A stretch of 64,000 nucleotides of DNA from an archaeon (GTDB taxonomy: Archaea; Nanobdellota; Nanobdellia; SCGC-AAA011-G17; GW2011-AR17), in NCBI GenBank assembly GCA_043814545.1, contig JBDRJY010000018.1, forward strand, positions 18,046 through 82,045, given 5' to 3'. Positions 1 through 64,000 of this stretch are shown here, piece by piece. Position 1 is the stretch's first letter, and each line of letters starts with the position of its first letter. The notes under the pieces were generated by a model. The model had not been told where the DNA came from. It made no database searches and saw only the letters and a list, made by a program, of their open reading frames with translations. Position numbers and translations under genes: made by a program.

Positions 1-837
1 AATTCTTTAGAAGCTGAAGTTTTTGTATCAGGCGAACCATGTTGGGGCGCTTGCGATTTAGCAATTAACGATGCTAAAGAACTTAAGGTGGACGCAATTA
101 TAATTTTCGGCCACGCTCCGTTTATTAAAACAGACATACCAATCATTTACGCGGAAACGCCTTACCTGAAAGACATCCCTAACGATTTACTAATTAAATT
201 GAAAGAAAAACTACAACCTTACAACAAAATTGGCTTAGCTGCATCAATCCAACACGTTCACCAATTACAAAATTTACAATTAAACAAACCAACTTTGATA
301 GCACCACAGTCAGGAAGAAACATATGCGAAGGTCAAGTTTTAGGCTGCGACTGTTCTGGAACAAAACAAATTCAAAGAGAAGTTGATGTTATACTAGTAA
401 TAGGAACAAGGTTTCATGCATTAGGTGTAGCATTAAACACAAGTAATCCAGTTATACTTTTAGATTTATACAATGAAGAAATTTTAAACATGGAAGAAGA
501 TAAAAACAAAATGTTACAAAAGCGTTACGCGCAAATTGAAAAAGCTAAAGAAGCAAAAAAGTTTGCAATCTTAATTTCTCTAAAACCTGGACAAAAAGAA
601 ATGCAATTAGCTAAACAATTACAGATAAAAAACTCAATAACAATTTCAATAACAGAAATAACACCTGAAAAACTAATACAATTCTACGACATAGACTGTT
701 TCATTAGTTTAGCATGTCCAAGGTTAGTAGTAGAAGAGTCAGCGAGGTTCACAAAACCCCTACTTAACTACAAAGAATATTTGGTTTTAACAAATCAATT
801 AGAATGGAATGATATTTTAAAATCAGGTTTGTATTAA
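1..837 (+). CDS. dph2: Diphthamide biosynthesis 2-(3-amino-3-carboxypropyl)histidine synthase Dph2, 5'-partial; reading frame is open from position 1
   Basis: Frame 1 translation from nt 1 gives ...GEPCWGACD..., the Dph2-type Cys motif. It continues into the listed 88..837 ORF and contains a second Cys (GCDCSG) region. Confidence 0.6.
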   Translation, partial: NSLEAEVFVSGEPCWGACDLAINDAKELKVDAIIIFGHAPFIKTDIPIIYAETPYLKDIPNDLLIKLKEKLQPYNKIGLAASIQHVHQLQNLQLNKPTLIAPQSGRNICEGQVLGCDCSGTKQIQREVDVILVIGTRFHALGVALNTSNPVILLDLYNEEILNMEEDKNKMLQKRYAQIEKAKEAKKFAILISLKPGQKEMQLAKQLQIKNSITISITEITPEKLIQFYDIDCFISLACPRLVVEESARFTKPLLNYKEYLVLTNQLEWNDILKSGLY

Positions 838-1362
838 TTATTTCTTCAATTTTTCAATCTTAGTTTTTTCAGAAATAATCGCTGAGTTACCTGAAGGATC
901 TTCAATAATAATCTTAAGCTTCTCATCGCCGTACTTAACCTTACGCATTTTTTTCAAAAGGTTTTTAGCTTTTTTCTTGATAGCAGGATCATCAGCATTA
1001 TCACGTTGTTCTTCAATAATTTTTTCAAATCTGTCAAGTAAACCTTCAACATTAGAAATATAGCCGATAGAAGCAGGACCGGGTTCAACACTCATTCGCA
1101 TTTGCGGAATTTTAACAGTTGCTTCAGAACTTTTAACAACTCTAACTTTCAGATCTTTCTCTGATTCTACCTCAAACGTAATCTTGCAAGGTTCTTTACT
1201 ATCAGCAGCTTCAACATCTGATTTATGAAACTTACAATTAGAACAAGTCATAGAAAATAAAAATACTTTACCAAAGTAAGGTATATCCATTTCTTCCTCT
1301 CTCAAGGTAAGGTTTTTTGTATGACAAAATCCACACATTTCTCCTTTAATTTCATCAACCAT
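838..1362 (-). CDS. ZPR1-type zinc-finger protein
   Basis: N-terminal C4 zinc ribbon (CGFC...CSNC) followed by a beta-rich domain, typical of archaeal ZPR1 (COG1779). Confidence 0.55.
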   Translation of the reverse strand: MVDEIKGEMCGFCHTKNLTLREEEMDIPYFGKVFLFSMTCSNCKFHKSDVEAADSKEPCKITFEVESEKDLKVRVVKSSEATVKIPQMRMSVEPGPASIGYISNVEGLLDRFEKIIEEQRDNADDPAIKKKAKNLLKKMRKVKYGDEKLKIIIEDPSGNSAIISEKTKIEKLKK

Positions 1363-1448
1363 GCAACAAAAAAAGAATTCAACTATTTATAAAACTTTTG
1401 AAAGAAGAAAACTATTTATATTTTTAATAACTCTAGGTTAACTAGAAA

Positions 1449-2018
1449 ATGACTGACTTTAAAAATAGGGACGATGTACCTAAAGATTTACAAACTTTGT
1501 TAAATTCTATTAAAAAATATCAAGGTGAATATGAATATGAAAGAGATTATTTAAAAGTTTATGAAAAGTTAAAAGATACAAACCCATTTTCAGTCTTAGT
1601 TTTTTATGAAAATCATTTTGAACGTACACAAAAGAAAGTTAGGCAAAGAAAAAAACTTAACCCATTTATGCCTGAAAGAATGTTAGCAGGCTTTGCCAGA
1701 TATATACAATTTTATTTCACTCCGGAATTAGAAGAAATGCGTTTAGGCAGCAATCCAGGATCTGGTTACCGCGTCACACAAAGAGTTTACGCTTTATCTT
1801 TAGCTAAACTTTCTGAAACAAAAGATATTCCAACACATATTCTTCTTTTAGATAAAGACGAAACTGTTAAGCATGTATATAGCAGTCCTACATTAATAGT
1901 CCAACCACATGAAGTGATACTAAATGAATCTTCTGAAGCTTACAGAATTCTAAAAAACACAACTAAAGCTTATTCTAGAACTAAAGAGGATTTAATAGAA
2001 TCTATATTTTTACTTTAA
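1449..2018 (+). CDS. hypothetical protein
   Basis: Clean ORF with TATA-like elements at about 1391 and 1415 upstream; no recognisable motif. Confidence 0.45.
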   Translation: MTDFKNRDDVPKDLQTLLNSIKKYQGEYEYERDYLKVYEKLKDTNPFSVLVFYENHFERTQKKVRQRKKLNPFMPERMLAGFARYIQFYFTPELEEMRLGSNPGSGYRVTQRVYALSLAKLSETKDIPTHILLLDKDETVKHVYSSPTLIVQPHEVILNESSEAYRILKNTTKAYSRTKEDLIESIFLL

Positions 2019-2030
2019 TAAGAAAAAAAA

Positions 2031-2456
2031 TTAATATTGGTCAATTGAGTTTCGCGGTGCCGAAGGTACAGCAGCTCTAAAAACTTGTGCAAATGAGGGT
2101 GTAACAACAATCCAATTTTCACCGAATCCTGCAATATCTCCGTCTAAAGCATCGCATGTTTTCTTTAATTTGTTAACAACACGTTTTAACTCAATAAGAT
2201 CTTTATCTTTAAGATGTTTTATATTAACCAAACCTATAGTATAACCGCCTCTCAAATCATCAAGAATTTCACGCAAATCAGTGAACTCTTTAACTGAATA
2301 GGGTTTGACTGTGACTTTAGCTTTATTTGTTTCGACTTCTTCAGAATGATCAATTTCAAGGTAATCATCATCCATTTCGTCTGGGTAAAGGTCTTCACTC
2401 ATACTACCAACGATTTTGTCCTTTATTCTTGCGAATGTGTCTCTCATATTATGCAC
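2031..2456 (-). CDS. sepF: Cell division protein SepF-like (DUF552)
   Basis: C-terminal YTIGLVNIKHL...DGDIAGFGENWIVVTPSF matches the SepF/DUF552 core; acidic N-terminal linker. Confidence 0.6.
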   Translation of the reverse strand: MHNMRDTFARIKDKIVGSMSEDLYPDEMDDDYLEIDHSEEVETNKAKVTVKPYSVKEFTDLREILDDLRGGYTIGLVNIKHLKDKDLIELKRVVNKLKKTCDALDGDIAGFGENWIVVTPSFAQVFRAAVPSAPRNSIDQY

Positions 2457-2521
2457 CCTCCAATTAATTTTTAGATATAAATATTCAATATATAAGTATT
2501 TGTATTCTTGAGCGTTGATTT

Positions 2522-2791
2522 TTATAGGCCAAACTCTTTATATGCCTTAATCTGGCTAATTAACTCTAGAATTTGATATTTTGTATAATTAGGCAATTTA
2601 GGATTTTTACTTAACTGATCTAGTTCTTTTAAAGCATTATGAAGCTTGACTATTTGTATTTCGTTACGGTTTTGTAAAGTTTTCTTTACGGATTTAATGT
2701 GTTTTCTTACTTCTAGCGGAACACTCTCATCTTTTTCAATCTGTCTTAAAGATTTGAATATCTTGGTTTTGTGCCTATCTCTTTTTCTAAC
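2522..2791 (-). pseudogene. UPF0147-family paralog with no canonical start codon (stop-to-stop frame); possible pseudogene or non-canonical start
   Basis: Manual minus-strand translation VRKRDRHKTKIFKSLRQIEKDESVPLEVRKHIKSVKKTLQNRNEIQIVKLHNALKELDQLSKNPKLPNYTKYQILELISQIKAYKEFGL is clearly paralogous to the ORF at 2845..3093. There is no ATG/GTG/TTG between the upstream TAA and the conserved core. A minus-oriented BRE/TATA (ccaaccTTTATAAAag) lies at about 2816-2830. Confidence 0.4.
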
Positions 2792-2844
2792 TTAGTTTTA
2801 TATATAGTTTTTAACTTTTATAAAGGTTGGTTTTTAATAGAATT

Positions 2845-3093
2845 CTATAACCCTTCTAACATGCTAACAACGTTCCAAATTTGGGGTCGGACATAAGACG
2901 GAATGTTAGGATCGTCGCTTAATTCATCAAGTTCTTGCAAAGCACGATTAGCCTTGATTTTAAGTTCTTCATCACCTTTCTGTAAAGCGAGAATAGCGTT
3001 TTTAACTTTGCAACGAACATTCTTAGGTACACTGTCATCTTCTTCAATTTGTGACAAGCAGTCAATCAAGTCTAGTAAGTGTTCGTCTGCCAT
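2845..3093 (-). CDS. UPF0147 family small protein
   Basis: 82-aa acidic helical protein, LSQIEEDDSVPKNVR...SDDPNIPSYVRPQIWNVVSMLE, typical of the archaeal UPF0147 family; last gene of the L37ae-rpoP-pfdB cluster. Confidence 0.55.
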   Translation of the reverse strand: MADEHLLDLIDCLSQIEEDDSVPKNVRCKVKNAILALQKGDEELKIKANRALQELDELSDDPNIPSYVRPQIWNVVSMLEGL

Positions 3094-3117
3094 TGTTTTT
3101 AGTCCCTTAAGTGAAGA

Positions 3118-3450
3118 TTATTTTTTTTCTTTTTGAAGTTGATCCATAACTTCTTTTTGGATAGCTTGTGCTTTATCTTTAAGTGAATCTTCCTGTTTCT
3201 TAATTGTTTTCAACCTTAAATCTAAAACATCTTTATTTTCATTAAGTTCTTTAATTAAATCATTTTTGTTAGATTCAATCATGATGCCACCAAGGATTTT
3301 ATAATTTTTACCTTTTGCATTTTCAAGTTCTTTAAGAGCATTTTTAATTTCAAGAATTTGGTTTTGAAAAGTTTGACGTTGCATCATTGAGTTTGTAAGA
3401 TTTTGTTCAATTACTTGCAACTGTGCAATTTGTTCTTCTTGGTTACTCAT
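3118..3450 (-). CDS. pfdB: Prefoldin beta subunit
   Basis: 110-aa coiled-coil protein with the central GGIMIES hairpin motif of prefoldin beta. Confidence 0.8.
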   Translation of the reverse strand: MSNQEEQIAQLQVIEQNLTNSMMQRQTFQNQILEIKNALKELENAKGKNYKILGGIMIESNKNDLIKELNENKDVLDLRLKTIKKQEDSLKDKAQAIQKEVMDQLQKEKK

Positions 3451-3584
3451 TTTGCCTCCACAACAGTTTGTACTGTTCTAGGTTTGAATATGATTTTACA
3501 ACCGCAGTACGGGCACCGAATTTTCTTTTTAACATAATCAGACTTAATTTCACGTCTACAATCGAAACATTTGTATACAGCCAT
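3447..3584 (-). CDS. rpoP: DNA-directed RNA polymerase subunit P (RpoP/Rpb12)
   Basis: Not in the ORF track. Manual translation MAVYKCFDCRREIKSDYVKKKIRCPYCGCKIIFKPRTVQTVVEAK (45 aa, CxxC...CxxC zinc ribbon). Its stop overlaps the pfdB ATG (ATGA) and its ATG overlaps the L37ae stop by 1 nt. Confidence 0.8.
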   Translation of the reverse strand: MAVYKCFDCRREIKSDYVKKKIRCPYCGCKIIFKPRTVQTVVEAK

Positions 3585-3799
3585 TATTTATCTCCTACAC
3601 GATAAGCTTTGCCAGCAAACTTAGAATCGCATTTTTTACAGTGCCAGATACCAGATGATATACGTTTGACAGTCAGTTGATTACAGTACGGACATTTCTG
3701 TTTAGAATATTGTATTTTTTCTATAGCTTGAACTTTATTACGCATTTTACGGCCATATCTTGCGCCGAACCGTCCTACAGATCCTGTTTTTTTTACCAT
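3584..3799 (-). CDS. rpl37ae: Ribosomal protein L37ae (eL43)
   Basis: MVKKTGSVGRFGARYGRKMRNKV...CPYCN...CKKCDSKFAGKAY. The ORF-track extension to 3877 runs into the tRNA-Pro gene, so the true start is the internal ATG at 3799. Confidence 0.85.
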   Translation of the reverse strand: MVKKTGSVGRFGARYGRKMRNKVQAIEKIQYSKQKCPYCNQLTVKRISSGIWHCKKCDSKFAGKAYRVGDK

Positions 3800-3818
3800 T
3801 TTATTTTCGCATATTAAA

Positions 3819-3893
3819 TGGGATCGCCCGGATTTGAACCGGGGTCGTCGGGTCCCAAACCCGAAAGGATGGACCAAGCTACCCTACGATCCC
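3819..3893 (-). tRNA. tRNA-Pro (anticodon UGG)
   Basis: Minus-strand GGGATCGTAGGGTAGCTTGGTCCATCCTTTCGGGTTTGGGACCCGACGACCCCGGTTCAAATCCGGGCGATCCCA. It has a 7-bp acceptor stem, anticodon loop TTTGGGA and T-loop GGTTCAAATCC. Confidence 0.85.
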
Positions 3894-3899
3894 ATTTGA

Positions 3900-4589
3900 T
3901 TATTTTTTCTTAGTAGCTTCAGGTTTTTTTGTTTCAGCTGCTGATGTTGCAGTAGCTTTCTCAGTTTTAGCTGCAACCTGTGCAGCTTTATCATCAGCAG
4001 CTTTTTTAGAAGCTGCGATTTGATCAAGTTCTCCTTGGAACCCTTTACGAATATTATCAAGTTGTTCTTTAAGTTTAGCACGCTTTTCATCGCTAACTTC
4101 AATTTTACCCGAATTGATAACTTTATCAAACTCGCCAGCATCAATCTTAGGATTAATCTTTAAAGCAACCAAACCTTCAACAAGGACACCCATTGCGTTA
4201 GCTGATCCAATAACAGTTTTAACTGCGCTTCGAAGGTTACGGATAAACAATGAAGTTTCCTTCATCTTAGCGATTTTGATAACATCTTCCATCGCCATGT
4301 TAGCAACTTTGTCAATATTAGGTATACCTGATCCTTTTTGCAGATTAAGTTCTTTCTTAATTAACTGCGAAACTGGTGGCGTACCAACTTCAATTTCAAA
4401 CTCTTTCGTTTCAGTATCTACAGTAACTTTGACAGGAACTTTCATTCCTTTAAATATTTCAGTTTTTTTATTGATGGCTGCAACAACTTCACTAATGTTA
4501 ACTTTTAATGGACCTAAGGCTGGTCCTAATGGTGGCGCTGCAGTTGCTTTTCCGCCTTCAACAAGAGATTCAATTTTTTCTTTAGCCAT
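3900..4589 (-). CDS. rpl11: Ribosomal protein L11 (uL11) with a roughly 65-aa Lys/Ala-rich C-terminal extension
   Basis: N-terminal PPLGPALGPLKVNISEVV L11 signature. Residues after about 165 (KEQLDNIRKGFQGELDQIAASKKAADDKAAQVAAKTEKATATSAAETKKPEATKKK) are low-complexity basic tail. Confidence 0.9.
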   Translation of the reverse strand: MAKEKIESLVEGGKATAAPPLGPALGPLKVNISEVVAAINKKTEIFKGMKVPVKVTVDTETKEFEIEVGTPPVSQLIKKELNLQKGSGIPNIDKVANMAMEDVIKIAKMKETSLFIRNLRSAVKTVIGSANAMGVLVEGLVALKINPKIDAGEFDKVINSGKIEVSDEKRAKLKEQLDNIRKGFQGELDQIAASKKAADDKAAQVAAKTEKATATSAAETKKPEATKKK

Positions 4590-4685
4590 TTTTATCTACT
4601 GAACTTATATACTCTCATTGAGAAATTTATCCCCTTTATAAGCTTTTCTGATTTAGTTTTGGCTTAGCCTTTATTATAGGAAACC

Positions 4686-4693
4686 TTTATAAA
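4686..4693 (+). promoter_or_regulatory. TATA box (aaaccTTTATAAAg) for the J-domain gene, 23 nt upstream of the ATG (leaderless)
   Basis: Matches the recurrent AAACC-TTTATAAA element seen before many genes in this window. Confidence 0.5.
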
Positions 4694-4716
4694 GAAAAAG
4701 TAGAAGTTTTTGAGTT

Positions 4717-5013
4717 ATGAAAGATTATTATAGGGTGTTAGGTATAAGTGATTCTGCTAGTGAGGTAGATATTAAGAAAGCTCATCGTCGGCAGGCTCGT
4801 TATTGGCATCCTGACTTGAACAATAGTCCTGAAGCTACGGAAAGGTTTAAGGAAGTTCAAGAAGCTTATGAAAATTTGTCTTCAAATAGTTCTCAAACTG
4901 ATATTATATTTTCTGATATTATTTTTGGCGAAGGGATTGGTTATTTTTTCTCGTTGAAAGATATTACTGCTAAAGTCAGAGGCCAAGTAATTTATGCGAG
5001 GGGTGGGTTTTGA
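4717..5013 (+). CDS. J-domain (DnaJ-like) protein, small
   Basis: [32 protein letters not shown] with an HPD tripeptide; 98 aa, no Zn-finger or C-terminal domains. Confidence 0.65.
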
Positions 5014-5744
5014 ACAAAGATCAGTTAGCTTATTTATTTGGAACTTTGGTTAATCTTCATTCCGAAATAGTTGTATATTCTATAACAATAGGGGTTGTTA
5101 GTTTGGAATATATATTTTTTGACAAAATTGATTTAGATTTTTATAAAACAGCTTTACCTTTAGGAACTTTAACTTTTGGTTTAATTATGTCAAGAGAATT
5201 TGGTAAAGATAAATTGAAAGTTAAGAAGATGAAGAAAATGTTAAAAGCTAACCATGAAAAATATCCGAGACAAGATTATGAAAGAATTGTTTTTGAATAT
5301 CGTGACGGTTTAGAAATGTTGCTTTCGGAAACAGCCAAGAAAGGGAAATATGAATGGGGGACGTGTTATAAATATTCAAGTTCAGAAAATGATGCAGTAA
5401 TAACAGATATTTTATCTCTTGAAGAATCAAAGGAAAAAAAGTTTGTAACTGATGTAAGTGAATCTTCGGTTCAGATAGAATATAATTTTGCAAAAACATT
5501 TGGTTATAACGGCCATCATCATTATCATCCTAAAACAATTAGTAATGGATTAGATGCAGCTAATTTTGTAATTAATCAAAGGGATAGGTCTATTGCAGAC
5601 ATATGTCTTTTAACATTTATGCTTAACGGCAGACCAGAAATAATTGGATATAATTTGTTAAATACTTATATTCCTACTGATGCATCAAAAACAGTTTTGA
5701 CTAAAGCTACTTGGAAAGACATTTACAGGTATTTGGGAAAATAA
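5010..5744 (+). CDS. Membrane-anchored protein with a JAB/MPN-like metal-binding motif (candidate deubiquitinase-like peptidase)
   Basis: TTG start overlapping the J-domain stop (TTGA). Two N-terminal hydrophobic helices. C-terminal [26 protein letters not shown] resembles the JAMM core GW(Y)HSHPxxxxxxSxxD but with shorter spacing (HxHx4Sx3D); Glu residues lie 45-60 aa upstream. Confidence 0.35.
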
Positions 5745-5849
5745 TTCTAAATGTTTAGTTAGTTTATTTGTTTTCGTCGGAAATCTTTCTAAATTTTATG
5801 GCCAAACTTTATTAATATTTTTTTCTTAATCTTTTCCGAGGTGGTTTTA

Positions 5850-6185
5850 ATGGAAAAACATTATTTGTTGTTGAACACGGCTGCACATAAGGCAGCAACA
5901 GGAAGTTTAGGTTTGTTAAAAGAATTAGATCAAGATAGGGTTTTTGGTTCTTTTGAAGAACTGTTAAATTATACAGTTAATGAAAAGTATAAAGGTGATG
6001 AAGCAGACATTGCTAGCGAGGTATTATCATACCTTGACCAACAAGATGGGAAAAACGTCATCTTAGAAATTAACGTGAAAGGTAATAAAGCAAATTTAGA
6101 TGAAAAAGTTAAATCTTATTTTATTGAAAAAGAAGAGGATTATGTATTAGACGTAGAATTAAGTTTACGTTCAAGGGTGGGATGA
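5850..6185 (+). CDS. Small protein with a C-terminal ubiquitin-like (beta-grasp-like) segment ending ...YVLDVELSLRSRVG
   Basis: SD GAGGTGG 5 nt upstream of the ATG at 5850. The C-terminal about 45 aa (VILEINVKGNKANL...YVLDVELSLRSRVG*) parallels the ubiquitin TLHLVLRLRGG tail with a single terminal Gly. The stop lies 1 nt before the next gene. Confidence 0.35.
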   Translation: MEKHYLLLNTAAHKAATGSLGLLKELDQDRVFGSFEELLNYTVNEKYKGDEADIASEVLSYLDQQDGKNVILEINVKGNKANLDEKVKSYFIEKEEDYVLDVELSLRSRVG

Positions 6186-6186
6186 A

Positions 6187-7011
6187 ATGGTTTCACCCTT
6201 TTTTGATTATTTTAATTCTTCTTCTTTTTTAGTGATAGACAATATAATTTATACTATTAAAGAAAATGTTAAATGTGACAAATATTTAAACTTACATAAT
6301 TGCTGTTATGGTTTACAAAAAACGGAACCAGTTTCAATATTTTTAGATTTTAATGAAAAAGATAATAAAACTACTTTGGTAGAATTTGTCTTATGTAGTC
6401 TTATTGGAAAAAATATATCCTCATCGATTCAACCAAAACTAAATTTGTTTAATGAAGACATTTTTGTTTATTTTGGAAAAATGCATTTACTTTTTTCTTT
6501 AGATTCAAATCAGTATACAGTTGGTGCAAAAATTAAAACTTCTTTAAAAGATTATGATTTTTTGTTACAAAAACAGATTTATGTTAACCATCCTTTGATA
6601 AAAAATGTTTTAGATAAAGGAGAATATTATGATCAAGAAAAAGATTTAGGTGTCCATGTCCATAATAACATAGTTTATGTTACCAAACAATCAAAACCTT
6701 TTATGATACAAAATCAATATCATTTTCCTTCCGCAAAAATTGGTGTGCCTTTATATTTATCAGACGAAATTTCTTGGCAAGATCCTATAGTTATTAATGA
6801 TTATACACATCCGGCATTACCATCTAAGAACAAACCTTACCAAAAAATATGTTGTGGTAACTTCAACTTTAACCAAATTCGTGAACGTTATGATTTACCT
6901 TCACAGATTAAATCTGTGCTTTTTCATGCGGAACAATTTTTAACGAAAGGTGTTTGGGATGATGCAGCTGGCGCTTGGCATAGGTTATCAACAATGGAGA
7001 GACCACAATGA
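6187..7011 (+). CDS. Protein with a C-terminal UBC/E2-like domain
   Basis: C-terminal HFPSAKIGVPLYL...YTHPALPSKNKPYQKICCGNFNF...W...SQIKSVLFHAEQFL follows the UBC core pattern FPxxPP...HPN(x)8-10 C...W...SKVLLSIxSLL. Its stop overlaps the E1 ATG (ATGA). Confidence 0.5.
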   Translation: MVSPFFDYFNSSSFLVIDNIIYTIKENVKCDKYLNLHNCCYGLQKTEPVSIFLDFNEKDNKTTLVEFVLCSLIGKNISSSIQPKLNLFNEDIFVYFGKMHLLFSLDSNQYTVGAKIKTSLKDYDFLLQKQIYVNHPLIKNVLDKGEYYDQEKDLGVHVHNNIVYVTKQSKPFMIQNQYHFPSAKIGVPLYLSDEISWQDPIVINDYTHPALPSKNKPYQKICCGNFNFNQIRERYDLPSQIKSVLFHAEQFLTKGVWDDAAGAWHRLSTMERPQ

Positions 7012-8216
7012 ATTATTCAAGACAACGTATGTTTGACCAAAGCCAACTTTTGAATGGTCATGTAACAGTTATTGGTCAGACAAAAATCTCGGAATACCTT
7101 TGTGCTTACTTAGCTGCAATGGGTATAGGTAAGATTAGTTTGATTGGAGAGAAAAATGAAGAAACCAAACCGTTGCAAGAAACAATCTTCGAATTGAATC
7201 CAGATGTATCAGTTAAGATTTTACAACTTCCTTTTCATCGAGCTTTTGTTAATACTGATTCGATTTTAGTTGACACAACAAACTCTTTAGAATCAAAGTT
7301 TAAACTTAAGCAATTTGAAAAATATTTGAGTGCATCTTCTTCAACGGACTCTTTTATTATAAGTCCAGACTTCTTTCACCCCTTAGATTCTCCTCAAGGA
7401 GATTATACTAGTGCTATGGCGGCTGCGATTTTAGTTGACGAGATTCGTAAACAGATTTTTGAAGAGGATATAAATTTAAATTTTTTAACTTATTCGTTAG
7501 GCTCAAATCCAAGATTTTTTTCTAAATTAGAATATGATAATAATGTGGTTTTAAATTCAAAACGTGTTTTGGTAGTTGGAGCAGGGGGTATAGGCACTTA
7601 TGCATGTTTAAATTTAATTCCTTTAGGCGCAAAAATAGATTTATTTGACGGCGATAAAATCGAAGATCATAATTTGAACCGTCAGATTTTTTATTATAAT
7701 GCAATAGGAGAAAACAAAGCTCAGGTTTTGGCTAAGCGCCTTAAACATTTGACACGTTGGTCTCAGTTAAAACCGAATAAAAATTATTTAGACAAAAAAA
7801 CTCTTTACAATCTTCCTGACTACGACTGTATTTTAAGTTGCGTTGATAATTGGGAAACAAGAAAAATATTAAGTAAGTACGCTCTAATAACTGAAACATC
7901 ATTGATTAACGCTTCTGTTACAGCTTACACAGCTTCGTTAGAAATATATGTTCCTGGTTTGACTTCTTGTTTAGAATGTAGGCACGATTTTGACAGGTTA
8001 ATGCAGACAGAAACGGCACCAGCTTCTTGTTCAAACATTGCTAATTCTAATATTGTTTCAACGAACGCGTTTATTGGTGCAATGATGGCTGCTGAGTTTA
8101 AAGCATTAAGTTCTCCACAAATATATCCTCAGATTTACAACTACGAATTTCTTTACGATTCACAATCCAACCATAAATTTGCACAGATCCCAATTGAAGC
8201 GAGGTGTGTACATTGA
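7008..8216 (+). CDS. E1-like (ThiF/MoeB/Uba family) enzyme with tandem adenylation-like domains: degenerate N-terminal, canonical C-terminal
   Basis: Domain 2 has VLVVGAGGIGTYACLNLIPLGAKIDLFDGDKIEDHNLNRQIFY, DCILSCVDNWETRKIL and CxxC (SCLECRHDF). Domain 1 starts with the ThiF-like YSRQ...IGKISLIGE but lacks GxGxxG (VIGQTKISE). Confidence 0.75.
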   Translation: MNYSRQRMFDQSQLLNGHVTVIGQTKISEYLCAYLAAMGIGKISLIGEKNEETKPLQETIFELNPDVSVKILQLPFHRAFVNTDSILVDTTNSLESKFKLKQFEKYLSASSSTDSFIISPDFFHPLDSPQGDYTSAMAAAILVDEIRKQIFEEDINLNFLTYSLGSNPRFFSKLEYDNNVVLNSKRVLVVGAGGIGTYACLNLIPLGAKIDLFDGDKIEDHNLNRQIFYYNAIGENKAQVLAKRLKHLTRWSQLKPNKNYLDKKTLYNLPDYDCILSCVDNWETRKILSKYALITETSLINASVTAYTASLEIYVPGLTSCLECRHDFDRLMQTETAPASCSNIANSNIVSTNAFIGAMMAAEFKALSSPQIYPQIYNYEFLYDSQSNHKFAQIPIEARCVH

Positions 8217-8632
8217 GCACCTTAGATTTATTGTTAACAAATGTATATTGTCCGGTTCAATATGATAAATTAGAAGAAATAAGCTTAGACAAACGTTTAT
8301 CTTACAAAAAATCGTTACAAGAATTTAAGCGATACGCAACAACCGAATATTCTAATGATTTAGCAAACATTCTTTTAGGAGAATTTGTTGGCAGAAAATT
8401 GGATTGGAACGATAGGTTAAAATTTTTTTACATGCGATATAATTCTTTAACTTCTTTGACAGAATCTCAAGAAGTTTCGTATTTAATTAATATATTAAAC
8501 AAAAATAAATATGTAAACAAAAAATACAAAAAACAACTCAAACAAGTAAAAAAGAAATTAAAACCAGGATTAATTAAAAGAATTTTGTTTAATCTTCTTC
8601 ATCCTCGCTATGATCATCTTCCCGACGGATAA
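8204..8632 (+). CDS. hypothetical protein (last gene of the E1/E2 cassette)
   Basis: GTG start overlapping the E1 stop. Basic C-terminus. The 3' end overlaps the convergent spt5 by about 44 nt, so its exact extent is uncertain. Confidence 0.35.
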   Translation: MCTLSTLDLLLTNVYCPVQYDKLEEISLDKRLSYKKSLQEFKRYATTEYSNDLANILLGEFVGRKLDWNDRLKFFYMRYNSLTSLTESQEVSYLINILNKNKYVNKKYKKQLKQVKKKLKPGLIKRILFNLLHPRYDHLPDG

Positions 8633-9062
8633 CTTTAACTGCATCCATTTTCAATGTAACTGGAATAGGTACAGCAGCTTCAAGCAACTCAACAATAACT
8701 TCTTCTTTTTGTTCATCTAATCTTGAAATTTTAGCTTTTTCATGTTTGAACGGACCAGAGATGATTTCAACAATGTCATTTTTCTGCATATTGATAGGCG
8801 TTTTAATTTGTTCTAGCATACCTTCAATTTCTTCGTACTCAACGGGTTTAGGTAACAAGCCTTTAGCATAAGGAACACCTTGAAAAGATTCTTCAGCATC
8901 TTCTTTACTAATTGCTTCAAGAAAAATGTAACTTCGCATACCATGTGGTCTAATCACACTGTATACACCAAGCTTTTTCTTTTGTACGTTAGACGTAACA
9001 AAGTCTACAACTTGATCTTCCCTGTTTGCTGTTGTTCTTAACACAAAAATTTTATTTTCCAT
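8589..9062 (-). CDS. spt5: Transcription elongation factor Spt5 (NusG homolog)
   Basis: NGN domain (IFVLRTTANREDQVVDFV) plus KOW (NDIVEIISGPFKHEKAKISRL); acidic C-terminus. Confidence 0.85.
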   Translation of the reverse strand: MENKIFVLRTTANREDQVVDFVTSNVQKKKLGVYSVIRPHGMRSYIFLEAISKEDAEESFQGVPYAKGLLPKPVEYEEIEGMLEQIKTPINMQKNDIVEIISGPFKHEKAKISRLDEQKEEVIVELLEAAVPIPVTLKMDAVKVIRREDDHSEDEED

Positions 9063-9064
9063 TT

Positions 9065-9247
9065 TTACGCGGTGATTATTTGAACTGCTATTGTAATGCT
9101 AAACCCAATTAAACCAATAATAGCCATGCCAAGCCCAGTAATCTTAACTATGGTTTTGAGCTCTTCCATGTTGGGTTTTTTGGTTATCTTGAGTACCCTT
9201 ATGCTTTCTTTTATAAAGCTTTTGATTTTAATAAAAATAGGACTCAT
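9065..9247 (-). CDS. secE: Preprotein translocase subunit SecE (Sec61 gamma)
   Basis: 60 aa with a single C-terminal TM helix; conserved position directly upstream of spt5. Confidence 0.7.
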   Translation of the reverse strand: MSPIFIKIKSFIKESIRVLKITKKPNMEELKTIVKITGLGMAIIGLIGFSITIAVQIITA

Positions 9248-9338
9248 TTTTAAACAAGAATGAATGGTAAGGAGTATAAAAAGCTTACGATTTCAAACAA
9301 AAGTCTTATTTACTTCATATATATTATTTTAAGCTATA

Positions 9339-9674
9339 ATGCTGACTATTGAAGAAGTTGTTAGGTTATGTGCTGATGAAAATATCGAAGCTTGTTTGCA
9401 TAAAAAGTCACATCCCTTGAAATTAAAAGGTAAATTGGATGTTCCTTATGGATTAGGTCAAGTAAATGTTTATGCACCAGAGGTTGAATCACAGCAAGAT
9501 TATGATTTCACGGTTTTACATGAATTTGTTCACGCACGAGATGAATATATTTTGGGTATAGTTAATAGGGATGATAACGAAGTTGAAAATGAAGCATTAC
9601 AAACTTATGAAGAAGCACCCGAAGTTCTTATGATAATAAAACAATTGTATCCGAATTTAAACCGAAGATTCTAA
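9339..9674 (+). CDS. Small putative Zn-metallopeptidase (HExxH)
   Basis: LHEFVHARDE HExxH motif in a 111-aa protein. Confidence 0.4.
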   Translation: MLTIEEVVRLCADENIEACLHKKSHPLKLKGKLDVPYGLGQVNVYAPEVESQQDYDFTVLHEFVHARDEYILGIVNRDDNEVENEALQTYEEAPEVLMIIKQLYPNLNRRF

Positions 9675-10169
9675 ATCAAACTTAACAACATTAGGCTTGT
9701 TTATTTCTAAAACTTTTCCACTTTGGATATTTTGTTTGACAACATGTGGATAAATCCGGCCCCAGTTTTGATATTTCAAAATTAGGTTATGGTGCCTAAC
9801 ATCAATTTCACCGGTTAAGTCGGCAATTGCCCATGGTTTAAGTTTATAATTATCATAATACCGTTTATTTTCGCGTTTAGTTTCTACAATTTCGTCGTCA
9901 ATATAAAACTCTAATCCTAGTTGATATTTGCAAAGATAAAGACTATCCATATACTTGTAAGCTTCAGTCTTTTGAATCATACGGTGAATATACTGATCAG
10001 TTTCTTCGTTATAGCCTTTAAAACCCATGTAAACCTGGAACCATGCAGATAAAACATTAGATGCTTTGATCTCAGGATAATTGGATTTTTCCCAATTTAG
10101 GATTGTCCAGATATAAAAATCTACACCATGTTCTTGATCATACTCAAACTGTTTTTTTGCGGATATCAT
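9657..10169 (-). CDS. hypothetical protein
   Basis: Clean 170-aa aromatic-rich ORF; no recognised motif. Confidence 0.45.
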   Translation of the reverse strand: MISAKKQFEYDQEHGVDFYIWTILNWEKSNYPEIKASNVLSAWFQVYMGFKGYNEETDQYIHRMIQKTEAYKYMDSLYLCKYQLGLEFYIDDEIVETKRENKRYYDNYKLKPWAIADLTGEIDVRHHNLILKYQNWGRIYPHVVKQNIQSGKVLEINKPNVVKFDLESSV

Positions 10170-10217
10170 TTTTTCAAAATAAGGTATATAATCATAATTT
10201 TTAATTATATATAAATT

Positions 10218-11414
10218 TTATTCTGTAACAAACTTTGCCCAATGTTTTCTGTACCATTCATAACGAGTATCAAGTTCTTCTTTTGTAGATTGTTTAACAC
10301 TTAACTCATCTAATTTTTTTCTTAATGTTTGAATAGCATCTTCTTCAAAACCTTCTAAAATCAGTTTTTCTAACTCTAGAACAGGACCGTAAACTTTTGT
10401 GTCACCTAACTGAACTTTAATATCGTTCCATTTGAAAGTGTGCCTTCTTCGTGACCATTTGGTATTGACTTCGTAACCTAAGGTTTGTATTAAATACATC
10501 ATTTCTGTAAAAAATTCAGGGGCAGTATGTAAATTAATTTCTTTATGAATCTCATCATGCATGTCGCCTATCTTTAAACATAAATTCATAGAATCATCGG
10601 TTCTTACGACCCGTAGATACTTGTTATCCATTTCAAACAAATGAGTAAACTGTTGTTGTTCTCTAACAAAAGGAGTATTTTGTGTAAAAAAGTCTAACAA
10701 CCGAAGATAGTCTCTTTTTGAAAGAAGACTTTTTGTTTCAATTTCTACAACATTCAGAGGTTCATTTATAGGTTTTTCTTTTGTAGGAACATTTGTATTT
10801 TCAGGAATAAAAGTTTTCCAATGTCTTTGAAACCATTCAAACTTATCATCCATAACTTCTTGTGTTGTAGGTTCTATACCTAAGGAGCAAAATTTATTTT
10901 TTAATTCATTCACAATCTCAGGGTTTTGTTCTTGGCTCATAACTTCCATGTCAATAAGACAACCATAACCAAGAGTATCATTAAGAGTAACCTTAACCCC
11001 TCCCCATCTAAACTCGTGCCGTTTACGTTTCCAAACACTATTTATTTCATAACCTAAATTAAGAAAAAGTAATTTTAGCTCAGGAAATTGTTCATGGGCA
11101 TACCTAACAGTAATCTTTTGTTTTTGTTCACTATTTATTCCACCAATCTTAACTTGAACAAAAGCATGAGAAAGGTTTTGCTGAATCCTTAACTCTTGAT
11201 CACCTTTAAAATAATAAGTTAATTGTTCGTCAACTTTTACTAACTCACCTTCACGTGAAAATAATTTAAGAAAATCTTGATATTTATTCCTTGAGATCAA
11301 ACCACGTACTTCATTTTCAATTGTCCGTTCGTTAGGTAATATTAAACTTTCTAAAGATTCTTGAGAATTAAAAGTTTTATTCCATAATCCATATAAATAT
11401 GAACAAAAAGCCAT
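10218..11414 (-). CDS. Tandem CYTH (triphosphate tunnel metalloenzyme, CyaB/ThTPase-like) domain protein
   Basis: Two repeated halves, each ending ...W(K/S)R(K/R)RH(E/T)F(R/K)W..(V/I)KV.L.DT..YG...(D/E)(M/L)E. The second half starts VVEIETK (ExExK) and the first has the degenerate ENEVR. Confidence 0.6.
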   Translation of the reverse strand: MAFCSYLYGLWNKTFNSQESLESLILPNERTIENEVRGLISRNKYQDFLKLFSREGELVKVDEQLTYYFKGDQELRIQQNLSHAFVQVKIGGINSEQKQKITVRYAHEQFPELKLLFLNLGYEINSVWKRKRHEFRWGGVKVTLNDTLGYGCLIDMEVMSQEQNPEIVNELKNKFCSLGIEPTTQEVMDDKFEWFQRHWKTFIPENTNVPTKEKPINEPLNVVEIETKSLLSKRDYLRLLDFFTQNTPFVREQQQFTHLFEMDNKYLRVVRTDDSMNLCLKIGDMHDEIHKEINLHTAPEFFTEMMYLIQTLGYEVNTKWSRRRHTFKWNDIKVQLGDTKVYGPVLELEKLILEGFEEDAIQTLRKKLDELSVKQSTKEELDTRYEWYRKHWAKFVTE

Positions 11415-11428
11415 AGGAAAAGAAAAAA

Positions 11429-12655
11429 TTAATTAACGAACTCGATTCCAAGCTCGTTTTCAATGTCAGACCTGTTTTTGTCAGTTAGTGTATGTCTCTT
11501 TCCAAAAATTTGCGGTGAGTCAACACCCGTAACAATCAACAATACTCTGATTGTATTTTCAAGGTCTTCACTAATTTGCGCTCCCCAAATTAGTTTCGCA
11601 TTTTCATCCAACTTTTCTGACACAGTTTCAACAACTTTTTTAGCTTCATCTAATGTCATATCAGAACCGCCAGATATGTTAATTAATGCACCATTAGCAC
11701 CTTGGATGTCAACATCTAATAAAGGGTTACTGATAGCTTTCTCAACAGCTTCGTTAGCTCTATGCTCAGAATCACTTTCACCGATACCAATCATTGCAAC
11801 TCCACCCTTACCCATTACAGCACGGATGTCTGCAAAGTCTAGGTTAACTAAACCTGTTTTTGTTACAAGTTCTGCAATACCTTTAACAGCATTGGTTAAG
11901 ATTTCATCCGCAACTTTAAACGCAGTGTGTAATGGTAAATCTGGTGCTAGTTCTAAAAGTTTATCATTAGGGATTACGATTAAGGTATCAACAACAGTAG
12001 CTAACCTTTCTAAACCTACGATGGCATTTTCGTACCTGCGCTGTCCTTCCATTGAAAACGGTATTGTAACTATGGCAACAGTTAATGCACCCATTTTTTT
12101 AGATATGTCAGCAATTACTGGCGCAGAACCTGTACCAGTACCACCACCAAGACCACAAGTAATGAAAACCATATCAGCACCAGCTAATTTTTGTTTAATC
12201 TCATGTTCACTTTCCTTTGCTGCCTCTTCACCAATTTGTGGCATGCTACCTGCGCCCAAACCCTTGGTAAGTTCACGCCCTAAAAGAATTTTGTGGTCGG
12301 CGTTTGTATACAATAAATCTTGAGCATCAGTATTAACTGCAATTGTTTCAGTACCTGTGATACCTATCTCGCTCATTCTGTTAATAGAATTGTTACCTCC
12401 ACCACCTGCACCAACAACTTTAATCTTAGCTTTTTGTGCTGTAAGTAGTTGTTCTAGCTCAGCATCAAGGTCGTGTGATTTTCTTACACGGTCATGCTGT
12501 GATGTCCCTGCTCCTTTAACTGACTCAGTTCTTCTAACTGGCTCAGTTCTAACTTGTTGTGGCATTTCTCTAGGCTGTTGAGGCCTTTGAAAATGATTAT
12601 CTTGTTGAGTCTCATTCTGTTCTTCAGAATCATTGATCACGTCTAAATATCCCAT
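11429..12655 (-). CDS. ftsZ: Cell division GTPase FtsZ with a roughly 70-aa Q/P/R-rich N-terminal extension
   Basis: [32 protein letters not shown] (tubulin signature), NTDAQ. Confidence 0.95.
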
Positions 12656-12739
12656 CGTGTTAATCCCCCTTTTATTATCTAATTAAAGAAAGAGTTTGCA
12701 AATATCTGATATATAAATATGATTATACTCAAGTAACAG

Positions 12740-13384
12740 TTATTTATTAACGATTTCTATATCTTTAATTTCGGGGAACCGTTTTTGGATTTGTTCTAGT
12801 AAAGGTTGCTTCAATTGGGGTGGTAAACCTAGTTTTATTTTTAATATACCTTCAACAATTTCAATATCAACTTCTGGCAGCTGTAAAGAAAGTTCTAGAT
12901 ATCCTTCGACTTGTTTTTTCAGTTCAGAAACAGTTTTAACAATAGTAACTTCATAACTTAAATCATGACTAGATAATGGGTGATTAAAGTCAACCAAAAT
13001 TCTACCACTGCTAACAGTTTTTATTATACCAATATTATTATCTACGTTAACCTGCATGCCTGGATGTGGCTGAATCTTTTGCTCTCGAAATTTGGATGCT
13101 GGTATCAGTTTAATTAATTTAACATCTTTTTTACCGAACGCTTTTTCGTCGGGTATTTCAACTGTATAAGTTTTACCAATTTCTTTACCTTCTAAAGATT
13201 CGTCTAAGCCTTGAAGAATATCACTTTCACCAACTTTTACTATAGCATGTTTATATTTTCGTTCAGAATCATAAACATTGTTTTTTTTAGCTAGCTCTTC
13301 ATCATTAACATCAAAAACTAAATTACGTGTTGGTAAACGTCCAACATATTTAACTTCAATATAATCTCCTTTTTTAATAGCCAT
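12740..13384 (-). CDS. FKBP-type peptidyl-prolyl cis-trans isomerase (archaeal long FKBP/SlyD-like)
   Basis: MAIKKGDYIEVKYVGRL...FDVNDEE...HPLSSHDL...; start is the internal ATG at 13384, 25 nt downstream of the TATA at 13409-13416. Confidence 0.8.
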   Translation of the reverse strand: MAIKKGDYIEVKYVGRLPTRNLVFDVNDEELAKKNNVYDSERKYKHAIVKVGESDILQGLDESLEGKEIGKTYTVEIPDEKAFGKKDVKLIKLIPASKFREQKIQPHPGMQVNVDNNIGIIKTVSSGRILVDFNHPLSSHDLSYEVTIVKTVSELKKQVEGYLELSLQLPEVDIEIVEGILKIKLGLPPQLKQPLLEQIQKRFPEIKDIEIVNK

Positions 13385-13408
13385 AGTTTTGAGAAAAATC
13401 ATAAGATA

Positions 13409-13416
13409 TTTATAAA
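13409..13416 (-). promoter_or_regulatory. TATA box (gcaaaccTTTATAAAta on minus strand) for the FKBP gene, leaderless spacing
   Basis: Same AAACC-TTTATAAA consensus. Confidence 0.5.
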
Positions 13417-13460
13417 GGTTTGCATAAGTTTTATATTCTGAATAAAAACTCTTTTCATGC

Positions 13461-13697
13461 ATGGCTTGGTTCGAATCACTTAACCCTATATTAAAAACTC
13501 ATTTGAGCGAACAGTTTAAACAATCGCATAAACAAAGAAAAGCGTTTTCTAAAGCTAAAGATCCTAGCAAAGCACAGTTATGGTGTGCTATAGCTTTTCT
13601 TTCTAAACAGGTTTCAGATTTGGATTACAAGGTTAAATATTTGGAACGTGTTTCTAAGATTAAATCTAAAGATATTAAGAATTTGAAGAAATATTAG
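13461..13697 (+). CDS. hypothetical small basic protein
   Basis: 78-aa ORF; weak support, no motif. Confidence 0.3.
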   Translation: MAWFESLNPILKTHLSEQFKQSHKQRKAFSKAKDPSKAQLWCAIAFLSKQVSDLDYKVKYLERVSKIKSKDIKNLKKY

Positions 13698-13791
13698 AAT
13701 TTTGGCTTACGCCTTTTAGGAATGTTTAGATTATTTATTTTGATATTTTATTGTTACTGTTTAGGAAAGAGCTAAAAGAAACAACTCATAA

Positions 13792-13808
13792 AGCCGAAGG
13801 CAAAACCC
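13792..13808 (+). promoter_or_regulatory. Upstream promoter-associated motif AGCCGAAGGCAAAACCC, immediately 5' of the aIF5A BRE/TATA
   Basis: Near-identical element (reverse complement of GGTTTTTGCCTTTGGCT) found in the same position relative to TATA at 51806-51822, and at 63499-63515. Confidence 0.45.
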
Positions 13809-13814
13809 GAAACT

Positions 13815-13822
13815 TTTATAAA
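13815..13822 (+). promoter_or_regulatory. TATA box for the aIF5A-L40e unit
   Basis: gaaactTTTATAAAca, 24 nt before the ATG at 13846. Confidence 0.55.
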
Positions 13823-13845
13823 CAACATATTATTCTAAACTCCTT

Positions 13846-14235
13846 ATGGATATAAAACAATCACACGCAGGCGGACTTAAACCTGGAAGATATGTTGTTT
13901 TTGACGACCTAGCATGCGTTGTTAAAAGTGTACAAACATCTAGGACAGGTAAACACGGTCATGCTAAGTGTAGGATTGAAGCTGTATCTATCAAAGATGG
14001 TAGAAAAATAATTAAAATTATCCCGGCGCATGATAATGTCGACACACCTATCATTGAGAAAAAAACTGCTCAAGTTTTGTCTGTCAAAAGCAAAACTGCA
14101 AATGTTATGGATATGGAATCATTCGAAACGTTTGATGTTGTAGTTCCTCAAAATCTTGAAGATCAGGTTAAGGAAGGCAGTCAGATTGTATATTGGATTG
14201 TGCTGGGCGATAAGATTGTGCAACAGGTAAAATAA
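13846..14235 (+). CDS. eif5a: Translation initiation factor 5A (aIF-5A)
   Basis: Hypusine loop SRTGKHGHAKC; 129 aa. Confidence 0.9.
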   Translation: MDIKQSHAGGLKPGRYVVFDDLACVVKSVQTSRTGKHGHAKCRIEAVSIKDGRKIIKIIPAHDNVDTPIIEKKTAQVLSVKSKTANVMDMESFETFDVVVPQNLEDQVKEGSQIVYWIVLGDKIVQQVK

Positions 14236-14236
14236 A

Positions 14237-14401
14237 ATGGCAAAATTTGATGAAGCTATCGCAAGGTTGTTTAACCGAGTGTTTGTTTGTAAAAAATGTA
14301 AATCTAAGAAAAGGATGGATATTCGTAAAGTTATCCAAAAGAAAGCTATCTGTAAAAAGTGTGGTAGTAAATATTTTCGACCAATCAAGAAAAACCGTTA
14401 G
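14237..14401 (+). CDS. rpl40e: Ribosomal protein L40e (eL40)
   Basis: Not in the ORF track. MAKFDEAIARLFNRVFVCKKCKSKKRMDIRKVIQKKAICKKCGSKYFRPIKKNR (54 aa, C4 zinc ribbon). Starts 2 nt after the aIF5A stop. Confidence 0.75.
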   Translation: MAKFDEAIARLFNRVFVCKKCKSKKRMDIRKVIQKKAICKKCGSKYFRPIKKNR

Positions 14402-14430
14402 AGTTAAAAAAGGAGGTGAAAGGCACATAA

Positions 14431-15645
14431 GTGCTTCAGTTTATGAACTGGGATCTGATTTCAATTCTAATCTTTTATACTATTCTTCTAATTTTATATA
14501 TCGTTTTCAAGGAAAAATTCACTGTCCAGTCTAAAATATTTGTTATGTACAAAGCCAAGTGGGGCTTAAAACTGATGGACAAGTATGCTAAGTTATGGCC
14601 AAACCTTTCAAAACTGTTCGCTTTTATTGGAGTAATTGTAGGTTTTGGTGGAATGTTATTCGTGTTTTGTTTTTTGATAATTGAAACATGGAAATTTATA
14701 ATTACACCTGGCGCTGAAGCAGCTTTAAAATTAATCATACCGACGGTACAAATACCTGGTTTACCGCCCTTATCGTTTTGGCATTGGATCATATCAATCT
14801 TTTTGGTAGCAGTTGTGCACGAGTTTTCTCACGGTGTTGTTGCGAGGTTGTACAGGGTAAAAATTAGAAGTTCAGGTTTTGCTTTCTTAGGTCCGTTGCT
14901 TGCAGCGTTTGTCGAACCTGACGAGAAAGGTATACAGCAATTAAAAAAACGTAAACAGTTAGCAATTTTTGCAGCTGGCCCGTTTTCTAATATCGTTATG
15001 GCAGGAATATTTTTGTTCCTTTTATTTTACGTTACTACGCCGTTGCAAGGTACAATGTTAGACGTGAATGGTATACAAGTTAACGAACTTATGGAAAATT
15101 ATTCTTTGATTGAGACAGGTATTGAAACTCCGTTTGTTTTATACAAAATGAACGGTTTACCTATTTATGAAGAAAACAATTTTGAAGATGTAATTTTGTT
15201 TTTGAAAGACGGTGATGTTATAACTTTAGGCACTGATAAAGGTGAGTATGAAGTTACTGCTATACAAAGTCCTGATGATCCTAACCGTGCGTTAGTAGGT
15301 ATGAAAGATTTCAGGTTATCTTACGCAGTTAAAGATGATGTAAGTTACCTTGGATCTTTGCCGTTGGCTTGGCCTTGGATAAACCTTTTGATACTTTGGA
15401 TTTTTCTTATCTCTCTTGGTGTAGGTTTGTTTAACTTATTGCCTTTAGGTCCGATTGATGGTGGTAGAATGTTTTACACTCTTTTGTTAGGTATAACACA
15501 TAATGAGTTACATACACGTAGAATTTGGACAATGGTATCTTGGTTTTGTTTGTTACTAATTGTTATTAACTTATTACCTTTACTGAATAAACTTTTAATT
15601 TTCCTTTTACAGGCAGTTACAATACTTATTTCTCTAACACTATAA
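14431..15645 (+). CDS. Site-2 protease (M50 family intramembrane Zn-metalloprotease) with PDZ domain
   Basis: HEFSHG HExxH in a TM helix, multiple TM segments, central PDZ-like region, and an LPLGPIDGG C-terminal motif (LDG of S2P). Confidence 0.8.
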   Translation: MLQFMNWDLISILIFYTILLILYIVFKEKFTVQSKIFVMYKAKWGLKLMDKYAKLWPNLSKLFAFIGVIVGFGGMLFVFCFLIIETWKFIITPGAEAALKLIIPTVQIPGLPPLSFWHWIISIFLVAVVHEFSHGVVARLYRVKIRSSGFAFLGPLLAAFVEPDEKGIQQLKKRKQLAIFAAGPFSNIVMAGIFLFLLFYVTTPLQGTMLDVNGIQVNELMENYSLIETGIETPFVLYKMNGLPIYEENNFEDVILFLKDGDVITLGTDKGEYEVTAIQSPDDPNRALVGMKDFRLSYAVKDDVSYLGSLPLAWPWINLLILWIFLISLGVGLFNLLPLGPIDGGRMFYTLLLGITHNELHTRRIWTMVSWFCLLLIVINLLPLLNKLLIFLLQAVTILISLTL

Positions 15646-16567
15646 TTTTTCTTGTAAGAGTTTTATGTGCATAATGCCTGATAGTTTTAACAGTTTTGAA
15701 TTTACTTTTTATGTTAACATTGTTTGGCATTACGATAACAACCCTTTTACCTTTCTTTGTTTGTTTGTAAACATTATTTAAGAAATCGTTATATAATTGG
15801 GTTTTTTCTTTGGTGAGTTTAGTTTTTCTACCATAAGGTAAATCTGTTACAATTACATTAAACTTTTCTTTCGCAGTAGTGGCGTCTTGTTTTTTTATCT
15901 TAGCTTTAAGTTTGAAATATTTAAGATTAGTTTTAGCTGCGTCCAACATTCTATCTTCAATGTCCGAACCTATTATTTGAGTCTTCATAAGCTTGGCTTC
16001 AATGAGGATGGCGCCAGTGCCACAGAACGGATCCCATAAAGTTTCTTTAGGTTTGACTTTTGAAAGATTTACTAAAACCTTGGCAATCTTAGCTGAGAAT
16101 GTGCCTGAATAAGCAACAGGTCGTTTCCTTAACGTACGTTCTCTAAATTGATTATTTGTGTCATGTAAAACTTTACCGCAGATAACTTTATTTTTTATAA
16201 AATAAAAGTTGAATAAGGTTTTTGGAGTTGATAAGTTAACTTTAGGTTTTTTAAACTTGGGCCAAATAAGGTCTGCAAGATATTTTTCTTCTAATTGTTT
16301 TTCCCCAAATGTTCTTATACAAAAATCTTTTTCATAATATTTTTGAAAATTAGTTTTTTTAATTTTATCTTCCAGTTCAGAGAATTTACAAATAAATATC
16401 TGTTGTAAAACTTTTTTTGTAAATGCCAAACGCGTGTAATCAATCTGTTTTGTATCAATGAATAGAAATCTATTAAATATTTTCTTTTCTTTTTTGTTTG
16501 TTAAAGATTTTATCTCTTCTTTAGCAAGATCTTTATTTTCCATTGATAGGACAAAGACATGTTTCAT
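15626..16567 (-). CDS. THUMP-domain RNA (guanine-N2) methyltransferase, Trm11/TrmG10-like
   Basis: SAM motif I DPFCGTGAILIEA and motif IV DLPYG (N6/N2-MTase DPPY-like). Start is the internal ATG at 16567, overlapping the upstream stop. Confidence 0.65.
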   Translation of the reverse strand: MKHVFVLSMENKDLAKEEIKSLTNKKEKKIFNRFLFIDTKQIDYTRLAFTKKVLQQIFICKFSELEDKIKKTNFQKYYEKDFCIRTFGEKQLEEKYLADLIWPKFKKPKVNLSTPKTLFNFYFIKNKVICGKVLHDTNNQFRERTLRKRPVAYSGTFSAKIAKVLVNLSKVKPKETLWDPFCGTGAILIEAKLMKTQIIGSDIEDRMLDAAKTNLKYFKLKAKIKKQDATTAKEKFNVIVTDLPYGRKTKLTKEKTQLYNDFLNNVYKQTKKGKRVVIVMPNNVNIKSKFKTVKTIRHYAHKTLTRKIIVLEK

Positions 16568-17250
16568 TTTATCTTTTTGAAAAATCCGTAAAGAGCAAAA
16601 ATCTCGCGTTTGGTAAGAAAAGATTTTCCTATTATCTTTTTCCATAGAGTTTTTTGTGTATTCTTTTTTTCTTCAGTTGAAAATTTTAATCTGTCCAATG
16701 CTTCATTTGCTAATTGTAAGGCAACTTCTTTGTCTTTTTTCTCTGCCACCCTAATATGTTTACCAACTTTATTTTTTTCTAATTCTTGAAAAAGTTCGTA
16801 AAAGATTATTGTTGCTGCATGAGAAGCGTTCATTGTAGGATAATCTTTTGAAGTAGGTATACTAACAATAAAATCGCACATACTAACTTCTTCGTTTGTT
16901 AATCCAGAATTTTCCCTGCCTATCATAATGGCAACTTTATTTTTTGGTAATACTTTACTAAATTCTTTTGGTGTTAAAGGTGAACGTGGAATATTATATT
17001 CACTGCCAAGCTTTGCAGTAGAACCAACAATATAATCGGTTTCAAGTTCTTTAATATATTTGAGAACCTTAGCTTTTTTCAAAACATCTTTTGCATGTGT
17101 TGCTCGGTCCAACCCTTCTTTTTCTAAATGATTGCATTTAGGATTAATTAAAATTAAGTTTGTTAGATTAAAATTTTTCATAGATCTAGCTATTGCTCCA
17201 ATGTTACCTGAATTTTGAAACTCTAACAGTACAACAAACACGTTTTTCAT
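16564..17250 (-). CDS. SPOUT-class tRNA/rRNA 2'-O-methyltransferase (TrmJ/TrmH-like)
   Basis: N-terminal LEFQNSGNIGAIARSMKNF and IVSIPT motifs of SpoU MTases. Confidence 0.7.
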   Translation of the reverse strand: MKNVFVVLLEFQNSGNIGAIARSMKNFNLTNLILINPKCNHLEKEGLDRATHAKDVLKKAKVLKYIKELETDYIVGSTAKLGSEYNIPRSPLTPKEFSKVLPKNKVAIMIGRENSGLTNEEVSMCDFIVSIPTSKDYPTMNASHAATIIFYELFQELEKNKVGKHIRVAEKKDKEVALQLANEALDRLKFSTEEKKNTQKTLWKKIIGKSFLTKREIFALYGFFKKIK

Positions 17251-17329
17251 ACGTTCAAAGACTTATTAGTGTTATTTAAACGTTTTTGTTAGGAAATTTT
17301 ATATAGTTTTGGATGTTTTAATTTTAATT

Positions 17330-18067
17330 ATGTTAGTTGACGTACATGCACACTTGGATCATGCACAATTTAAGAAAGATTTGGACGAAGTTATTGGCCG
17401 TGCAAAGAAAGCCCGAATTGTAGCAGTGATTAATAATGGGTTAAACGTTGAAACCAATCGTCAGACTTTAGACCTTGCAAAAAAATATTCTATTATCAAA
17501 CCAGCCTTAGGTTTGTATCCTACTTTTGCTGAAAAAATGTCTATGCAAGAAATTAAAACTGAATTTGATTTTATTAAAAAACAAAAAATAATTGCAATTG
17601 GTGAATGTGGTTTGGACAACAAATATGTTCTGGATGAAAAGAAACAACAAAAAGTTTTTAGTATGATGATTGAACTTGCCGAAAAAATGAAACTACCAAT
17701 CATTGTACATTCACGACAGTCTGAAGAAAAAGCAATTGAAATGTTGGAGTCTTCAAAGCTAAAAAAAATAGTTATGCATTGTTTTTGTGGTGGCTTAAAA
17801 TTAGTGAAAAGAATAGAAAAAAATGGTTGGTATTTTTCTGTTCCTCCGTCGGTAAACTACTCTAAAACTTTTCAAGAGCTTGTTGAACAAGTTTCGATTA
17901 ATCAGTTGATAACTGAAACAGATTCTCCTTACCTCGCACACAAAAAAACTGTTAGAAATGAACCAGAAAATATTAAATATTCTATCCAAAAGATTTCTGA
18001 AATTAAAAAACTGGACTTGAATGAAGTTGAAAAAATATTTTACATGAACTTTCGACAAATTTTTTAA
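17330..18067 (+). CDS. TatD-family hydrolase/DNase
   Basis: VDVHAHLD, GECGLD, HSR and ETDSPY motifs; start is the internal ATG at 17330. Confidence 0.8.
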   Translation: MLVDVHAHLDHAQFKKDLDEVIGRAKKARIVAVINNGLNVETNRQTLDLAKKYSIIKPALGLYPTFAEKMSMQEIKTEFDFIKKQKIIAIGECGLDNKYVLDEKKQQKVFSMMIELAEKMKLPIIVHSRQSEEKAIEMLESSKLKKIVMHCFCGGLKLVKRIEKNGWYFSVPPSVNYSKTFQELVEQVSINQLITETDSPYLAHKKTVRNEPENIKYSIQKISEIKKLDLNEVEKIFYMNFRQIF

Positions 18068-18129
18068 AATAGAAACGTTTTTAAATTAAAAAACACACGG
18101 TTTAATTAATTAATTACAATAAAAAAAAC

Positions 18130-18136
18130 GAGGTGA
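18130..18136 (+). promoter_or_regulatory. Shine-Dalgarno GAGGTGA, 8 nt before the ATG at 18145
   Basis: Perfect anti-SD complement. Confidence 0.5.
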
Positions 18137-18144
18137 TAAATTTT

Positions 18145-18429
18145 ATGGCAGTTGTCAAAAGAAAACGTAAGGTATCTAAGCAGAAGACATCCAAAACTAA
18201 AGCCACTCGTAAGAAAGCAACTAAGAAAAAAGTTACTTCAAGGAAAGTAGCTAAGAAAAAAGTTACTCCTAAGAAAGTAGCTAAGAAAAAAGTTGCTAAG
18301 AAAAAACCGGTTAAGAAAAAAGTTACTAAAAAGAAAGTAGCAGTTAAGAAAGCGCCGGTTAAAAGAAAACGAGTAGTTAAACGGAAACCCGCTAAAAGTA
18401 AGGTTACCAAACGAAGAAAAAAGAAATAA
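18145..18429 (+). CDS. Highly basic Lys-rich tandem-repeat protein (histone H1/Hc1-like tail)
   Basis: 94 aa, about 45% Lys, with repeated KKKVT(x)KKVA units encoded by a roughly 27-nt DNA tandem repeat. Confidence 0.6.
   Translation: MAVVKRKRKVSKQKTSKTKATRKKATKKKVTSRKVAKKKVTPKKVAKKKVAKKKPVKKKVTKKKVAVKKAPVKRKRVVKRKPAKSKVTKRRKKK
18230..18360 (+). repeat. Tandem about 27-nt coding repeats (aagaaaaaagttact..aagaaagtagct)
   Basis: Visible periodicity of aagaaaaaagtt(a/g)ct within the Lys-rich gene. Confidence 0.5.
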
Positions 18430-18459
18430 AAATTTTATTTTTATTTTTTCTTTATTTTT

Positions 18460-19056
18460 TTAAATATCAAATTTCATTCCAGTTGGTCCAGGATTAACAA
18501 CTAAAGTTTTACCAAGAACTTCTTTTTCACCAAAAGTTTCATGTATATGGCCACAAAGGTGTAAGATTGGTTTTACTTCTAGAATTAATTTTCTAATTGA
18601 TTTACAGCCAACATGTCCGAACCCAGGTATTAAATCTAACTTTGTGTCTATTGGCGGACCATGTGTGAAGGTAATAACAACATTATCTTTTTTAATCGTT
18701 TTTGCAAATTTATTTACAACTTTTTCAAATTCTGTGTTCTCTTTTGAAAAACCACCGCCTCCATAACCAAAAAATAAATAATTATTAATTTCATAACATC
18801 CTTTATGGAGGTAAGCAACAAAATCAAACTTTTCTGCGATTTGTGATAAACCCGATTCATGTTCATGATTTCCTGGTATTAGAAGGAAAGGTTTTCCGAA
18901 TCTTTTGAACTGAGAAATAATTTTTTCATCATGTTCTCCCCAATCTCCAACATCTCCTAAACAAATTATTATATCTACATCCTCTGTAACTTTTTTTAAC
19001 AATTTACTTAATGCTTTTCTATCTCCGTGTAGATCTCCAAATGCTAAAATTCTCAT
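18460..19056 (-). CDS. Calcineurin-like metallophosphoesterase (YfcE/MJ0936 family)
   Basis: FGDLHGD, GDVGD, GNHE, GHIHE motifs. Confidence 0.75.
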   Translation of the reverse strand: MRILAFGDLHGDRKALSKLLKKVTEDVDIIICLGDVGDWGEHDEKIISQFKRFGKPFLLIPGNHEHESGLSQIAEKFDFVAYLHKGCYEINNYLFFGYGGGGFSKENTEFEKVVNKFAKTIKKDNVVITFTHGPPIDTKLDLIPGFGHVGCKSIRKLILEVKPILHLCGHIHETFGEKEVLGKTLVVNPGPTGMKFDI

Positions 19057-19108
19057 AAGGATTTTAGAATAATAAAGTGTTTTTATATCTTTTGGAAAGA
19101 AAAAAAGA

Positions 19109-19135
19109 AGGAAGAAGACAATTGTCCTTCTTCCT
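19109..19135. other. Hairpin AGGAAGAAG-(acaattgtc)-CTTCTTCCT
   Basis: 9-bp perfect stem; the first of several dyad elements in the 19.06-19.50 kb non-coding region. Confidence 0.5.
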
Positions 19136-19500
19136 CAGGACTATCAAGCACGGTATCACCTCCTTTTATTTATGTGTTGATAATTAGGTTTGATTGGCAG
19201 TTGTTGCAGCTGTTGACTTAACAGTTGTTCGATTGTATCATTTGAGAGATCTATCAAAATACCACCCCTTGGTTTTTTCTTAAGTAGCTTAAGACAGACC
19301 GTCTTGCTACTTTATTCATGCGTCTTGTTTGGGCTCGGATATGTGCAATTTTCACGTAATCTTCCCATGTTATATAGCTCTCACTATTCTTGTTGAATAT
19401 CAATTTTGTTCCCTCCTTTTTCAGCTCCAGTGAGCTGTATAATTAGATAATCAAAATTTGTTTAAAAACCTCACGCGCACCCGTGTCAAGTGGCAAGTGG

Positions 19501-20550
19501 TTACTTTTCTTTCGTTTCAAGAACAGAATATTTGCCACCTTGGGCACTCATTTCCTCGGTAATAATGATTAAATTGGCTTCTTCCAGCATTTTCAGTTTA
19601 CGATGAAACGTTCTATACGACTTGTCAAAATCTTTTTTATACAGTTCATACATCTCAGTACTAGTCTTGCTTTTGTTAGCTTTAATCATTTTAAGAACTT
19701 CCTTACATTCTTTATCCAAATCCTTAGAATTAATTGGTTTAAAATCATTTAACTTAGATATAGCTAAATCCGAATGTTCAGGTTTAATTTGTTTAAGACT
19801 TTTATTTTCAGCAGCTGTACCAGCTTCACGTAACAAAAATAAACCAGTACGAACATCTTCAAGCTCAAAAGCTTTGTCTGCAACTTTTTCCAAGGCTTCA
19901 TTAGTCCAAACAGTTGGAACGAACGCCATTTCTACACGTTGTTGTAAAATGCCTAATATTTCATCGTAGTTGTAAGGCTTAAACTCCAGAATTTCAGGTA
20001 ATAATCTAGACTTAACTCTTTGATCTAATTGTACAAGCCAATCTTTGTCGTTAGTTATAAGGAAAATTGATTTTTTGTATAAATCTTCTAAAAGTTGGTA
20101 CAGAACTTGGTCAGCATCTATCTTATCAATTTCGTCGAGTATTATTACTGCAGCTTTTTTATTTAAGATTTCTGCAATGTTTTTCATAAGCTCATCAGTT
20201 TTTTTATTATGTGTCCATTTGTATCCTATCTGGTCACAGATTTCTAAAACAATTTTATGTGGAGTATCCTTTTTCCAACAATTAATATAAATTGGTAGGA
20301 TAGAATCAGTTTCTTTTTGCATTTCTCTTAGAACAAATCTGCAGGCAGCAGTCTTTCCTATGCCAGGTGCACCGGTAATCAAAATATTTTTACCCATTCT
20401 ACCAGAGAATAAAGGTTTGATACAAGTAGCTAAGTACTTTTGTTGTTCTTCTCTAAATTTGATAATGTGAGGTAGATAATCAAAATCTAAAGCGAATTCA
20501 TTTATGAACAAAGATTCATCTTCTTTTAACATTCCATTAAAAAGTCCCAT
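19501..20550 (-). CDS. cdc6: Orc1/Cdc6 replication initiator (AAA+ with winged helix)
   Basis: Walker A ITGAPGIGKTA, Walker B ILDEID, C-terminal winged-helix region. Confidence 0.9.
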   Translation of the reverse strand: MGLFNGMLKEDESLFINEFALDFDYLPHIIKFREEQQKYLATCIKPLFSGRMGKNILITGAPGIGKTAACRFVLREMQKETDSILPIYINCWKKDTPHKIVLEICDQIGYKWTHNKKTDELMKNIAEILNKKAAVIILDEIDKIDADQVLYQLLEDLYKKSIFLITNDKDWLVQLDQRVKSRLLPEILEFKPYNYDEILGILQQRVEMAFVPTVWTNEALEKVADKAFELEDVRTGLFLLREAGTAAENKSLKQIKPEHSDLAISKLNDFKPINSKDLDKECKEVLKMIKANKSKTSTEMYELYKKDFDKSYRTFHRKLKMLEEANLIIITEEMSAQGGKYSVLETKEK

Positions 20551-20627
20551 TTGAAAAAGGTTAATGATTGAATTTAAATAGATTACCCTAATAAAACATA
20601 TAAGTAACTACGATATTTGTTAAAGTT

Positions 20628-21227
20628 ATGATAAAGGCAATTATTTTTGATTTTGGTGGTGTATTTTCTAATTACGGTTCGTTTGCACCTTTTGTTAAAT
20701 TTTATGCTTCAAAGTTTGATAAGGATATTGATGAATTTTATGAAGTTATAAGAAAACATTATCGGGATGCAAGAGTTAACAAAATTTCGGGTAATCAGTT
20801 TTGGAAAGAGGTAGCTAAATATTTGGGAAATGAACCTGAACAAGTTCAGAAGGATTGCATGAAATTTTTTGGGTTTAATGAAAAAGTAAGAGAGCTTGCA
20901 GTAAAGTTAAAAAAACATTATAAGTTAGGTATTTTATCTAATCATGTTGAAAATTGGTTTGACTTGGAATTAAAAAAGCATAAGCTTTACGACTTAATTG
21001 ATGAGGTTGTTGTTTCTTACGAAGAAAAGATGGTTAAACCTGAAGAAGAATTTTATTTGTTAATTGTTAACCGTTTAAATGTAAAACCAAACGAATGTGT
21101 TTTTATTGATGATCAGTATCGGAATTTGGTATCGGCTGACAAGTTAGGAATAAAAGTTGTACATTTCAGAGATATAGAACAAGTGAAAGAAGATCTTAAA
21201 AAATTAAATGTTAATCTAAATGACTAG
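20628..21227 (+). CDS. HAD-superfamily hydrolase
   Basis: IIFDFGGV motif I, SN motif II, (V)FIDD motif IV. Confidence 0.7.
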   Translation: MIKAIIFDFGGVFSNYGSFAPFVKFYASKFDKDIDEFYEVIRKHYRDARVNKISGNQFWKEVAKYLGNEPEQVQKDCMKFFGFNEKVRELAVKLKKHYKLGILSNHVENWFDLELKKHKLYDLIDEVVVSYEEKMVKPEEEFYLLIVNRLNVKPNECVFIDDQYRNLVSADKLGIKVVHFRDIEQVKEDLKKLNVNLND

Positions 21228-21792
21228 TATTATCTAACATTAAAGTTTCATGACCATCGTCATTAACTTCAAACATACTAATGCTAGTATTACTCACATG
21301 TTCTATCTCTGGAAATTTGCTTGCATGAAGTTTTCTTAATATAATTAATATTGCTTTTCCAACACCACCATGCGCAACGAAAAGGACAATATCGTTTTTA
21401 TGTTTGGTATAAACAGAATTGAAAAAATTTTGCACACGTAGTACCATTTTTTCTGGTGTTTCTGCACCTTCAGGCAGACCATGAAGATCAATTAGTTTTC
21501 CTATTTCTACATGTGGCATTCCATGCCAGTCGGCACACATATATTTTTCCCTTAAACTTTTAACAAATTCAATAGGAGTATCAGGATGAAACTTTGCAAT
21601 TTCCTTGGCAGTATTAGCAGCACGACCTAAATCGCTAGAATAAATATAATCAATATTTTCATCTTTTAGTTTAACAGCAACTTTACGAGCTTGCTCCCAG
21701 CCTAACTCAGTCAACTCGCCGTCAGATTGTCCTTGATGAGTTTTTTCAATATTGCCAACAGTTTGTCCGTGCCGTATAAAGATAAGTTTCAT
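21211..21792 (-). CDS. Histidine phosphatase family protein (phosphoglycerate mutase-like)
   Basis: LIFIRHGQTVGN catalytic RHG motif; start is the internal ATG at 21792. Confidence 0.75.
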   Translation of the reverse strand: MKLIFIRHGQTVGNIEKTHQGQSDGELTELGWEQARKVAVKLKDENIDYIYSSDLGRAANTAKEIAKFHPDTPIEFVKSLREKYMCADWHGMPHVEIGKLIDLHGLPEGAETPEKMVLRVQNFFNSVYTKHKNDIVLFVAHGGVGKAILIILRKLHASKFPEIEHVSNTSISMFEVNDDGHETLMLDNTSHLD

Positions 21793-21865
21793 AGTTTTAA
21801 AGAGATAATAGATATTATATAAAATTAACCCACGGGGAAAAACCTTAAATATTTCTTTCTTCAAT

Positions 21866-22339
21866 ATGAAAACAATGGAAGAAAAGATTTTTCTTAAAGT
21901 TGAAGAGTCCCGGAAACGGTATTGGCACCTTTACCTTATAATAATCTTATTCATAGCATTATTTGCTTATGTTTACTTACAGATTTCTCAATCTTCGTAT
22001 GTATTATTAATTCTTGTACCTTCTCTGATAATAGCAATAGCATTAGAAATTGCAAGGTTGGGTAATATTCTTTATGTAATGGAATCTGGTGTAAGAAAAG
22101 AGGAAGGCGTTTTTAACAAAAAATATATTGACATTGATTATGTTGACATCTTAAGAATAGTTGCAAAGAAAACAGTTATTCAACGAGTCTTAAATTATGG
22201 TGATTTAGAATTTGATGCATCTGGTATGGGCGATGCAGCAGTAGAAATTCGTAACATCTCTAACCCTTTATTTGTTAAAGCTAAAATTGAAGATATGATG
22301 GATTCAATTAAAGGTAAAGAATCAGTAAAGAAAAAATAA
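21866..22339 (+). CDS. Membrane protein, bacterial-PH (YdbS/DUF304-like) candidate
   Basis: Two TM helices followed by a PH-like beta region. Confidence 0.45.
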   Translation: MKTMEEKIFLKVEESRKRYWHLYLIIILFIALFAYVYLQISQSSYVLLILVPSLIIAIALEIARLGNILYVMESGVRKEEGVFNKKYIDIDYVDILRIVAKKTVIQRVLNYGDLEFDASGMGDAAVEIRNISNPLFVKAKIEDMMDSIKGKESVKKK

Positions 22340-22693
22340 TTAAATTTCTTTAATTCCATCTTGAGTAATTGCAATCAACCTGATACCTATTCCTAAGTTA
22401 AACAATGCAGCTATGATTGCCATATGTTCTTTACCAGAACCAGAAACAACGTTAAGTGCAACTTCGTTCTTAAGTTTATCTTTTAATTCTGCAGTAATAT
22501 AATTTTTAATTTCTTCTAAAGGAGTAATAGGATTTATTACGATAAAATTAACTTTTTTTTCAGTTGTAAAATTCTTTTGACCGAACTCATTTGTAATAAG
22601 ATAAATATTAGTCCAATCTTTTTCGTTAATAAGTCTTCCAACGTGGCCCCAAGTGCCTTTCCCGGTTGATAAGTTAGCTACCAAATCTGTCAT
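22340..22693 (-). CDS. hypothetical protein
   Basis: 117-aa ORF; no motif recognised. Confidence 0.45.
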   Translation of the reverse strand: MTDLVANLSTGKGTWGHVGRLINEKDWTNIYLITNEFGQKNFTTEKKVNFIVINPITPLEEIKNYITAELKDKLKNEVALNVVSGSGKEHMAIIAALFNLGIGIRLIAITQDGIKEI

Positions 22694-22755
22694 ATATATA
22701 CACCAAATTAGATATAAAGTATATTCTATATATAAGGTTTATTATTGTATAATAT

Positions 22756-23010
22756 TTATTCTATTTTTTTAAACATTAAGTTACCTTCACCATCAACAGC
22801 ACCGCAACGTGTTATAGCCATTGCCATGTTATCTTCTTGACAGATTGCAAACAACTTTTTAGCTACAGCACAGGATTCAAAATTATTATTTTTATGTTCA
22901 CATAACCGGCAAAGGTTTTCACTTCGTCTTTTTTCATCCATTTCGGTGTTAGCCCAAATTTCTTTAGGTTCATCCCGATATTTATTTTTCACTAATTCAA
23001 TATTTACCAT
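22756..23010 (-). CDS. hypothetical Cys-containing small protein
   Basis: 84 aa with CRLCEH...C...C spacing that may bind metal. Confidence 0.4.
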   Translation of the reverse strand: MVNIELVKNKYRDEPKEIWANTEMDEKRRSENLCRLCEHKNNNFESCAVAKKLFAICQEDNMAMAITRCGAVDGEGNLMFKKIE

Positions 23011-23114
23011 AAAACATTATATTGTAATAATAACTATTTAACTTTAACTAAATTTTTTAAACGAATTCCAAAATTTTATAAATTATTATTCTATTAGAAT
23101 TAGGAGAGAACAAT

Positions 23115-23606
23115 ATGCCAACACAAATTTTATATCAAACTTGGAGAGGTGGGATTGGTTTGGGAGATCCAAAAGAACTCATTGGTTATTGTATAGAATC
23201 ACCAATTGAAGTTTTGCAAAAGGTATTTCAAACCTATGCAATTCATAAATTTCAGGGATTATCTAGGCCCGTAGATTGGGCCCATCCAAATGATTGTTTA
23301 GGATTAAACATAACTGAAACAGAAGCACCTCCTGGAACATTAATTATAGGAAATTTCCAAGATTTAGATTTGAGCCGAGCAAGAATAGATTATCAAAGAA
23401 CAGAACAAACATATAGGCATGCTTTAAAAAAAACAATGGCCCGTCATTTGAATCAAAAAGGAATAAGTTATTTAAGTACAAGAGACCAAAAAAAAATAGA
23501 GGATTTCGAAAGTAGGCTTCTGCTAGTATTAGAAGTAGCACAAGTTACGTTAGGGATTGAAAAACCAACTGTTAAAGATTTGCAACAGATACTTCAAGGA
23601 AAATAA
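23115..23606 (+). CDS. hypothetical protein
   Basis: 163-aa ORF. Confidence 0.45.
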   Translation: MPTQILYQTWRGGIGLGDPKELIGYCIESPIEVLQKVFQTYAIHKFQGLSRPVDWAHPNDCLGLNITETEAPPGTLIIGNFQDLDLSRARIDYQRTEQTYRHALKKTMARHLNQKGISYLSTRDQKKIEDFESRLLLVLEVAQVTLGIEKPTVKDLQQILQGK

Positions 23607-23607
23607 T

Positions 23608-24219
23608 TTATTTTAATTCTTTAACTAATTTCAAAGCTTCGTTAACCATAGAATCAACATCTAACTTACTTTCTTGGTCTTCAATCTTTTCGACAGTTGA
23701 AAGAGTTGCAGGATTTTTGGGCGCTAAAACACAACATACTTCAGGCCCTTTAGAAATTTCATAAGTGCCAATTTCGCGAGCTAACTTAATAGTTTCATTT
23801 TTATCGTTACAAAGCAAAGGTCTAACAACCATAATATCCACAGCGTTATCAATTACGCCCATGTTAGAAAGCGTTTGGCTACCCACTTGTCCTAAGTTAT
23901 CGCCAGTGGAAAGAAAATTACAATTATATTTCTCAGCTAATTTTTCAGCAACACGGAACATTAAACGTCGAGTAAGAATATAATAAAACCTGTTATTACA
24001 TTTTTCAATAATTTCTTTATGCTGCATACCATTCTTAACTGTAAGAAACTTTGAACAACCTATTTTCTTGCTTAACTCTAAAGCTTTATCTTCAGCAAGT
24101 TGGTCAGTGAACGGTTCCATAGAAAAAAACACAGCAACGAGTTCGACACCTTTCTGTTTTAATAAATGTCCAGCTACTGGACTATCAAACCCGCCTGATA
24201 ATAATAAAAGGGATTTCAT
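23608..24219 (-). CDS. PP-loop ATP pyrophosphatase, ThiI-like (tRNA sulfurtransferase catalytic domain only)
   Basis: SGGFDSP PP-loop at the N-terminus; no THUMP domain; 203 aa. Confidence 0.65.
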   Translation of the reverse strand: MKSLLLLSGGFDSPVAGHLLKQKGVELVAVFFSMEPFTDQLAEDKALELSKKIGCSKFLTVKNGMQHKEIIEKCNNRFYYILTRRLMFRVAEKLAEKYNCNFLSTGDNLGQVGSQTLSNMGVIDNAVDIMVVRPLLCNDKNETIKLAREIGTYEISKGPEVCCVLAPKNPATLSTVEKIEDQESKLDVDSMVNEALKLVKELK

Positions 24220-24234
24220 AATAAAAAGAAAAAA

Positions 24235-24840
24235 TTATTTAGACCTGCTTTTATTAGCACGTCTGCTCGGTCTTAACTTCTCCGCGCCTTTACCTTTATT
24301 TCTTAAGCCACGACTTTTACGTGCGAAAGAAGTTTTACCACGGAAAACTCTGTTAGTTTGGCTTCGTGCACAGATCCATTCCATTTTAGGGTCTTTCTTA
24401 ATTTCGGGCCTGTAAGGGTCTACTAAAATTACTTCATAAAAGTAATGTATACCATCTTTGCCAACAAAATAAGAGTTTAATACTTCTAAGTTTTCAAATT
24501 TTCTTTGAACACGTTCTTCAGCAATCCATTGATAGCTTTTACCAACAATTTTTTGCCTTCTAGAAGTCTTAGATCTACGACCTTTCTTGATTTGTTCACG
24601 TTTACGTCCGCCTCTGTTTACTCGAACTCGGGCAAGAACGTAACCTTTTTTAGCTTTGTAGCCAACGCTACGTGCTCTGTCTAACCTGGTTGGTCGGTCA
24701 ATTTTTACAATGGCATTTTCTTTTCGCCATGCAACCATTCGAAGCCTGTGCATTTCCTTATGCTCACCGGTCAGCTTTTTCCATAAGTTTCTTATGTGTT
24801 TGTACATTTTTTGTTCCAATTTGAGGTTCAGGTAGCCCAA
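24235..24840 (-). CDS. rpl15e: Ribosomal protein L15e (eL15)
   Basis: MGYLN..IRNLWKK...RPTRLDRARSVGYKAKKGYVLARVRVNRGGRKR. Confidence 0.9.
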   Translation of the reverse strand: MGYLNLKLEQKMYKHIRNLWKKLTGEHKEMHRLRMVAWRKENAIVKIDRPTRLDRARSVGYKAKKGYVLARVRVNRGGRKREQIKKGRRSKTSRRQKIVGKSYQWIAEERVQRKFENLEVLNSYFVGKDGIHYFYEVILVDPYRPEIKKDPKMEWICARSQTNRVFRGKTSFARKSRGLRNKGKGAEKLRPSRRANKSRSK

Positions 24841-24952
24841 CCATTGTGACTAGTCCCACATTCCTCTAAATCTAGGGTATTTGAAGAAATAATTTCTTTT
24901 TAAATGTTTGGTTTTTCGCTTTGCATGTTTATCCGATTTAGCTGTTAAGTAA

Positions 24953-25621
24953 TCACCAATGTTTTATCCTAAGTTTTAACCACCACGGTTTTCTGGAAGC
25001 TTTATATTCAATATTTTCTATAAAATTAAACATGTCTAGCCAATCTTCTTCTAATTGAGATTTACTTTCTGGATTTAAATAATAATCTTGAAAACAATCA
25101 GCAAAAAATTCTCCAGGATATTTATAAAAATGAGGAGTAAATTCTTCTTTATTGGAAGCCATCAAATTTAAAAATATAGGATTGCGGGAAAAATTTCTCC
25201 TAGTAAACAATTTTCCGATACGGGAATCAACAGCATGTCCAACTTCATGTAATATACTTTCAGTACGCGGTTCTTTTATTTCCCATACTTTATTAAAATC
25301 AAGAATCGGCTCCAAACCAATAAGAATTGAACCATAATAATCATTGTAAGCCATATCAATATCGTCCCAATATCTAGGATCTTCAACAGGGTCAACTTGA
25401 AGACCTTTAACACCAAGAAATTCTGGCTGATCAGTTAATAACATTTCACTATAAAATGCAATATAAACATTGTCTTCAATTAAAATATCTAAAATGCATG
25501 AAGGCACTTTATCCAAATGTTTTAAACATTTCTGAACATAAACATTATCATTTTCAATGTTACGATAGAATATAGATGGAAAAAGTTTTTCATTCATAAT
25601 CAATCGTGGTAGATATAACAT
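24953..25621 (-). CDS. Putative Zn-metallopeptidase (HExxH)
   Basis: ILHEVGHAVDS motif; 222 aa. Confidence 0.45.
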   Translation of the reverse strand: MLYLPRLIMNEKLFPSIFYRNIENDNVYVQKCLKHLDKVPSCILDILIEDNVYIAFYSEMLLTDQPEFLGVKGLQVDPVEDPRYWDDIDMAYNDYYGSILIGLEPILDFNKVWEIKEPRTESILHEVGHAVDSRIGKLFTRRNFSRNPIFLNLMASNKEEFTPHFYKYPGEFFADCFQDYYLNPESKSQLEEDWLDMFNFIENIEYKASRKPWWLKLRIKHW

Positions 25622-25673
25622 AATTATAGAATTTTCCTCTAAAATTTAAGCTTTTCTAAAAATTTAACAATAA

Positions 25674-25681
25674 CTTTATAA
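25674..25681 (+). promoter_or_regulatory. TATA box, 26 nt before the ATG at 25707
   Basis: aataacTTTATAAAtg. Confidence 0.45.
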
Positions 25682-25706
25682 ATGAAAAATCCTTGTCCTT
25701 TATATA

Positions 25707-27422
25707 ATGAAAAAGAGGTGTCTATTATTTATCCTAGCTTTGGTTATGTTGTTAGCTTATTCGGTCTCAGCAGTAGATGTTACATTAATTAGCCCTGATG
25801 ATGCTTATGAGTCTAGCACAAATAGCGTAAGTTTTTCTTGTTCAGCTTCAGCAAATGAATCTAGGACGATTGCTTTCCTATATTTTTGGACGGATGCTTA
25901 TGGTACTTGGGAGAAAAAATATACAAGTAATTTTTCACCTGCACTTTTCCCTTTAATTGATTTACCAAATGGCACTTTTTCTTGGTCTTGTCAGGCAGAA
26001 GATAATTCTTCCAATACTGCGTTTGGTGAAATACGAACATTTACTGTCAATACAACAGTAGAAACAGTAACTTTCACTGGTCCAATAGATAACCAAACTT
26101 GGTCAGAAGACAGTACTAAATCAGATGCATTTGATTTGGATACTTATTTTAGTACTGGACCATATCTGGTAACAGGTAATTCTTTAGTTACTATAACAAT
26201 AGATTCAAACAACGTTGTTTCGTTTTCGGGTCCGGCAAACTGGTCGGGCATTGAAAATGTTATTTTCACTTCAGGATCAACTGAAAGTAATTTGGTAACA
26301 TTAACAATTAACGGTGTTAATGATGCAGCATTATATTCAACAATATCTAATATTACAATAAATAAAAACCAAAATTATACATTAAATCTTTCAGAATATT
26401 TTTGGGACATTGAAGGCGACGAATTAAGTTATTCATCTTCATCATCGCCGAACTTAACAATTTATTTGAACTCAACACAAGCAACTATTATTCCTGACGA
26501 AAATTGGGAAGGTTTAGCTTCAATAATTTTCAAAGCACACGACGGTAATATTTCAACTTCAGCTAATAACATTTCAGTGATAGTAGGTTCCGTTTTAACT
26601 AACAATGCGCCAAGCATTGATTCTTATTCACCAATATCATCAAGTATAGAAATAACTGATCAAGAAACGCAAGCGTTTAGTGTAACTGCATTTGATAATG
26701 ATAATGATACTTTAAGTTATAGTTGGTATATTGATAGTGTTAAAGAAAGTAGTGCTTCAAGTTCTTCGTATACTTATACAGATAAAGAAGTAGGCATACA
26801 TACAATTTTGGTAGCAGTTTTTGATAGTACGACTACAACTAACAAAAGTTGGACATTGACAATTAGTGGCGAAGAATCAGCTGTAGGTTTTTTCGACGTT
26901 GAAGAGCAAGACTTAGAATCAATTATTGATATGACAGCATCAGAAGGTTTCTGTGGCGACGGTGTTACAGCTGATGATGAAACTTGTAGCAATTGCCCGA
27001 ACGATGTCAAATGTGTTGAAGGCCAGGTATGTAAAAACAGCGAATGTGTTGACAAGGCTAGCTTTTCAACAGGTTTAATAATTTTTCTAATTGTCTTAGC
27101 GGTGTTAGGTGCTGTAGGTGCAGGTCTATACTTTCTTTCTATGCGTAAATCCATTTACGAAAATCGGCAAAAAGATAAAATTATACAACAAGAAGAAATA
27201 AAATCTTTGTCTGAGTTAGGTGAACGTCCGCCGTCTGAAATAAATGACTTTTATAAACCATCTTCTCAACCTAAGGTAGTTCCAACAAAGTTAAACCCTT
27301 TGCAAAAATTTATAAAGAACCAGAAGTCACGACACATTACAACTGCTCAAATTAAGAAAAAATTGGCTGCAAAAGGATGGACTGATGAGCAAATTAGTGA
27401 AGCTTTTGAAATTTTAAAATGA
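25707..27422 (+). CDS. Secreted, C-terminally membrane-anchored surface protein with Ig/cadherin-like repeats and a Cys-rich module
   Basis: Signal peptide, repeated NGVNDA/VND-type beta modules, CGDGVTADDETCSNCPNDVKCVEGQVCKNSEC, a TM helix at about 455-477, then a cytoplasmic tail. Confidence 0.6.
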   Translation: MKKRCLLFILALVMLLAYSVSAVDVTLISPDDAYESSTNSVSFSCSASANESRTIAFLYFWTDAYGTWEKKYTSNFSPALFPLIDLPNGTFSWSCQAEDNSSNTAFGEIRTFTVNTTVETVTFTGPIDNQTWSEDSTKSDAFDLDTYFSTGPYLVTGNSLVTITIDSNNVVSFSGPANWSGIENVIFTSGSTESNLVTLTINGVNDAALYSTISNITINKNQNYTLNLSEYFWDIEGDELSYSSSSSPNLTIYLNSTQATIIPDENWEGLASIIFKAHDGNISTSANNISVIVGSVLTNNAPSIDSYSPISSSIEITDQETQAFSVTAFDNDNDTLSYSWYIDSVKESSASSSSYTYTDKEVGIHTILVAVFDSTTTTNKSWTLTISGEESAVGFFDVEEQDLESIIDMTASEGFCGDGVTADDETCSNCPNDVKCVEGQVCKNSECVDKASFSTGLIIFLIVLAVLGAVGAGLYFLSMRKSIYENRQKDKIIQQEEIKSLSELGERPPSEINDFYKPSSQPKVVPTKLNPLQKFIKNQKSRHITTAQIKKKLAAKGWTDEQISEAFEILK

Positions 27423-28459
27423 ATAAGATTGAAATATTAGCAAGGATTCGTAAGGCTTTAGAAACTTGTAAAGACCCGTTATTTTTTTATGACGATGACC
27501 CTGACGGTTTAGCTTCATTTTTATTATTATATAAATTTGCTAAGAAAGGTAAAGGTATTGTATTAAAAGTTGCTTATGGGTCAGACGAAGATTTAATTTT
27601 AAGAAAAATTGATGAATATAAACCTGATTCAGTTTTCATTTTAGACAGGGCAGTGGTTGATCAGGACATTGTTGACCAAATTAACATTCCTACTTATTTG
27701 ATAGATCATCACGGTCCACAGAAAATTCAAGGTGCAACTTATTTTAATCCTCTTTTATTTGATCCTAAAGATTCTAGGCCTACAAGTTACTGGTGTTACA
27801 AAGTTGTTAAAGAGAATTTATGGATTGCAATGACTGGGACTGTTGCTGACTGGTGTGTTTTACAAGATTTAAAGAAAGATTTCATAAAAAGTTATCCTGG
27901 TTATTTGGGAAGAATAAATGATCCTGCTAAAGCATTGCATGAAACTAAAGTAGGCCAGCTTGCAAGAATATTTTGGTTTTGTCTTAAGGGAAAAACTTCA
28001 CAGGTTAACAAATGTATTAACACTTTGGTAAAAATTGATGATCCCAAAGAAATCCTTGAACAAACGACACCGAGAGGGAAATATATTTACAAATATTATG
28101 CAAAAATAAATAGAAATTATGAAACACTTTTACACGATGCAGAAAAATGTTATAAGAAAAAAGATCCTTTGTTAGTTTTTACTTATACTCCAACTTCAAT
28201 GTCATTGACAGCAATTCTTGCAAACGAATTATTATACAAATATCCAGAAAAAATAATTATCATTGCTCGTCAAAATTCTGATAAAGTAATCATGAGTTTG
28301 CGTAGTGCTAAACATCCGATTCTTTCAATGTTAAAGATTGTCTTAGGTAAAGTGAACGGTTACGGCGGTGGTCACACATTAGCATGTGGTGCAACAGTTG
28401 ACCAGACACAGTTTAAAGAATTTATTCGAATGATTAGAGAATCAATAAAAAAAAGGTGA
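27419..28459 (+). CDS. DHH/DHHA1 phosphoesterase (NrnA/RecJ-like)
   Basis: DDDPDG (motif I-II), LIDHHGP (DHH), GGGHTLACGA (DHHA1 GGGH). Confidence 0.75.
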   Translation: MNKIEILARIRKALETCKDPLFFYDDDPDGLASFLLLYKFAKKGKGIVLKVAYGSDEDLILRKIDEYKPDSVFILDRAVVDQDIVDQINIPTYLIDHHGPQKIQGATYFNPLLFDPKDSRPTSYWCYKVVKENLWIAMTGTVADWCVLQDLKKDFIKSYPGYLGRINDPAKALHETKVGQLARIFWFCLKGKTSQVNKCINTLVKIDDPKEILEQTTPRGKYIYKYYAKINRNYETLLHDAEKCYKKKDPLLVFTYTPTSMSLTAILANELLYKYPEKIIIIARQNSDKVIMSLRSAKHPILSMLKIVLGKVNGYGGGHTLACGATVDQTQFKEFIRMIRESIKKR

Positions 28460-28501
28460 AGAAGAATAAAAAAGTTATTATGTTTATTATTAGTTTTAGT
28501 A

Positions 28502-30400
28502 ATGTTACCGTTAGCTTACGCACAGGTGTCTGACTATAATACTTATTCTTCGTTGACTATTGAATCAGATATAACTTCCAGTATTGAAACCCAAAATACA
28601 GGCAACGGTGCAAAGTTAAATTCTTTTACTACAAATTTATCCTTTTTCCCTCGTGAAGATATCTACCAAAAAATTGTTTCACAAACACCAATATCTTCTC
28701 CAGGAGCAACAATAACTGAAACTGAAAATTATTTCCTTTATGAATGGACAACTCCTACAGAGTCAACTTTAACTTACGGGTTAAAAACTCAATTGCAAAT
28801 TAACAATGATTTAACCTTAATAGGTTCTAAAGTACATTTTCCATTCAACTCTTTAACAGAAGACTTGTTAACTTATACTCAACATACAGAAAAGATAGAT
28901 ATTAATGATAGGATAACTGCACAAGCGCAAGAACTTGCTCAAGGTGAAACAGATTTGTTTCATCTTACGTTCAAAGTTGCAGATTGGGTTAAAGAAAACA
29001 TTGAATATAATTTATCGACATTAACACAGGAAGCTGTTCAACCTTCAAGTTGGGTATTGGAAAATGGTCAAGGTGTTTGTGACGAACTAACCAACCTTTA
29101 CATTTCTATGATGCGGTCTTTAGGTGTCCCTGCTCGATTTGTTGCAGGGCAAGCATATACAAATTTAGGTAACGAGTTTGGCAACCATGGTTGGGCAGAA
29201 GTTTATTTCCCTGGTTATGGATGGATACCGTTTGATGTGACTTATGGCCAGCTGGGTTGGGTCGATCCTACTCACATTGTTTACAAACGTTCAATTGACA
29301 GCGGCGAATCTTCAGCTGAATATTTTTGGCGTGCACAAAACATGGACGTTGTGATAGGCCAGTTAAATATAATATCGACGATAATACAATTTAACGGTGA
29401 AGCAACAAAATATATTGAACTTAGCGTCGAACCTTTGACAGACACAGCAGGTCCTGACAGTTATGTGCCAGTAAAAGTTACAGTGAAAAACCTTTACAAC
29501 TTTTATGTTCCAATAACTTTAATGTTTTCTAAGGCACCTGAAATTTATGGCACTAATCAGAAAGCTGTTTTGCTTGAACCTGGCGAAGAAAAAGATGTAT
29601 ACTGGATAATCAAAATCCCATCGGACATTGACCCGTTGTATGTTTACACTTCAACTTTAGAAATTAAATCTGGCCGTGGCCAGTTAGCAGAGTCAAGTAT
29701 AATTTATGGTTCAGGTCATGAAACATACACTAAAGAATTTGCCGAATCAATAGTAGAACAATATGTGCTTCAGGAAAGTGCACCTTTGCTAGACAATGTT
29801 GACCTTAATTGCGAGTTTGACCAAGAATCTTATTATGGTACAGAATCAGCAAATTTAATTTGTAATTTAATTTCTTCAAAATCTCAAAATTTAGAAATTT
29901 GTTTAGTTGAAAATTGTCAAACTTTATCAAATTTTATGGGGACAACGTCTCTGGAATGGTCAATACCTTTGGCAGAGTATTCAACTAAAGTTATGCTTGT
30001 TTATGCGACGGACGGCGAAAGTTACAGATATTCTTATCCAGTCTTAAACATTGTAAAACAACCTAATGTTTTTGTAATTGATTACGATCCTAAGATTTTA
30101 ACATTTGGCGAAAAAACGGATGTAGTTTTTACTGTTAAGACAGATAATTATGCAGAAAATTTAGTTTTAACAATTAAAGGGCAAGGTGGTGCAACAATGG
30201 CAAGTTTACAGGATGAGGTAGACATAACATTGCCTGTTAAAGGATCATATGTATTTGCAGGCAAAATTCCAGTTAAGCTTTTGTACCAGGATACTGCAGG
30301 TAAAAATTACGAAGTTGAGCAATCCTTAGAAATAACAGTAGAAAATATACCTTGGATATTAGAATTTTACTTAAAAATAGTAAGTTTGTTTTCAGATTAG
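28502..30400 (+). CDS. Transglutaminase-like (Cys-His-Asp) domain surface protein
   Basis: GQGVCDELTNLYISMMRSLGVPARFVAG...GNHGWAEVYF...WIPFD catalytic core. The in-frame upstream 28460-28501 codes KKLLCLLVLV, a signal-peptide h-region, without a canonical start. Confidence 0.75.
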   Translation: MLPLAYAQVSDYNTYSSLTIESDITSSIETQNTGNGAKLNSFTTNLSFFPREDIYQKIVSQTPISSPGATITETENYFLYEWTTPTESTLTYGLKTQLQINNDLTLIGSKVHFPFNSLTEDLLTYTQHTEKIDINDRITAQAQELAQGETDLFHLTFKVADWVKENIEYNLSTLTQEAVQPSSWVLENGQGVCDELTNLYISMMRSLGVPARFVAGQAYTNLGNEFGNHGWAEVYFPGYGWIPFDVTYGQLGWVDPTHIVYKRSIDSGESSAEYFWRAQNMDVVIGQLNIISTIIQFNGEATKYIELSVEPLTDTAGPDSYVPVKVTVKNLYNFYVPITLMFSKAPEIYGTNQKAVLLEPGEEKDVYWIIKIPSDIDPLYVYTSTLEIKSGRGQLAESSIIYGSGHETYTKEFAESIVEQYVLQESAPLLDNVDLNCEFDQESYYGTESANLICNLISSKSQNLEICLVENCQTLSNFMGTTSLEWSIPLAEYSTKVMLVYATDGESYRYSYPVLNIVKQPNVFVIDYDPKILTFGEKTDVVFTVKTDNYAENLVLTIKGQGGATMASLQDEVDITLPVKGSYVFAGKIPVKLLYQDTAGKNYEVEQSLEITVENIPWILEFYLKIVSLFSD

Positions 30401-30515
30401 TTGCGTTTTTAAAAAGATATCATTCTATTATAACAAAACTTATATAGCAATAATTAGTTCACCAACTAACGATTAACAAAAAGCGAGGTGTATTAAAATT
30501 ATCACAAAAGTACTT

Positions 30516-30713
30516 TTGGTATTACTGGGATTGATTATAGTTTTTTTAGTGGTGTATAGTATGCGTAGTGAAACACCAGAACGGTTGTATAAACGCGCGT
30601 CAAAACTGCATGGAAAAGGTGAGAAAGCTTATAATTCTGGCCATTACGATTTGGCTGAAGCATTTTATAACAATGCTAACGAGTTACGTAAAATGGCTAG
30701 GGGGAATGATTAA
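30516..30713 (+). CDS. small membrane protein
   Basis: One TM helix; 65 aa. Confidence 0.35.
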   Translation: MVLLGLIIVFLVVYSMRSETPERLYKRASKLHGKGEKAYNSGHYDLAEAFYNNANELRKMARGND

Positions 30714-30715
30714 TA

Positions 30716-31417
30716 ATGGAATGGTATGAAGAATTGGATTACGATGAAAATCCTCTTAAGATTGAGACAAAAATTGTTGGAAACGAAGGTGTTATTGACG
30801 AAATTTTTTATTCAATCCTTTCAGGAAACATGTTGTTCCTTGAAGGCGCTGAAGGTATGGGCAAGACAAAGATTCTTGGTGAAATAATCAAAAAGTTTGG
30901 CGGCCGGCGTAAAATAATTTACGTTAACTGTCGAACATTGCAAGCAGGGTTAAATATTGAAAAACTTCTTGTTAACTGTAACGGTCTTTTAGGAAAAATT
31001 TTAAAAAGAAAACCTAAAAATATGATACTTTTGCTTGATGAGATTGAATTTTTATCTAAGACTAACCGTGAACGGATTAAATATTATTTTGATCAAAATT
31101 ATTTACGATCAGTAATCTTTTCAAGTCGCCAGTTTGAAAATGTTGAGCTAGGTGAAAGTATTAAGGAACGGCTTAGTAAAGTGGTCAAGGTTGAATCTCT
31201 TTCAGATTATGAAGCAGTTCAACTAATTCATAATAAGATTGGCACAAACTTGTTATCAGAACGTTTGATTAAAGAAGTATATAAACTTTCAAATAAGAAC
31301 CCACAAATGTTCTTGGACAATTGTAACAAAGTTTGTTCGCAAGCAATAAAAAACCCGGAATTGAAAGAAGATGATGTACAATCAATTGTTTCAAGCCAGG
31401 AGGTAGTAGCACAATGA
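30716..31417 (+). CDS. ExeA/GspA-like AAA+ (AAA_22) ATPase, paralog 1
   Basis: N-terminal NP motif, Walker A GAEGMGKTK, Walker B LLLDEIE. Confidence 0.5.
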   Translation: MEWYEELDYDENPLKIETKIVGNEGVIDEIFYSILSGNMLFLEGAEGMGKTKILGEIIKKFGGRRKIIYVNCRTLQAGLNIEKLLVNCNGLLGKILKRKPKNMILLLDEIEFLSKTNRERIKYYFDQNYLRSVIFSSRQFENVELGESIKERLSKVVKVESLSDYEAVQLIHNKIGTNLLSERLIKEVYKLSNKNPQMFLDNCNKVCSQAIKNPELKEDDVQSIVSSQEVVAQ

Positions 31418-32487
31418 ATAATTTATGGTATAAACAACTAGGATTTAATAATAACCCGTTTAGTATTAAACCAGCTATTTTTAGCGATGAATTGCTTGGC
31501 CTTGACAAGCTTATGGACGAAATTGCTTATCATATTTTAACAAATAAATTAATTTTTATTGAGGGTAATTTTGGAGAAGGTAAAACTACTATGTTGAAAC
31601 GTTTGATAAAAGACTTCGGCGGTAAAAAACAAGTTATCTATTTCAGTTGCAACCGTCTTGATAGTAGGTTAGACGTTGACAGGTTGTTAACTGGACGTTA
31701 TGGTTTTTTGGGAAAGTTGTTTAACAAAAAAGGTAAGGACATGATTCTTTTACTTGACGAAGCTCAAGGTCTTACAAAGAAAGACGCTGAAAACTTGTAT
31801 TCACACTTTTTAGGCGGTTACTTTAAGTCTATAATCTTTGTTGGTGTAGAATATAATAAAGAAAACTTTACTGACAAGGTTAACAAAGAGATGAAACTTT
31901 TCACGTTACCTCAGCTAAATAAAGAAGATGCAGTACAAATTATTAAAAAACGTGCTGGCGACTTTGAAATGTTAACTGGTGACGTTGTTGAATTAATCTT
32001 TGAAAGATCAGGTAAAAATGTACGTCGTATGTTAAAAAACTGTGAAATGCTTTGTAGGAGAGCATATTCATTTGGTGAAACTGGGGTTACGGCAAAACTT
32101 ATTGAAGAAATGTTGCCTGATGTTAAGAAAAAAGTTAAGAAAGTATTAAAGGTAAGTAAAAAGAAAATTTCAGATGCAAGTCAAAAGTCGGAAAAACCAG
32201 ATGTTTTAATTGAAGAGATAAAAGTTAAAAAAACTAAAAAGTTTGTTCCTAAAAAGAAAAAAGAAGTTGAAGAAATCTTAGAGGAAGCAGGTATTCCTGC
32301 AAATTCTAAAAAGAAAGAGATTAAAATCGAAATTATTGAAGAAGAAGATGATGACGATGATTTAGAAGATGATCAAGAAATTTTCAACAAAAAGCAGGCA
32401 AATCTGGAAAAGATAGCTCCACATGCAATGGAAGAAGCCTTGAATCGTCCAACTGAAGAACTTTTATCTGATGAACAGTACTATTAA
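31414..32487 (+). CDS. ExeA/GspA-like AAA+ (AAA_22) ATPase, paralog 2, with K/E/D-rich C-terminal tail
   Basis: LGFNNNPFSIKP N-terminus (ExeA-like NPF), Walker A GNFGEGKTT, Walker B LLLDEAQ; ATGA overlap with paralog 1. Confidence 0.55.
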   Translation: MNNLWYKQLGFNNNPFSIKPAIFSDELLGLDKLMDEIAYHILTNKLIFIEGNFGEGKTTMLKRLIKDFGGKKQVIYFSCNRLDSRLDVDRLLTGRYGFLGKLFNKKGKDMILLLDEAQGLTKKDAENLYSHFLGGYFKSIIFVGVEYNKENFTDKVNKEMKLFTLPQLNKEDAVQIIKKRAGDFEMLTGDVVELIFERSGKNVRRMLKNCEMLCRRAYSFGETGVTAKLIEEMLPDVKKKVKKVLKVSKKKISDASQKSEKPDVLIEEIKVKKTKKFVPKKKKEVEEILEEAGIPANSKKKEIKIEIIEEEDDDDDLEDDQEIFNKKQANLEKIAPHAMEEALNRPTEELLSDEQYY

Positions 32488-32905
32488 AATGACTAACTTC
32501 ATAAAAACAATTGGAACAAGCTTAGCTTCTGTTTCTTTAGGTTTATTTTTAATGGGGGCTAACCCTTACCAAGAAATGAAACCTTTTGAAATTGAAACAG
32601 GAGATAAGAAAGCTTATTTTAGTTTAGAATCAGACGGGCGTAGAGTTTTAGAACAAAATGTTGTTGCAGGTGAAGATGATTATATGTTGGTGATAGCTGA
32701 ATACGACGGCAATAATAACGATATTGATATTGTTACAATACGTGCTGAAGATCATTTTCATTATATTTCGCAAGAAACCCAACCAGATTTATGGCAAAAA
32801 TGTCAAGATTCATTTAACCAGGCACATACCTATGTACAGCAGGAAGGGTTATACATAACATACGCTAATCTTTTCAAAGATATCCAATTTAGTCTGTTCA
32901 AATAA
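32471..32905 (+). CDS. hypothetical protein with N-terminal signal/TM
   Basis: 144-aa ORF. Confidence 0.4.
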   Translation: MNSTIKMTNFIKTIGTSLASVSLGLFLMGANPYQEMKPFEIETGDKKAYFSLESDGRRVLEQNVVAGEDDYMLVIAEYDGNNNDIDIVTIRAEDHFHYISQETQPDLWQKCQDSFNQAHTYVQQEGLYITYANLFKDIQFSLFK

Positions 32906-32945
32906 GGTTAATTTTATAAACTTGCGTTAGTTTTTCTTTTATATT

Positions 32946-33515
32946 ATGTATATAGACGTAGTATCTTTTGATGAAAGCGGTTTTGATTTAGGATTTGTAA
33001 ATTATAAAGTTGAAATTTTGACAGAATTAAAACAATTAAAAAAAATCAAGAATGGTACTGTGGTTATTTTTGAAGGTTCAACCAACGAAATTAACCGTCA
33101 AGCTATGGAAACTGGCAGAGTTGATATTTTGTTAAGCCCAGAAAAACATTGTCATAAAGATTTTATGCATCACAGAAACTCTGGCTTAAACCAGGTCTTA
33201 TGCAACATTGCAAACAAGAAAAAAACAGCCATCGGCATATCCCTGAATGATCTTTTATATTTGGAAAACCGTGGACAGCGTATGGGCAGAATTATGCAAA
33301 ATGTTAAGCTTTGTAAAAAATATAAAGTTAAATTAGTTTTTGCTTCATTTGCTAAAGACAAGTTTGGTCAACGTCCTGTAAAAGATATGTTAGCCATTGC
33401 AAAAACTTTAGGCATGACTGACAAGCAAGCCAAAGAATCTTTGGAAGCATTAGCGCAAATTATAAATAATAAGAAAGTATTATTTATAGCAAAAGGGGTA
33501 AAATTAGTGAAATGA
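32946..33515 (+). CDS. Possible RNase P protein component Rpp30/Rnp3 (TIM-barrel PHP-like)
   Basis: Size and the GRVDILLSPE motif resemble RNase_P_p30; weak. Confidence 0.35.
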   Translation: MYIDVVSFDESGFDLGFVNYKVEILTELKQLKKIKNGTVVIFEGSTNEINRQAMETGRVDILLSPEKHCHKDFMHHRNSGLNQVLCNIANKKKTAIGISLNDLLYLENRGQRMGRIMQNVKLCKKYKVKLVFASFAKDKFGQRPVKDMLAIAKTLGMTDKQAKESLEALAQIINNKKVLFIAKGVKLVK

Positions 33516-36340
33516 TAAAAAGAGGGATGATTTTGTTTATAGTATTCTTGTTAACTTTAAGTTTAGCCACAGCTTTAGATATTTACGAGCCTGATGATAA
33601 TTTTGGCAACGCAACTTATTTAGAAATTAATAGTGATTGGCAGTTTCACGACTTTAATTCTACTGAATTTAATGTAACAGAAGATAATGATTATGTAAAG
33701 TTTAACGCAACTGCTGGTAAAGAATATGTGATTGAAACCCAAGCTTTAGAATCTTATGACGAAGCTGATACTTACATTTACTTGTATTACGAGAATGGAA
33801 CTTTGATTGATACTAATGACGATATTCAGAACGGTTTAATTCGAGACTCAAGATTAACTTTAACTGCAACTAATGATATGACTTATTATGTTTGGATAAA
33901 AGAATATTACAGTCAGCAAGGGGGAAAATATAATATAAGAGTACATGAACCTTTCGGAATTTTGGTTCCATACATTGTTTATCCGACGGAAAATCTTAAT
34001 GTAAGCCAATATACAGTTTTCAACGTCACGTTGGGTTTCCAATGTATTGGTGGAATATGTATGGATGTTGACGTTTACCTCGACCCTAAAGAAAACAAAG
34101 ATAACAAAGTTGAAAAACGAATATTTGAAACTTTAGAAAATGCTAACGAAGTTAGCGTGATTGTTAAGTTTAAAGACGATGTTTCGCAATTGCAAGATTT
34201 TGATTTAGAACACGAGCTTGAAACAGTTAACATGGTTACTGGAATTGTAAATGAGCAAGGTTTGGAAAACTTGCAAAAGTCTGACAAGGTTGAAAAAGTT
34301 TTTTACAACAGGCCAATAAGTTTATTCTTGGACCAAAGCATTCCTTTCATTAACGCTGACGATGTTTGGACACGGCAGCTTAACGGTTTAAACATAACTG
34401 GTGAAGGTTATAGTGTTTGTGTTTTAGACACAGGTATTAATTATCAGCATGAAGCTTTCGGTTCATGTAATCAAACAAATAATATCAGTGATGGTTCTTG
34501 CGAAAAAGTTATTGCTGGTTACGATTTTGTTAATAACGACGCAGATCCAATGGCTGACCACGAACATGGTACACACGTTGCAGGTATTGTTGCATCAGAA
34601 AATACAACTTATCCTGGTGTAGCACCCGGGGCAAAGATTGTAGCTATAAAAGTTTTAGATTCTAGTGGTAACGGTAATTTGGCAAATTTGTTGGCAGGCA
34701 TGGATTGGTGCATTTCTAAAGCAGACGTTTACAACATTTCAGTTTTATCTTTAAGCCTAGGGGACAACACACAATTATTTACAGAACCTTGCAACCTTAT
34801 GCCTGAAGCTGAAACAATTAATCGGGCAGTTGAAAATGGTATTCTTGTAACAATTGCTTCTGGTAACGAAGGGCAGAGTGACAGAATATCTGTGCCTGGC
34901 TGTGTTGAAAATGCTACAACTGTTGGTTCAGTAACTTTGTCTGACGGCTTTTCATCTTTCGGGAATAGGGCAAATTTCTTAGACATTTTAGCACCAGGGA
35001 ACAGTATTTTTGCACCTTACGGAACAAGTTACACTTCATTATCAGGCACGTCAATGGCAACACCTCACGTGGCAGGCGCAGCAGTTTTGGTTAAACAATG
35101 GTTTAAACAAAAATATGATCGCGATTTAACAGCTTATGATTTGAATAAACTTTTGAAATATCCAGGAAAAACTTTGACAGAAAATTCAATTGATTACAAA
35201 AGGTTAGATGTTTTATCTGCAATAGATGCTAAAGGTCTTGTACCGACGGAATACGCTGAGCCGTTTTATACACTTTCGTCTAATCCTGCAATTGATTCTT
35301 GTTTAATGTTTATAGCAGAAAACGAAACATGTAATCAGACTTGGATTGTTAACGCTACTGGCGAAGAAGGGACATGGCAATTTTTTGGAATTTATGGAAT
35401 GGAAAATGATTGGTACGAATCACCAAAGTTCAATGTTACAATTTATGTACCTGTTCCCCCACCTAACATCGAACCAAACTTTACGCAAAACATTTCTGAC
35501 ATAGAATTTGTTGAAGATAATCCTTACTTATTAAATTTGACAGACAACTTTTATGATACTGAAGAATTGACATATAGTTTATTCAACATTACTAATTTAA
35601 CTTTAACACAAAATGGAACAATAGCAAATTTAACATCTGACTTAAACTTTAATGGTATAAAAGAAATTCAAATCACTGCAACTGATTCGATTAATCAATC
35701 TGTAATAAGTAACATTTTCATTGTAAACATTACAGCTGTTAACGACGCACCAGTTTTATCAGAAATTGCAAACGTTTCAATCATAATAACTGAATCTGTA
35801 CAAATTAATGCGGAAGCTACAGATGTTGACAGTATAAATTTAACTTTTACTTACGAATCTCCTTTGAACGCTTCAGGCTTTTGGCAAACGACTGACAGCG
35901 ATGCAGGAAATTATACATTAAACGTAACAGTTTATGACGGAGAATTAACAGATTCTAGGTTTGTAACAATTTTTGTTTCATCTAACATAACGACTGAAGA
36001 AGAACCTGAAGAATCTAATGTTGTAACCTCTGATGAAGAAGAAGAGGAAGAAGTTTCTGGCGGCGGCGGCGGTTATGTTCCAACATCTAATGACGATGAA
36101 GAAGAGGAAGAAGATGAACCAGTACCTTCAATTATTAAAGAATCTGAAGAAGATTTAAACACAACTATTGGTTTAGAAAACGAAATAGGTTCAACACCTA
36201 CAGGATTCTTTTCAACAAATATACCACGGTTTGGAACTTTCTTAAACAAAAACAATTTACATTACATTTTAGCTTTTTTAATTGTATTAGCAGGTGTGGC
36301 AATGTCGATAGTATTTAACGAGAAACACAAAAAGCAATAG
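33512..36340 (+). CDS. Secreted S8 subtilisin-like serine protease with C-terminal cadherin-like repeats, acidic linker and TM anchor
   Basis: Catalytic triad contexts VLDTGI (Asp), HGTHVAGIV (His), GTSMATPHVAG (Ser); VNDAP repeats; E/D-rich plus GGGGG linker; C-terminal TM. Confidence 0.85.
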   Translation: MIKRGMILFIVFLLTLSLATALDIYEPDDNFGNATYLEINSDWQFHDFNSTEFNVTEDNDYVKFNATAGKEYVIETQALESYDEADTYIYLYYENGTLIDTNDDIQNGLIRDSRLTLTATNDMTYYVWIKEYYSQQGGKYNIRVHEPFGILVPYIVYPTENLNVSQYTVFNVTLGFQCIGGICMDVDVYLDPKENKDNKVEKRIFETLENANEVSVIVKFKDDVSQLQDFDLEHELETVNMVTGIVNEQGLENLQKSDKVEKVFYNRPISLFLDQSIPFINADDVWTRQLNGLNITGEGYSVCVLDTGINYQHEAFGSCNQTNNISDGSCEKVIAGYDFVNNDADPMADHEHGTHVAGIVASENTTYPGVAPGAKIVAIKVLDSSGNGNLANLLAGMDWCISKADVYNISVLSLSLGDNTQLFTEPCNLMPEAETINRAVENGILVTIASGNEGQSDRISVPGCVENATTVGSVTLSDGFSSFGNRANFLDILAPGNSIFAPYGTSYTSLSGTSMATPHVAGAAVLVKQWFKQKYDRDLTAYDLNKLLKYPGKTLTENSIDYKRLDVLSAIDAKGLVPTEYAEPFYTLSSNPAIDSCLMFIAENETCNQTWIVNATGEEGTWQFFGIYGMENDWYESPKFNVTIYVPVPPPNIEPNFTQNISDIEFVEDNPYLLNLTDNFYDTEELTYSLFNITNLTLTQNGTIANLTSDLNFNGIKEIQITATDSINQSVISNIFIVNITAVNDAPVLSEIANVSIIITESVQINAEATDVDSINLTFTYESPLNASGFWQTTDSDAGNYTLNVTVYDGELTDSRFVTIFVSSNITTEEEPEESNVVTSDEEEEEEVSGGGGGYVPTSNDDEEEEEDEPVPSIIKESEEDLNTTIGLENEIGSTPTGFFSTNIPRFGTFLNKNNLHYILAFLIVLAGVAMSIVFNEKHKKQ

Positions 36341-36687
36341 TGTCAATTTTGCTTTATAAATTTTATGTACAACAATCCTAAATTTAGTTTACATATCCCT
36401 TAATAAACAAAAAATTAGAGTTATATTTAGGTGATAAACAATATGTGAACAATGTGGTGGCCGTTACGATCACGAGAAGGCCCGTATGCTATGCCAACAG
36501 CTCCAGGATAAGGCTGGTACTGTTGATAGGTTAACAGTTATTTCTATGCTACAAAGCGTTTACAATCACGAAGAGTTAGCACGTTGGGTTTCAACCAAGA
36601 TAAACGATTACGAATCTTTACAAAGAAAATTGAAAGATTTGAGTTAAATCTTAGATTATGTTTTAATTATCTGGTTAATGGACAAAA

Positions 36688-37158
36688 TTATTTAGAATAA
36701 ATAACAGAATGTTTATGATTACTTTTATCACTCATAGGTATACCTGCAAGTTCACCTAATTTTTGAATTTTATGATTAGTCATATTAGATTTTCTAATAA
36801 AAAATACTTCGACATCATATGTATCTTGAATAAATTTTTCGTTTCTATATGCAAGATTAAGTTCGTCTTTAGAAAATGGTTTTCCGTCTGGTTCTCTATC
36901 AAGCCATTTTGGAATTGGATAATTATCTTCGACAAAAACAATAAAATCAAAATCTGAATATAAACTTCCTCGAAATCCTGGTGGTTCATATTTTCCAAAA
37001 GTTCCTTTAACAGATGAACCCATAAGAATAATTTTTAGAATTTGATTATTTGGTAATAACTTCTTTTTAATTTTTTCAATAGCCTGTTTTCTTCATAAAT
37101 CTTGTTTTTCTTTAGGAAAAATTGTTTTTAGTGGTCTGGATTTTAAATGTTCTTCCAT
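36688..37158 (-). pseudogene. Minimal nucleotidyltransferase (MNT, Pol-beta superfamily) interrupted by an in-frame TGA
   Basis: Minus-strand frame reads MEEHLKSRPLKTIFPKEKQDL-TGA(37093-37095)-RKQAIEKIKKKLLPNNQILKIILMGSSVKGTFGKYEPPGFRGSLYSDFDFIVFV...; a GSx5-10SDxD NTase motif. The N-terminal helix needed for the fold lies upstream of the listed ATG (37023) and is cut by the stop. Confidence 0.5.
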
Positions 37159-37305
37159 AATATTTTAAATTATTTATGTTGTATATAAATATAACGAATC
37201 ACGATCCCAAATTCAAATAATTCATTGACAATGTTTTAGCTTTATTCACCCGCAGGGAAAACCCAAACAGATAATCTTATAAGACTTCTTAATATTCTAT
37301 ACAAT

Positions 37306-38178
37306 ATGGAAAATGTTGGCGGTCAGGCTGTTATTGAAGGCGTTATGATGAAAGCTAAAGATACAATAGTCACAGCTGTTAGAAAACCTACTGGAGAGAT
37401 TGTTTATCAAAAAAAGAAATTTAAGTCTTTAACAAAAAAACCAGTTTTAAAATGGCCTTTCATAAGGGGTATTGTAAATTTAATTGAAATGTTAGTTATT
37501 GGAATAAAATCATTAAACTATTCTACAGACATTGCAATGGATGAAGAAGGTACAGGTAAACACGAAAAACTTTCCTGGTTTCATATTCTTATAACAATTG
37601 TTTTATCCTTAGGCTTAGCTTTGGTATTGTTCAAGTTTGTACCATTACTAATTACACAGTTATTGAATAATAATGTAAGTTTGTTTGAGAATAGATATAT
37701 TTTCAATATTACTGAAGGTTTGTTAAAAATTATGATTTTAGTATTATATATTTACGTTATATCATATTTTGCTGATATTAAAAGAACATTCATGTACCAT
37801 GGCGCTGAACATAAAGCTGTGCATTGTTACGAAAGTGGTAAAGAATTAATAGTTAAAAATTGTAGAAAATTTTCCACGATCCATCCGCGTTGCGGTACTA
37901 GCTTTATCTTGTTAGTGTTAGGAATCAGTATCATTGTATACATTTTCTTACCATTAGACATTTCAATTTGGTCCAAATACGGTTTAAGATTATTATTGTT
38001 ACCTGTTATTGCCGGAATATCTTACGAAGTTTTGAAACTAAGTGCTAAACATCAAAAGAATATCATTTTGAAACTGATAATGGCACCTGGTTTAGCTTTG
38101 CAAAGGTTAACAACTAACGAACCTACTGACGATCAGATAGAGGTAGCTTTATTTTCTTTGAAGAAAGCGTTAAAATAA
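37306..38178 (+). CDS. DUF1385 (YqhQ-like) membrane-associated protein
   Basis: YHGAEHKAVHC motif characteristic of DUF1385. Confidence 0.55.
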   Translation: MENVGGQAVIEGVMMKAKDTIVTAVRKPTGEIVYQKKKFKSLTKKPVLKWPFIRGIVNLIEMLVIGIKSLNYSTDIAMDEEGTGKHEKLSWFHILITIVLSLGLALVLFKFVPLLITQLLNNNVSLFENRYIFNITEGLLKIMILVLYIYVISYFADIKRTFMYHGAEHKAVHCYESGKELIVKNCRKFSTIHPRCGTSFILLVLGISIIVYIFLPLDISIWSKYGLRLLLLPVIAGISYEVLKLSAKHQKNIILKLIMAPGLALQRLTTNEPTDDQIEVALFSLKKALK

Positions 38179-38634
38179 TTATTCTAATTTAGATTCTAAT
38201 TTTTCATATTTCTCATTATTAATTGAGCTATTTATACCATAAAATCCAGCAAAAGATAATGCAACAATTTCAGCACTGATTATCGTCGTTAATGGTAGTG
38301 GTAACTGTGATACAGAGTTAGTTAAAGTAAGTAAAAAGTTATAATCATTATTCAAGAAATAAAAGAATAAATCGAGCATTCTTGAGGATTTTGCATCCCA
38401 TAAAGCATTTGAAAACATCTCAAAACCGAAATAACTTCCACCTAAAATCAATCCACCCAAACATCCATTATAAACTAGATTTCTTCGACTCTTTTGTTCT
38501 TTAATAAAATCTTGTTCTTCTGGAGAACCATTAAGTAAAATCTCACGTTCATCATCTAACGTTTCCTGGTTGTACCAAAATATGTCTCGTAGACTGAAGT
38601 GTTTCATTTTTTCTGTGTTAAAATAATTTTGCAA
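38179..38634 (-). CDS. hypothetical membrane protein
   Basis: Hydrophobic segments; 151 aa. Confidence 0.4.
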   Translation of the reverse strand: MQNYFNTEKMKHFSLRDIFWYNQETLDDEREILLNGSPEEQDFIKEQKSRRNLVYNGCLGGLILGGSYFGFEMFSNALWDAKSSRMLDLFFYFLNNDYNFLLTLTNSVSQLPLPLTTIISAEIVALSFAGFYGINSSINNEKYEKLESKLE

Positions 38635-39043
38635 AAGTTAGTTTAGTTAACAAATCATCTAACTCTTCAAATTCAGATTTTTTAAATTTTCTTGCAAGTA
38701 ATTGTTTAGGTTCTTTTGTCACATAATAAACAGGTTTTAATTTGATTAAACTTCCTTTTTGAAATTCTGCTTGTTTATCTTCCATAGCTTGAACCAATTC
38801 AGGAATAGAAAAATAATTGTATTCTATACTTTGACAAATTAAGGGCCCATCTAAAGACCATATAAAACCATAAGTTTTTGGTTTAAATAATTTATTTTTA
38901 TATGCAAAAGGTGATGCAATAAAGAAAGTCAGTGTTTCATTAATTGGTGATTCAAAATTTCTTTCCACCAAAATATCATTATGATCTGTGTATCTATGTA
39001 AACCTTCAACAGCTTCTGGGAAATCTTTAAACACATGTATCAT
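38618..39043 (-). CDS. hypothetical protein
   Basis: 141-aa ORF. Confidence 0.4.
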   Translation of the reverse strand: MIHVFKDFPEAVEGLHRYTDHNDILVERNFESPINETLTFFIASPFAYKNKLFKPKTYGFIWSLDGPLICQSIEYNYFSIPELVQAMEDKQAEFQKGSLIKLKPVYYVTKEPKQLLARKFKKSEFEELDDLLTKLTFAKLF

Positions 39044-39078
39044 TTTATATTAAAATAAAAAAATAAAAAAAGGCAAGC

Positions 39079-40359
39079 TTAAGCTTGCTCAAAGTCGAAC
39101 TCTTCTTCGTTGTCTCTGCCAACATATGCTTTGATAACCAAGCCAAGGATTACTAAAACAATCAGTGCAGCTAAAATACCGCTAGCGACTGCGTAACCAT
39201 TAACTGTGTTTTCTTCAGCAACGTTAACATTGAACGACTGTTCTTCAACGATTGTGTCGCCACTTTTTACAACAACTGAAAATTGGTGTGAACCAGCTTC
39301 TTCAGGTGTAATGGTGTAAACAACTTCGCCAGTTGAACCAGGAGCTACAGTAAATAATGACTGACTAACTGATGTTTCAGCCCAGAACTCAGCACCGTTA
39401 ACTTCAACAGTGTAAGCTTTTGAACTGTCACCAAAGTTACCAACCAATACTTTAAAGTTAGATTCTTGACCAACCTTAAGTTCGTCAACACTAGCTTGTA
39501 TTGCAGCAACTGAACTGTCGTCACCATCTTGTACAGTGGTACCGTCATTGCTAACATAGATTGTTTCAGTTTGTGTTACAACTGAGTGACCTCTGTTGTA
39601 AGTAACTTCAACTAAAACTTCGTATGAACCTTCAGGAGCATCTTCAGGAATAGTCAAGTAGATACTGTCTGAACTCAATGAAGTTTCTTCATCTTCATTA
39701 GCTTCTTCGGTATTTGTCAATTCATCAATGTAAGTGCTAGCTGATACGCCAAGGCTTTCAATTTTAACTGTAACCTTGATGTCTTCTTCTTTGTTTTCCC
39801 CAGTGTTTTCAACTCTAACTTTAGTTGTTAGGGTTTGACCTGCTTCAACAGTTTCTGAAGGGCTCATTACAACATCTTGAATTGTCAAATCATGTCGAGC
39901 AGCTTCAACGAACAAAGTAAAACTTTTTTCGTAGCTAAAATCATCATTATAAGCTTCTACGTGTAACGTATACTCGTCATCAGCATCCATGTCAGCTGGA
40001 ACATCTAATGTCAAATACTTGATGTATCTTACACCCTGTTCAACGTCAAACATTTCAGTAACATCTTCGATGTCATCATACTCGTAACCGCCTATCCAAG
40101 CTTTAACTTTTATGTCTTCATCTAGGGTAGTGAAACTGGTTAATTTAAGGGCAAGAGAAACAGTTTCTCCACGCTCAACTTGAACAACGTCACCTGTTTC
40201 AGTGTGAACACCGTTCACATAAAAATCAAATTCAGTAAAATCCAAGTTACCAGCAGCAACTACACCGGTCATTGTTATTAAGAATAACATAACTAGACCT
40301 AAGATTGCTTTGATTGCTTTCATTTTTGTTCTCATTTGGTTAAACCTAATGTTTGGCAC
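39079..40359 (-). CDS. Secreted surface protein with CARDB-like repeats and C-terminal TM anchor
   Basis: Signal peptide, two DLTIQDVVMSP / VKVENTGE-type modules, C-terminal hydrophobic helix plus short charged tail. Confidence 0.6.
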   Translation of the reverse strand: MPNIRFNQMRTKMKAIKAILGLVMLFLITMTGVVAAGNLDFTEFDFYVNGVHTETGDVVQVERGETVSLALKLTSFTTLDEDIKVKAWIGGYEYDDIEDVTEMFDVEQGVRYIKYLTLDVPADMDADDEYTLHVEAYNDDFSYEKSFTLFVEAARHDLTIQDVVMSPSETVEAGQTLTTKVRVENTGENKEEDIKVTVKIESLGVSASTYIDELTNTEEANEDEETSLSSDSIYLTIPEDAPEGSYEVLVEVTYNRGHSVVTQTETIYVSNDGTTVQDGDDSSVAAIQASVDELKVGQESNFKVLVGNFGDSSKAYTVEVNGAEFWAETSVSQSLFTVAPGSTGEVVYTITPEEAGSHQFSVVVKSGDTIVEEQSFNVNVAEENTVNGYAVASGILAALIVLVILGLVIKAYVGRDNEEEFDFEQA

Positions 40360-40480
40360 CTCTTTGTTATTGTAAAGTTAAGATTGTGCATTATTATCAC
40401 TTTAGAATGACAACAAGTATTATATAAACCTTTCGTCTTTAACAGGTAATAAACATTCTTTAGAATTAGGCTCTTAGGAG

Positions 40481-41044
40481 CTAGTTTTCGGGCAGTTGGT
40501 CCACTTCTTTGAAGAATAAAACCCATTTTTTGAGTTCATTTACGGTTCTTTCACCGAACTTCTTGTACCATTCTATATTCTCTTGAATCGTGATTTCACG
40601 TCCGAATTTAGTTGGATGTTTGCTGTAGAAGAAATCTGCAAAGGCTACAATCTTTTCTTCAATAGTGTTAGGAATCATATCTCTTTCTGGAAGGCCTTGT
40701 TTTTTAGCTTCTTCTTTGGTTAAACCTACGCCTAAATGATGTTCACATGCAATTGCGTGTTTAGGTAAACCTTCTTTTTCTAGGATTTCTCTGCCTAACA
40801 TACCATGCATATTGTACGGATATTTCCCATGACAATGGATTTCTGGAGCATTTGTCATGAAACAGCCAATGTCATGCAACATTGCAGCTTCTTCAATGAA
40901 TTTCAAGTCAGGGTTATACTCTTTCATTCGTTTAGCTATCTCTAATGCTTTTTTAGTAACTTGTTTAGAATGTTCTAACACTATTGTTAATGCTTCTTGA
41001 TTATTTTTATAATATTTTTTTAATAAAGTGATAGTATCAACCAT
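40481..41044 (-). CDS. HD-domain phosphohydrolase
   Basis: H...HD motif (MLHDIG), downstream His residues. Confidence 0.7.
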   Translation of the reverse strand: MVDTITLLKKYYKNNQEALTIVLEHSKQVTKKALEIAKRMKEYNPDLKFIEEAAMLHDIGCFMTNAPEIHCHGKYPYNMHGMLGREILEKEGLPKHAIACEHHLGVGLTKEEAKKQGLPERDMIPNTIEEKIVAFADFFYSKHPTKFGREITIQENIEWYKKFGERTVNELKKWVLFFKEVDQLPEN

Positions 41045-41094
41045 AGAATATTAAATGAAATTTTATTGTTTTTAAGTTTAATGGATTTTTCCCT

Positions 41095-41382
41095 TTGGGT
41101 GAATATAGTTTTAATGAATCATTGACTATGGTAACAGAAAAATCTATATACCTTATTAAATATTATTATAATATGAAAAATTTACTTTTATTAAGCTGGA
41201 GAAAAGCATGGATAATTATTGTTTCTGGATTTATCTTTGTACTCTTACATAACCTAATCAGTGGATTATTTGGAATTGAAGAGCCGTTTTTTTTCATTCT
41301 AGTTGTGTTTGTTCTTCCGATTTATGTAATCCTTGCAGTTATTTACAGTTTGATTTACTTAATTAAAAAAAAAAGAAAATAG
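41095..41382 (+). CDS. small membrane protein
   Basis: Two TM helices; 95 aa. Confidence 0.35.
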   Translation: MGEYSFNESLTMVTEKSIYLIKYYYNMKNLLLLSWRKAWIIIVSGFIFVLLHNLISGLFGIEEPFFFILVVFVLPIYVILAVIYSLIYLIKKKRK

Positions 41383-41401
41383 AAAATTCTTAAAGAAAAG
41401 C

Positions 41402-41569
41402 CTAAAGGCTTTCCATAACTTTTTCAAAATACGCAACCGGTTTAATATCGGTTACAACAGTTTTGTGAATGACCCAACGACCATCCATGCTTTTACCTAT
41501 GCTTGTTTCTAAGATAGGTTGTTTTTGTAACTGTTCAATCTTTTTTTCTGAAAGATCCACTAATTCCAT
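41402..41569 (-). CDS. small hypothetical protein (55 aa) with strong SD
   Basis: Not in the ORF track. MELVDLSEKKIEQLQKQPILETSIGKSMDGRWVIHKTVVTDIKPVAYFEKVMESL; GGAGGTGA 5 nt upstream of the ATG. Confidence 0.45.
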   Translation of the reverse strand: MELVDLSEKKIEQLQKQPILETSIGKSMDGRWVIHKTVVTDIKPVAYFEKVMESL

Positions 41570-41679
41570 AGTTATTCACCTCCAAGTTTATTCAAATAAA
41601 TCTAGAAAGAGTCTTAAAAAGAATATCTTAAAAAATACATAGAATTTTCCGACACTTCACAAAAATCTTAACTAAAGTT

Positions 41680-41775
41680 TTATAATTTTTCTTTGCCCGT
41701 AATCATATACTTAATGACAAGATACATTGCACCAAGTCCGACGAGACTTAAGTATAGTAATAGAAAATTGCTCAT
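41680..41775 (-). CDS. candidate 31-aa membrane peptide
   Basis: MSNFLLLYLSLVGLGAMYLVIKYMITGKEKL; ATG overlaps the stop of the upstream Zn-ribbon ORF (ATGA). Confidence 0.25.
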   Translation of the reverse strand: MSNFLLLYLSLVGLGAMYLVIKYMITGKEKL

Positions 41776-41882
41776 CTTTTCTTTAGGCAGGTTATACACC
41801 TAAACTTAGGAATGCTAATATTCATACTGTCGAACACTTTTAACGGTTTACCGCATTCGAAACATTTTACTTTAATTTCCAT
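41772..41882 (-). CDS. candidate 36-aa zinc-ribbon peptide
   Basis: MEIKVKCFECGKPLKVFDSMNISIPKFRCITCLKKR (CxxC...CxxC). Confidence 0.3.
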   Translation of the reverse strand: MEIKVKCFECGKPLKVFDSMNISIPKFRCITCLKKR

Positions 41883-41988
41883 CTTACTCTGTTGAGGAAA
41901 ATCTATCTTTTATAAACCTTTCGAAACGTAGTTTTCTTAACAACAATGCTTTTATACCTAAAAAATTATGATTGGTCTAAGAAGAAAA

Positions 41989-42561
41989 ATGATAATAACA
42001 ATTAGCGGCCCTCATGGTTCCGGAAAAACAACTGTTGGCAAAATCATTGCTGAAAAATTAAATTATGAATTCTTTTCTACTGGTGATGCAAGGGGGGAGA
42101 TAGCTCTTAAACATAACATGACTATGAATGAACTTAACAAAATAGGGGAGACTGAAGCTTGGCCTCATAAAGAAGTTGACGATTATATTATGGAGTTAGG
42201 TTCAAGAGCAGATGATATTGTTATTGATTCTTGGCTAGCTTTCCATTTCATTCCAAAATCTTTCAAAATCTTTTTCAAGGTAGATCCAAAAATTGCTGCT
42301 GAACGAATTTTCAAGCAAAAACAATCTGATTCTAATGTCAGAGAAGATGAAGAAAAAACAAAAGATGTTGAAGATACTTTAAGGGATATTGAAGAAAAAA
42401 CAGCTAGCTGGAAAGTTGGGATAAAGAAATTATACGACATTGACCCTTTTGATGAACAACATTATGATATTATTATAGACACTTCAAATTTAACAATAGA
42501 GCAAGTAGCAGATGATTTACTGGCTAAAATTAAATCTTGGATAAATACGGAAACTATATAA
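41989..42561 (+). CDS. cmk: Cytidylate kinase, archaeal type
   Basis: MIITISGPHGSGKTT P-loop; about 190 aa, typical of archaeal CMP kinases; alternative upstream start at 41968. Confidence 0.65.
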   Translation: MIITISGPHGSGKTTVGKIIAEKLNYEFFSTGDARGEIALKHNMTMNELNKIGETEAWPHKEVDDYIMELGSRADDIVIDSWLAFHFIPKSFKIFFKVDPKIAAERIFKQKQSDSNVREDEEKTKDVEDTLRDIEEKTASWKVGIKKLYDIDPFDEQHYDIIIDTSNLTIEQVADDLLAKIKSWINTETI

Positions 42562-44858
42562 ATTCTGTATTTTTACAAAAATTTATGGGGTTTAGAGATA
42601 GATTAGAAGAGATGTTAACAAATGTTTCATCTATTGAAGCTATACAATTTGTTGTTGATGGATATTCTCAAAAACGTTCTGATTTTTCTGTATGGGCTGC
42701 TGAAGAGTTGGTAGGTAGGGGCATGTCAGATTTTCGTTTATACAAGATCTTGGCTAAAAATCATTTTCAGCAAGGAGAGTTTAATAGAGGGTTTGAAAAC
42801 CTTGAACTCGCTATAGATAATAACCCTGAAGATGCTGAATCTTATTTTTTAAGAGGTTTAGGAAAAGCACAAGTTTATCGGCACCAAACCAAATCAAAAA
42901 ATTCAGAAGAAATTTTATCTGATATAAAAGATAATTTTGTCCTGGCTGTTAAACATGATTTATCCTTTTACAGAAATGTTTTAGATTACTTAAACTGTCA
43001 GACTGATTTAGATACGCCTGGCGCAGACATTCCTTCCACTACTGAAGTAGGCCTCGTTGCAACAAAAACTTTTAAGGAAGTAGGAGGAAAATTTGATTCA
43101 GATTTATTGTTAAGCACTTTTGGTGCACTTGATATTGATTTTATTGACGACTTTAAATTTTTGCAATGGTTTTATGAACAAGCAAAAGTTCTTGAAGAAC
43201 CAGATTTTATCACTGATGAGCTTAAAGCAAAACTAGTTTTGCACAATTACAACGACATTGAATATTTGATTAACACTTTTAGTGGTGAATTATTTAAAAA
43301 TTGTTGGTTCCCTGACGAGAAAAAACAAAAGTTAATGCTTAACAAAATTTGGAATCATAATAATAAGGCTGTGCAAACAAATCCTGTTTTTAACTATAGG
43401 TTAGCAGAGTTTATCTGGATAGATGGTAATTTGTTAAATACTAATGCAAACTTTGCTTCAATTTGTATACGTAACGCAATTGAAAACGAGTATTATAATA
43501 AAGAAGCAGCTGAGGCAATGTTACACAGAATTTATTGTCACAGGATAATTGCTGCTGAAGACGAACGTGTTTCTCAGATTGCTCGTCGTGAATATAGAGA
43601 GTTTTGTGCTAAGAATGGTATTGTAGCTTTAGACAAGATTGAAGAACATTTAGACCCTGATGATTTGGAAGAAGATACTATTAACGAAATGTTACCTGCT
43701 TTGTTAGGTCCAACTCCAGATTCTGTTACAGACTTTTCGTTAAGAAACATGATTCTTAACATTAAACACGAACTTGATACTCGTATTATTGGCCAAGAAG
43801 AACCTAGTCGCGCTTTATCTGAGGCAATAGGTAATCATGTTTATCGTGTGCGTGAAATTTTGTTAGGACATCAACCGCAGACAGACCATAGTAATTTGTT
43901 GTTAATTGGTTCGACAGCTACAGGAAAAACTTTGTCAGCGAAAGTAGCCTTAGAATTTGCATTGAAAGAATTTAAACTACCTGCTATAAACTTTGACGCT
44001 TCAACTATAACTGAACATGGTTATGTTGGCGCTGATGCTGAAGATTGTTTACAATTATTATATCTTGAATCGGGTAAAAATCTGAAAGCAACTGAATGTG
44101 GCATTATATTTTTGGATGAGTTTGATAAGAAAAATTCTCAAGGTAATACTGGTTCTAGGGATGTCAGTGGTAGTGGCGCAATGCATTCACTTTTAAAAAT
44201 TTTGGAAGGTCATAAAACTCTTGTTACAATAGGTCAGCATCCAGATAAAGAAGACGTAATTATTGACACTTCAAACATTTTATTCATTGCAATGGGTGCA
44301 TTCCAAGGTTCAACTAACCAATATTCTTTAGATTCAGCAATAAAACAAATTAGAAAACAAAAATTAGGTATAGGTATTAAGTCAGAAAAAATTGACCCTT
44401 TATTATTATCAGATAGAATTCTTTTGCCTGAAGCTTTACATATGTTCGGCATAATCCCACAGGTATCAGGCAGATTACCATATAAAATCCGGTTTAATGA
44501 ACTTACTGAACAAAATTTATATGAAATTTTACAAAATGATTTGCGTATTAATAATCTTGAACGTATTCCTGTCTTTAGAAATAGATATAGGAAAATTTTT
44601 GACCGTGACTTAGTTGTACAAAAAGATGCAATGCAGGAAATAGCTAAATATGCTTACGAGTTAAAGCTAGGTGCGCGTGGTTTAAACGAGATTTGTGATC
44701 TTGTGATTGGCAATTTAATTAGACAAGAACTTTTTGAAAAAGAAATTAATGATGCTTCAAAACGTGTTATAACTCCACAATATGTTCGTAAAACTTTAGA
44801 AAACAAGCGTCAAGAGCAAAATGAAGATAAGAAAAGAGGTTTAGGTTTTAGTTCTTAG
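42537..44858 (+). CDS. ClpX/HslU-family AAA+ unfoldase fused to a roughly 430-aa TPR-like N-terminal domain
   Basis: LLLIGSTATGKT (Walker A), EHGYVGADAEDCL (the ClpX GYVG pore-loop motif), IIFLDEFDK (Walker B), RDVSGSGAMHSLLKILEG, NILFIAMGAF, GARGLNE (sensor 2). The N-terminal domain is helical, repeat-like (NPEDAESYFLRGLGKA), with no Zn-binding ClpX N-domain. Confidence 0.75.
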   Translation: MDKYGNYINSVFLQKFMGFRDRLEEMLTNVSSIEAIQFVVDGYSQKRSDFSVWAAEELVGRGMSDFRLYKILAKNHFQQGEFNRGFENLELAIDNNPEDAESYFLRGLGKAQVYRHQTKSKNSEEILSDIKDNFVLAVKHDLSFYRNVLDYLNCQTDLDTPGADIPSTTEVGLVATKTFKEVGGKFDSDLLLSTFGALDIDFIDDFKFLQWFYEQAKVLEEPDFITDELKAKLVLHNYNDIEYLINTFSGELFKNCWFPDEKKQKLMLNKIWNHNNKAVQTNPVFNYRLAEFIWIDGNLLNTNANFASICIRNAIENEYYNKEAAEAMLHRIYCHRIIAAEDERVSQIARREYREFCAKNGIVALDKIEEHLDPDDLEEDTINEMLPALLGPTPDSVTDFSLRNMILNIKHELDTRIIGQEEPSRALSEAIGNHVYRVREILLGHQPQTDHSNLLLIGSTATGKTLSAKVALEFALKEFKLPAINFDASTITEHGYVGADAEDCLQLLYLESGKNLKATECGIIFLDEFDKKNSQGNTGSRDVSGSGAMHSLLKILEGHKTLVTIGQHPDKEDVIIDTSNILFIAMGAFQGSTNQYSLDSAIKQIRKQKLGIGIKSEKIDPLLLSDRILLPEALHMFGIIPQVSGRLPYKIRFNELTEQNLYEILQNDLRINNLERIPVFRNRYRKIFDRDLVVQKDAMQEIAKYAYELKLGARGLNEICDLVIGNLIRQELFEKEINDASKRVITPQYVRKTLENKRQEQNEDKKRGLGFSS

Positions 44859-45144
44859 GAAATGGCGTCCCAGACTTTCTTAAATTTTCATCTATTTTTT
44901 GATTAACTTCAGTTGTAACTTGGTTTGCCACTAGCTTAGCTCTATATTGTTTGAACTGATGTTTAAAGTGCATTGGACAAGCCCTTTCGCAATTGTTACA
45001 TAAAGTACAAATGTAAAATATTTTATCGATTACATCCTTATTTTTTAGAATGTTTTTTCCTCTAGGAGAAACAGTTTCTCTTAACAATATTTTGTAAACA
45101 GGACAAACACTTTTACAAATTCCGCATTCAATGCACTTAGTCAA
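44848..45144 (-). CDS. 2x[4Fe-4S] ferredoxin-type subunit (GlcF N-terminal half-like)
   Basis: CIECGICKSVCP and CTLCNNCERACP. Confidence 0.7.
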   Translation of the reverse strand: MTKCIECGICKSVCPVYKILLRETVSPRGKNILKNKDVIDKIFYICTLCNNCERACPMHFKHQFKQYRAKLVANQVTTEVNQKIDENLRKSGTPFPKN

Positions 45145-46285
45145 TTACTTTCCCTCTGTTCATTATATTTTTAGAATCATACTGTGCTTTTAATATTTGT
45201 AATCTAGACTTTTCTTCTTCAGTTAACTCTTGTTTGTTTTTTAGGCCAATGCCAAATTCTACGCCAATTTTGCCGTTCATAATTTTTACGAATTGTTTGA
45301 CTTCTGGTATTTGTTTAGAATCTTTTTTGAATGAAAGATAAAATATTCCTTTTGCTATATGCCCATAACAAGGCACTTGGTTTTTCCGTATCCAATGTAA
45401 GAATTGCCCTACTTTATTTAACGGTATTTGTACGTCAAGAATATCATAGTATCGATTTATTGCGAGGTGAAAGGGTAATTTTTTTCTCATGTTCCATACA
45501 ACGTTAACATCTTCATCGATATTGCCTTCAGCATCAGAATATTCTACAATTAGATGTGAACCTTCGCCTAACTCTAATAACTCCGAACAATGTTCGCCGA
45601 TATATTCTATCGCAACAATGTTAGGTTTAACTAAAAGTTGATCTAACTCTTTAATCAATCTGCTAATTAATGGAAACTTCATTATCTTAACGGTAGTTTT
45701 ATCTTTATCTTTGATTTTTATTTTCGCTTGTACAATAATTCCTGAAAGGCCTTCTTGCCCACACACGTTTTTTAATATATCGCGTTTCATTCTCAAATGT
45801 TTCCCGTTTCCGTCAATCATTTCAACTTCTAAAAGCCAATCGGATATACGGTTTTTGTTAATATTTTTAAAATCTAACGCGTTCGTTGCAATAATTCCTC
45901 CCATAGTCCTTGCTTCTTTATCGATAGGCTTAATTGGAAACTCTTTTTCTCTAAAATTTAGGTTATCTAATTTCACACCAGCCTGTATAACAATATAATC
46001 GTTAGTAAGTTCTAAAATTTTGTTCATCTTAGACATGTCAACAACCAAAGCTTTCTGCGGAACACAACCGCCAACTTTACTTGTTCCACCGCCTCGAATA
46101 ACTAAAGGCAGATTTTGCCTATTTGCGTGTCGTACCAAGTCATGAACTTGTTGAATATTTGTAGGGAAAACAACCCCGTAAGCAAAACCATCTTGCTTGC
46201 TTGCATCTCGACTATAAACAATTTTTTCAATATCTTCTTCAGAATAATTAATGTCACCAAAGATTTCTTTTAGTTTAGCATTCAT
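45137..46285 (-). CDS. FAD-linked oxidase (GlcD/D-lactate dehydrogenase-like)
   Basis: FAD-binding PCMH-type N-terminal domain (VIRGGGTS). Confidence 0.7.
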   Translation of the reverse strand: MNAKLKEIFGDINYSEEDIEKIVYSRDASKQDGFAYGVVFPTNIQQVHDLVRHANRQNLPLVIRGGGTSKVGGCVPQKALVVDMSKMNKILELTNDYIVIQAGVKLDNLNFREKEFPIKPIDKEARTMGGIIATNALDFKNINKNRISDWLLEVEMIDGNGKHLRMKRDILKNVCGQEGLSGIIVQAKIKIKDKDKTTVKIMKFPLISRLIKELDQLLVKPNIVAIEYIGEHCSELLELGEGSHLIVEYSDAEGNIDEDVNVVWNMRKKLPFHLAINRYYDILDVQIPLNKVGQFLHWIRKNQVPCYGHIAKGIFYLSFKKDSKQIPEVKQFVKIMNGKIGVEFGIGLKNKQELTEEEKSRLQILKAQYDSKNIMNRGKVID

Positions 46286-46953
46286 ATTAACACCTCGGAA
46301 AGTTCTAAAACTTTTACATCCTTAGAATTTTCTTTAAGATGTTTGTAACACCAAGGACAGGATACAATTAATTTTTCAGTTTTAACAGATTTAAGGTTAC
46401 GTTTAGCAATTTCGTTAGCTATCTTAGGCGAATTTTCTTTAAGTAACCCGTGCGACCCGCAACACAAACCTGAATCTTCACGAACTTTAAACCCTATTTT
46501 TTGCAACAAAGTTTTAACATCTTTATTATTAGAATCACAACATAAATGTAAAGTAACTTCTTCATCTTTGTAATTTTTGTTTAACAATTCTATCTTTTTC
46601 AACAGCGTTGTAACTATTGGTTCAACTTCAACATTATGATACTGTGTAAAAACATTTACGCATGAAGGACAGTTTGTAATTAGAGTATGTATTTTTTGAT
46701 TTTTAATAATTTCAGAATTTTGGTCAAGCAACATGTTAAATGTTTCAAGGAAACCAGAAGAAAGTGAGGGGTTACCGCAACAACCTTCAATATCTGTAAG
46801 CCGCAAAAACTCTACGCCCAATGAATTAAGGATTATTTTGTAATTTGCGACCACTTCAGGTAAAAAGGACTTACAAAAACAGCCCGGAAAATATAATACA
46901 TTTTTTTTGAAAAGCCCTCTAAATGCCATTGCGGTTACAACTAGGCTGTTCAA
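46282..46953 (-). CDS. CCG-domain (Cys-rich, HdrB/GlcF C-terminal-like) protein
   Basis: Two CCG-type motifs (CFCKSF...CCGNP; ...CCGSHG). Confidence 0.6.
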   Translation of the reverse strand: MNSLVVTAMAFRGLFKKNVLYFPGCFCKSFLPEVVANYKIILNSLGVEFLRLTDIEGCCGNPSLSSGFLETFNMLLDQNSEIIKNQKIHTLITNCPSCVNVFTQYHNVEVEPIVTTLLKKIELLNKNYKDEEVTLHLCCDSNNKDVKTLLQKIGFKVREDSGLCCGSHGLLKENSPKIANEIAKRNLKSVKTEKLIVSCPWCYKHLKENSKDVKVLELSEVLI

Positions 46954-47025
46954 AGTGTCGATTTATAAAGACTTAGATACTTTAAAGTAATAATTTATAT
47001 AGAAAGAAGGTTGTTTTAAAAATAT

Positions 47026-47541
47026 ATGAAGTATAAGCATAAACTTGTTGTCAGGATAGGATTATTGGTTCTGGTTGGTATATTGTTTCCTTACATCTAC
47101 TACATGCTAAATCCCTTGACATTACATGTGTCTTATTACATTTTAAGATTATTTAGTGAAGCTACTTTACTCAATTCTTCGATTATAATTGAAGGAATAA
47201 CTTTAAACTTTATTGATGCATGTTCAGCTGGCGCAGCTTTTTTATTATTAGCAATTTTGGTGTTGTTAACAAAAGCCTTATCATTTAAAAAAATGTTAAA
47301 GATGTTTGTTATGGGTAGTGTATTAATATTTTTAATGAATATTGTAAGAATAGAATTTTTAATTTTGATATTAACTAATTACGGTTTAAATTTGTTTGAC
47401 AAAATACATATGGTTTTTTGGCGAATACTTTCAACAATTTTTGTAGCTTTGGTATGGATTTTCATGGATAAATATTTTAAGTTAAGAACAATTCCAATTT
47501 ATTCAGATATAAAATATCTTATTAAGATGATTAAGAATTAA
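47026..47541 (+). CDS. Polytopic membrane protein, possible archaeosortase/exosortase-family member
   Basis: IDACSAGAAFLLLAIL (candidate catalytic Cys in a TM helix) followed by a conserved Arg (NIVRIEF); 171 aa, shorter than ArtA. Confidence 0.35.
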   Translation: MKYKHKLVVRIGLLVLVGILFPYIYYMLNPLTLHVSYYILRLFSEATLLNSSIIIEGITLNFIDACSAGAAFLLLAILVLLTKALSFKKMLKMFVMGSVLIFLMNIVRIEFLILILTNYGLNLFDKIHMVFWRILSTIFVALVWIFMDKYFKLRTIPIYSDIKYLIKMIKN

Positions 47542-47824
47542 TTCTAGCGCTTTGATGTTCAAATGTATAACCAAGTTTTTCTTCTAGCTCAGATATTTGT
47601 GCAGTTAATTTTCTTCGTTGATAGATATTATTAATACCTGAATATATAACATAACATGCCAAAGGTGTGGCTACGCTACCCAGAACCAAATTACCACCGT
47701 ACAATGCTGCAGTACCTAAAACCGATATAATAGCTGTACCGTTCCAACCTATGTGTTCTCTTTCTAATTTTATTCTTTCTTTTAAAAGAGAACTATACTC
47801 ATCCTGAACAAGATTAATAGACAT
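47531..47824 (-). CDS. small membrane protein
   Basis: 97 aa, two TM segments. Confidence 0.35.
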   Translation of the reverse strand: MSINLVQDEYSSLLKERIKLEREHIGWNGTAIISVLGTAALYGGNLVLGSVATPLACYVIYSGINNIYQRRKLTAQISELEEKLGYTFEHQSARINS

Positions 47825-47866
47825 GATAATTAAAGAAAAATAAATGGTTTAAATATCTTTTGCTAA

Positions 47867-48325
47867 TTAATGAAAAACAACTGAATGATTAAGAAATTCT
47901 CCTTTATCATAATTCATTTTTGCTGAAAAAAACTTTTCACCTTCTATCCATTTCAAGAAATGCTTGTCACCACCCCAAATGTTTAGGTTAAGAATTTCAG
48001 GATTATTGATCCAAGCTAGGTTGCCTTCGGGAGAATCAATTAACTCCCCATAAAATTCAGTAGCTACATAAACAAAAACTCGCCATTCCTCGTTGTCGTC
48101 AAACTCCGGAAAAGTTAAGAAACCTTTTAATAAAGGGTTTTTTATGATTAATCCAGATTCTTCTCTCACTTCTCGAATAACACATTCTTCAGGAGTTTCA
48201 CCAGGTTTTATTTTTCCACCAAGACCGTTCCATTTACCTTTGTGCATATCATTTTCTTTCTTAATCCGATGCAACATTAGAGTTTTATTTTCAGATTTAA
48301 TATAACAAAGAGTAGCAAGTTTCAT
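47867..48325 (-). CDS. NUDIX hydrolase
   Basis: Nudix box GGKIKPGETPEECVIREVREESGL. Confidence 0.8.
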   Translation of the reverse strand: MKLATLCYIKSENKTLMLHRIKKENDMHKGKWNGLGGKIKPGETPEECVIREVREESGLIIKNPLLKGFLTFPEFDDNEEWRVFVYVATEFYGELIDSPEGNLAWINNPEILNLNIWGGDKHFLKWIEGEKFFSAKMNYDKGEFLNHSVVFH

Positions 48326-48364
48326 AAAGATTAATTTAAGAAAATAATTATATAAAGATTTATG

Positions 48365-48961
48365 TTAATGAACATAATAATGATCAATCTTTTTACGTTT
48401 TTTATATAATAAATAAACAATTACTAGGACAGCTACAGCTATGATAGAAATCCAATTCAAATAAGTGTTAAGCATGTTAACAATCATTTCTCCAAACACC
48501 ATTAAAAATCCGGCTAATAAGAAAAATCTAGCACCACGCCCAATTGTTGAAGCTATTACAAATTTTTTAAAATTAATATAAAATACTCCTGCAGCAATTG
48601 TAAATATTTTAAACGGCAAAGGCGTAAATGCAGCAATTGCAATTGCCCACGCACCATATTTGTCAAACAACCTGTGAACGCGGTCGATCTTATCCTTGCG
48701 AAACATTTTTTCAAGAACAATCTTTTCACCAGCATATCCGATGCCATAACCGAACATAGCACCAAGCACTGATCCGACTGTACATATTAAAGCATATAAT
48801 AAACCTAGCTTTGGGTTAGCAAGAGTCAAAATAATCAACAATACATCAGGGGGTATTGGAAAGAACGAAGATTCCATAAAAGCTAATATGAACAAACCCC
48901 ATTCACCTAAAGGTAAAAAAGTATTTTGTGTCCAGATTAAAACACTATTGAATAAACCCAT
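48365..48961 (-). CDS. DedA/VTT-domain (YqaA-like) membrane protein
   Basis: FFPIPPDVLLI re-entrant loop motif; multiple TM helices. Confidence 0.65.
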   Translation of the reverse strand: MGLFNSVLIWTQNTFLPLGEWGLFILAFMESSFFPIPPDVLLIILTLANPKLGLLYALICTVGSVLGAMFGYGIGYAGEKIVLEKMFRKDKIDRVHRLFDKYGAWAIAIAAFTPLPFKIFTIAAGVFYINFKKFVIASTIGRGARFFLLAGFLMVFGEMIVNMLNTYLNWISIIAVAVLVIVYLLYKKRKKIDHYYVH

Positions 48962-48963
48962 TT

Positions 48964-49830
48964 TTAACCTTGTAATATAATAAGGTCTTCAGTGGTTAAA
49001 ACTTTTTTCATTTTCAACTTTTCTTCAACCTCTTTTGTTTTCTCTTTTAGCTTTTCAGCATCCCTTTTCTTTTTATTTTTCGCTTTTTTAACTTTATCAG
49101 ACCGATCTTTACCTTTTAATAAGTTAAGAACATTAAGCTTATTTTTCAATTTCTTGTTAACTTCTAAAAATTCGTTTTTGTATTTGATAAACTCGTCAAA
49201 CGCTTTTTCTTGTTCAATTTTAACCTTGTTAATATCTTTAGATAATGTTTTGAAATCGTCAAGACCGTCTTTATTTTCTTTGTTAAATTCAGTCAGTTTT
49301 TTATGAAACTCGTCAGCTTTTTTCTTAGCATCGTTAATTTTATTAGAAACTTCTTGCATTTCGTCGGAGACGTTTACAATATCTTTAACTTTATTATATT
49401 TTTTCTTAAGATCATTAATTTGTTTCATTATCCGCTTTTCTTGATTGAAAGGAAGAGCTTCAGTTTCAATCTTAAGTTCTAAAGCATCCATATCACGTTT
49501 TAGTTGTGAAGCGTTAACAGGTTTAGATTCGGTATTATCCATCTTACCTTTTTTATTGCCTAACTCTTTTACTTTAACAATTAAGATTCGTACTTGATCG
49601 TTATATCTATCACGTTCTTTACGCAACTTAGAAATATCTTGTACATTAGTACCCGATTGGTTTTGCATACCTTTAATCTGAGCAATCATGTCAGCAATTT
49701 TTTGCTTAAGATCCTCTTTTTTCTTGAACCACTCTTCTTTTTTCTCGTTAATTTTTTCTAACTCGTCCTTTAAACTTGAAACTTCCTTGTTGAGTGTTTC
49801 TTCTTGTTTTTTATCAATTTCCTTAGCCAT
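48964..49830 (-). CDS. K/E-rich coiled-coil protein
   Basis: Heptad-rich throughout; 288 aa; resembles the conserved archaeal coiled-coil proteins near ribosomal operons. Confidence 0.5.
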   Translation of the reverse strand: MAKEIDKKQEETLNKEVSSLKDELEKINEKKEEWFKKKEDLKQKIADMIAQIKGMQNQSGTNVQDISKLRKERDRYNDQVRILIVKVKELGNKKGKMDNTESKPVNASQLKRDMDALELKIETEALPFNQEKRIMKQINDLKKKYNKVKDIVNVSDEMQEVSNKINDAKKKADEFHKKLTEFNKENKDGLDDFKTLSKDINKVKIEQEKAFDEFIKYKNEFLEVNKKLKNKLNVLNLLKGKDRSDKVKKAKNKKKRDAEKLKEKTKEVEEKLKMKKVLTTEDLIILQG

Positions 49831-49902
49831 GTAATTTCACTTTCTTTGCGTCTTAAAGATTATTAAAAAGCTCTAAATAAGTAAAAAATAAAAAAGAGCT
49901 TT

Positions 49903-50196
49903 CTAACCGAATAAAGCGCCTAGTCCAGCTGCTGCTGCACCTTCGTCTTTCTTTTCTTCTTTCTTTTCTTCTTTAGCTGGAGCTGCTTCACTTGAAACTG
50001 CTGCCTGAGCTACTGGAGCTGCAATAACTTCTTTACAAGCTGCGTCAATATCAACACCGTCCAAAGCTGCTAAAAGAGCTTTGACACGACCGTCATCAAC
50101 TTTTACGCTTGCTGCTTCCAGAACTTTCTTAACATTAGCTTCGTTTAACTCTGTTCCAGCTTTATGCAATAACATTGCTGCGTAGACATATTCCAT
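49903..50196 (-). CDS. rpl12: Ribosomal stalk protein P1 (aP1/L12e)
   Basis: Ala-rich hinge and C-terminal [22 protein letters not shown]. Confidence 0.85.
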
Positions 50197-50197
50197 T

Positions 50198-51067
50198 TTA
50201 TTTTTCTCCTATTTTAGTCTTGAGACTATTAGCTTGCGCGTCAGCTTTAGCCAAAATTAGTTTGACATTATCTGACGTGATTATATCCTGCGAATTAGCC
50301 AATGCTGAAGCTTCAGCGTGTGCTTTTCTTAACAATAATTTAACAGTGTCATTATTGACATAACCAATATGCATTGCAACACTTAATGCTTGACTGTGCA
50401 GTAACTTAATATTATTAATATATTCGGCTTCATCAATTTCTAAGATTTTTCTTGTATAAACAATACCATCTTCAAATGTTGAAAGGATGTTTAGCCCAAC
50501 TTCCATAGGTTCAATTCCTAACCTAGTTAAAAGTTCAGCAGTCTTACTAGTGATTTTATCACCTTCTTTCAGAACAACTTTATTTTCCTTAATATGAATC
50601 TTACCTTCTTTAATTTCTGTTTTGATTCCTAAAGAACCAAGTTCACCAATAACTGGGCCTGGCGCAAAACTTGTAGCACCAGCTTGGACGACAATGTCCT
50701 TAGGCGCAATTTGACCTGCTTTTGCAGGTGCGGTAGATTTACTTTTTGCTAATTTTTTATATAATTTGAACGAATCTTCATTTGTGAATATCATTGCAGG
50801 CATACCACGAATGGTGCTTTTAATCTCATCAAGCTTGTCACCTACTTTATCTTTGATTTGGTCAAGAGCAACTTTAATGATACGATTTTTAGCCATATAT
50901 ACTTCAGCTTGACCCCTTAATTGTCCTCTCATCCTTTGCAATTGTAAGGAGGGTAGGTTAGCCATGTCAACTATACCAATAACTTTGTATTTCTTAGCAA
51001 GGTCAACAAGTTGTTTAACTTGTTTCTTTTTAGAATCGCTTACGTGGGCTACTTTGGGTTTACTCAT
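50198..51067 (-). CDS. rpl10: Ribosomal protein uL10 (P0)
   Basis: N-terminal L10 domain ([25 protein letters not shown]). Confidence 0.9.
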
Positions 51068-51729
51068 TTTGTTGTCTCCCTCACTTTAACAGGTTTACCC
51101 ATGGTTAATTTAAGTAATATAGAATTAATGTTTTGTTCATGCTGTGGTAAAGTATTAACAAGTTGGTTATACACAATCATAAAATTGTCAGCAATTTGTT
51201 CAGATGTCATATCTTCTGTACCAAGAGGACATTTGATAATAGTATCAGCTTTTGTTATAACTCTTATCAGATTTTGTAACATTTCACACACTGGTTTAGT
51301 TTCGCCTTTAGGTGCTACGATACAACCTGCTTTAGGGTTAGGCATTTTACCTTTAGTACCTAAGTACCTACCAAAGTTTTTTGCAATGTCGGGCATAAGG
51401 TTAGCTTGTGCAATGAAAAAATCATATTCTCTTACTATTTTTTTGAATGTTCTCAGTTCTGATTTTAGTTTAGAAAAATCTGAATTTAAAATAACTTTAT
51501 CGCAATTAGCTTCAGCATCTTTTACTAAAGCGTTGTCAACGAATGCGCAAACCTTAGCCTTTTTTCCTTTACCATGTGGTAGGGAGACAAAAAAGTCCAC
51601 TTTTTCCTCAGGCTTTTTTAGATTAATTTGTTTAAGATTGATTATAAGGTCAACAGTTTGTGAAAACTTTCTTTTAGGAGAATTCTTTTTTGCTTCTTCT
51701 AATGCTTGAATTACTTGTTTTTTATTCAT
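51064..51729 (-). CDS. rpl1: Ribosomal protein uL1
   Basis: GKGKKAKVCAF...MPDIAKNFGRYLGTKGKMPNPKAG. Confidence 0.9.
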   Translation of the reverse strand: MNKKQVIQALEEAKKNSPKRKFSQTVDLIINLKQINLKKPEEKVDFFVSLPHGKGKKAKVCAFVDNALVKDAEANCDKVILNSDFSKLKSELRTFKKIVREYDFFIAQANLMPDIAKNFGRYLGTKGKMPNPKAGCIVAPKGETKPVCEMLQNLIRVITKADTIIKCPLGTEDMTSEQIADNFMIVYNQLVNTLPQHEQNINSILLKLTMGKPVKVRETTK

Positions 51730-51791
51730 GATATTTCCCTCCTACAAATGCTGTAGTACAGCGGGTTTAGAGTATGTTTAATTTTAGATTA

Positions 51792-51799
51792 TTTATAAA
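51792..51799 (-). promoter_or_regulatory. TATA box (aaaaccTTTATAAAta, minus strand) for the L1-L10-P1 operon
   Basis: Same consensus as elsewhere; the 17-nt upstream motif lies immediately 5' of it. Confidence 0.5.
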
Positions 51800-51805
51800 G
51801 GTTTT

Positions 51806-51822
51806 GGTTTTTGCCTTTGGCT
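51806..51822 (-). promoter_or_regulatory. Upstream promoter-associated motif GGTTTTTGCCTTTGGCT (minus-strand sense AGCCAAAGGCAAAAACC)
   Basis: Identical 17-mer at 63499-63515 and a near-identical one at 13792-13808, each 5' of a promoter. Confidence 0.45.
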
Positions 51823-52247
51823 TAGTAAGGTTGATAAACGTCTCCCATTATTCTAAAAGTTTTATGCGCATCAAAACAGAAATTCATTAGATCTGTTAAA
51901 TTATCTTTTGAAAGATTTTCTGCATCTCTAAGTTTTATACTAAAATTCCTCATTTTATAGCCAAGATTTCCGATAGCTGTAACAGGATTATCTTTTTGGC
52001 CAAACAGGTAAGATAAGGTGTTTATAACGATTTCATCATAAGATTGTAATTGTTCTAGACTACCCAGATCATTCCTGTCAACCCATTCTTTTAATTGTTT
52101 AACATTTCCCCAATTGACTTCAGTTTCGCTTATACGATAATAATCCATAGTTATGGACGCTCTTAAGAACATGTCAGCAATAAAATGATAATTATTGTCA
52201 AATATGCCTGGTTTAACTTTTCTGAAATCAATATAGTTAGGGTTCAT
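51822..52247 (-). CDS. hypothetical protein
   Basis: 141-aa ORF. Confidence 0.45.
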   Translation of the reverse strand: MNPNYIDFRKVKPGIFDNNYHFIADMFLRASITMDYYRISETEVNWGNVKQLKEWVDRNDLGSLEQLQSYDEIVINTLSYLFGQKDNPVTAIGNLGYKMRNFSIKLRDAENLSKDNLTDLMNFCFDAHKTFRIMGDVYQPY

Positions 52248-52353
52248 TGTAAGTTTTTGGAGATATTTAATCTTTAAATTTGTTTTGTTTATTAATAGGA
52301 AGGTTTAAATATAGGTTGTTTACTACCTCTTAGAAAATAATTAAAGGAATAAA

Positions 52354-53067
52354 ATGACAATAAAAACATGTTTATATGGATTGGCAGCTGCTGGCGCTTT
52401 AATGTTAGCTAAGCCTGCTTTTGCAGATGAAGATTCAGTTGAAGAAAGAAAGTTTGACGGTTCAGCACATTTAGGTTCAACTGTTAAATCAAGAAAAAAC
52501 GCTTTTGGTTTAGTTCTTTCAGAAGGTGTTATTATTGAAAGTGATGCATCAGTTGGTTACGGTCCTTTTCATTTAGGAACAGACGTTGTTTACGATGTAC
52601 TTGCTACTAAAGTCACAGAAATTGATACTGTTGGCGGTGTTGGCGGTTCAGTTGATAAAGTAAATATGGATTTAAGTATGATTTATGTTGCTTTACCTGA
52701 AAGTAACGGACTTGCTGGAATTCCTGCATTAATGGGTAAAGTTGGTTTTGACGTTCCTTTTAACCCAACTATCTTTACTTGTTGGGATTTTAAGAAAGGA
52801 ATTTATACTGACTTAACAGTTGGTACTGCAAATGTCCCAATAGGAGAAATTTATTATAATTTAAGCATGACTGGTGGTGTGAATTACAGTAACTTTATCC
52901 CTGAAGGAACTTGGAATTTCCATTTACAACAACGTCATAAATTAATATTTCCAATCTCTGATCATTTTTCAGCAGGTTTGGAAGGTGGCGTAATTGTTGG
53001 TCAAGCTTCAAGTGAAGAGCAATACCACGAATACTACGCAAACTTAGGTTTCAGTTTAGACCTATAA
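52354..53067 (+). CDS. Secreted hypothetical protein
   Basis: Signal peptide MTIKTCLYGLAAAGALMLAKPAFA; beta-rich, Gly-rich; local GC somewhat above flanks. Confidence 0.45.
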   Translation: MTIKTCLYGLAAAGALMLAKPAFADEDSVEERKFDGSAHLGSTVKSRKNAFGLVLSEGVIIESDASVGYGPFHLGTDVVYDVLATKVTEIDTVGGVGGSVDKVNMDLSMIYVALPESNGLAGIPALMGKVGFDVPFNPTIFTCWDFKKGIYTDLTVGTANVPIGEIYYNLSMTGGVNYSNFIPEGTWNFHLQQRHKLIFPISDHFSAGLEGGVIVGQASSEEQYHEYYANLGFSLDL

Positions 53068-53129
53068 TTTTTTTTATATTTAATTAAACAAAATTTTTCT
53101 TTAAGAACTTTCGAAAGATTTACGAAAAA

Positions 53130-53648
53130 TTATTTCAATTCTAACAAATAAACAGTTAGTTTCTCAAAAAATAAACTTTTTTCTTCAAGAACTTCAAACT
53201 TATATTTCAGTTTTTTAAATATTTTTTTCACATCTCCACCCTGCGAACTGAAAACAATTAGAATTTGTCCATTTTCATTCAAATGTTTTTTGGCTTGCAC
53301 TAAAAACTTTTCTAAAACTTCATACCCTTTTTTACCGCCAGTGGTAATAAGTTGCGATTCTTTATCTTCAAGTGTTTCTTCAGGTAAATAGGGAGGATTA
53401 AATATTATTAAATCAAACTTACCTTTAACTTTAGAAAATAGATCTGATTGTATAACCTTAACACCTTTTTCTTTTACATGTTTAATAGCTTCTTTATTTA
53501 TATCAACTGCTAAGACATCTTTAGTTTTTTTCAAGGCAGTTAAAGCTTGCAAACCAGAACCTGTTCCCATATCAAGAACTTTACCTTTAGCATATTTCAA
53601 AACATATTTTTGTAACAGAAAAGAATCTTCGCTAGGTTCGTAAATCAT
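53130..53648 (-). CDS. N5-glutamine methyltransferase (HemK/Mtq2-like)
   Basis: VLDMGTGSG motif I and NPPY motif IV. Confidence 0.7.
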   Translation of the reverse strand: MIYEPSEDSFLLQKYVLKYAKGKVLDMGTGSGLQALTALKKTKDVLAVDINKEAIKHVKEKGVKVIQSDLFSKVKGKFDLIIFNPPYLPEETLEDKESQLITTGGKKGYEVLEKFLVQAKKHLNENGQILIVFSSQGGDVKKIFKKLKYKFEVLEEKSLFFEKLTVYLLELK

Positions 53649-54091
53649 TTTAACACTTCAAAATATTCTCTCACCCTTTCAAGTATGGAATGTAAATAAT
53701 ATTTTTCAATTTTTTTTTCGAATAACACAGACACATCTTCAAACTCAGTCATTCTATAATTGTTTTTAATTTTTTCAATTAAATATAAATCACGTAACCG
53801 TTTTAACTGTCTACGTATGTTAGACGAAGCAATACCTTTTATTGGAAGTTTCTCATTTTCACGCAGTTTAACAACTTTAGCTTTAACTTGTTCAGAACTA
53901 AGTTCTTCTTTAGCATCGAGAAGAGCTTGAAAAACATCTACAACAACATCCCTAGAATCGCCAGGTTGCAACAATCCTACAGACAGGCAAACCTTACGTA
54001 TAAGCTCTCTTCGAGGCATTTCGTACGGTTTTTCGTACCGGCGCAAAGTGATTTCAGCCAAAGGAATGTCTTTAGAAATGGTAGATTTCAT
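53645..54091 (-). CDS. Putative winged-helix transcriptional regulator
   Basis: 148 aa with an HTH-like RRELIRKVCLSVG...; weak. Confidence 0.35.
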   Translation of the reverse strand: MKSTISKDIPLAEITLRRYEKPYEMPRRELIRKVCLSVGLLQPGDSRDVVVDVFQALLDAKEELSSEQVKAKVVKLRENEKLPIKGIASSNIRRQLKRLRDLYLIEKIKNNYRMTEFEDVSVLFEKKIEKYYLHSILERVREYFEVLK

Positions 54092-54178
54092 TTATAGATT
54101 CTTTACTTCTTTTATCCTATATAAACTTTTCTTGATTAAATGACAAGTTTTATAAAATTTCCAAATCTTTAAATTATT

Positions 54179-54622
54179 ATGAAAATGCCTAATGCCAAAA
54201 TTCAGATTGATCAATATACATTAATATTGTATAAAGAATATTTAATTGACAAAAGGTTAGTTGAAGAAGATAATAAAAGATATAATGGCATAACAACAAT
54301 TGATTTCAAAGCAATGATATCGCAACGACCTTTTGACGAATTAGTTTTGCGAGATATTTTAGACGCTCCAATTGTAATTTATAGAAATAATGTTTATGGT
54401 TTGCTTATATTAGAAACAGAAGTTACAAACCGTACAGGCCAATGCCCAAAACACGAAAGACCTTACACTCAGATTACATTAACACCAGATCAAGGCGTAA
54501 TAACAGATATAGAACGTTTATCTTTCTTAACAAATTATGAAGAACACAAGTTTGACGACCATGTTATTTATACTCACGTTAAAAACTTTGATTTAGAGTT
54601 AAGAATAAATTTTACTCAATAA
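54179..54622 (+). CDS. hypothetical protein
   Basis: 147-aa ORF. Confidence 0.4.
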   Translation: MKMPNAKIQIDQYTLILYKEYLIDKRLVEEDNKRYNGITTIDFKAMISQRPFDELVLRDILDAPIVIYRNNVYGLLILETEVTNRTGQCPKHERPYTQITLTPDQGVITDIERLSFLTNYEEHKFDDHVIYTHVKNFDLELRINFTQ

Positions 54623-57491
54623 GAATAGCTGGTTTTGAAGGTGAAGCTGTTTTAGCTTTTTGTTCTTGAGAATCTTCTGATAATATAATTACAATTTCTG
54701 AATTAAAATATTTTTTTAGATCTTTGCTTAGCTTAGTTATAGAATCCAGTTCAGTTTTCTGGTCTAAGACTGTTTCAGGAATTTTTGTAGGATCTTTTAC
54801 TAAAACAGGTATAAGTTTAGTAATATCTTTACCATATTTTTTCATATCCGTTTTCATTATAGATTGCGTAAGAATTTTAACATCTCTTGTTTCTTCCAAC
54901 ATTTCCTTGAACATTGTAAAAAACTCGTATTTCCATTTTGGACTAATTATGTAAGTTATCTTTTTGGGTTTATCTACCTTGATTAATTTTAAGACGGTAC
55001 GAGTATCGGCTTTTAAGTTATCAACCATATCATCAATGTATTCTAAGGTTAAGTTAACTTTAGTAGAATCTGACTTTGGCCAGTCCGATATGGAAACATA
55101 ATCTTTAAACCCATGTTTTTCAAAAAGTTCTTCGGCATAATGCGGTATTAAAGGTGTTAACAACTTAATCCATTTTAAGCTAATATAATTGTTAAAGATA
55201 AAAATATCTTCTTCACTTCCCTTAGTTAAAGCTTTGTTATATATTGACGGTATTTCATGTAACACAACGTTTGAATAAGTTCTAAGATCCATTTGTGTTA
55301 AGGCTTTAGTAGCTTTTTCAATTTGCTTTTCAAACCTGGAACATAAAGAAAGTAAAAGGTCAGGCATTTTGCCTTTGGCTTTAGACTTTGCACAGTTTTC
55401 TAAAATGGTATAAACATTTTCAACATGTTTTTTCGCTTTTTCAACTTCGCTTGATTCCCAGTTTAAAGTACTTTCAACAGATGTAGAGTTGCAAAGGTAA
55501 GACCTGAACGCGTCAGCGCCGTATTTTTTGTTTAGATCAAATAAAGTTACAACGTTTCCTTTAGACTTAGACATTTTATGACCTTCGCTTAAAATCATTC
55601 CGTGGAAAGTTATTTTCTTTGGCCATGTTTTCTTTGGGAAAATTGCAGTATGTGCAAAAATCATGAACGATAAATGGTTAGATAAATGTGCTTGGAAAGT
55701 GTGCCTATGGTCAACAGGATACCAGTAATCAAAATTCTTTTTTAATTCTTTCAACTCTTTTTCTTCAATCTTGGTTTTCTTTGCAACATCTTTTATGTTA
55801 CCTTCACCTAAATACACATAATCGAAAAATTCTAAAGGTAAATTGTTAGGTTTAAGTTTATATTCTTGTACAAGATTTTGGATAGTGTACAACGACATGT
55901 AAATAGTTGAATCTGATAAAGATTCTATGACCCATTCTTTGTTAAACGGTAGTTTTGTACCTAAACCTCTTCTTCTTGCGCAAGGTCTTTTATCTAGCCA
56001 AGCAAAAACATCTTCAAACTGTTTCCTATATTTATCAGGAACAATTTCCATCTGTTTCAAACATTTGTTAGCTTCGATTTTCCAACCTTTAGCATTAAAA
56101 TCTAAGAACCATTGATCATCTAACACTGCAACAATAATATCTCCGCCGTCACGCGACTGTGCGTGCCTAGAAGTTTCATAAAAAATGTCAGCTTCACCTT
56201 TCTTAATCAAATCATTTTTAATTTCATCTTTAGCTTTTGTTACAGGCATACCTGTGTACTTACCGCAAGTGTCCATCATAACTCCAGTGTGAAAACCAAC
56301 CTTGTAAATTTCTTGAGTTGCTTTGGTTAACAAATCGTGCTGGTCAACAGATTTGATTTTAAGTTTTTTACAAATTTCTACTGCTGGAAAATCTCCGTAA
56401 CCTTTTGATTTTATTATTGGCAGAAGTTTTATTTTTTTGATCTCTTCATAATTAAATTTATATTTTTTTGCAAGTTGATCATTATCTTGTAACTCTTTCA
56501 ACGAGATCCAGTCGAAAGGCGCATCGCTTGGCACAGATGTTACTAAACCTGTTCCAATCTTAGCATCACAATGTAGTGAAGGTAAAATTATAATCTTACG
56601 ATTGATTACAGGAGCAGTACAAGTTTTACCGATAAGATCTTTACCTTTAATGTTTTCTAAAATCTTAACTTTCTTATCTTGATACTTTAACTTTTTAACA
56701 CATTCTTTGCTAACAATCCATCTCTCATCGCCAACTTGCGCTTTAACATATTCAATGTCAGGATGAACCCACATATTAGTTTGCCCATACATTGTTTCAG
56801 GTCTTAATGTGGCAGCAACAATGTAAGAATCTTCAAATTTAAATTTTAACAAAGTAAATTCTTGTTTGTCAACAGGGTTAGTATCGCCATCAGCAATATC
56901 ATCTTCGCCAACTGCAGAGTTTAATGATAAGCTGTATAGGACAGGATACTTGCCTTGAACAAGATAACCTTTTTCTTTGTACTTATGGAACTGCCATTCA
57001 ACCAGTTTTTGGTGAATGGAATCATTAGAAGTAAAAACTCGTGTCCAATCAACGCCTAAACCTAAGGTAGAAAACTCTGAAATCATTTTAGGCGCAAAAA
57101 AATCTACAATCTTTTGCGGTTCTTCGAACGATTTAATAATTTTATTAATTTCTTTAGAATCTTTCACATAAGCTTTAACATAACTTTTGTACAACTCAAT
57201 TTTCTTTTTATCTTTATTTTTTATAGCTAGACTAATACCTAAGACTGGTGTACCGGAAACGTGGAAAGCTAATGGAAACAAAACATTTTTGCCAGTCATC
57301 CTTAAGAAACGAGAATAAACATCAGCTTCAGTAACAACACGCGCATGCCCAATATGTAAACTGCCAGAAATGTACGGGTAAGGCACTGTCATGAAAAACT
57401 TTTCTTTAGATTTGTCAATCTCAGGTTCAAAAATCTTATCAGATGCCCACTTCTTTTGCCATTTATCTTGGACTTTCTTAAAGCTAACCAT
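54612..57491 (-). CDS. leuS: Leucyl-tRNA synthetase, archaeal type
   Basis: HIGH motif (PYPYISGSLHIGHARV), KMSKS, CP1 editing domain; 959 aa. Confidence 0.95.
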   Translation of the reverse strand: MVSFKKVQDKWQKKWASDKIFEPEIDKSKEKFFMTVPYPYISGSLHIGHARVVTEADVYSRFLRMTGKNVLFPLAFHVSGTPVLGISLAIKNKDKKKIELYKSYVKAYVKDSKEINKIIKSFEEPQKIVDFFAPKMISEFSTLGLGVDWTRVFTSNDSIHQKLVEWQFHKYKEKGYLVQGKYPVLYSLSLNSAVGEDDIADGDTNPVDKQEFTLLKFKFEDSYIVAATLRPETMYGQTNMWVHPDIEYVKAQVGDERWIVSKECVKKLKYQDKKVKILENIKGKDLIGKTCTAPVINRKIIILPSLHCDAKIGTGLVTSVPSDAPFDWISLKELQDNDQLAKKYKFNYEEIKKIKLLPIIKSKGYGDFPAVEICKKLKIKSVDQHDLLTKATQEIYKVGFHTGVMMDTCGKYTGMPVTKAKDEIKNDLIKKGEADIFYETSRHAQSRDGGDIIVAVLDDQWFLDFNAKGWKIEANKCLKQMEIVPDKYRKQFEDVFAWLDKRPCARRRGLGTKLPFNKEWVIESLSDSTIYMSLYTIQNLVQEYKLKPNNLPLEFFDYVYLGEGNIKDVAKKTKIEEKELKELKKNFDYWYPVDHRHTFQAHLSNHLSFMIFAHTAIFPKKTWPKKITFHGMILSEGHKMSKSKGNVVTLFDLNKKYGADAFRSYLCNSTSVESTLNWESSEVEKAKKHVENVYTILENCAKSKAKGKMPDLLLSLCSRFEKQIEKATKALTQMDLRTYSNVVLHEIPSIYNKALTKGSEEDIFIFNNYISLKWIKLLTPLIPHYAEELFEKHGFKDYVSISDWPKSDSTKVNLTLEYIDDMVDNLKADTRTVLKLIKVDKPKKITYIISPKWKYEFFTMFKEMLEETRDVKILTQSIMKTDMKKYGKDITKLIPVLVKDPTKIPETVLDQKTELDSITKLSKDLKKYFNSEIVIILSEDSQEQKAKTASPSKPAILIE

Positions 57492-58059
57492 TACCTTTAA
57501 TTCGTAGTTTTTTGGTATTTTTAAGTGTTTTTATTAGATATAGGACTAAAGCAATAATGGGCAGTAACCCGAATAAGTAATACCATTTAGCATTATCCCT
57601 TACTTTTACGCCGGTGGCTTGACCAGTGATTGGGCTCACACTAACAGTTTCAATGTTAGTGAAAGAAGGTTTTATTTCTGTACCACCTTTAATGTTAATT
57701 GAATCTGGTATAGCAATAGTGTTTACTATGTTTAGTGCTTGTTGTGTTTCACTTAATTCTGTAATATAAATTAAATTAGAATAATTTCCGTCTGTTAAGT
57801 AAGGTTCTGATTTTATTGTTATTAATTTTTTATCTGTTATGTTTAAACTAAAATCATTTTCACTGAACGTGATAAAATCTGAATCACTTGTTAATTTAAT
57901 ATTAACATTTTCGTTAAGATTATTGAAAACCATTAATTCTCTTTCTACGAAATCTCCTCTTTGTACAGTTCCAAAATCTAAATTGGTAGGCGTTATCGCT
58001 AACGCGTTAACTGTAGGTAACAAAATTAAAAAAATTAAAAAAAAATGTTTCATTTTCAA
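57484..58059 (-). CDS. Secreted protein with C-terminal TM anchor
   Basis: Signal peptide; C-terminal YLFGLLPIIALVLYLIKTLKNTKKLRIK. Confidence 0.5.
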   Translation of the reverse strand: MKMKHFFLIFLILLPTVNALAITPTNLDFGTVQRGDFVERELMVFNNLNENVNIKLTSDSDFITFSENDFSLNITDKKLITIKSEPYLTDGNYSNLIYITELSETQQALNIVNTIAIPDSINIKGGTEIKPSFTNIETVSVSPITGQATGVKVRDNAKWYYLFGLLPIIALVLYLIKTLKNTKKLRIKGNG

Positions 58060-59318
58060 CTTACCACTGACGTAATTTGCAACGCTCCAACATAATTGTC
58101 AGACTTGGTTTGTGCCGGCACATTTATCCTTAACATGAGTTCGCTTTGCGCTTGTGGTAAAAGGTTTAAGTCCAGTTCAGTACCTGTTTTACTTAATGTA
58201 AACCATTCGTTGTTAAAATAATATTCAACATTTTCCACGTTAAGTGTACCGCTCTGTCCAACTAAATCCGTACCTTGAACATTTATGTCCACGCCAGTGT
58301 TACCAGTGTTACTTATTGTTAAGATTTGTTCAGTTGAAATTTCTCCAGGGTTTAAAGTTGAAAAATCTAGCTCGCTTGTGTCTAAAACAGTTGAAATGAT
58401 TGCCAAATATTTAAAGCTTGTAGAGTTTTGTGTTTGCAATTTTCCGTCGGAAACAGTAGCTGTTATTTGGTAATCTCCTGCTAAATCAGAATATTGCATG
58501 TTAAACGAACCGTTAAATAAACTTTGCGTTGCACTAGAGTTAGAATTAAAGTTTAATTCCACAATTTGGTTGTTTACTTCAATTTGCACTTCAGTCACAT
58601 CATCAAAACCGTTAAGGTCTTCAATCATTATTTCGACTTCAACAGTTTTAGGCGAGTTGATGTTAGGCATGATTTGTACACCTTCTTCTTGAGAATTGTC
58701 CGGGCTTAAAACAATTTCAATTATTTCTGGAGCTGAATTATTTATCGTTATAATTAATATTACATCTTCTTCAGATGCTTCTTGGATATTACCAGAGCCA
58801 GGGTTAGATTCTTGTTCAGCCCAATTGTCGATAGTATTAGGTAAAGAATAATTTATTCTCGCTAAAGAATTACCGTTACCATTAGCACCATAAGATGTGT
58901 TATAAGTAAAAGTTTCTGTATAATTTCCGTTACTTAACACAATTGTATCTTCTGTAGCTAACGTAAAATAACCGTCGACAGCTGTATAAGTTCCGTCTGT
59001 ATTATCCCAAACACCATCACCGTTTCCCCAGGCAGTTTCAAAACTTTCTAAATCTTCATCGTCAGTGTCAATCAACTCACGCGCAATAACAATATATTCT
59101 CCAGGACTAATCGTTACGTCTTCAAAATTGTATCCATCCAAAGTCCAAACAGTTAAGTCCACACCACTTTCACCATTGTTATAAATTTCCACCCATTCAC
59201 CATCAGTCTCAGATTCAGTTTGCGTCGGCGCGTACATAACTTCAGTTACTATTACTTCTGCAGCAACATAATGTACGCATAACATTAAAGCTAACATTAA
59301 CAACATAATTTTTTTCAT
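58056..59318 (-). CDS. Secreted beta-rich surface protein
   Basis: Start at the internal ATG at 59318 (MKKIMLLMLALMLCVHYVAAEV signal peptide) preceded by SD AAGGAGGT; the ORF-track N-terminal extension is unlikely. Confidence 0.55.
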   Translation of the reverse strand: MKKIMLLMLALMLCVHYVAAEVIVTEVMYAPTQTESETDGEWVEIYNNGESGVDLTVWTLDGYNFEDVTISPGEYIVIARELIDTDDEDLESFETAWGNGDGVWDNTDGTYTAVDGYFTLATEDTIVLSNGNYTETFTYNTSYGANGNGNSLARINYSLPNTIDNWAEQESNPGSGNIQEASEEDVILIITINNSAPEIIEIVLSPDNSQEEGVQIMPNINSPKTVEVEIMIEDLNGFDDVTEVQIEVNNQIVELNFNSNSSATQSLFNGSFNMQYSDLAGDYQITATVSDGKLQTQNSTSFKYLAIISTVLDTSELDFSTLNPGEISTEQILTISNTGNTGVDINVQGTDLVGQSGTLNVENVEYYFNNEWFTLSKTGTELDLNLLPQAQSELMLRINVPAQTKSDNYVGALQITSVVS

Positions 59319-59486
59319 ATTATTAACCTCCTTTTTGTTAAAATAAATTTTAGGATTAAAGTTTAAAACTGATTCTGAGAAAAAACATGTAATCTTAGAT
59401 CTAATACCGTGAATATTAGTTGTTTTACCATAAACCTGCAAAATAGTAAATTATAAAAACCCCACGAAACTTAAAAAATCCATATA

Positions 59487-59561
59487 GGATCCGTAGCATA
59501 GTTTGGATGATGCGTTGGCCTTCTAAGCCAAAGATCCAGGGTTCAAATCCCTGCGGATCCA
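59487..59561 (+). tRNA. tRNA-Arg (anticodon UCU)
   Basis: GGATCCG acceptor pairs with CGGATCC; anticodon loop CTTCTAA; T-loop GGTTCAAATCC. Confidence 0.85.
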
Positions 59562-59564
59562 TAT

Positions 59565-59637
59565 GCTGGCGTGCCCAAGCGGTTAAGGGGATCGGCTGCA
59601 ACCCGGTTATTCCCAGGTTCGAGTCCTGGCGCCAGCT
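59565..59637 (+). tRNA. tRNA-Cys (anticodon GCA)
   Basis: GCTGGCG acceptor pairs with CGCCAGC plus U73 discriminator; anticodon loop CTGCAAC; T-loop GGTTCGAGTCC. Confidence 0.85.
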
Positions 59638-59640
59638 TTT
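59627..59640 (+). repeat. attL-like 14-nt direct repeat TGGCGCCAGCTTTT (3' end of tRNA-Cys)
   Basis: Exact copy at 60778-60791. Confidence 0.55.
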
Positions 59641-59655
59641 CTTATTTTTTTACTA
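59638..59655 (+). terminator. Oligo-T tract after tRNA-Cys
   Basis: ttttcttatttttttact. Confidence 0.3.
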
Positions 59656-59744
59656 CTTCTGAGTAATAGCAAAAGCGAAAGATTTAAATATGATTAATTC
59701 ACCAAAATATTAAGAAATTTACTTAAAAGGAGAACAAAAATAAA

Positions 59745-60038
59745 ATGAACACAATTGAACATTTCAAAGCGTTAAACCAAATCCGAAAAGAAGATGGTTT
59801 ATTGGAAGCTTTAAAATCTGATGCAGTTCAAACTGCAATAAGACATCCTGCTTTACTTGCTTTACCTTTCTATTTAGGTAAAGTTGAAGCTCAACCATTG
59901 AATGAAGGATATGCTGAAGCAACAGTTGGTTCTGATGGTGAGTATACACGATTTGTCAGACGAGAACCAGGTAGTGATTTAACAATCATTGAAGAAAGAC
60001 AAGAAGATGGTTCTTGGATAAAAAGGGCTGAATATTAA
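59745..60038 (+). CDS. hypothetical protein (islet)
   Basis: 97-aa ORF, GC-richer codon usage. Confidence 0.45.
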   Translation: MNTIEHFKALNQIRKEDGLLEALKSDAVQTAIRHPALLALPFYLGKVEAQPLNEGYAEATVGSDGEYTRFVRREPGSDLTIIEERQEDGSWIKRAEY

Positions 60039-60053
60039 GAAAATTTAATTAAA

Positions 60054-60728
60054 ATGGGATTACAAAAATTATTAACCGGAGCTAGACAACATGTAACAGA
60101 TTCAGTTGGTCTTTTTGTAGTTTCAACACCCTTAGGTGCTTTTTTAGAAAATGTTTTAGCAGGAATGAGTGATGAAGTTTCTTTTAAATCGAGAGCCATA
60201 GTTGGTGGACTTTACTTAGGTGGATTGGGAGGAATAATGGGTTACTTTAGAGATAAATCTAGAAAACTCTTTCATGTGACAGATAAAACAAAAGAAGGAT
60301 ATCAACAAATACATGATATGGCTTATATTGCAACAGTAACAGCTATTGTAAATCCTTTAATCTATTTAGGTGCAGGCGCTAAAGATGCAAAAGAAATTGC
60401 ACTTGGTACTGGTTTCGCAACATTAACAGCTCTTTGTACTGGAGGTATTATGGGGTATTCAGTTGATCTTTTTAGAGATCTTACAGGATATAAAAAATCT
60501 GAAAGAATTCCACAAAGTATTAGCTATGCCCGACCATATTTTAAAAAGAGTTTAGCAGCTGGAATACTTACTACTTCAATAGGATTAGCAGGACTTGTTT
60601 ATCATTTAACTCCCGATCAACCTGAAGAAATAAATGAAGAGACTATTAGTTCTCTTGAAACAATTTCAGACAATAATGATTTGCCAAATACAAGTTATGA
60701 AACTATAGATATAATTATTCAAGAATAA
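60054..60728 (+). CDS. Polytopic membrane protein, possibly AlaE/YgaW-family small exporter-like
   Basis: 4-5 TM helices; the pattern V.DS...VVS...G.FLE..L.GMS.E.SF.SR.I.G......GG..GYFRD resembles bacterial AlaE as recalled from memory; needs profile confirmation. Confidence 0.35.
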   Translation: MGLQKLLTGARQHVTDSVGLFVVSTPLGAFLENVLAGMSDEVSFKSRAIVGGLYLGGLGGIMGYFRDKSRKLFHVTDKTKEGYQQIHDMAYIATVTAIVNPLIYLGAGAKDAKEIALGTGFATLTALCTGGIMGYSVDLFRDLTGYKKSERIPQSISYARPYFKKSLAAGILTTSIGLAGLVYHLTPDQPEEINEETISSLETISDNNDLPNTSYETIDIIIQE

Positions 60729-60777
60729 ATTTCTTATTTTTAATTTAAGCCCTTAACTACCCAACTTGGCTAACGCT

Positions 60778-60791
60778 TGGCGCCAGCTTTT
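60778..60791 (+). repeat. attR-like 14-nt direct repeat TGGCGCCAGCTTTT
   Basis: Exact copy of 59627-59640. Confidence 0.55.
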
Positions 60792-60835
60792 AAAACCAAG
60801 AAGATTTATATATCTCTTTAATATTAACATAATTT

Positions 60836-61021
60836 ATGAACATTATAAGCAGATTAATAACTGGAATTCTTGCTATTATCCTAGGATCATATTTAATAAT
60901 AATTAGTTCTTCTGACCTTTGGATATTATTTTATGGAATACCAATTGTTCTTATAGGAATTTTCATTTTATTTAATAAAAAAGAAGATAATATTGAGAAG
61001 ATCAAAGGAGGAAAAAAATGA
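60836..61021 (+). CDS. small membrane protein
   Basis: Two TM helices; 61 aa. Confidence 0.35.
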   Translation: MNIISRLITGILAIILGSYLIIISSSDLWILFYGIPIVLIGIFILFNKKEDNIEKIKGGKK

Positions 61022-61341
61022 CAGATATAATTGTTACAACTGGGAATGAAATTCCAGGAAAAAAGACTATAAAAGTTTTAGGTGTTGTCAAAGGGAGCAC
61101 AGTAAGAGCAAGAAATATTGGCAGAGATATTGGTGCTGGACTTAAGAGTATTATTGGTGGAGAGGTTAAAACATATACAGCTATGACAATGAATGCGAGA
61201 GACGAAGCATATAATAGAATGGTTAATGATGCATTGAATATGAAAGCTGATGCAATTATTGGTGTACGATTTACAACTTCAATGATAATGACTGGAGCTT
61301 CTGAAATGCTTGCATATGGAACTGCGATTAAAACCAATTAA
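61018..61341 (+). CDS. YbjQ/UPF0145 (DUF74) family protein
   Basis: GVVKGSTVRARNIGRDIGAGLKSIIGGEV...ADAIIGVRF typical of UPF0145. Confidence 0.7.
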   Translation: MTDIIVTTGNEIPGKKTIKVLGVVKGSTVRARNIGRDIGAGLKSIIGGEVKTYTAMTMNARDEAYNRMVNDALNMKADAIIGVRFTTSMIMTGASEMLAYGTAIKTN

Positions 61342-61432
61342 CATTCTATAAACTTTACAATAGAATAAAAAGACATAGCCAAAGACCAATTAACAACTTA
61401 GAATATAAAATAAAAAAATAAAAAAAAGAAAT

Positions 61433-63364
61433 TTATTTCTTAAACAGCATTCTCAGGAAATACAAAGCAACTAATACTAAGATTATATCGCCTAAAATCC
61501 ATAACAACTGTTTATTTTCTTGGAACCAACCTTCACCTGAAACTTCTGCAGATTCAGCAATGTTTACAGTAACAAGTTCTGTATTTTCTGAACCGTCAGC
61601 GCTAGTCGCAGTAACAGACATTGAATGCCTACCCGTTACACCATCCATTAATTCAAGGTATATGTAAGCATGGTACGAATCGCCTGCTCCAAGTGTATTA
61701 ATTTGTTCAATACCTAGAACATTAGCCCACATTGAAACGTCACCAACGCTTAGCAATACAGTATCTTTACCATTTCCATCGTTTGTAACGGTGATAGGTA
61801 TGGTAACCGTGGTAGAACCTACAGCAACGTTGTACTCGTCTGAGCTAGTTTTAAGTGTAACCATACTGGTTATTGCGTTGTTAGAATTTGCTACGTTAGC
61901 AACATTTGAACAACTGTCAACATCTAGTTCAAACAATTCTGAAACATACTCGTCACCGTCATCGTAGTATACGATAACTTCAACGTATAGGTTACCAGCA
62001 GTTAAATCGTCGGTAAGCTCTATTTCAAATGTTTTTTTGTAATCATTGTCACTGTCTGAATAGTCGCCAAGGTCAAACTTAGCAGAATCTATATCAATTC
62101 CAAGCTGTGAACTTTTTACACGAATGTAAACATCGTCTTCGTTTTTCTCGCCAACGTTTTCAACTTCAACAGTCACTTCAAGAATGTCGCCGCAAACAAG
62201 TCCTTCTTCCTGACTAAAATCAACACCAGTGATAGCTACAGAATGACTTTCCCTTTTTAGGTCAAGTTCAACTGTTTCATAATCGCAGTTTTGATCTTCG
62301 TCACCGTCTTCGTAAGCTCTAACATACAATACAATGTTATCGCCTTCATCGAATTCAGCATTAAAAGGAATTTCTAAATCAAGGTTAAAATTTTCTTTAT
62401 CGTTATCTTTGATTTCTGTGTCTGCACTTTCAACACTAGCTAATTCTTCATCAGTGTCTAAGTTGTACAAAATAGCTTCAACAATAACATCTTGGTCGTC
62501 GTCAGCATCGTTTTGAACTTTTACATTGATTTCGATGGTTTCACCAGGTTTGTAATCGTCACCGTTGTCAGGATCTTCGATTGAAACTTCCAAGTCACCA
62601 ACTAGACCATCATTACACATTACAGGTTCAACTTGTAAGCTGAATGAAATGGACTGTGAATCTAGAGTGCTGGTTGTAACAACAAAGTTACCTGTGTACA
62701 AGTCAACATCCATTTTATCTGCAATGGTTAAGTCAACTGTAACAGTTTCTGAATCACCAGGTGCTAGTTCTAAAGCATTAACATCTGTAAACTCAAAGGT
62801 TAAAAGTTCGCCATCATTATCTTCGTCATTACCATCATATACAATTGTCCATGTGTCTAGAACTGTAGAACCAGTGTTCTCAATTATAAACTCTAAGTCA
62901 GCATATGAATCATCTGCCTGTTCAATATTCCATTCAGTTTCAGATAAGCTGAAAGATTCAACTTCGTTAACTGTAACAGTATAATCTACTTCAACAGGTG
63001 TTGTACCGTCTGCAGCGTCAGAAACGCTTAGCGTACCAACATAGTTGCCAGCTAATAAATCAGAAGCAGGTATGGTAACATCAAAAGTTTGTGTCTGAGA
63101 TGTTCCAACTAAAAGGTCAGTAAGATCTTCAATTGTTGGATCATCGATTGTGTAATCACCGTTTACTAAATCAGTGCTTACAAAGTTAACTGTTGCAATG
63201 GTGTCAAGACCAGTGTTATTCACTGTAACCGACACAGTTACTGTATCTCCTGGGTTGCCTGCGACAGTATCAATAGAATCAACTATCAAGTCAGCATCCG
63301 CAGCTGCTATTAAAGAAACAGCTAGAATTACAATAACCAACAAGCTTGTCAGTAATTTTTTCAT
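61433..63364 (-). CDS. Large secreted surface (S-layer-like) protein with CARDB-like repeats and C-terminal TM plus basic tail
   Basis: Signal peptide, Asp/Thr/Val-rich beta repeats, C-terminal LLWILGDIILVLVALYFLRMLFKK. Confidence 0.6.
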   Translation of the reverse strand: MKKLLTSLLVIVILAVSLIAAADADLIVDSIDTVAGNPGDTVTVSVTVNNTGLDTIATVNFVSTDLVNGDYTIDDPTIEDLTDLLVGTSQTQTFDVTIPASDLLAGNYVGTLSVSDAADGTTPVEVDYTVTVNEVESFSLSETEWNIEQADDSYADLEFIIENTGSTVLDTWTIVYDGNDEDNDGELLTFEFTDVNALELAPGDSETVTVDLTIADKMDVDLYTGNFVVTTSTLDSQSISFSLQVEPVMCNDGLVGDLEVSIEDPDNGDDYKPGETIEINVKVQNDADDDQDVIVEAILYNLDTDEELASVESADTEIKDNDKENFNLDLEIPFNAEFDEGDNIVLYVRAYEDGDEDQNCDYETVELDLKRESHSVAITGVDFSQEEGLVCGDILEVTVEVENVGEKNEDDVYIRVKSSQLGIDIDSAKFDLGDYSDSDNDYKKTFEIELTDDLTAGNLYVEVIVYYDDGDEYVSELFELDVDSCSNVANVANSNNAITSMVTLKTSSDEYNVAVGSTTVTIPITVTNDGNGKDTVLLSVGDVSMWANVLGIEQINTLGAGDSYHAYIYLELMDGVTGRHSMSVTATSADGSENTELVTVNIAESAEVSGEGWFQENKQLLWILGDIILVLVALYFLRMLFKK

Positions 63365-63498
63365 TTTTTGGTATACCCCCTAATTATTACTAATTAGTTG
63401 GACTTTGAGATAAAGTGATTATATATAAACGTTACTGTTATATCCTCTATTTTAGAGTCTATTATGGGGTTTTAGAGCTTAACTATTAAGAATTCTGG

Positions 63499-63515
63499 GG
63501 TTTTTGCCTTTGGCT
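63499..63515 (-). promoter_or_regulatory. Third copy of GGTTTTTGCCTTTGGCT, upstream of the surface-protein gene
   Basis: Identical 17-mer to 51806-51822; about 135 nt 5' of the ATG at 63364 on the minus strand. Confidence 0.4.
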
Positions 63516-63519
63516 GGGG

Positions 63520-64000
63520 CTATATCTTCAAACTTAGAACTTTAGACTGGCCTTCAACCATTGAAACGCCGTAAATTGTGTGCGCTTCAGAAATAATAGC
63601 ATCATTGTGAGAGATTACTATATATTGCGCATGATCCGAATATTTTGCTATTAGCCTTGATAGTAAGGCAGAATTTTGTTTATCCAATGCTGCATCAACT
63701 TCGTCTAATAGATAGAATGGTGCAGGTGAAAATTCTTGGACAGCGAAAATGAATGCTAAGGCAGCCATGGTTTTTTCTCCACCAGACAAACTTTTGATGT
63801 CTAAAGCTTTTGTTCCCGTAAGTTTAACCTGGATATCTACACCGCCTTGGAACGGATCCTCTTCATTTTCTAATAATAAATGTGCCTCACCTTTACTGGA
63901 TAAACTAGCAAAAATTTCTTTGAAATGTTTTGCAAGGTCTTTAAACGTTTTCATGAAAATATCTTTCTTCTTTGATTCTATCTCAAACATAAGTTCTAAA
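63520..64000 (-). CDS. SMC/Rad50-family ABC ATPase, C-terminal part (gene continues past the window end)
   Basis: ABC signature LSGGEKT, Walker B LLDEVDAALD, H-loop ISHN. Confidence 0.7.
   Translation of the reverse strand, partial: LELMFEIESKKKDIFMKTFKDLAKHFKEIFASLSSKGEAHLLLENEEDPFQGGVDIQVKLTGTKALDIKSLSGGEKTMAALAFIFAVQEFSPAPFYLLDEVDAALDKQNSALLSRLIAKYSDHAQYIVISHNDAIISEAHTIYGVSMVEGQSKVLSLKI

Follow-up and report, generated by a model that had tools for sequence, protein, structure and literature searches.

A G/C palindrome fused to an A-tract upstream of the BRE of translation and S-layer gene promoters in a Woesearchaeota-like archaeon: a candidate regulatory site

Analysis of a 64-kb stretch of DNA (the window, by which we mean the whole stretch, 64,000 nt) from an uncultured, Woesearchaeota-like DPANN archaeon reveals a short element in which a G/C inverted repeat is directly followed by an A-tract, and which recurs just upstream of the BRE and TATA box of several promoters. 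The element is real and goes beyond chance, but it is modest. We tentatively favor, at a little less than an even chance, the view that it is the operator or upstream activating site of a putative lineage-specific dimeric regulator. In kind, this would be an ordinary candidate cis-regulatory site of the upstream-of-BRE type, whose sequence, host organism and link to translation are undescribed in the literature that we searched.

The window has a GC content of ~32%, while its intergenic DNA, which makes up 10% of the total, is 28% GC. The L1 protein encoded there shares no more than 55% identity with those of the GTDB species representatives retrieved, and the representatives with L1 matches are nearly all labelled as Woesearchaeota, Nanoarchaeota or Nanobdellota MAGs. 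Pfam confirmed the identity of L1, the IF5A-like protein, L11, L15e and the C terminus of an SMC protein encoded upstream of the S-layer-like gene. Promoters in the window are of the archaeal type, with a TTTATAAA-like box preceded by RAAAC(C). Two relatives were used for comparison. The closer one, represented by short JGI contigs with 85% L1 identity and treated as an ~85-90% relative, was compared at the L1, aIF5A and DUF1385 promoters. The other (GCA_054040335.1, a 599-kb contig with an L1 identity of 71%), referred to as the ~70% relative, was sampled via three overlapping loci that amount to 53.5 kb and are syntenic with much of the window.

The initial annotation had singled out a 17-mer, GGTTTTTGCCTTTGGCT, and the two exact occurrences that it reported, at 51806-51822 and 63499-63515, are indeed present. 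When up to three mismatches are allowed, there are six matches against 0.28 expected, a number reached in none of 100 shuffles of the window. The near-identical copy described next to the aIF5A TATA is there as well, at 13792-13808; it reads GGGTTTTGCCTTCGGCT on the minus strand, with two mismatches to the 17-mer, and AGCCGAAGGCAAAACCC in the sense of aIF5A. On the sense strand, the L1, S-layer and aIF5A copies share the reading AGCC-RAA-GGC-AAAA(M)CC. The 5' part of the element is a G/C inverted repeat of 3 bp with a 3-nt spacer (SSC-NNN-GSS), and the 3' part, directly 3' of this palindrome, is AAAA(A)CC, which is similar to the local BRE. The 17-mer is therefore not a single unit: the 3' part is a core-promoter feature shared with the ~70% relative, and lineage-specific novelty is confined to the 5' palindrome.

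A generalized search for a G/C inverted repeat of 3 bp with a 3-4 nt spacer, followed by AAAA at an offset of 0-1 nt, returned 12 sites; in 100 Markov simulations the expectation was 1.7 and no run exceeded 6, so that the enrichment is approximately sevenfold. In nine of the 12, the spacer is 3 nt long and the offset zero. Symmetry goes together with the A-tract: nine of the 15 SSS-N3-SSS-AAAA sites are palindromic against a background of 20% (p=9e-4), while SSS-N3-SSS palindromes other than the nine A-tract copies are at chance level (15/109). The half-sites differ between copies (GCC, CCC, GGC) with symmetry kept, and the invariant part is the inner C...G only. A random 9-mer has a chance of ~1/512 of taking the palindromic form.

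The L1-operon copy (AGCCAAAGGCAAAAACC, an exact 17-mer on the minus strand, 51806-51822) directly adjoins the TAA stop of a 141-aa ORF (51822-52247). Its palindrome, GCC-AAA-GGC (51821-51813), is followed by AAAAACC (51812-51806), then by AAAACC (51805-51800) and the TATA box TTTATAAATA (51799-51790), which leaves a gap of 6 nt between copy and TATA. The same 17-mer, AGCCAAAGGCAAAAACC, forms the S-layer-gene copy on the minus strand (63499-63515, palindrome from 63514), 4 nt past the stop codon of the SMC gene (63520-63522). A weak TATA-like sequence, TTAATAGTT, is found 9 nt after this copy, and the conserved strong S-layer TATA, TTTATATATA, is located 69 nt downstream (63429-63420). In the aIF5A copy, on the plus strand (13792-13808), the palindrome GCC-GAA-GGC starts at 13793, and the copy is followed by GAAAC, which corresponds to the BRE, by the TATA box TTTTATAAA (13814-13822) after a gap of 5 nt, and by the ATG at 13846. 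The claim that position relative to TATA (-40 to -55) is the same in these three cases therefore stands for L1 and aIF5A, and fails for the S-layer copy because of its 69-nt distance.

Looser variants had also been proposed upstream of L11 and L15e, and both exist. The L11 copy, GGCTAAGCCAAAAC at 4656-4669 on the minus strand, has swapped arms (GGC-TAA-GCC-AAAAC) and is found 13 nt upstream of the TATA box CTTATAAAGG (4642-4633), between the divergent promoters of the L11 gene (3900-4589, minus strand) and a DnaJ-like gene. The L15e copy, GCAAAGCGAAAAACC, is weaker, with a 2-bp stem (GC-AAA-GC-G-AAAAACC) followed by AAACA and TTTAAAAAG; it is located at 24910-24924 on the minus strand, ~20 nt away from where it had been placed.

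Three further copies are of the CCC-NNN-GGG version. Upstream of a gene for a bPH-like protein of 157 aa, CCC-ACG-GGG-AAAAACC (21829-21844, plus strand) abuts the TATA box TTAAATAT (21845-21852), with AAAAACC in the BRE position; the palindrome separates this gene's promoter from the divergent one of a histidine-phosphatase gene. The DUF1385 copy, CCC-GCA-GGG-AAAACCC (37249-37264, plus strand), lies at the right-hand end of a segment of ~620 nt (36648-37265) that is missing from both relatives and holds a 111-aa ORF on the opposite strand, to which no function was assigned. At the HD-domain gene, CCC-AAA-GGG-AAAAATCC (41083-41099, minus strand) is followed by ATTAAAC and then TTAAAAAC; the 3-mismatch match to the 17-mer at 41084 corresponds to this promoter and is a true family member. 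Two other matches are not. The one within leuS (AGCCAAAGGCAAAATGC, 55364-55380, minus strand, two mismatches) lies in coding sequence, encodes KAKGKMP and has the same sequence in the leuS of the ~70% relative (L080 8014), and is a coding coincidence. The 3-mismatch match at 15353, within an S2P protease gene, is probably due to chance. A related arrangement, T5-GGCTTACGCC-T4 (13700-13722), follows a 78-aa gene and is conserved in L083.

The copies are concentrated at promoters. Seven of the nine generalized copies are intergenic (L11, aIF5A, the L1 operon, the S-layer gene and the bPH-like, DUF1385 and HD genes) although intergenic DNA represents only 10% of the window (p=3e-6). In all seven, the A-tract side points to a near gene start and a TATA-like box is found at a distance of 0-19 nt; four of the seven sit between divergent genes. 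The gap between the palindrome and a TATA-like box is 7-19 nt at L1, aIF5A, L15e, L11, bPH, HD and DUF1385, the S-layer copy being the spacing outlier with 69 nt to its main TATA. L1, aIF5A and L15e have a layout of ~30 nt in common, that is, palindrome, AAAA(A)CC, NAAAC and TATA, with 17-18 nt from the palindrome center to TATA and a second RAAAC between AAAA(A)CC and TATA. AAAA(A)CC followed after 4-9 nt by TATA, with no palindrome, is seen at the tRNA-Arg gene at 59455 and at two further promoter-like sites, 2835 on the minus strand and 60792.

As for the genes concerned, the element extends beyond the translation and surface genes to which the initial annotation took it to be specific. Each of the window's four translation-gene promoters has it (L11, aIF5A, L1-L10-P1 and L15e, the last with its 2-bp stem), and so does the S-layer gene; Fisher's test gives p=0.007 to 0.0003 for the association with translation and S-layer genes, in a gene-class statistic that is post hoc and concerns eight sites in 64 kb. 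However, three carriers, the bPH-like, DUF1385 and HD-domain genes, have no obvious role in translation or at the surface.

In phylogenetic footprinting, which had been put forward as a check, the palindrome is kept at L1 and aIF5A in the ~85-90% relative, but not at DUF1385 (~89%) or at six promoters of the ~70% relative. In the closer relative, the L1 promoter reads TAG-GCATAGCC-AAAAACC-AAAACC-TTTATAAATA. There are four changes in 12 nt at the palindrome, yet the result is a perfect G/C palindrome that abuts the A-tract, GCCAAAGGC in the window being replaced by GGCATAGCC, with the arms swapped to GGC...GCC as in the L11 type; the next 83 nt display only three changes (flanks 96% identical). 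At aIF5A, the palindrome is kept (AGCCAAAGGCAAAACCC), and the conserved block opens exactly at AGCC, with a 38-nt indel just upstream. The DUF1385 promoter of this relative has no palindrome, and AAACAGATAATCTTATAAGAC abuts the stop of a 53-aa ORF.

The six orthologous promoters compared in the ~70% relative (L1, S-layer, aIF5A, bPH-like, L15e and HD) all lack the palindrome but keep AAAA(A)CC or an A-rich sequence, the BRE and TATA; these promoters therefore do not need the palindrome. Base-for-base alignment places GCCGAAGGCA opposite TCCTAAACAT at aIF5A and GCCAAAGGC opposite ATAAAAGAC at the S-layer gene, both counterparts being non-palindromic. The 53.5 kb sampled from this relative contains no promoter-type copy, against seven in the 64-kb window (Poisson p=0.003), and there is no enrichment in 57 L1 loci of distant Woesearchaeota and Nanoarchaeota (~800 kb; 10 observed, 9.8 expected). 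As an alternative motif we considered AATCCTA, found at the corresponding place in two promoters of the ~70% relative, and discarded it since it is common in coding sequence and unspecific. The element is not a clade-wide feature. Because it is kept in the ~85-90% relative and absent from the ~70% and distant relatives, the palindrome is a young, lineage-restricted gain on, or loss from, an older A-tract/BRE/TATA promoter, and it seems to evolve through point substitution and not through insertion of a unit.

Enrichment, symmetry, promoter location, gene set and the compensatory rebuilding at L1 together argue for the operator reading. In this model, AAAA(A)CC would be part of the local core promoter and BRE-like, acting as the BRE itself at one gene and lying elsewhere one BRE-length upstream of a second RAAAC and TATA. 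The 9-bp SSC-NNN-GSS would be the operator bound by a dimeric DNA-binding regulator, with which the dyad symmetry (nine perfect inverted repeats among 15) is compatible, and the regulator, placed immediately upstream of the BRE, would modulate, and most likely promote, the recruitment of TFB and TBP. What the sequences show is non-random occurrence, inverted-repeat symmetry, promoter location, the association with translation and S-layer genes, and the pattern of retention and absence in the two relatives; protein binding, an activating effect and membership of the carrier genes in a regulon are all three inferred. Among the proteins encoded in the window, we identified no candidate regulator, and the 141-aa, 237-aa, 147-aa, 78-aa and 111-aa ORFs, which are lineage-specific neighbors, have no match in Pfam, NCBIfam or PDB. 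Half-sites that vary while symmetry is kept would be unusual for, and count against, a single sequence-specific factor, and with spacings of 7-19 nt and 69 nt the copies would not all share one face of the helix. We also counted against the operator reading that the six orthologous promoters of the ~70% relative do without the palindrome, that the DUF1385 copy, at the edge of an inserted segment, is missing in the ~89% relative, that three carriers have no evident connection with translation, and that the sample is small and its gene-class statistics post hoc. The proposal of a transcription-factor site or UP-like element holds insofar as the element is non-random and adjoins promoters, while a fixed UP-like contact is unlikely given the variable spacing. 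The simplest account is a putative regulator-binding site that adjoins the BRE on its upstream side.

Such a site would be in familiar company. Activators of archaea are reported to bind next to the BRE on its upstream side (PMC5512572, PMC4158304, PMC6737238), and a position immediately upstream of BRE/TATA goes with activation through TFB or TBP recruitment (PMC5512572, PMC4158304, PMC6737238, PMC10665913), as for EarA (fla promoter, Methanococcus and Pyrococcus), TrmB-family activators and Tar/TK0271. TFB-RF1 (Pyrococcus) and Ptr2 (Methanocaldococcus) are placed in a similar way. Like the sites of EarA, TFB-RF1, Ptr2, TrmB and Tar, the element is short, tied to promoters, restricted to a single lineage and located upstream of the BRE. 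Unlike them, it has an unrelated motif sequence, variable spacing and a factor that is only putative, and its carriers are mainly translation and S-layer genes, whereas the known activators control a metabolic or motility regulon. The layout, a 3-N3-3 inverted repeat, is reminiscent of the SurR operator of Thermococcales, GTT-N3-AAC, which is recognized by a winged-helix dimer that activates when bound upstream of the BRE. In contrast to SurR sites, the half-sites here are G/C-only, variable (GCC, CCC, GGC) and always fused to an A-tract, and nothing in our data points to a SurR-like protein or to redox genes. As for the BRE, AAAA(A)CC fits the local RAAAC(C) of the window and of other Woesearchaeota L1 promoters, and it directly abuts TATA, as AAAAACC, only at the bPH-like gene. 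At L1, aIF5A and L15e, however, it lies one step upstream of the second RAAAC-TATA, and the palindrome is outside any known BRE footprint.

The strongest rival, although on balance an unlikely one, needs no dedicated regulator: the element would extend the core promoter or act through DNA shape, a rigid G/C clamp and an adjacent bent A-tract 5' of the BRE aiding the bending induced by TBP and TFB, or delimiting the promoter on its upstream side in very AT-rich intergenic DNA. It would account for half-sites whose sequence is free provided they are G/C-rich and symmetric, and for an A-tract-plus-CC that is kept in the ~70% relative and recurs with no palindrome (59455, 2835 on the minus strand, 60792). 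It also fits intergenic DNA of 28% GC and carriers that include genes expected to be highly expressed, whose basal strength it would raise in a UP-like manner. With the bacterial UP element it shares its richness in A-tracts and a position around -40 to -55 at translation genes with high expression. But the UP element has no G/C palindrome, and bacterial RNA polymerase contacts it through the alpha-CTD, of which the archaeal enzyme has no equivalent. Moreover, a spacing to TATA that varies (7-19 nt, 69 nt) is unfit for a fixed contact with the basal machinery, a simple GC clamp needs no strict inverted-repeat symmetry, and the orthologous promoters of the ~70% relative have no palindrome. This same absence, together with that at DUF1385 in the ~89% relative, also speaks for a neutral accident, whereby G/C palindromes would arise by drift or local mutation (indels, cassette insertions) at the variable edge of promoters and the two identical 17-mers would be a coincidence in a small family. 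While the sample is small and the L1, DUF1385, aIF5A and HD copies are found exactly where indels or inserted genes start, we regard a neutral origin as less probable still than a DNA-shape element. It sits badly with a sevenfold enrichment over simulation, with a symmetry tied to the A-tract, with seven of nine copies falling in the most AT-rich, intergenic part of the DNA, with the low frequency (~1/512) of the form among random 9-mers, and with an L1 palindrome rebuilt with swapped arms in the ~85% relative between flanks that are 96% identical.

A terminator or insulator that protects strong promoters from read-through from the upstream gene, or from divergent antisense transcripts, was suggested by the L1 and S-layer copies, 0 and 4 nt past the stops of co-directional upstream genes, by the T4-T5 tract on the opposite strand, since archaeal termination uses oligo-T, and by the related T5-GGCTTACGCC-T4 sequence conserved in L083. 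We consider it very unlikely and rejected a terminator identity, because the sense strand has an A-tract and not a T-tract after the hairpin, the terminator scan is at shuffle level and the predicted fold is weak. On the antisense strand, the T-tract precedes the hairpin. Among 48 strand-wise palindrome readings, the commonest next 4-mer is AAAA (nine), while TTTT is outside the 12 commonest, of which the lowest-ranked were each seen once. The hairpins are predicted at -1.2 to -2.2 kcal/mol, within or near the range of shuffles except at the DUF1385 copy; the scan called no promoter copy via the palindrome stem (five calls in total against 6.4 in shuffles), and its sole overlap, 63506-63520 at the S-layer copy, pairs a different stem. 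Clear terminators in the window consist of longer hairpins followed by T7, and four of the seven copies, being between divergent genes, have no upstream gene to terminate. Least likely of all is a site recognized by a lineage-specific DNA methyltransferase or by a restriction-modification system, or else a short site of recombination where gene cassettes insert. An interrupted, lineage-specific palindrome and the location of the L1 and DUF1385 copies at junctions with genes missing in relatives would be in keeping with it, but half-sites of GCC, CCC and GGC are unfit for one recognition sequence, and SSS-N3-SSS palindromes with no A-tract are at chance, neither avoided nor enriched. The base-for-base alignments at aIF5A and the S-layer gene suggest point substitutions and not insertion, and no terminal repeats or target duplications were seen, which is why a mobile-cassette or att site at the DUF1385 and L1 junctions is kept only as part of this minor rival.

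Other identities were set aside. The element is not expected in the transcript because it is upstream of TATA, and it does not form a stable hairpin: only the DUF1385 copy goes beyond shuffles (z=-2.0), with a favored pairing, GGG-AAAA-CCC, that is not the palindrome stem. Rfam yielded no family for the element, and only three tRNAs reach the gathering score in the window. A dispersed repeat, such as a MITE or REP-like sequence, which the initial annotation had named as the contrary outcome, is not what we found in the window, since the two exact copies share nothing beyond their 17 nt. The 13 hits of the 17-mer in viral contigs, all single-copy, were judged to be at chance level and gave no sign of a viral or mobile repeat. 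In metagenomes, the matches to AGCCAAAGGCAAAAMCC that were listed and read come from unrelated contexts only, in contigs of 32-68% GC, and look chance-like too.

A more far-reaching version of the operator reading, which we regard as doubtful, is a recently evolved growth-rate regulon, in which a single factor would act on a 9-bp G/C dyad set against a duplicated BRE. The factor would read the inner C-N3-G, leaving the outer bases free provided they are complementary, and would bring the ribosomal-protein operons, aIF5A and the S-layer gene under common control; its sites would have been born via point substitution at many promoters, in the interval that separates the ~70% from the ~90% relatives. 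We know of no transcriptional regulator of ribosomal-protein genes described in any archaeon and, to our knowledge, almost nothing is known of promoter architecture and gene regulation in DPANN. The literature searched yielded no account of the motif or of promoter elements in DPANN. If nothing binds the element, it would be only a lineage-specific quirk of promoter sequence. For practical purposes, AAAA(A)CC, RAAAC and TTTATAAA provide a promoter consensus for annotating the clade. If a factor does bind, the element would offer a concrete and testable way to learn how the translation machinery and the cell envelope are coupled to growth in an archaeon that has a reduced genome and probably depends on a host, and comparison of ~90% and ~70% relatives would show how fast such sites are gained or lost. 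A growth-rate regulon, if true, would be a rare and datable case of the birth of a regulon for the archaeal translation apparatus.

The promoter of the S-layer gene extends into a longer upstream region (window 63430-63498, - strand) with a counterpart at positions 1150-1225 of L080, a locus of the ~70% relative, where GAATTCTYAAKAGTTAAG ... GACTCTAAAATAGA ... AACAGTAACGTTTATATATAAT is kept. This conservation suggests that a distinct, older regulatory block lies upstream.

As for the leaders of ribosomal protein genes, the L1 5' UTR exhibits a CCCG-N3-4-ACUAC...GUAGGAGGG pattern (window 51730-51775, - strand), which overlaps the Shine-Dalgarno sequence and is found again 5' of L1 in most of ~50 Woesearchaeota/Nanoarchaeota loci (from the L001-L057 set of distant loci). 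In Methanococcus, an L1-binding mimic of 23S rRNA serves autoregulation. The pattern in the L1 5' UTR looks like such a mimic, but here its place is in the leader; no family in Rfam scored above threshold. The L15e gene displays a leader of ~75 nt between its TATA box and the probable ATG (window ~24806-24890, - strand), which is near-identical in the ~70% relative (TAGAGGAATGTGGGACYAGTCA..AATGGTTGGGCTRCCTGAACCTCAAA; L084 ~18730-18810). One possible reading of this conserved leader is a 5' UTR with structure and a regulatory role; alternatively, the start codon may be wrongly placed. The genes for L11, tRNA-Pro, L37Ae, RNA polymerase subunit P and prefoldin beta are tightly packed and co-directional (window 3447-4589, - strand), with the tRNA gene sitting between ribosomal protein genes and the start of subunit P overlapping the stop of L37Ae (TAATG). 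Immediately 3' of a conserved 78-aa gene, the window contains TTTT-GGC-TTAC-GCC-TTTT (13700-13722, + strand), a T-tract-flanked mini-hairpin that looks like a terminator and is retained, with longer T-runs, in the ~90% relative (L083 ~4430-4455).

A ~620-nt segment between a 53-aa small ORF and DUF1385 (window 36648-37265), which encodes a 111-aa ORF of no assigned function on the minus strand and whose right edge is a copy of the G/C palindrome, is missing from both the ~89% and ~68% relatives and looks like a cassette that was inserted recently. In the window (51822-53067) and in the ~85% relative, L1 is separated from the methyltransferase gene by two genes (141 and 237 aa); neither matched any family, and the 237-aa protein looks secreted. 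Both genes are absent from the ~70% relative (compare L080 9830-10000); in locus L082, a TnpB-like (Cas12f1-like_TNB) gene is also near. In the ~89% relative, three contigs that are independent and come from different samples (L206, L207 and L208, position 1-25) all end upstream of the CARDB-domain gene, at a distance of 15-25 nt; in the window, this break falls between the HD and CARDB genes. These breaks suggest that the sequence there is strain-variable or repeated. A 14-nt sequence, TGGCGCCAGCTTTT, is present as an exact direct repeat, with one copy across the 3' end of tRNA-Cys (window 59627-59640) and the other 1151 nt downstream (60778-60791). The copies flank two small genes encoding 97 and 224 aa, and they look like the att sites of a small element that has integrated, or of its remnant.

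AAAA(A)CC followed, after 4-9 nt, by TATA is also found at promoters without the G/C dyad, namely a site upstream of the 2456-2845 gap (window 2820-2840, - strand), tRNA-Arg (59455-59480, + strand) and a 61-aa gene (60792-60815, + strand). This arrangement looks like an extended BRE-type promoter architecture of the clade.

Follow-up and report, generated by a model that had tools for sequence, protein, structure and literature searches.

Does a short sequence shared by the 3' end of a tRNA gene and a site about one kilobase downstream mark the integration of a mobile element, and if so, what was integrated? We addressed this question for a stretch of 64,000 nt (hereafter, the window) from an AT-rich DPANN (Woesearchaeota-like) lineage, in which an initial annotation had described a discrete, GC-richer islet of 1.15 kb, inserted at tRNA-Cys and bounded by attL/attR-type repeats. 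The analysis indicates that the 1.15-kb segment is most likely a much reduced relic of a tRNA-targeting mobile element and not a GC-rich or bacterial island, and that the 3' end of tRNA-Cys is most likely the target or crossover site of recombination. Little is known about the mobile elements of DPANN archaea and the paths by which they exchange genes, as these organisms have tiny genomes and no cultures. The locus appears to offer a sequence-defined recombination site (14-nt core, 8-nt palindrome and 20-nt arm motif) at which close relatives exchanged small accessory genes, and this site could be used as a probe for the missing recombinase and for the movement in trans of integrase-less modules.

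The direct repeat and its tRNA gene

The features of the locus are listed here by their positions in the window.

59487..59561, + strand: tRNA-Arg(TCT) (ARAGORN; Rfam 69.5 bits)
59565..59637, + strand: tRNA-Cys(GCA) (ARAGORN; Rfam 57.4 bits, full-length model match)
59627..59640, + strand: left core copy, TGGCGCCAGCTTTT, containing the 8-nt palindrome TGGCGCCA
59641..59744, + strand: segment b, with the oligo-T run 3' of the tRNA, the TATA-like box AAAGATTTAAATAT and the 97-aa gene's leader
59745..60038, + strand: orphan protein of 97 aa, with an N-terminal helix and a C-terminal beta region
60054..60728, + strand: polytopic membrane protein of 224 aa, assigned by Pfam to the AlaE family (PF06610)
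60746..60777, + strand: arm c, TAAGCCCTTAACTACCCAACTTGGCTAACGCT, 32 nt, adjoining the right core copy
60778..60791, + strand: right core copy, TGGCGCCAGCTTTT, located by sequence search
60792..61341, + strand: segment d, which holds a TATA-like box and encodes a 61-aa membrane peptide and a YbjQ-family protein
60836-61021, + strand: the 61-aa membrane peptide within segment d
61018-61341, + strand: the YbjQ-family protein (YbjQ_1, 119.5 bits)
59648..61406: block without a counterpart in the outgroup genome L023 (blastn homology limits at window positions 59647 and 61407)

Exactly two copies of TGGCGCCAGCTTTT are present in the window, at 59627-59640 and 60778-60791 and both on the + strand, as had been annotated, and no third site was found even when two mismatches were allowed. 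The left copy comprises the last 11 nt of tRNA-Cys (3 nt of the T stem, 7 nt of the acceptor strand and the discriminator U) followed by TTT, a placement on which ARAGORN and Rfam agree with the earlier description. The tRNA-Cys(GCA) gene itself is intact, with discriminator U73 and no encoded CCA, and upstream of it lie tRNA-Arg, an LTD-domain protein and LeuRS. The middle of the core forms a perfect palindrome, TGGCGCCA; a third occurrence of this palindrome at 16009 lies inside an RNA/DNA-methyltransferase open reading frame and was set aside as unrelated.

Exact repetition of a 14-mer is in itself common in this AT-rich window, where 135 such sequences recur, and a coincidence without biological meaning could be proposed on that ground. 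The composition of TGGCGCCAGCTTTT speaks against it: its GC content of 0.57 is the highest of the 135, with all others at or below 0.43, and a second copy is expected only ~5e-5 times per window by arithmetic from base composition. Two or more sites, with two mismatches allowed, arose in none of 100 dinucleotide shuffles, and the same core forms a junction in two other genomes. A chance origin, which had already been judged very unlikely in the initial annotation, is thus extremely improbable, being effectively refuted by the shuffles and by the comparison of flanks with the relative L004 described below.

Gene content and composition

Only two open reading frames lie between the core copies, of 97 aa (59745-60038) and 224 aa (60054-60728), and they match the previous description of an unknown protein and an AlaE-related membrane protein (open reading frames, Pfam). 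The 97-aa protein has no match in Pfam, PHROG or NCBIfam, one close homologue (72% identical) and eight weak relatives among 1.84 billion representatives; its single-sequence AF2 model has a pLDDT of 56 and is unusable. Segment b, which precedes this gene, contains the box AAAGATTTAAATAT, a putative promoter. The 224-aa protein scores 29 bits against the Pfam AlaE profile (cut-off 25), with residues 10-143 aligned to profile positions 6-137 of 141, and this score above the gathering threshold over most of the domain predicts membership of the family. As in E. coli AlaE (YgaW), an L-alanine exporter of PF06610, nearly the whole profile is matched, and the matched region contains four hydrophobic segments. 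In contrast to the E. coli protein, the putative archaeal transporter is longer by about 75 aa, carries a fifth, C-terminal hydrophobic segment and an acidic tail, has exclusively archaeal close relatives among those named and lacks an NCBIfam (equivalog) match.

Bacterial best hits had been anticipated for both proteins. Instead, the 224-aa protein returned 24 AlaE-family homologues, of which all named ones are archaeal (Woesearchaeota, Promethearchaeota, 'archaeon'), and with the 97-aa protein an orphan, a bacterial origin of the cargo was rejected. On six other DPANN-type contigs the AlaE-like homologues each lie in a different chromosomal context, which suggests that the gene relocates often; synteny with tRNA-Cys or with core-like repeats was found in none of the six. 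The best AlaE match outside the source genome is 78% identical, while LeuRS matches beyond the relatives L024 and L023 are all ≤64%, and this difference in sequence identity hints at transfer. Four tandem AlaE paralogues, tightly packed and without repeats between them, were observed in L002.

The islet is also not GC-richer than its surroundings, since its GC content of 0.321 compares with a window mean of 0.323 and falls at the 48th percentile among equal-sized windows; together with a trinucleotide profile typical of the window, this rules out a GC-rich island. The sole compositional oddity runs in the opposite direction, with low GC3 in the AlaE gene (0.111), the 97-aa gene (0.143) and the adjacent 61-aa gene (0.161), which rank 2nd, 4th and 6th lowest among 74 open reading frames (mean 0.227, s.d. 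0.046).

Flanks of the core in related genomes

The locus was compared with a relative represented by three independent assemblies (L004, L005 and L006), with L024 and with the outgroup L023; together with the window, the core sites considered come from a sample of three genomes. The first relative is ~89% identical in DNA to the window, L024 has 89% nucleotide identity over 5.2 kb, and the LeuRS of L023 is 80% identical. The outer flanks of the locus are conserved, with the LTD protein, tRNA-Arg and tRNA-Cys on one side and an A2M-like protein on the other, and the content between them differs. The LTD protein and the tRNA pair form a left context common to the window, L024 and L023. Between the conserved flanks, the window carries the 97-aa, AlaE-like, 61-aa and YbjQ genes in that order, and L023 has TYW3 in place of all four, so that its order is tRNA-Cys, a different downstream sequence d' with TYW3, and then directly the A2M-like gene. 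L004 carries a methyltransferase gene, a 98-aa gene and a stump of YbjQ ahead of the A2M-like gene.

The comparison does not support a discrete insertion of 1.15 kb. The block absent from L023 runs from 59648 to ~61406, extending past the right repeat to take in the 61-aa and YbjQ genes. Segment d is a second variable module outside the repeats. It is missing in L023, and in L004 only its final 15 nt remain, with ATTAAAACCAACTAA, the last codons of YbjQ, preserved. In L004 a microhomology deletion at (A)ATTAAAA removed everything from AlaE through most of YbjQ.

Support for recombination at the repeat comes from L004, L005 and L006, in which arm c and the core are fused to segment b and the 98-aa gene, with the break exactly at the 14-mer. 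This junction consists of the left flank of the window's right copy, the core, and the right flank of the window's left copy. Over arm c and the core (window 60746-60792, 47 nt) it is 93.6% identical to the window, with 29/32 nt identical in arm c itself, and from the core through the 98-aa gene it is 82% identical to window 59627-60038 over 416 nt. The identity of arm c is close to the genome-wide identity of the window and L004 organisms (88-89%), and for this reason the conservation of arm c alone is no proof of constraint. In L023 and L024, tRNA-Cys and the core are followed by d'. With the tRNA-Cys side denoted a, the five core sites in the three genomes read a|b, c|d, a|d', c|b and a|d'; left and right flanks assort independently across them, and because they do so, the 14-mer is taken to be the recombination crossover point. 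What survives of the proposed attL/attR signature is a site of recombination where tRNA-Cys ends, without the GC contrast, the bacterial hits or the discrete insertion.

The junction in L004, L005 and L006 is chromosomal, lying between the methyltransferase and A2M-like genes, and may reflect modules in tandem instead of a circle; a free circular form was not observed. A clean empty site, with tRNA-Cys and the core followed by the window's right flank d, was seen in none of the genomes compared, with L024 ending 81 nt past the tRNA. Joining the L024 and L004 contigs was tried and abandoned, as they have no overlap and their reading frames do not fit directly. A candidate decayed core, TGCTTCCAGCTT, between TYW3 and the A2M-like gene in L023 matches at chance level. 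MAFFT aligns leader b with flank d' past the first ~12 nt, but a local-alignment shuffle test of the pair is not significant. The presence of d' in both L023 and L024 suggests, from these sequences, that d' and not b was the ancestral neighbour of tRNA-Cys.

Arm c, which is single copy in the window, contains on its minus strand a motif, M (TTGGGTAGTTAAGGGCTTAA), that is paralogous to the sequence 3' of tRNA-Cys in L023 and L024 (18/20 nt; 0/300 shuffles). Whichever way it is oriented, motif M keeps the same offset of 12-13 nt to the palindrome; in the loci examined it occurs only beside the palindrome, and the spacer separating the two has diverged (7/12 nt). An inverted paralogue of the tRNA's downstream flank inside arm c is not predicted by a simple attL/attR picture.

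These observations raise a serious if somewhat unlikely alternative, namely that the locus is a rearrangement hotspot without any mobile element. Here, an inverted duplication of the tRNA-Cys 3' end, along with the flank downstream of it, would have given arm c and the core, after which host homologous or microhomology recombination shuffled, deleted and inverted ordinary genes, the left junction being a deletion scar. The paralogy of motif M with d' is what such a duplication would leave, the palindrome TGGCGCCA permits pairing in either orientation, and L004 records a plain microhomology deletion at the same locus. The native-like GC content, the absence of a detected integrase, the occurrence of AlaE-like genes elsewhere as single chromosomal genes and the apparent ancestry of d' also agree with this explanation. 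However, identity over 13-14 nt is short by the standards of RadA-type homologous recombination, and yet all five junctions break exactly at the core. To account for both the window and L004, their common ancestor would also have needed two c arms and no fewer than three core copies, unless there were independent gains. Furthermore, the repeated, modular pattern is typical of site-specific systems, and the fixed spacing of motif M next to a diverged spacer resembles a protein-binding arm.

A candidate recombination system at tRNA-Cys

We therefore favour, with a probability of roughly 55%, a 14-nt crossover core with an integrase-less module, either decayed or mobilised in trans in the manner of a CIME, at the 3' end of tRNA-Cys. 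Under this interpretation, the core would be the crossover site of a recombination system acting at tRNA-Cys(GCA) in this lineage, and the module between its copies would consist of leader b, the 97-aa gene, the AlaE-like gene and arm c, with both ends representing att-type junctions. At the left end, the module would supply or retain the last 11 nt of the tRNA and an oligo-T terminator, so that tRNA-Cys stays intact; at the right end, the second core copy would lie beside the 32-nt arm c. We infer that a dedicated site-specific recombinase, probably a tyrosine recombinase, acts here and that the module was once mobile. The recombinase would not be encoded at the locus, having either been lost, as in a decayed element, or acting in trans, as for CIMEs. 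The locus is possibly part of a short tandem array of modules, and the L004 junction of arm c, core and b, with the methyltransferase gene upstream, is what would be expected if a further module lay between tRNA-Cys and the 97-aa module. The left junction may have arisen by insertion of the module or through the loss of a module further upstream, deleted between two copies of the core; in the second case it would be a deletion scar.

In agreement with the annotated lack of an integrase in the islet, no recombinase domain was detected in the four genes of the variable block (Pfam, PHROG, NCBIfam), no integrase among 20 mid-sized open reading frames of the window, and neither in the gene tables of L023, L024 and L004. 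The open reading frames abutting the cores (97-aa, AlaE-like and 61-aa) have no integrase match, and an SSV-type split integrase was rejected on this basis. Scans of genome, metagenome and viral collections yielded no integrase-bearing relative and no further sites combining arm c with the core or the palindrome with motif M; the combined tRNA/arm-c and palindrome-plus-M patterns matched only an unrelated Woesearchaeota tRNA-Cys (L020) and, by chance, sequences in GC-rich bacteria. Viral contigs yielded no relatives, and phage and plasmid records nothing except a 68% YbjQ match.

Elements integrated at tRNA 3' ends, including decayed archaeal ones, likewise show a direct repeat of the 3'-terminal nucleotides next to an intact tRNA, and likewise hold non-housekeeping cargo whose content varies among close relatives. 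The present locus differs from them in having no detected integrase gene or fragment, a length of only 1.15 kb with two genes, a short 14-nt core, no observed empty attB, a native-like composition and a distal arm that holds an inverted copy of the tRNA's downstream flank. A CIME, as the term is defined in PMC5704250, retains attL and attR while integration and transfer genes are absent; in the islet, both putative att-type junctions are kept and recombination or transfer genes were not found. As in the CIMEs and tandem ICE/IME accretions of Firmicutes, a relative shows a tandem-module junction (arm c, core and b). CIMEs, however, are bacterial, usually several kb long and demonstrably ICE-derived, whereas the organism here is a DPANN-type archaeon, mobilisation is putative and no parent element was found. 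Were the islet only a decayed element, it would be an ordinary case of gene capture at a tRNA gene.

The orientation of motif M would also be accommodated by the favoured reading, as a palindromic overlap would permit exchange by a tyrosine recombinase whichever way the sites face, which would account for the inverted arm. Engineered lox/FRT sites with a symmetric overlap recombine in either orientation, and here too the centre of the core is a perfect palindrome, TGGCGCCA, with motif M on either side of it in opposite orientations at different sites. We treat this likeness to symmetric-overlap tyrosine-recombinase sites as a lead only.

A more elaborate version, which we consider clearly unlikely, is an integron-like array of tiny, promoter-carrying, integrase-less cassettes docked at the tRNA-Cys 3' end and exchanged in trans. 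The cargos would be TYW3, the methyltransferase, the 97-aa and AlaE genes, and the 61-aa and YbjQ genes, each bounded by the palindromic core TGGCGCCA and motif M, and M could lie on either side of the palindrome because a trans-acting recombinase would be able to join sites with a symmetric core in both orientations. As with integron cassettes (attI/attC), small recombinase-free modules of one or two genes stand in a row at a single docking site, and each ends in a conserved element resembling a recombination site. In contrast to integrons, no IntI-type integrase lies beside the site, arm c and the core form no attC-like hairpin, the modules carry their own putative TATA-like promoters and only two or three of them were seen. 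A true integron array was rejected, as IntI and attI are absent next to the array and an attC-type fold scores no better than shuffles. If the cassette-array reading were true, it would represent an exchange system not described for archaea.

Compared with recombination at the core, it is quite improbable that arm c and the core are instead a conserved cis-acting element (terminator, processing signal or operator) that mimics a tRNA 3' end and its oligo-T run, the identity with the tRNA reflecting shared function. The element does follow immediately on the stop codons and T-runs of AlaE in the window and of the methyltransferase gene in L004, ends in TTTT followed by TATA-like boxes, and is 91-94% conserved between the two. 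Against this, arm c and the core fold neither stably nor unusually on either strand (z-scores of +0.1 to +1.05 versus shuffles) and have no Rfam match, each genome fragment examined holds a single copy of the element, always at the tRNA-Cys locus, and the exchange of flanks at the core between genomes would be left unexplained. A second tRNA, a split-tRNA half or another RNA gene in this segment was likewise rejected, as ARAGORN, Rfam and folding gave no signal. By eye, the minus strand of arm c and the core resembles the 5' part of tRNA-Cys (GCTGGCG..CCAAGCG..TTA).

A GC-rich repeat at the 3' end of tRNA-Cys

The 14-mer TGGCGCCAGCTTTT occurs twice in the window, with both copies exact and on the plus strand, and the two enclose a 1.15-kb segment referred to here as the islet. 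The elements of the locus are as follows.

59565-59637: tRNA-Cys(GCA), intact, immediately 3' of tRNA-Arg(TCT), detected by ARAGORN and Rfam (body, segment a)
59627-59640, plus strand: left copy of the 14-mer (core)
59641-59744: segment b, the flank to the right of the left copy
60746-60777: arm c, 32 nt
60778-60791, plus strand: right copy of the 14-mer, followed by segment d, the window's distal flank

Because the tRNA gene ends at 59637, the left copy consists of its last 11 nt plus TTT, the tRNA portion comprising three T-stem bases, the 3' acceptor strand CGCCAGC and the discriminator U. The initial annotation had placed both copies here and judged the repeat very unlikely to be due to chance, and each point holds: there is no third site in the window with up to two mismatches, none of 100 dinucleotide-preserving shuffles carried two sites, and base composition predicts an estimated 5e-5 or so second copies per window. 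The AT-rich window holds 135 exact repeated 14-mers, of which TGGCGCCAGCTTTT has the highest GC content (0.57, the remainder reaching at most 0.43). A chance repeat is hardly credible, being excluded by the shuffles together with the junction matches in a relative (J2, below). The centre of the 14-mer, TGGCGCCA, is a perfect palindrome with three occurrences in 64 kb, the third of which falls within a methyltransferase ORF and is unrelated to the repeat. A Woesearchaeota contig (JBDRFS010000019.1; L020 1681-1800, minus strand) carries a tRNA-Cys that shares these acceptor and T arms and has an intron after the anticodon; ARAGORN did not detect this gene, and its downstream flank is unrelated to that of the window.

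Two ORFs lie between the copies (97 and 224 aa; identical to entries MFH1456316/7), in agreement with the two genes initially described, and the polytopic 224-aa membrane protein matches nearly the full Pfam AlaE profile at 29 bits (cut-off 25). No family match was found for the 97-aa protein, which has a single close homologue (72% identical); a profile search run against 1.84 billion representatives yielded just eight further matches, all weak, comprising seven small unannotated proteins and one 979-aa repeat protein. The latter (P0149, representative library) contains nine near-identical tandem repeats, each resembling residues 25-55 of the 97-aa protein (an AL.HALRDPA-type helix). A single-sequence AlphaFold model of the 97-aa protein was too low in quality for use. 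The islet had been called GC-richer, which was wrong, as its GC content is 0.321 versus 0.323 for the window (48th percentile among windows of the same size), with typical trinucleotide usage. GC3 is low in the AlaE-like gene (0.111), the 97-aa gene (0.143) and the adjacent 61-aa gene (0.161), which rank 2nd, 4th and 6th lowest among 74 ORFs; the lowest value, 0.080, belongs to an unannotated 111-aa ORF at 36688-37023. The reported lack of an integrase in the islet was confirmed, and none turned up when 20 of the window's mid-sized ORFs and the relatives' gene tables were inspected. Exact-pattern scans of genome, metagenome and viral collections yielded no further sites, and phage records, plasmid records and viral contigs held nothing relevant.

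Exchange of flanking sequences in related genomes

Three relatives were recovered at the locus. J1 (L024, JGI sample 3300032731) has 89% DNA identity to window positions 54491-59647 and carries LeuRS (91% aa identity), an LTD protein, tRNA-Arg and tRNA-Cys. J2 (L004/L005/L006), from two JGI samples, one of them that of J1, and one Logan run, is 88% identical to 61327-63525, which includes an A2M-like gene, and carries a 98-aa homologue of the 97-aa protein. N (L023), a 599-kb contig of the outgroup relative GCA_054040335.1 (LeuRS 80%), is collinear with the window across ~20 kb. In J1 and N, homology to the window ends at 59647, seven bases beyond the core, and what follows TGGCGCCAGCTTT is a different sequence, d', which reads A[T/C]CTTA[C/T]TTGGATAGTT[A/T]AGAGCTTAACG with a TATA box and is 87% conserved between the two. 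N continues from d' through a TYW3 gene directly to the A2M-like gene, with none of the four genes for the 97-aa, AlaE-like, 61-aa and YbjQ proteins between tRNA-Cys and the A2M-like gene. As these four are absent in N and homology stops at 59647, the window-specific block is 59648-61406; it passes the right repeat, and the structure is more complex than a discrete single insertion of 1.15 kb. The TYW3 gene of N (tRNA wybutosine synthesis; L023 7459-7959) occupies a variable slot immediately after tRNA-Cys and has no homologue in the 64-kb window; a candidate decayed core beside it is a chance-level match.

Upstream of its 98-aa gene, J2 reads ...TAAGCTCATAACTACCCAACTTGGCTAACACT-TGGCGCCAGCTTTT-ATTATTTTAACTACTCCTAAGTAATAGC..., with a SAM-methyltransferase gene just upstream. 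The sequence left of the 14-mer resembles arm c (47 nt, 93.6% including the core) and that to the right resembles segment b as it continues into the 97-aa gene (82% over 416 nt). Since three independent assemblies carry this junction, it is no chimera. The five core sites, counted as three genomes and spread over the window, J1, J2 and N, are a|b and c|d in the window, c|b in J2, and a|d' in both J1 and N, such that the flanks on the two sides vary independently of each other, with every break at the 14-mer. Judged from sequence, such a pattern is characteristic of a recombination crossover site, and it provides the strongest support for the attL/attR interpretation of the initial annotation, of which the crossover site at the tRNA-Cys 3' end is supported and the single insertion is not.

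A conserved cis-element, for example a terminator or processing signal, would suit the position of arm c plus core following stop codons and T-runs, yet it leaves the flank exchange unexplained and lacks structural support, as arm c plus core folds no better than shuffles on either strand and has no Rfam match. Between the window and J2, arm c is identical at 29/32 positions, a level that does not exceed genome-wide identity and by itself gives no evidence of constraint. We regard a cis-element as improbable. At a probability of roughly 0.55, we favor a site-specific recombination system that targets the tRNA-Cys 3' end and has the 14-mer as its core, with the window segment an integrase-less module keeping both att-type ends.

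Under this recombination model, a tandem array would have held, between tRNA-Cys and the 97-aa module, another module with the methyltransferase gene and arm c at its end, and the c|b junction in J2 is what such an array predicts; the J1 and J2 contigs do not overlap and their adjacency is assumed here. To account for both the window and J2, their common ancestor would need three or more core copies and at least two c arms, unless there were independent gains, and the pattern is modular in either scenario. Being common to N and J1, d' may be the older neighbor of tRNA-Cys, in which case the a|b junction of the window could be a deletion between two core copies and not an insertion. Neither an empty site (a|d) nor a circular form was seen.

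An inverted arm beside a palindromic core

Arm c carries on its minus strand a 20-nt motif, TTGGGTAGTTAAGGGCTTAA, 13 nt from the palindrome; on the tRNA-sense strand of d' in J1 and N, TTGGATAGTT[A/T]AGAGCTTAA stands 12 nt from it. In the same register, the arm c motif is identical to the J1 copy at 18/20 positions (0/300 shuffles scored as high) and to the N copy at 17/20 (p = 0.007). In all fetched loci the motif occurs only beside the palindrome, and the spacer between them has diverged (7/12). Because the motif matches d' on the opposite strand near the palindrome, arm c plus core is an inverted paralogue of the tRNA-Cys 3' end and its downstream flank. Sites of the lox/FRT kind with symmetric spacers can be joined in either orientation; by analogy, a tyrosine recombinase acting on a palindromic overlap would be free to do the same here, which would account for the motif on either side of the palindrome.

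J2 retains the last 15 nt of YbjQ (ATTAAAACCAACTAA) 19 nt past the 98-aa stop codon, and this stump indicates that its lineage formerly had the window order, from the 97-aa gene to YbjQ and the A2M-like gene. A deletion between two (A)ATTAAAA microhomologies removed the AlaE-like gene and arm c with its core, together with the 61-aa gene and the greater part of YbjQ. Such a deletion at the same locus, along with the inverted paralogy, the native-like composition and the missing integrase, would also fit a hotspot in which host recombination acted on a segment duplicated in inverted orientation, no mobile element being involved. That explanation is rather unlikely, as a stretch of 13-14 nt offers little for homologous recombination to act on and all junctions break at the same core. 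The palindromic core and inverted arm are the two unusual details of the locus, and they keep a cassette array in play as a doubtful reading; the locus otherwise exemplifies a known kind of event, the capture and decay of genes at a tRNA locus, from an archaeal group that has received little study.

On the other side of the locus, J2 shows an IS-associated rearrangement (L004 3417-5844), with a CrtO-like acyltransferase, a DUF2080 peptide and a DDE_Tnp_1_6 transposase beside the A2M-like gene, in the place that SMC takes in the window. The oligo-T regions behind the AlaE and A2M-like stop codons form an inverted repeat of 23 nt (91% complementary; window 60724-60746 and 61415-61437), and with a comparable T-run after tRNA-Cys (59637-59652) they are probably shared terminator-type sequence.

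AlaE-like relatives and other features of the window

Bacterial best hits had been expected for the islet proteins, and the AlaE-family matches that bear a name are instead all archaeal. In six other contigs the AlaE-like gene occupies six unrelated contexts (beside V-ATPase and CDC48; beside ThiF; amid toxin-antitoxin genes; beside RIO1; after the S12-S7 ribosomal protein genes; and as a four-paralogue tandem adjoining conjugation-like genes), with neither tRNA-Cys nor the core nearby in any of them. The tandem (L001/L002 7391-16621; GCA_974502265.1, CDDLML010000010.1) consists of four tightly packed paralogues of 202, 206, 208 and 212 aa, neighbored by SAM-methyltransferase, VirB4/TraC-like ATPase, TrbC/T4SS-pilin-like, PrgI-like, Fic and MazE genes, and may be a conjugation-type element in a MAG with archaeal-type AlaE genes. 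The best AlaE match beyond this genome is 78% identical versus at most 64% for LeuRS matches other than the two close relatives, which hints at transfer among DPANN archaea.

The window itself is ordinary chromosome, with FtsZ, Cdc6, ribosomal protein L10, LeuRS and SMC, and its LeuRS relatives belong to Woesearchaeota and Nanoarchaeota (DPANN). Elsewhere in the window, 18221-18320 holds 3-4 copies of a 30-nt tandem repeat (..GTAGCTAAGAAAAAAGTTAC..) within a 98-aa ORF, and 30716-32487 holds two adjoining AAA_14 / NB-ARC type ATPase genes (233 and 357 aa), possibly a defence-type pair.
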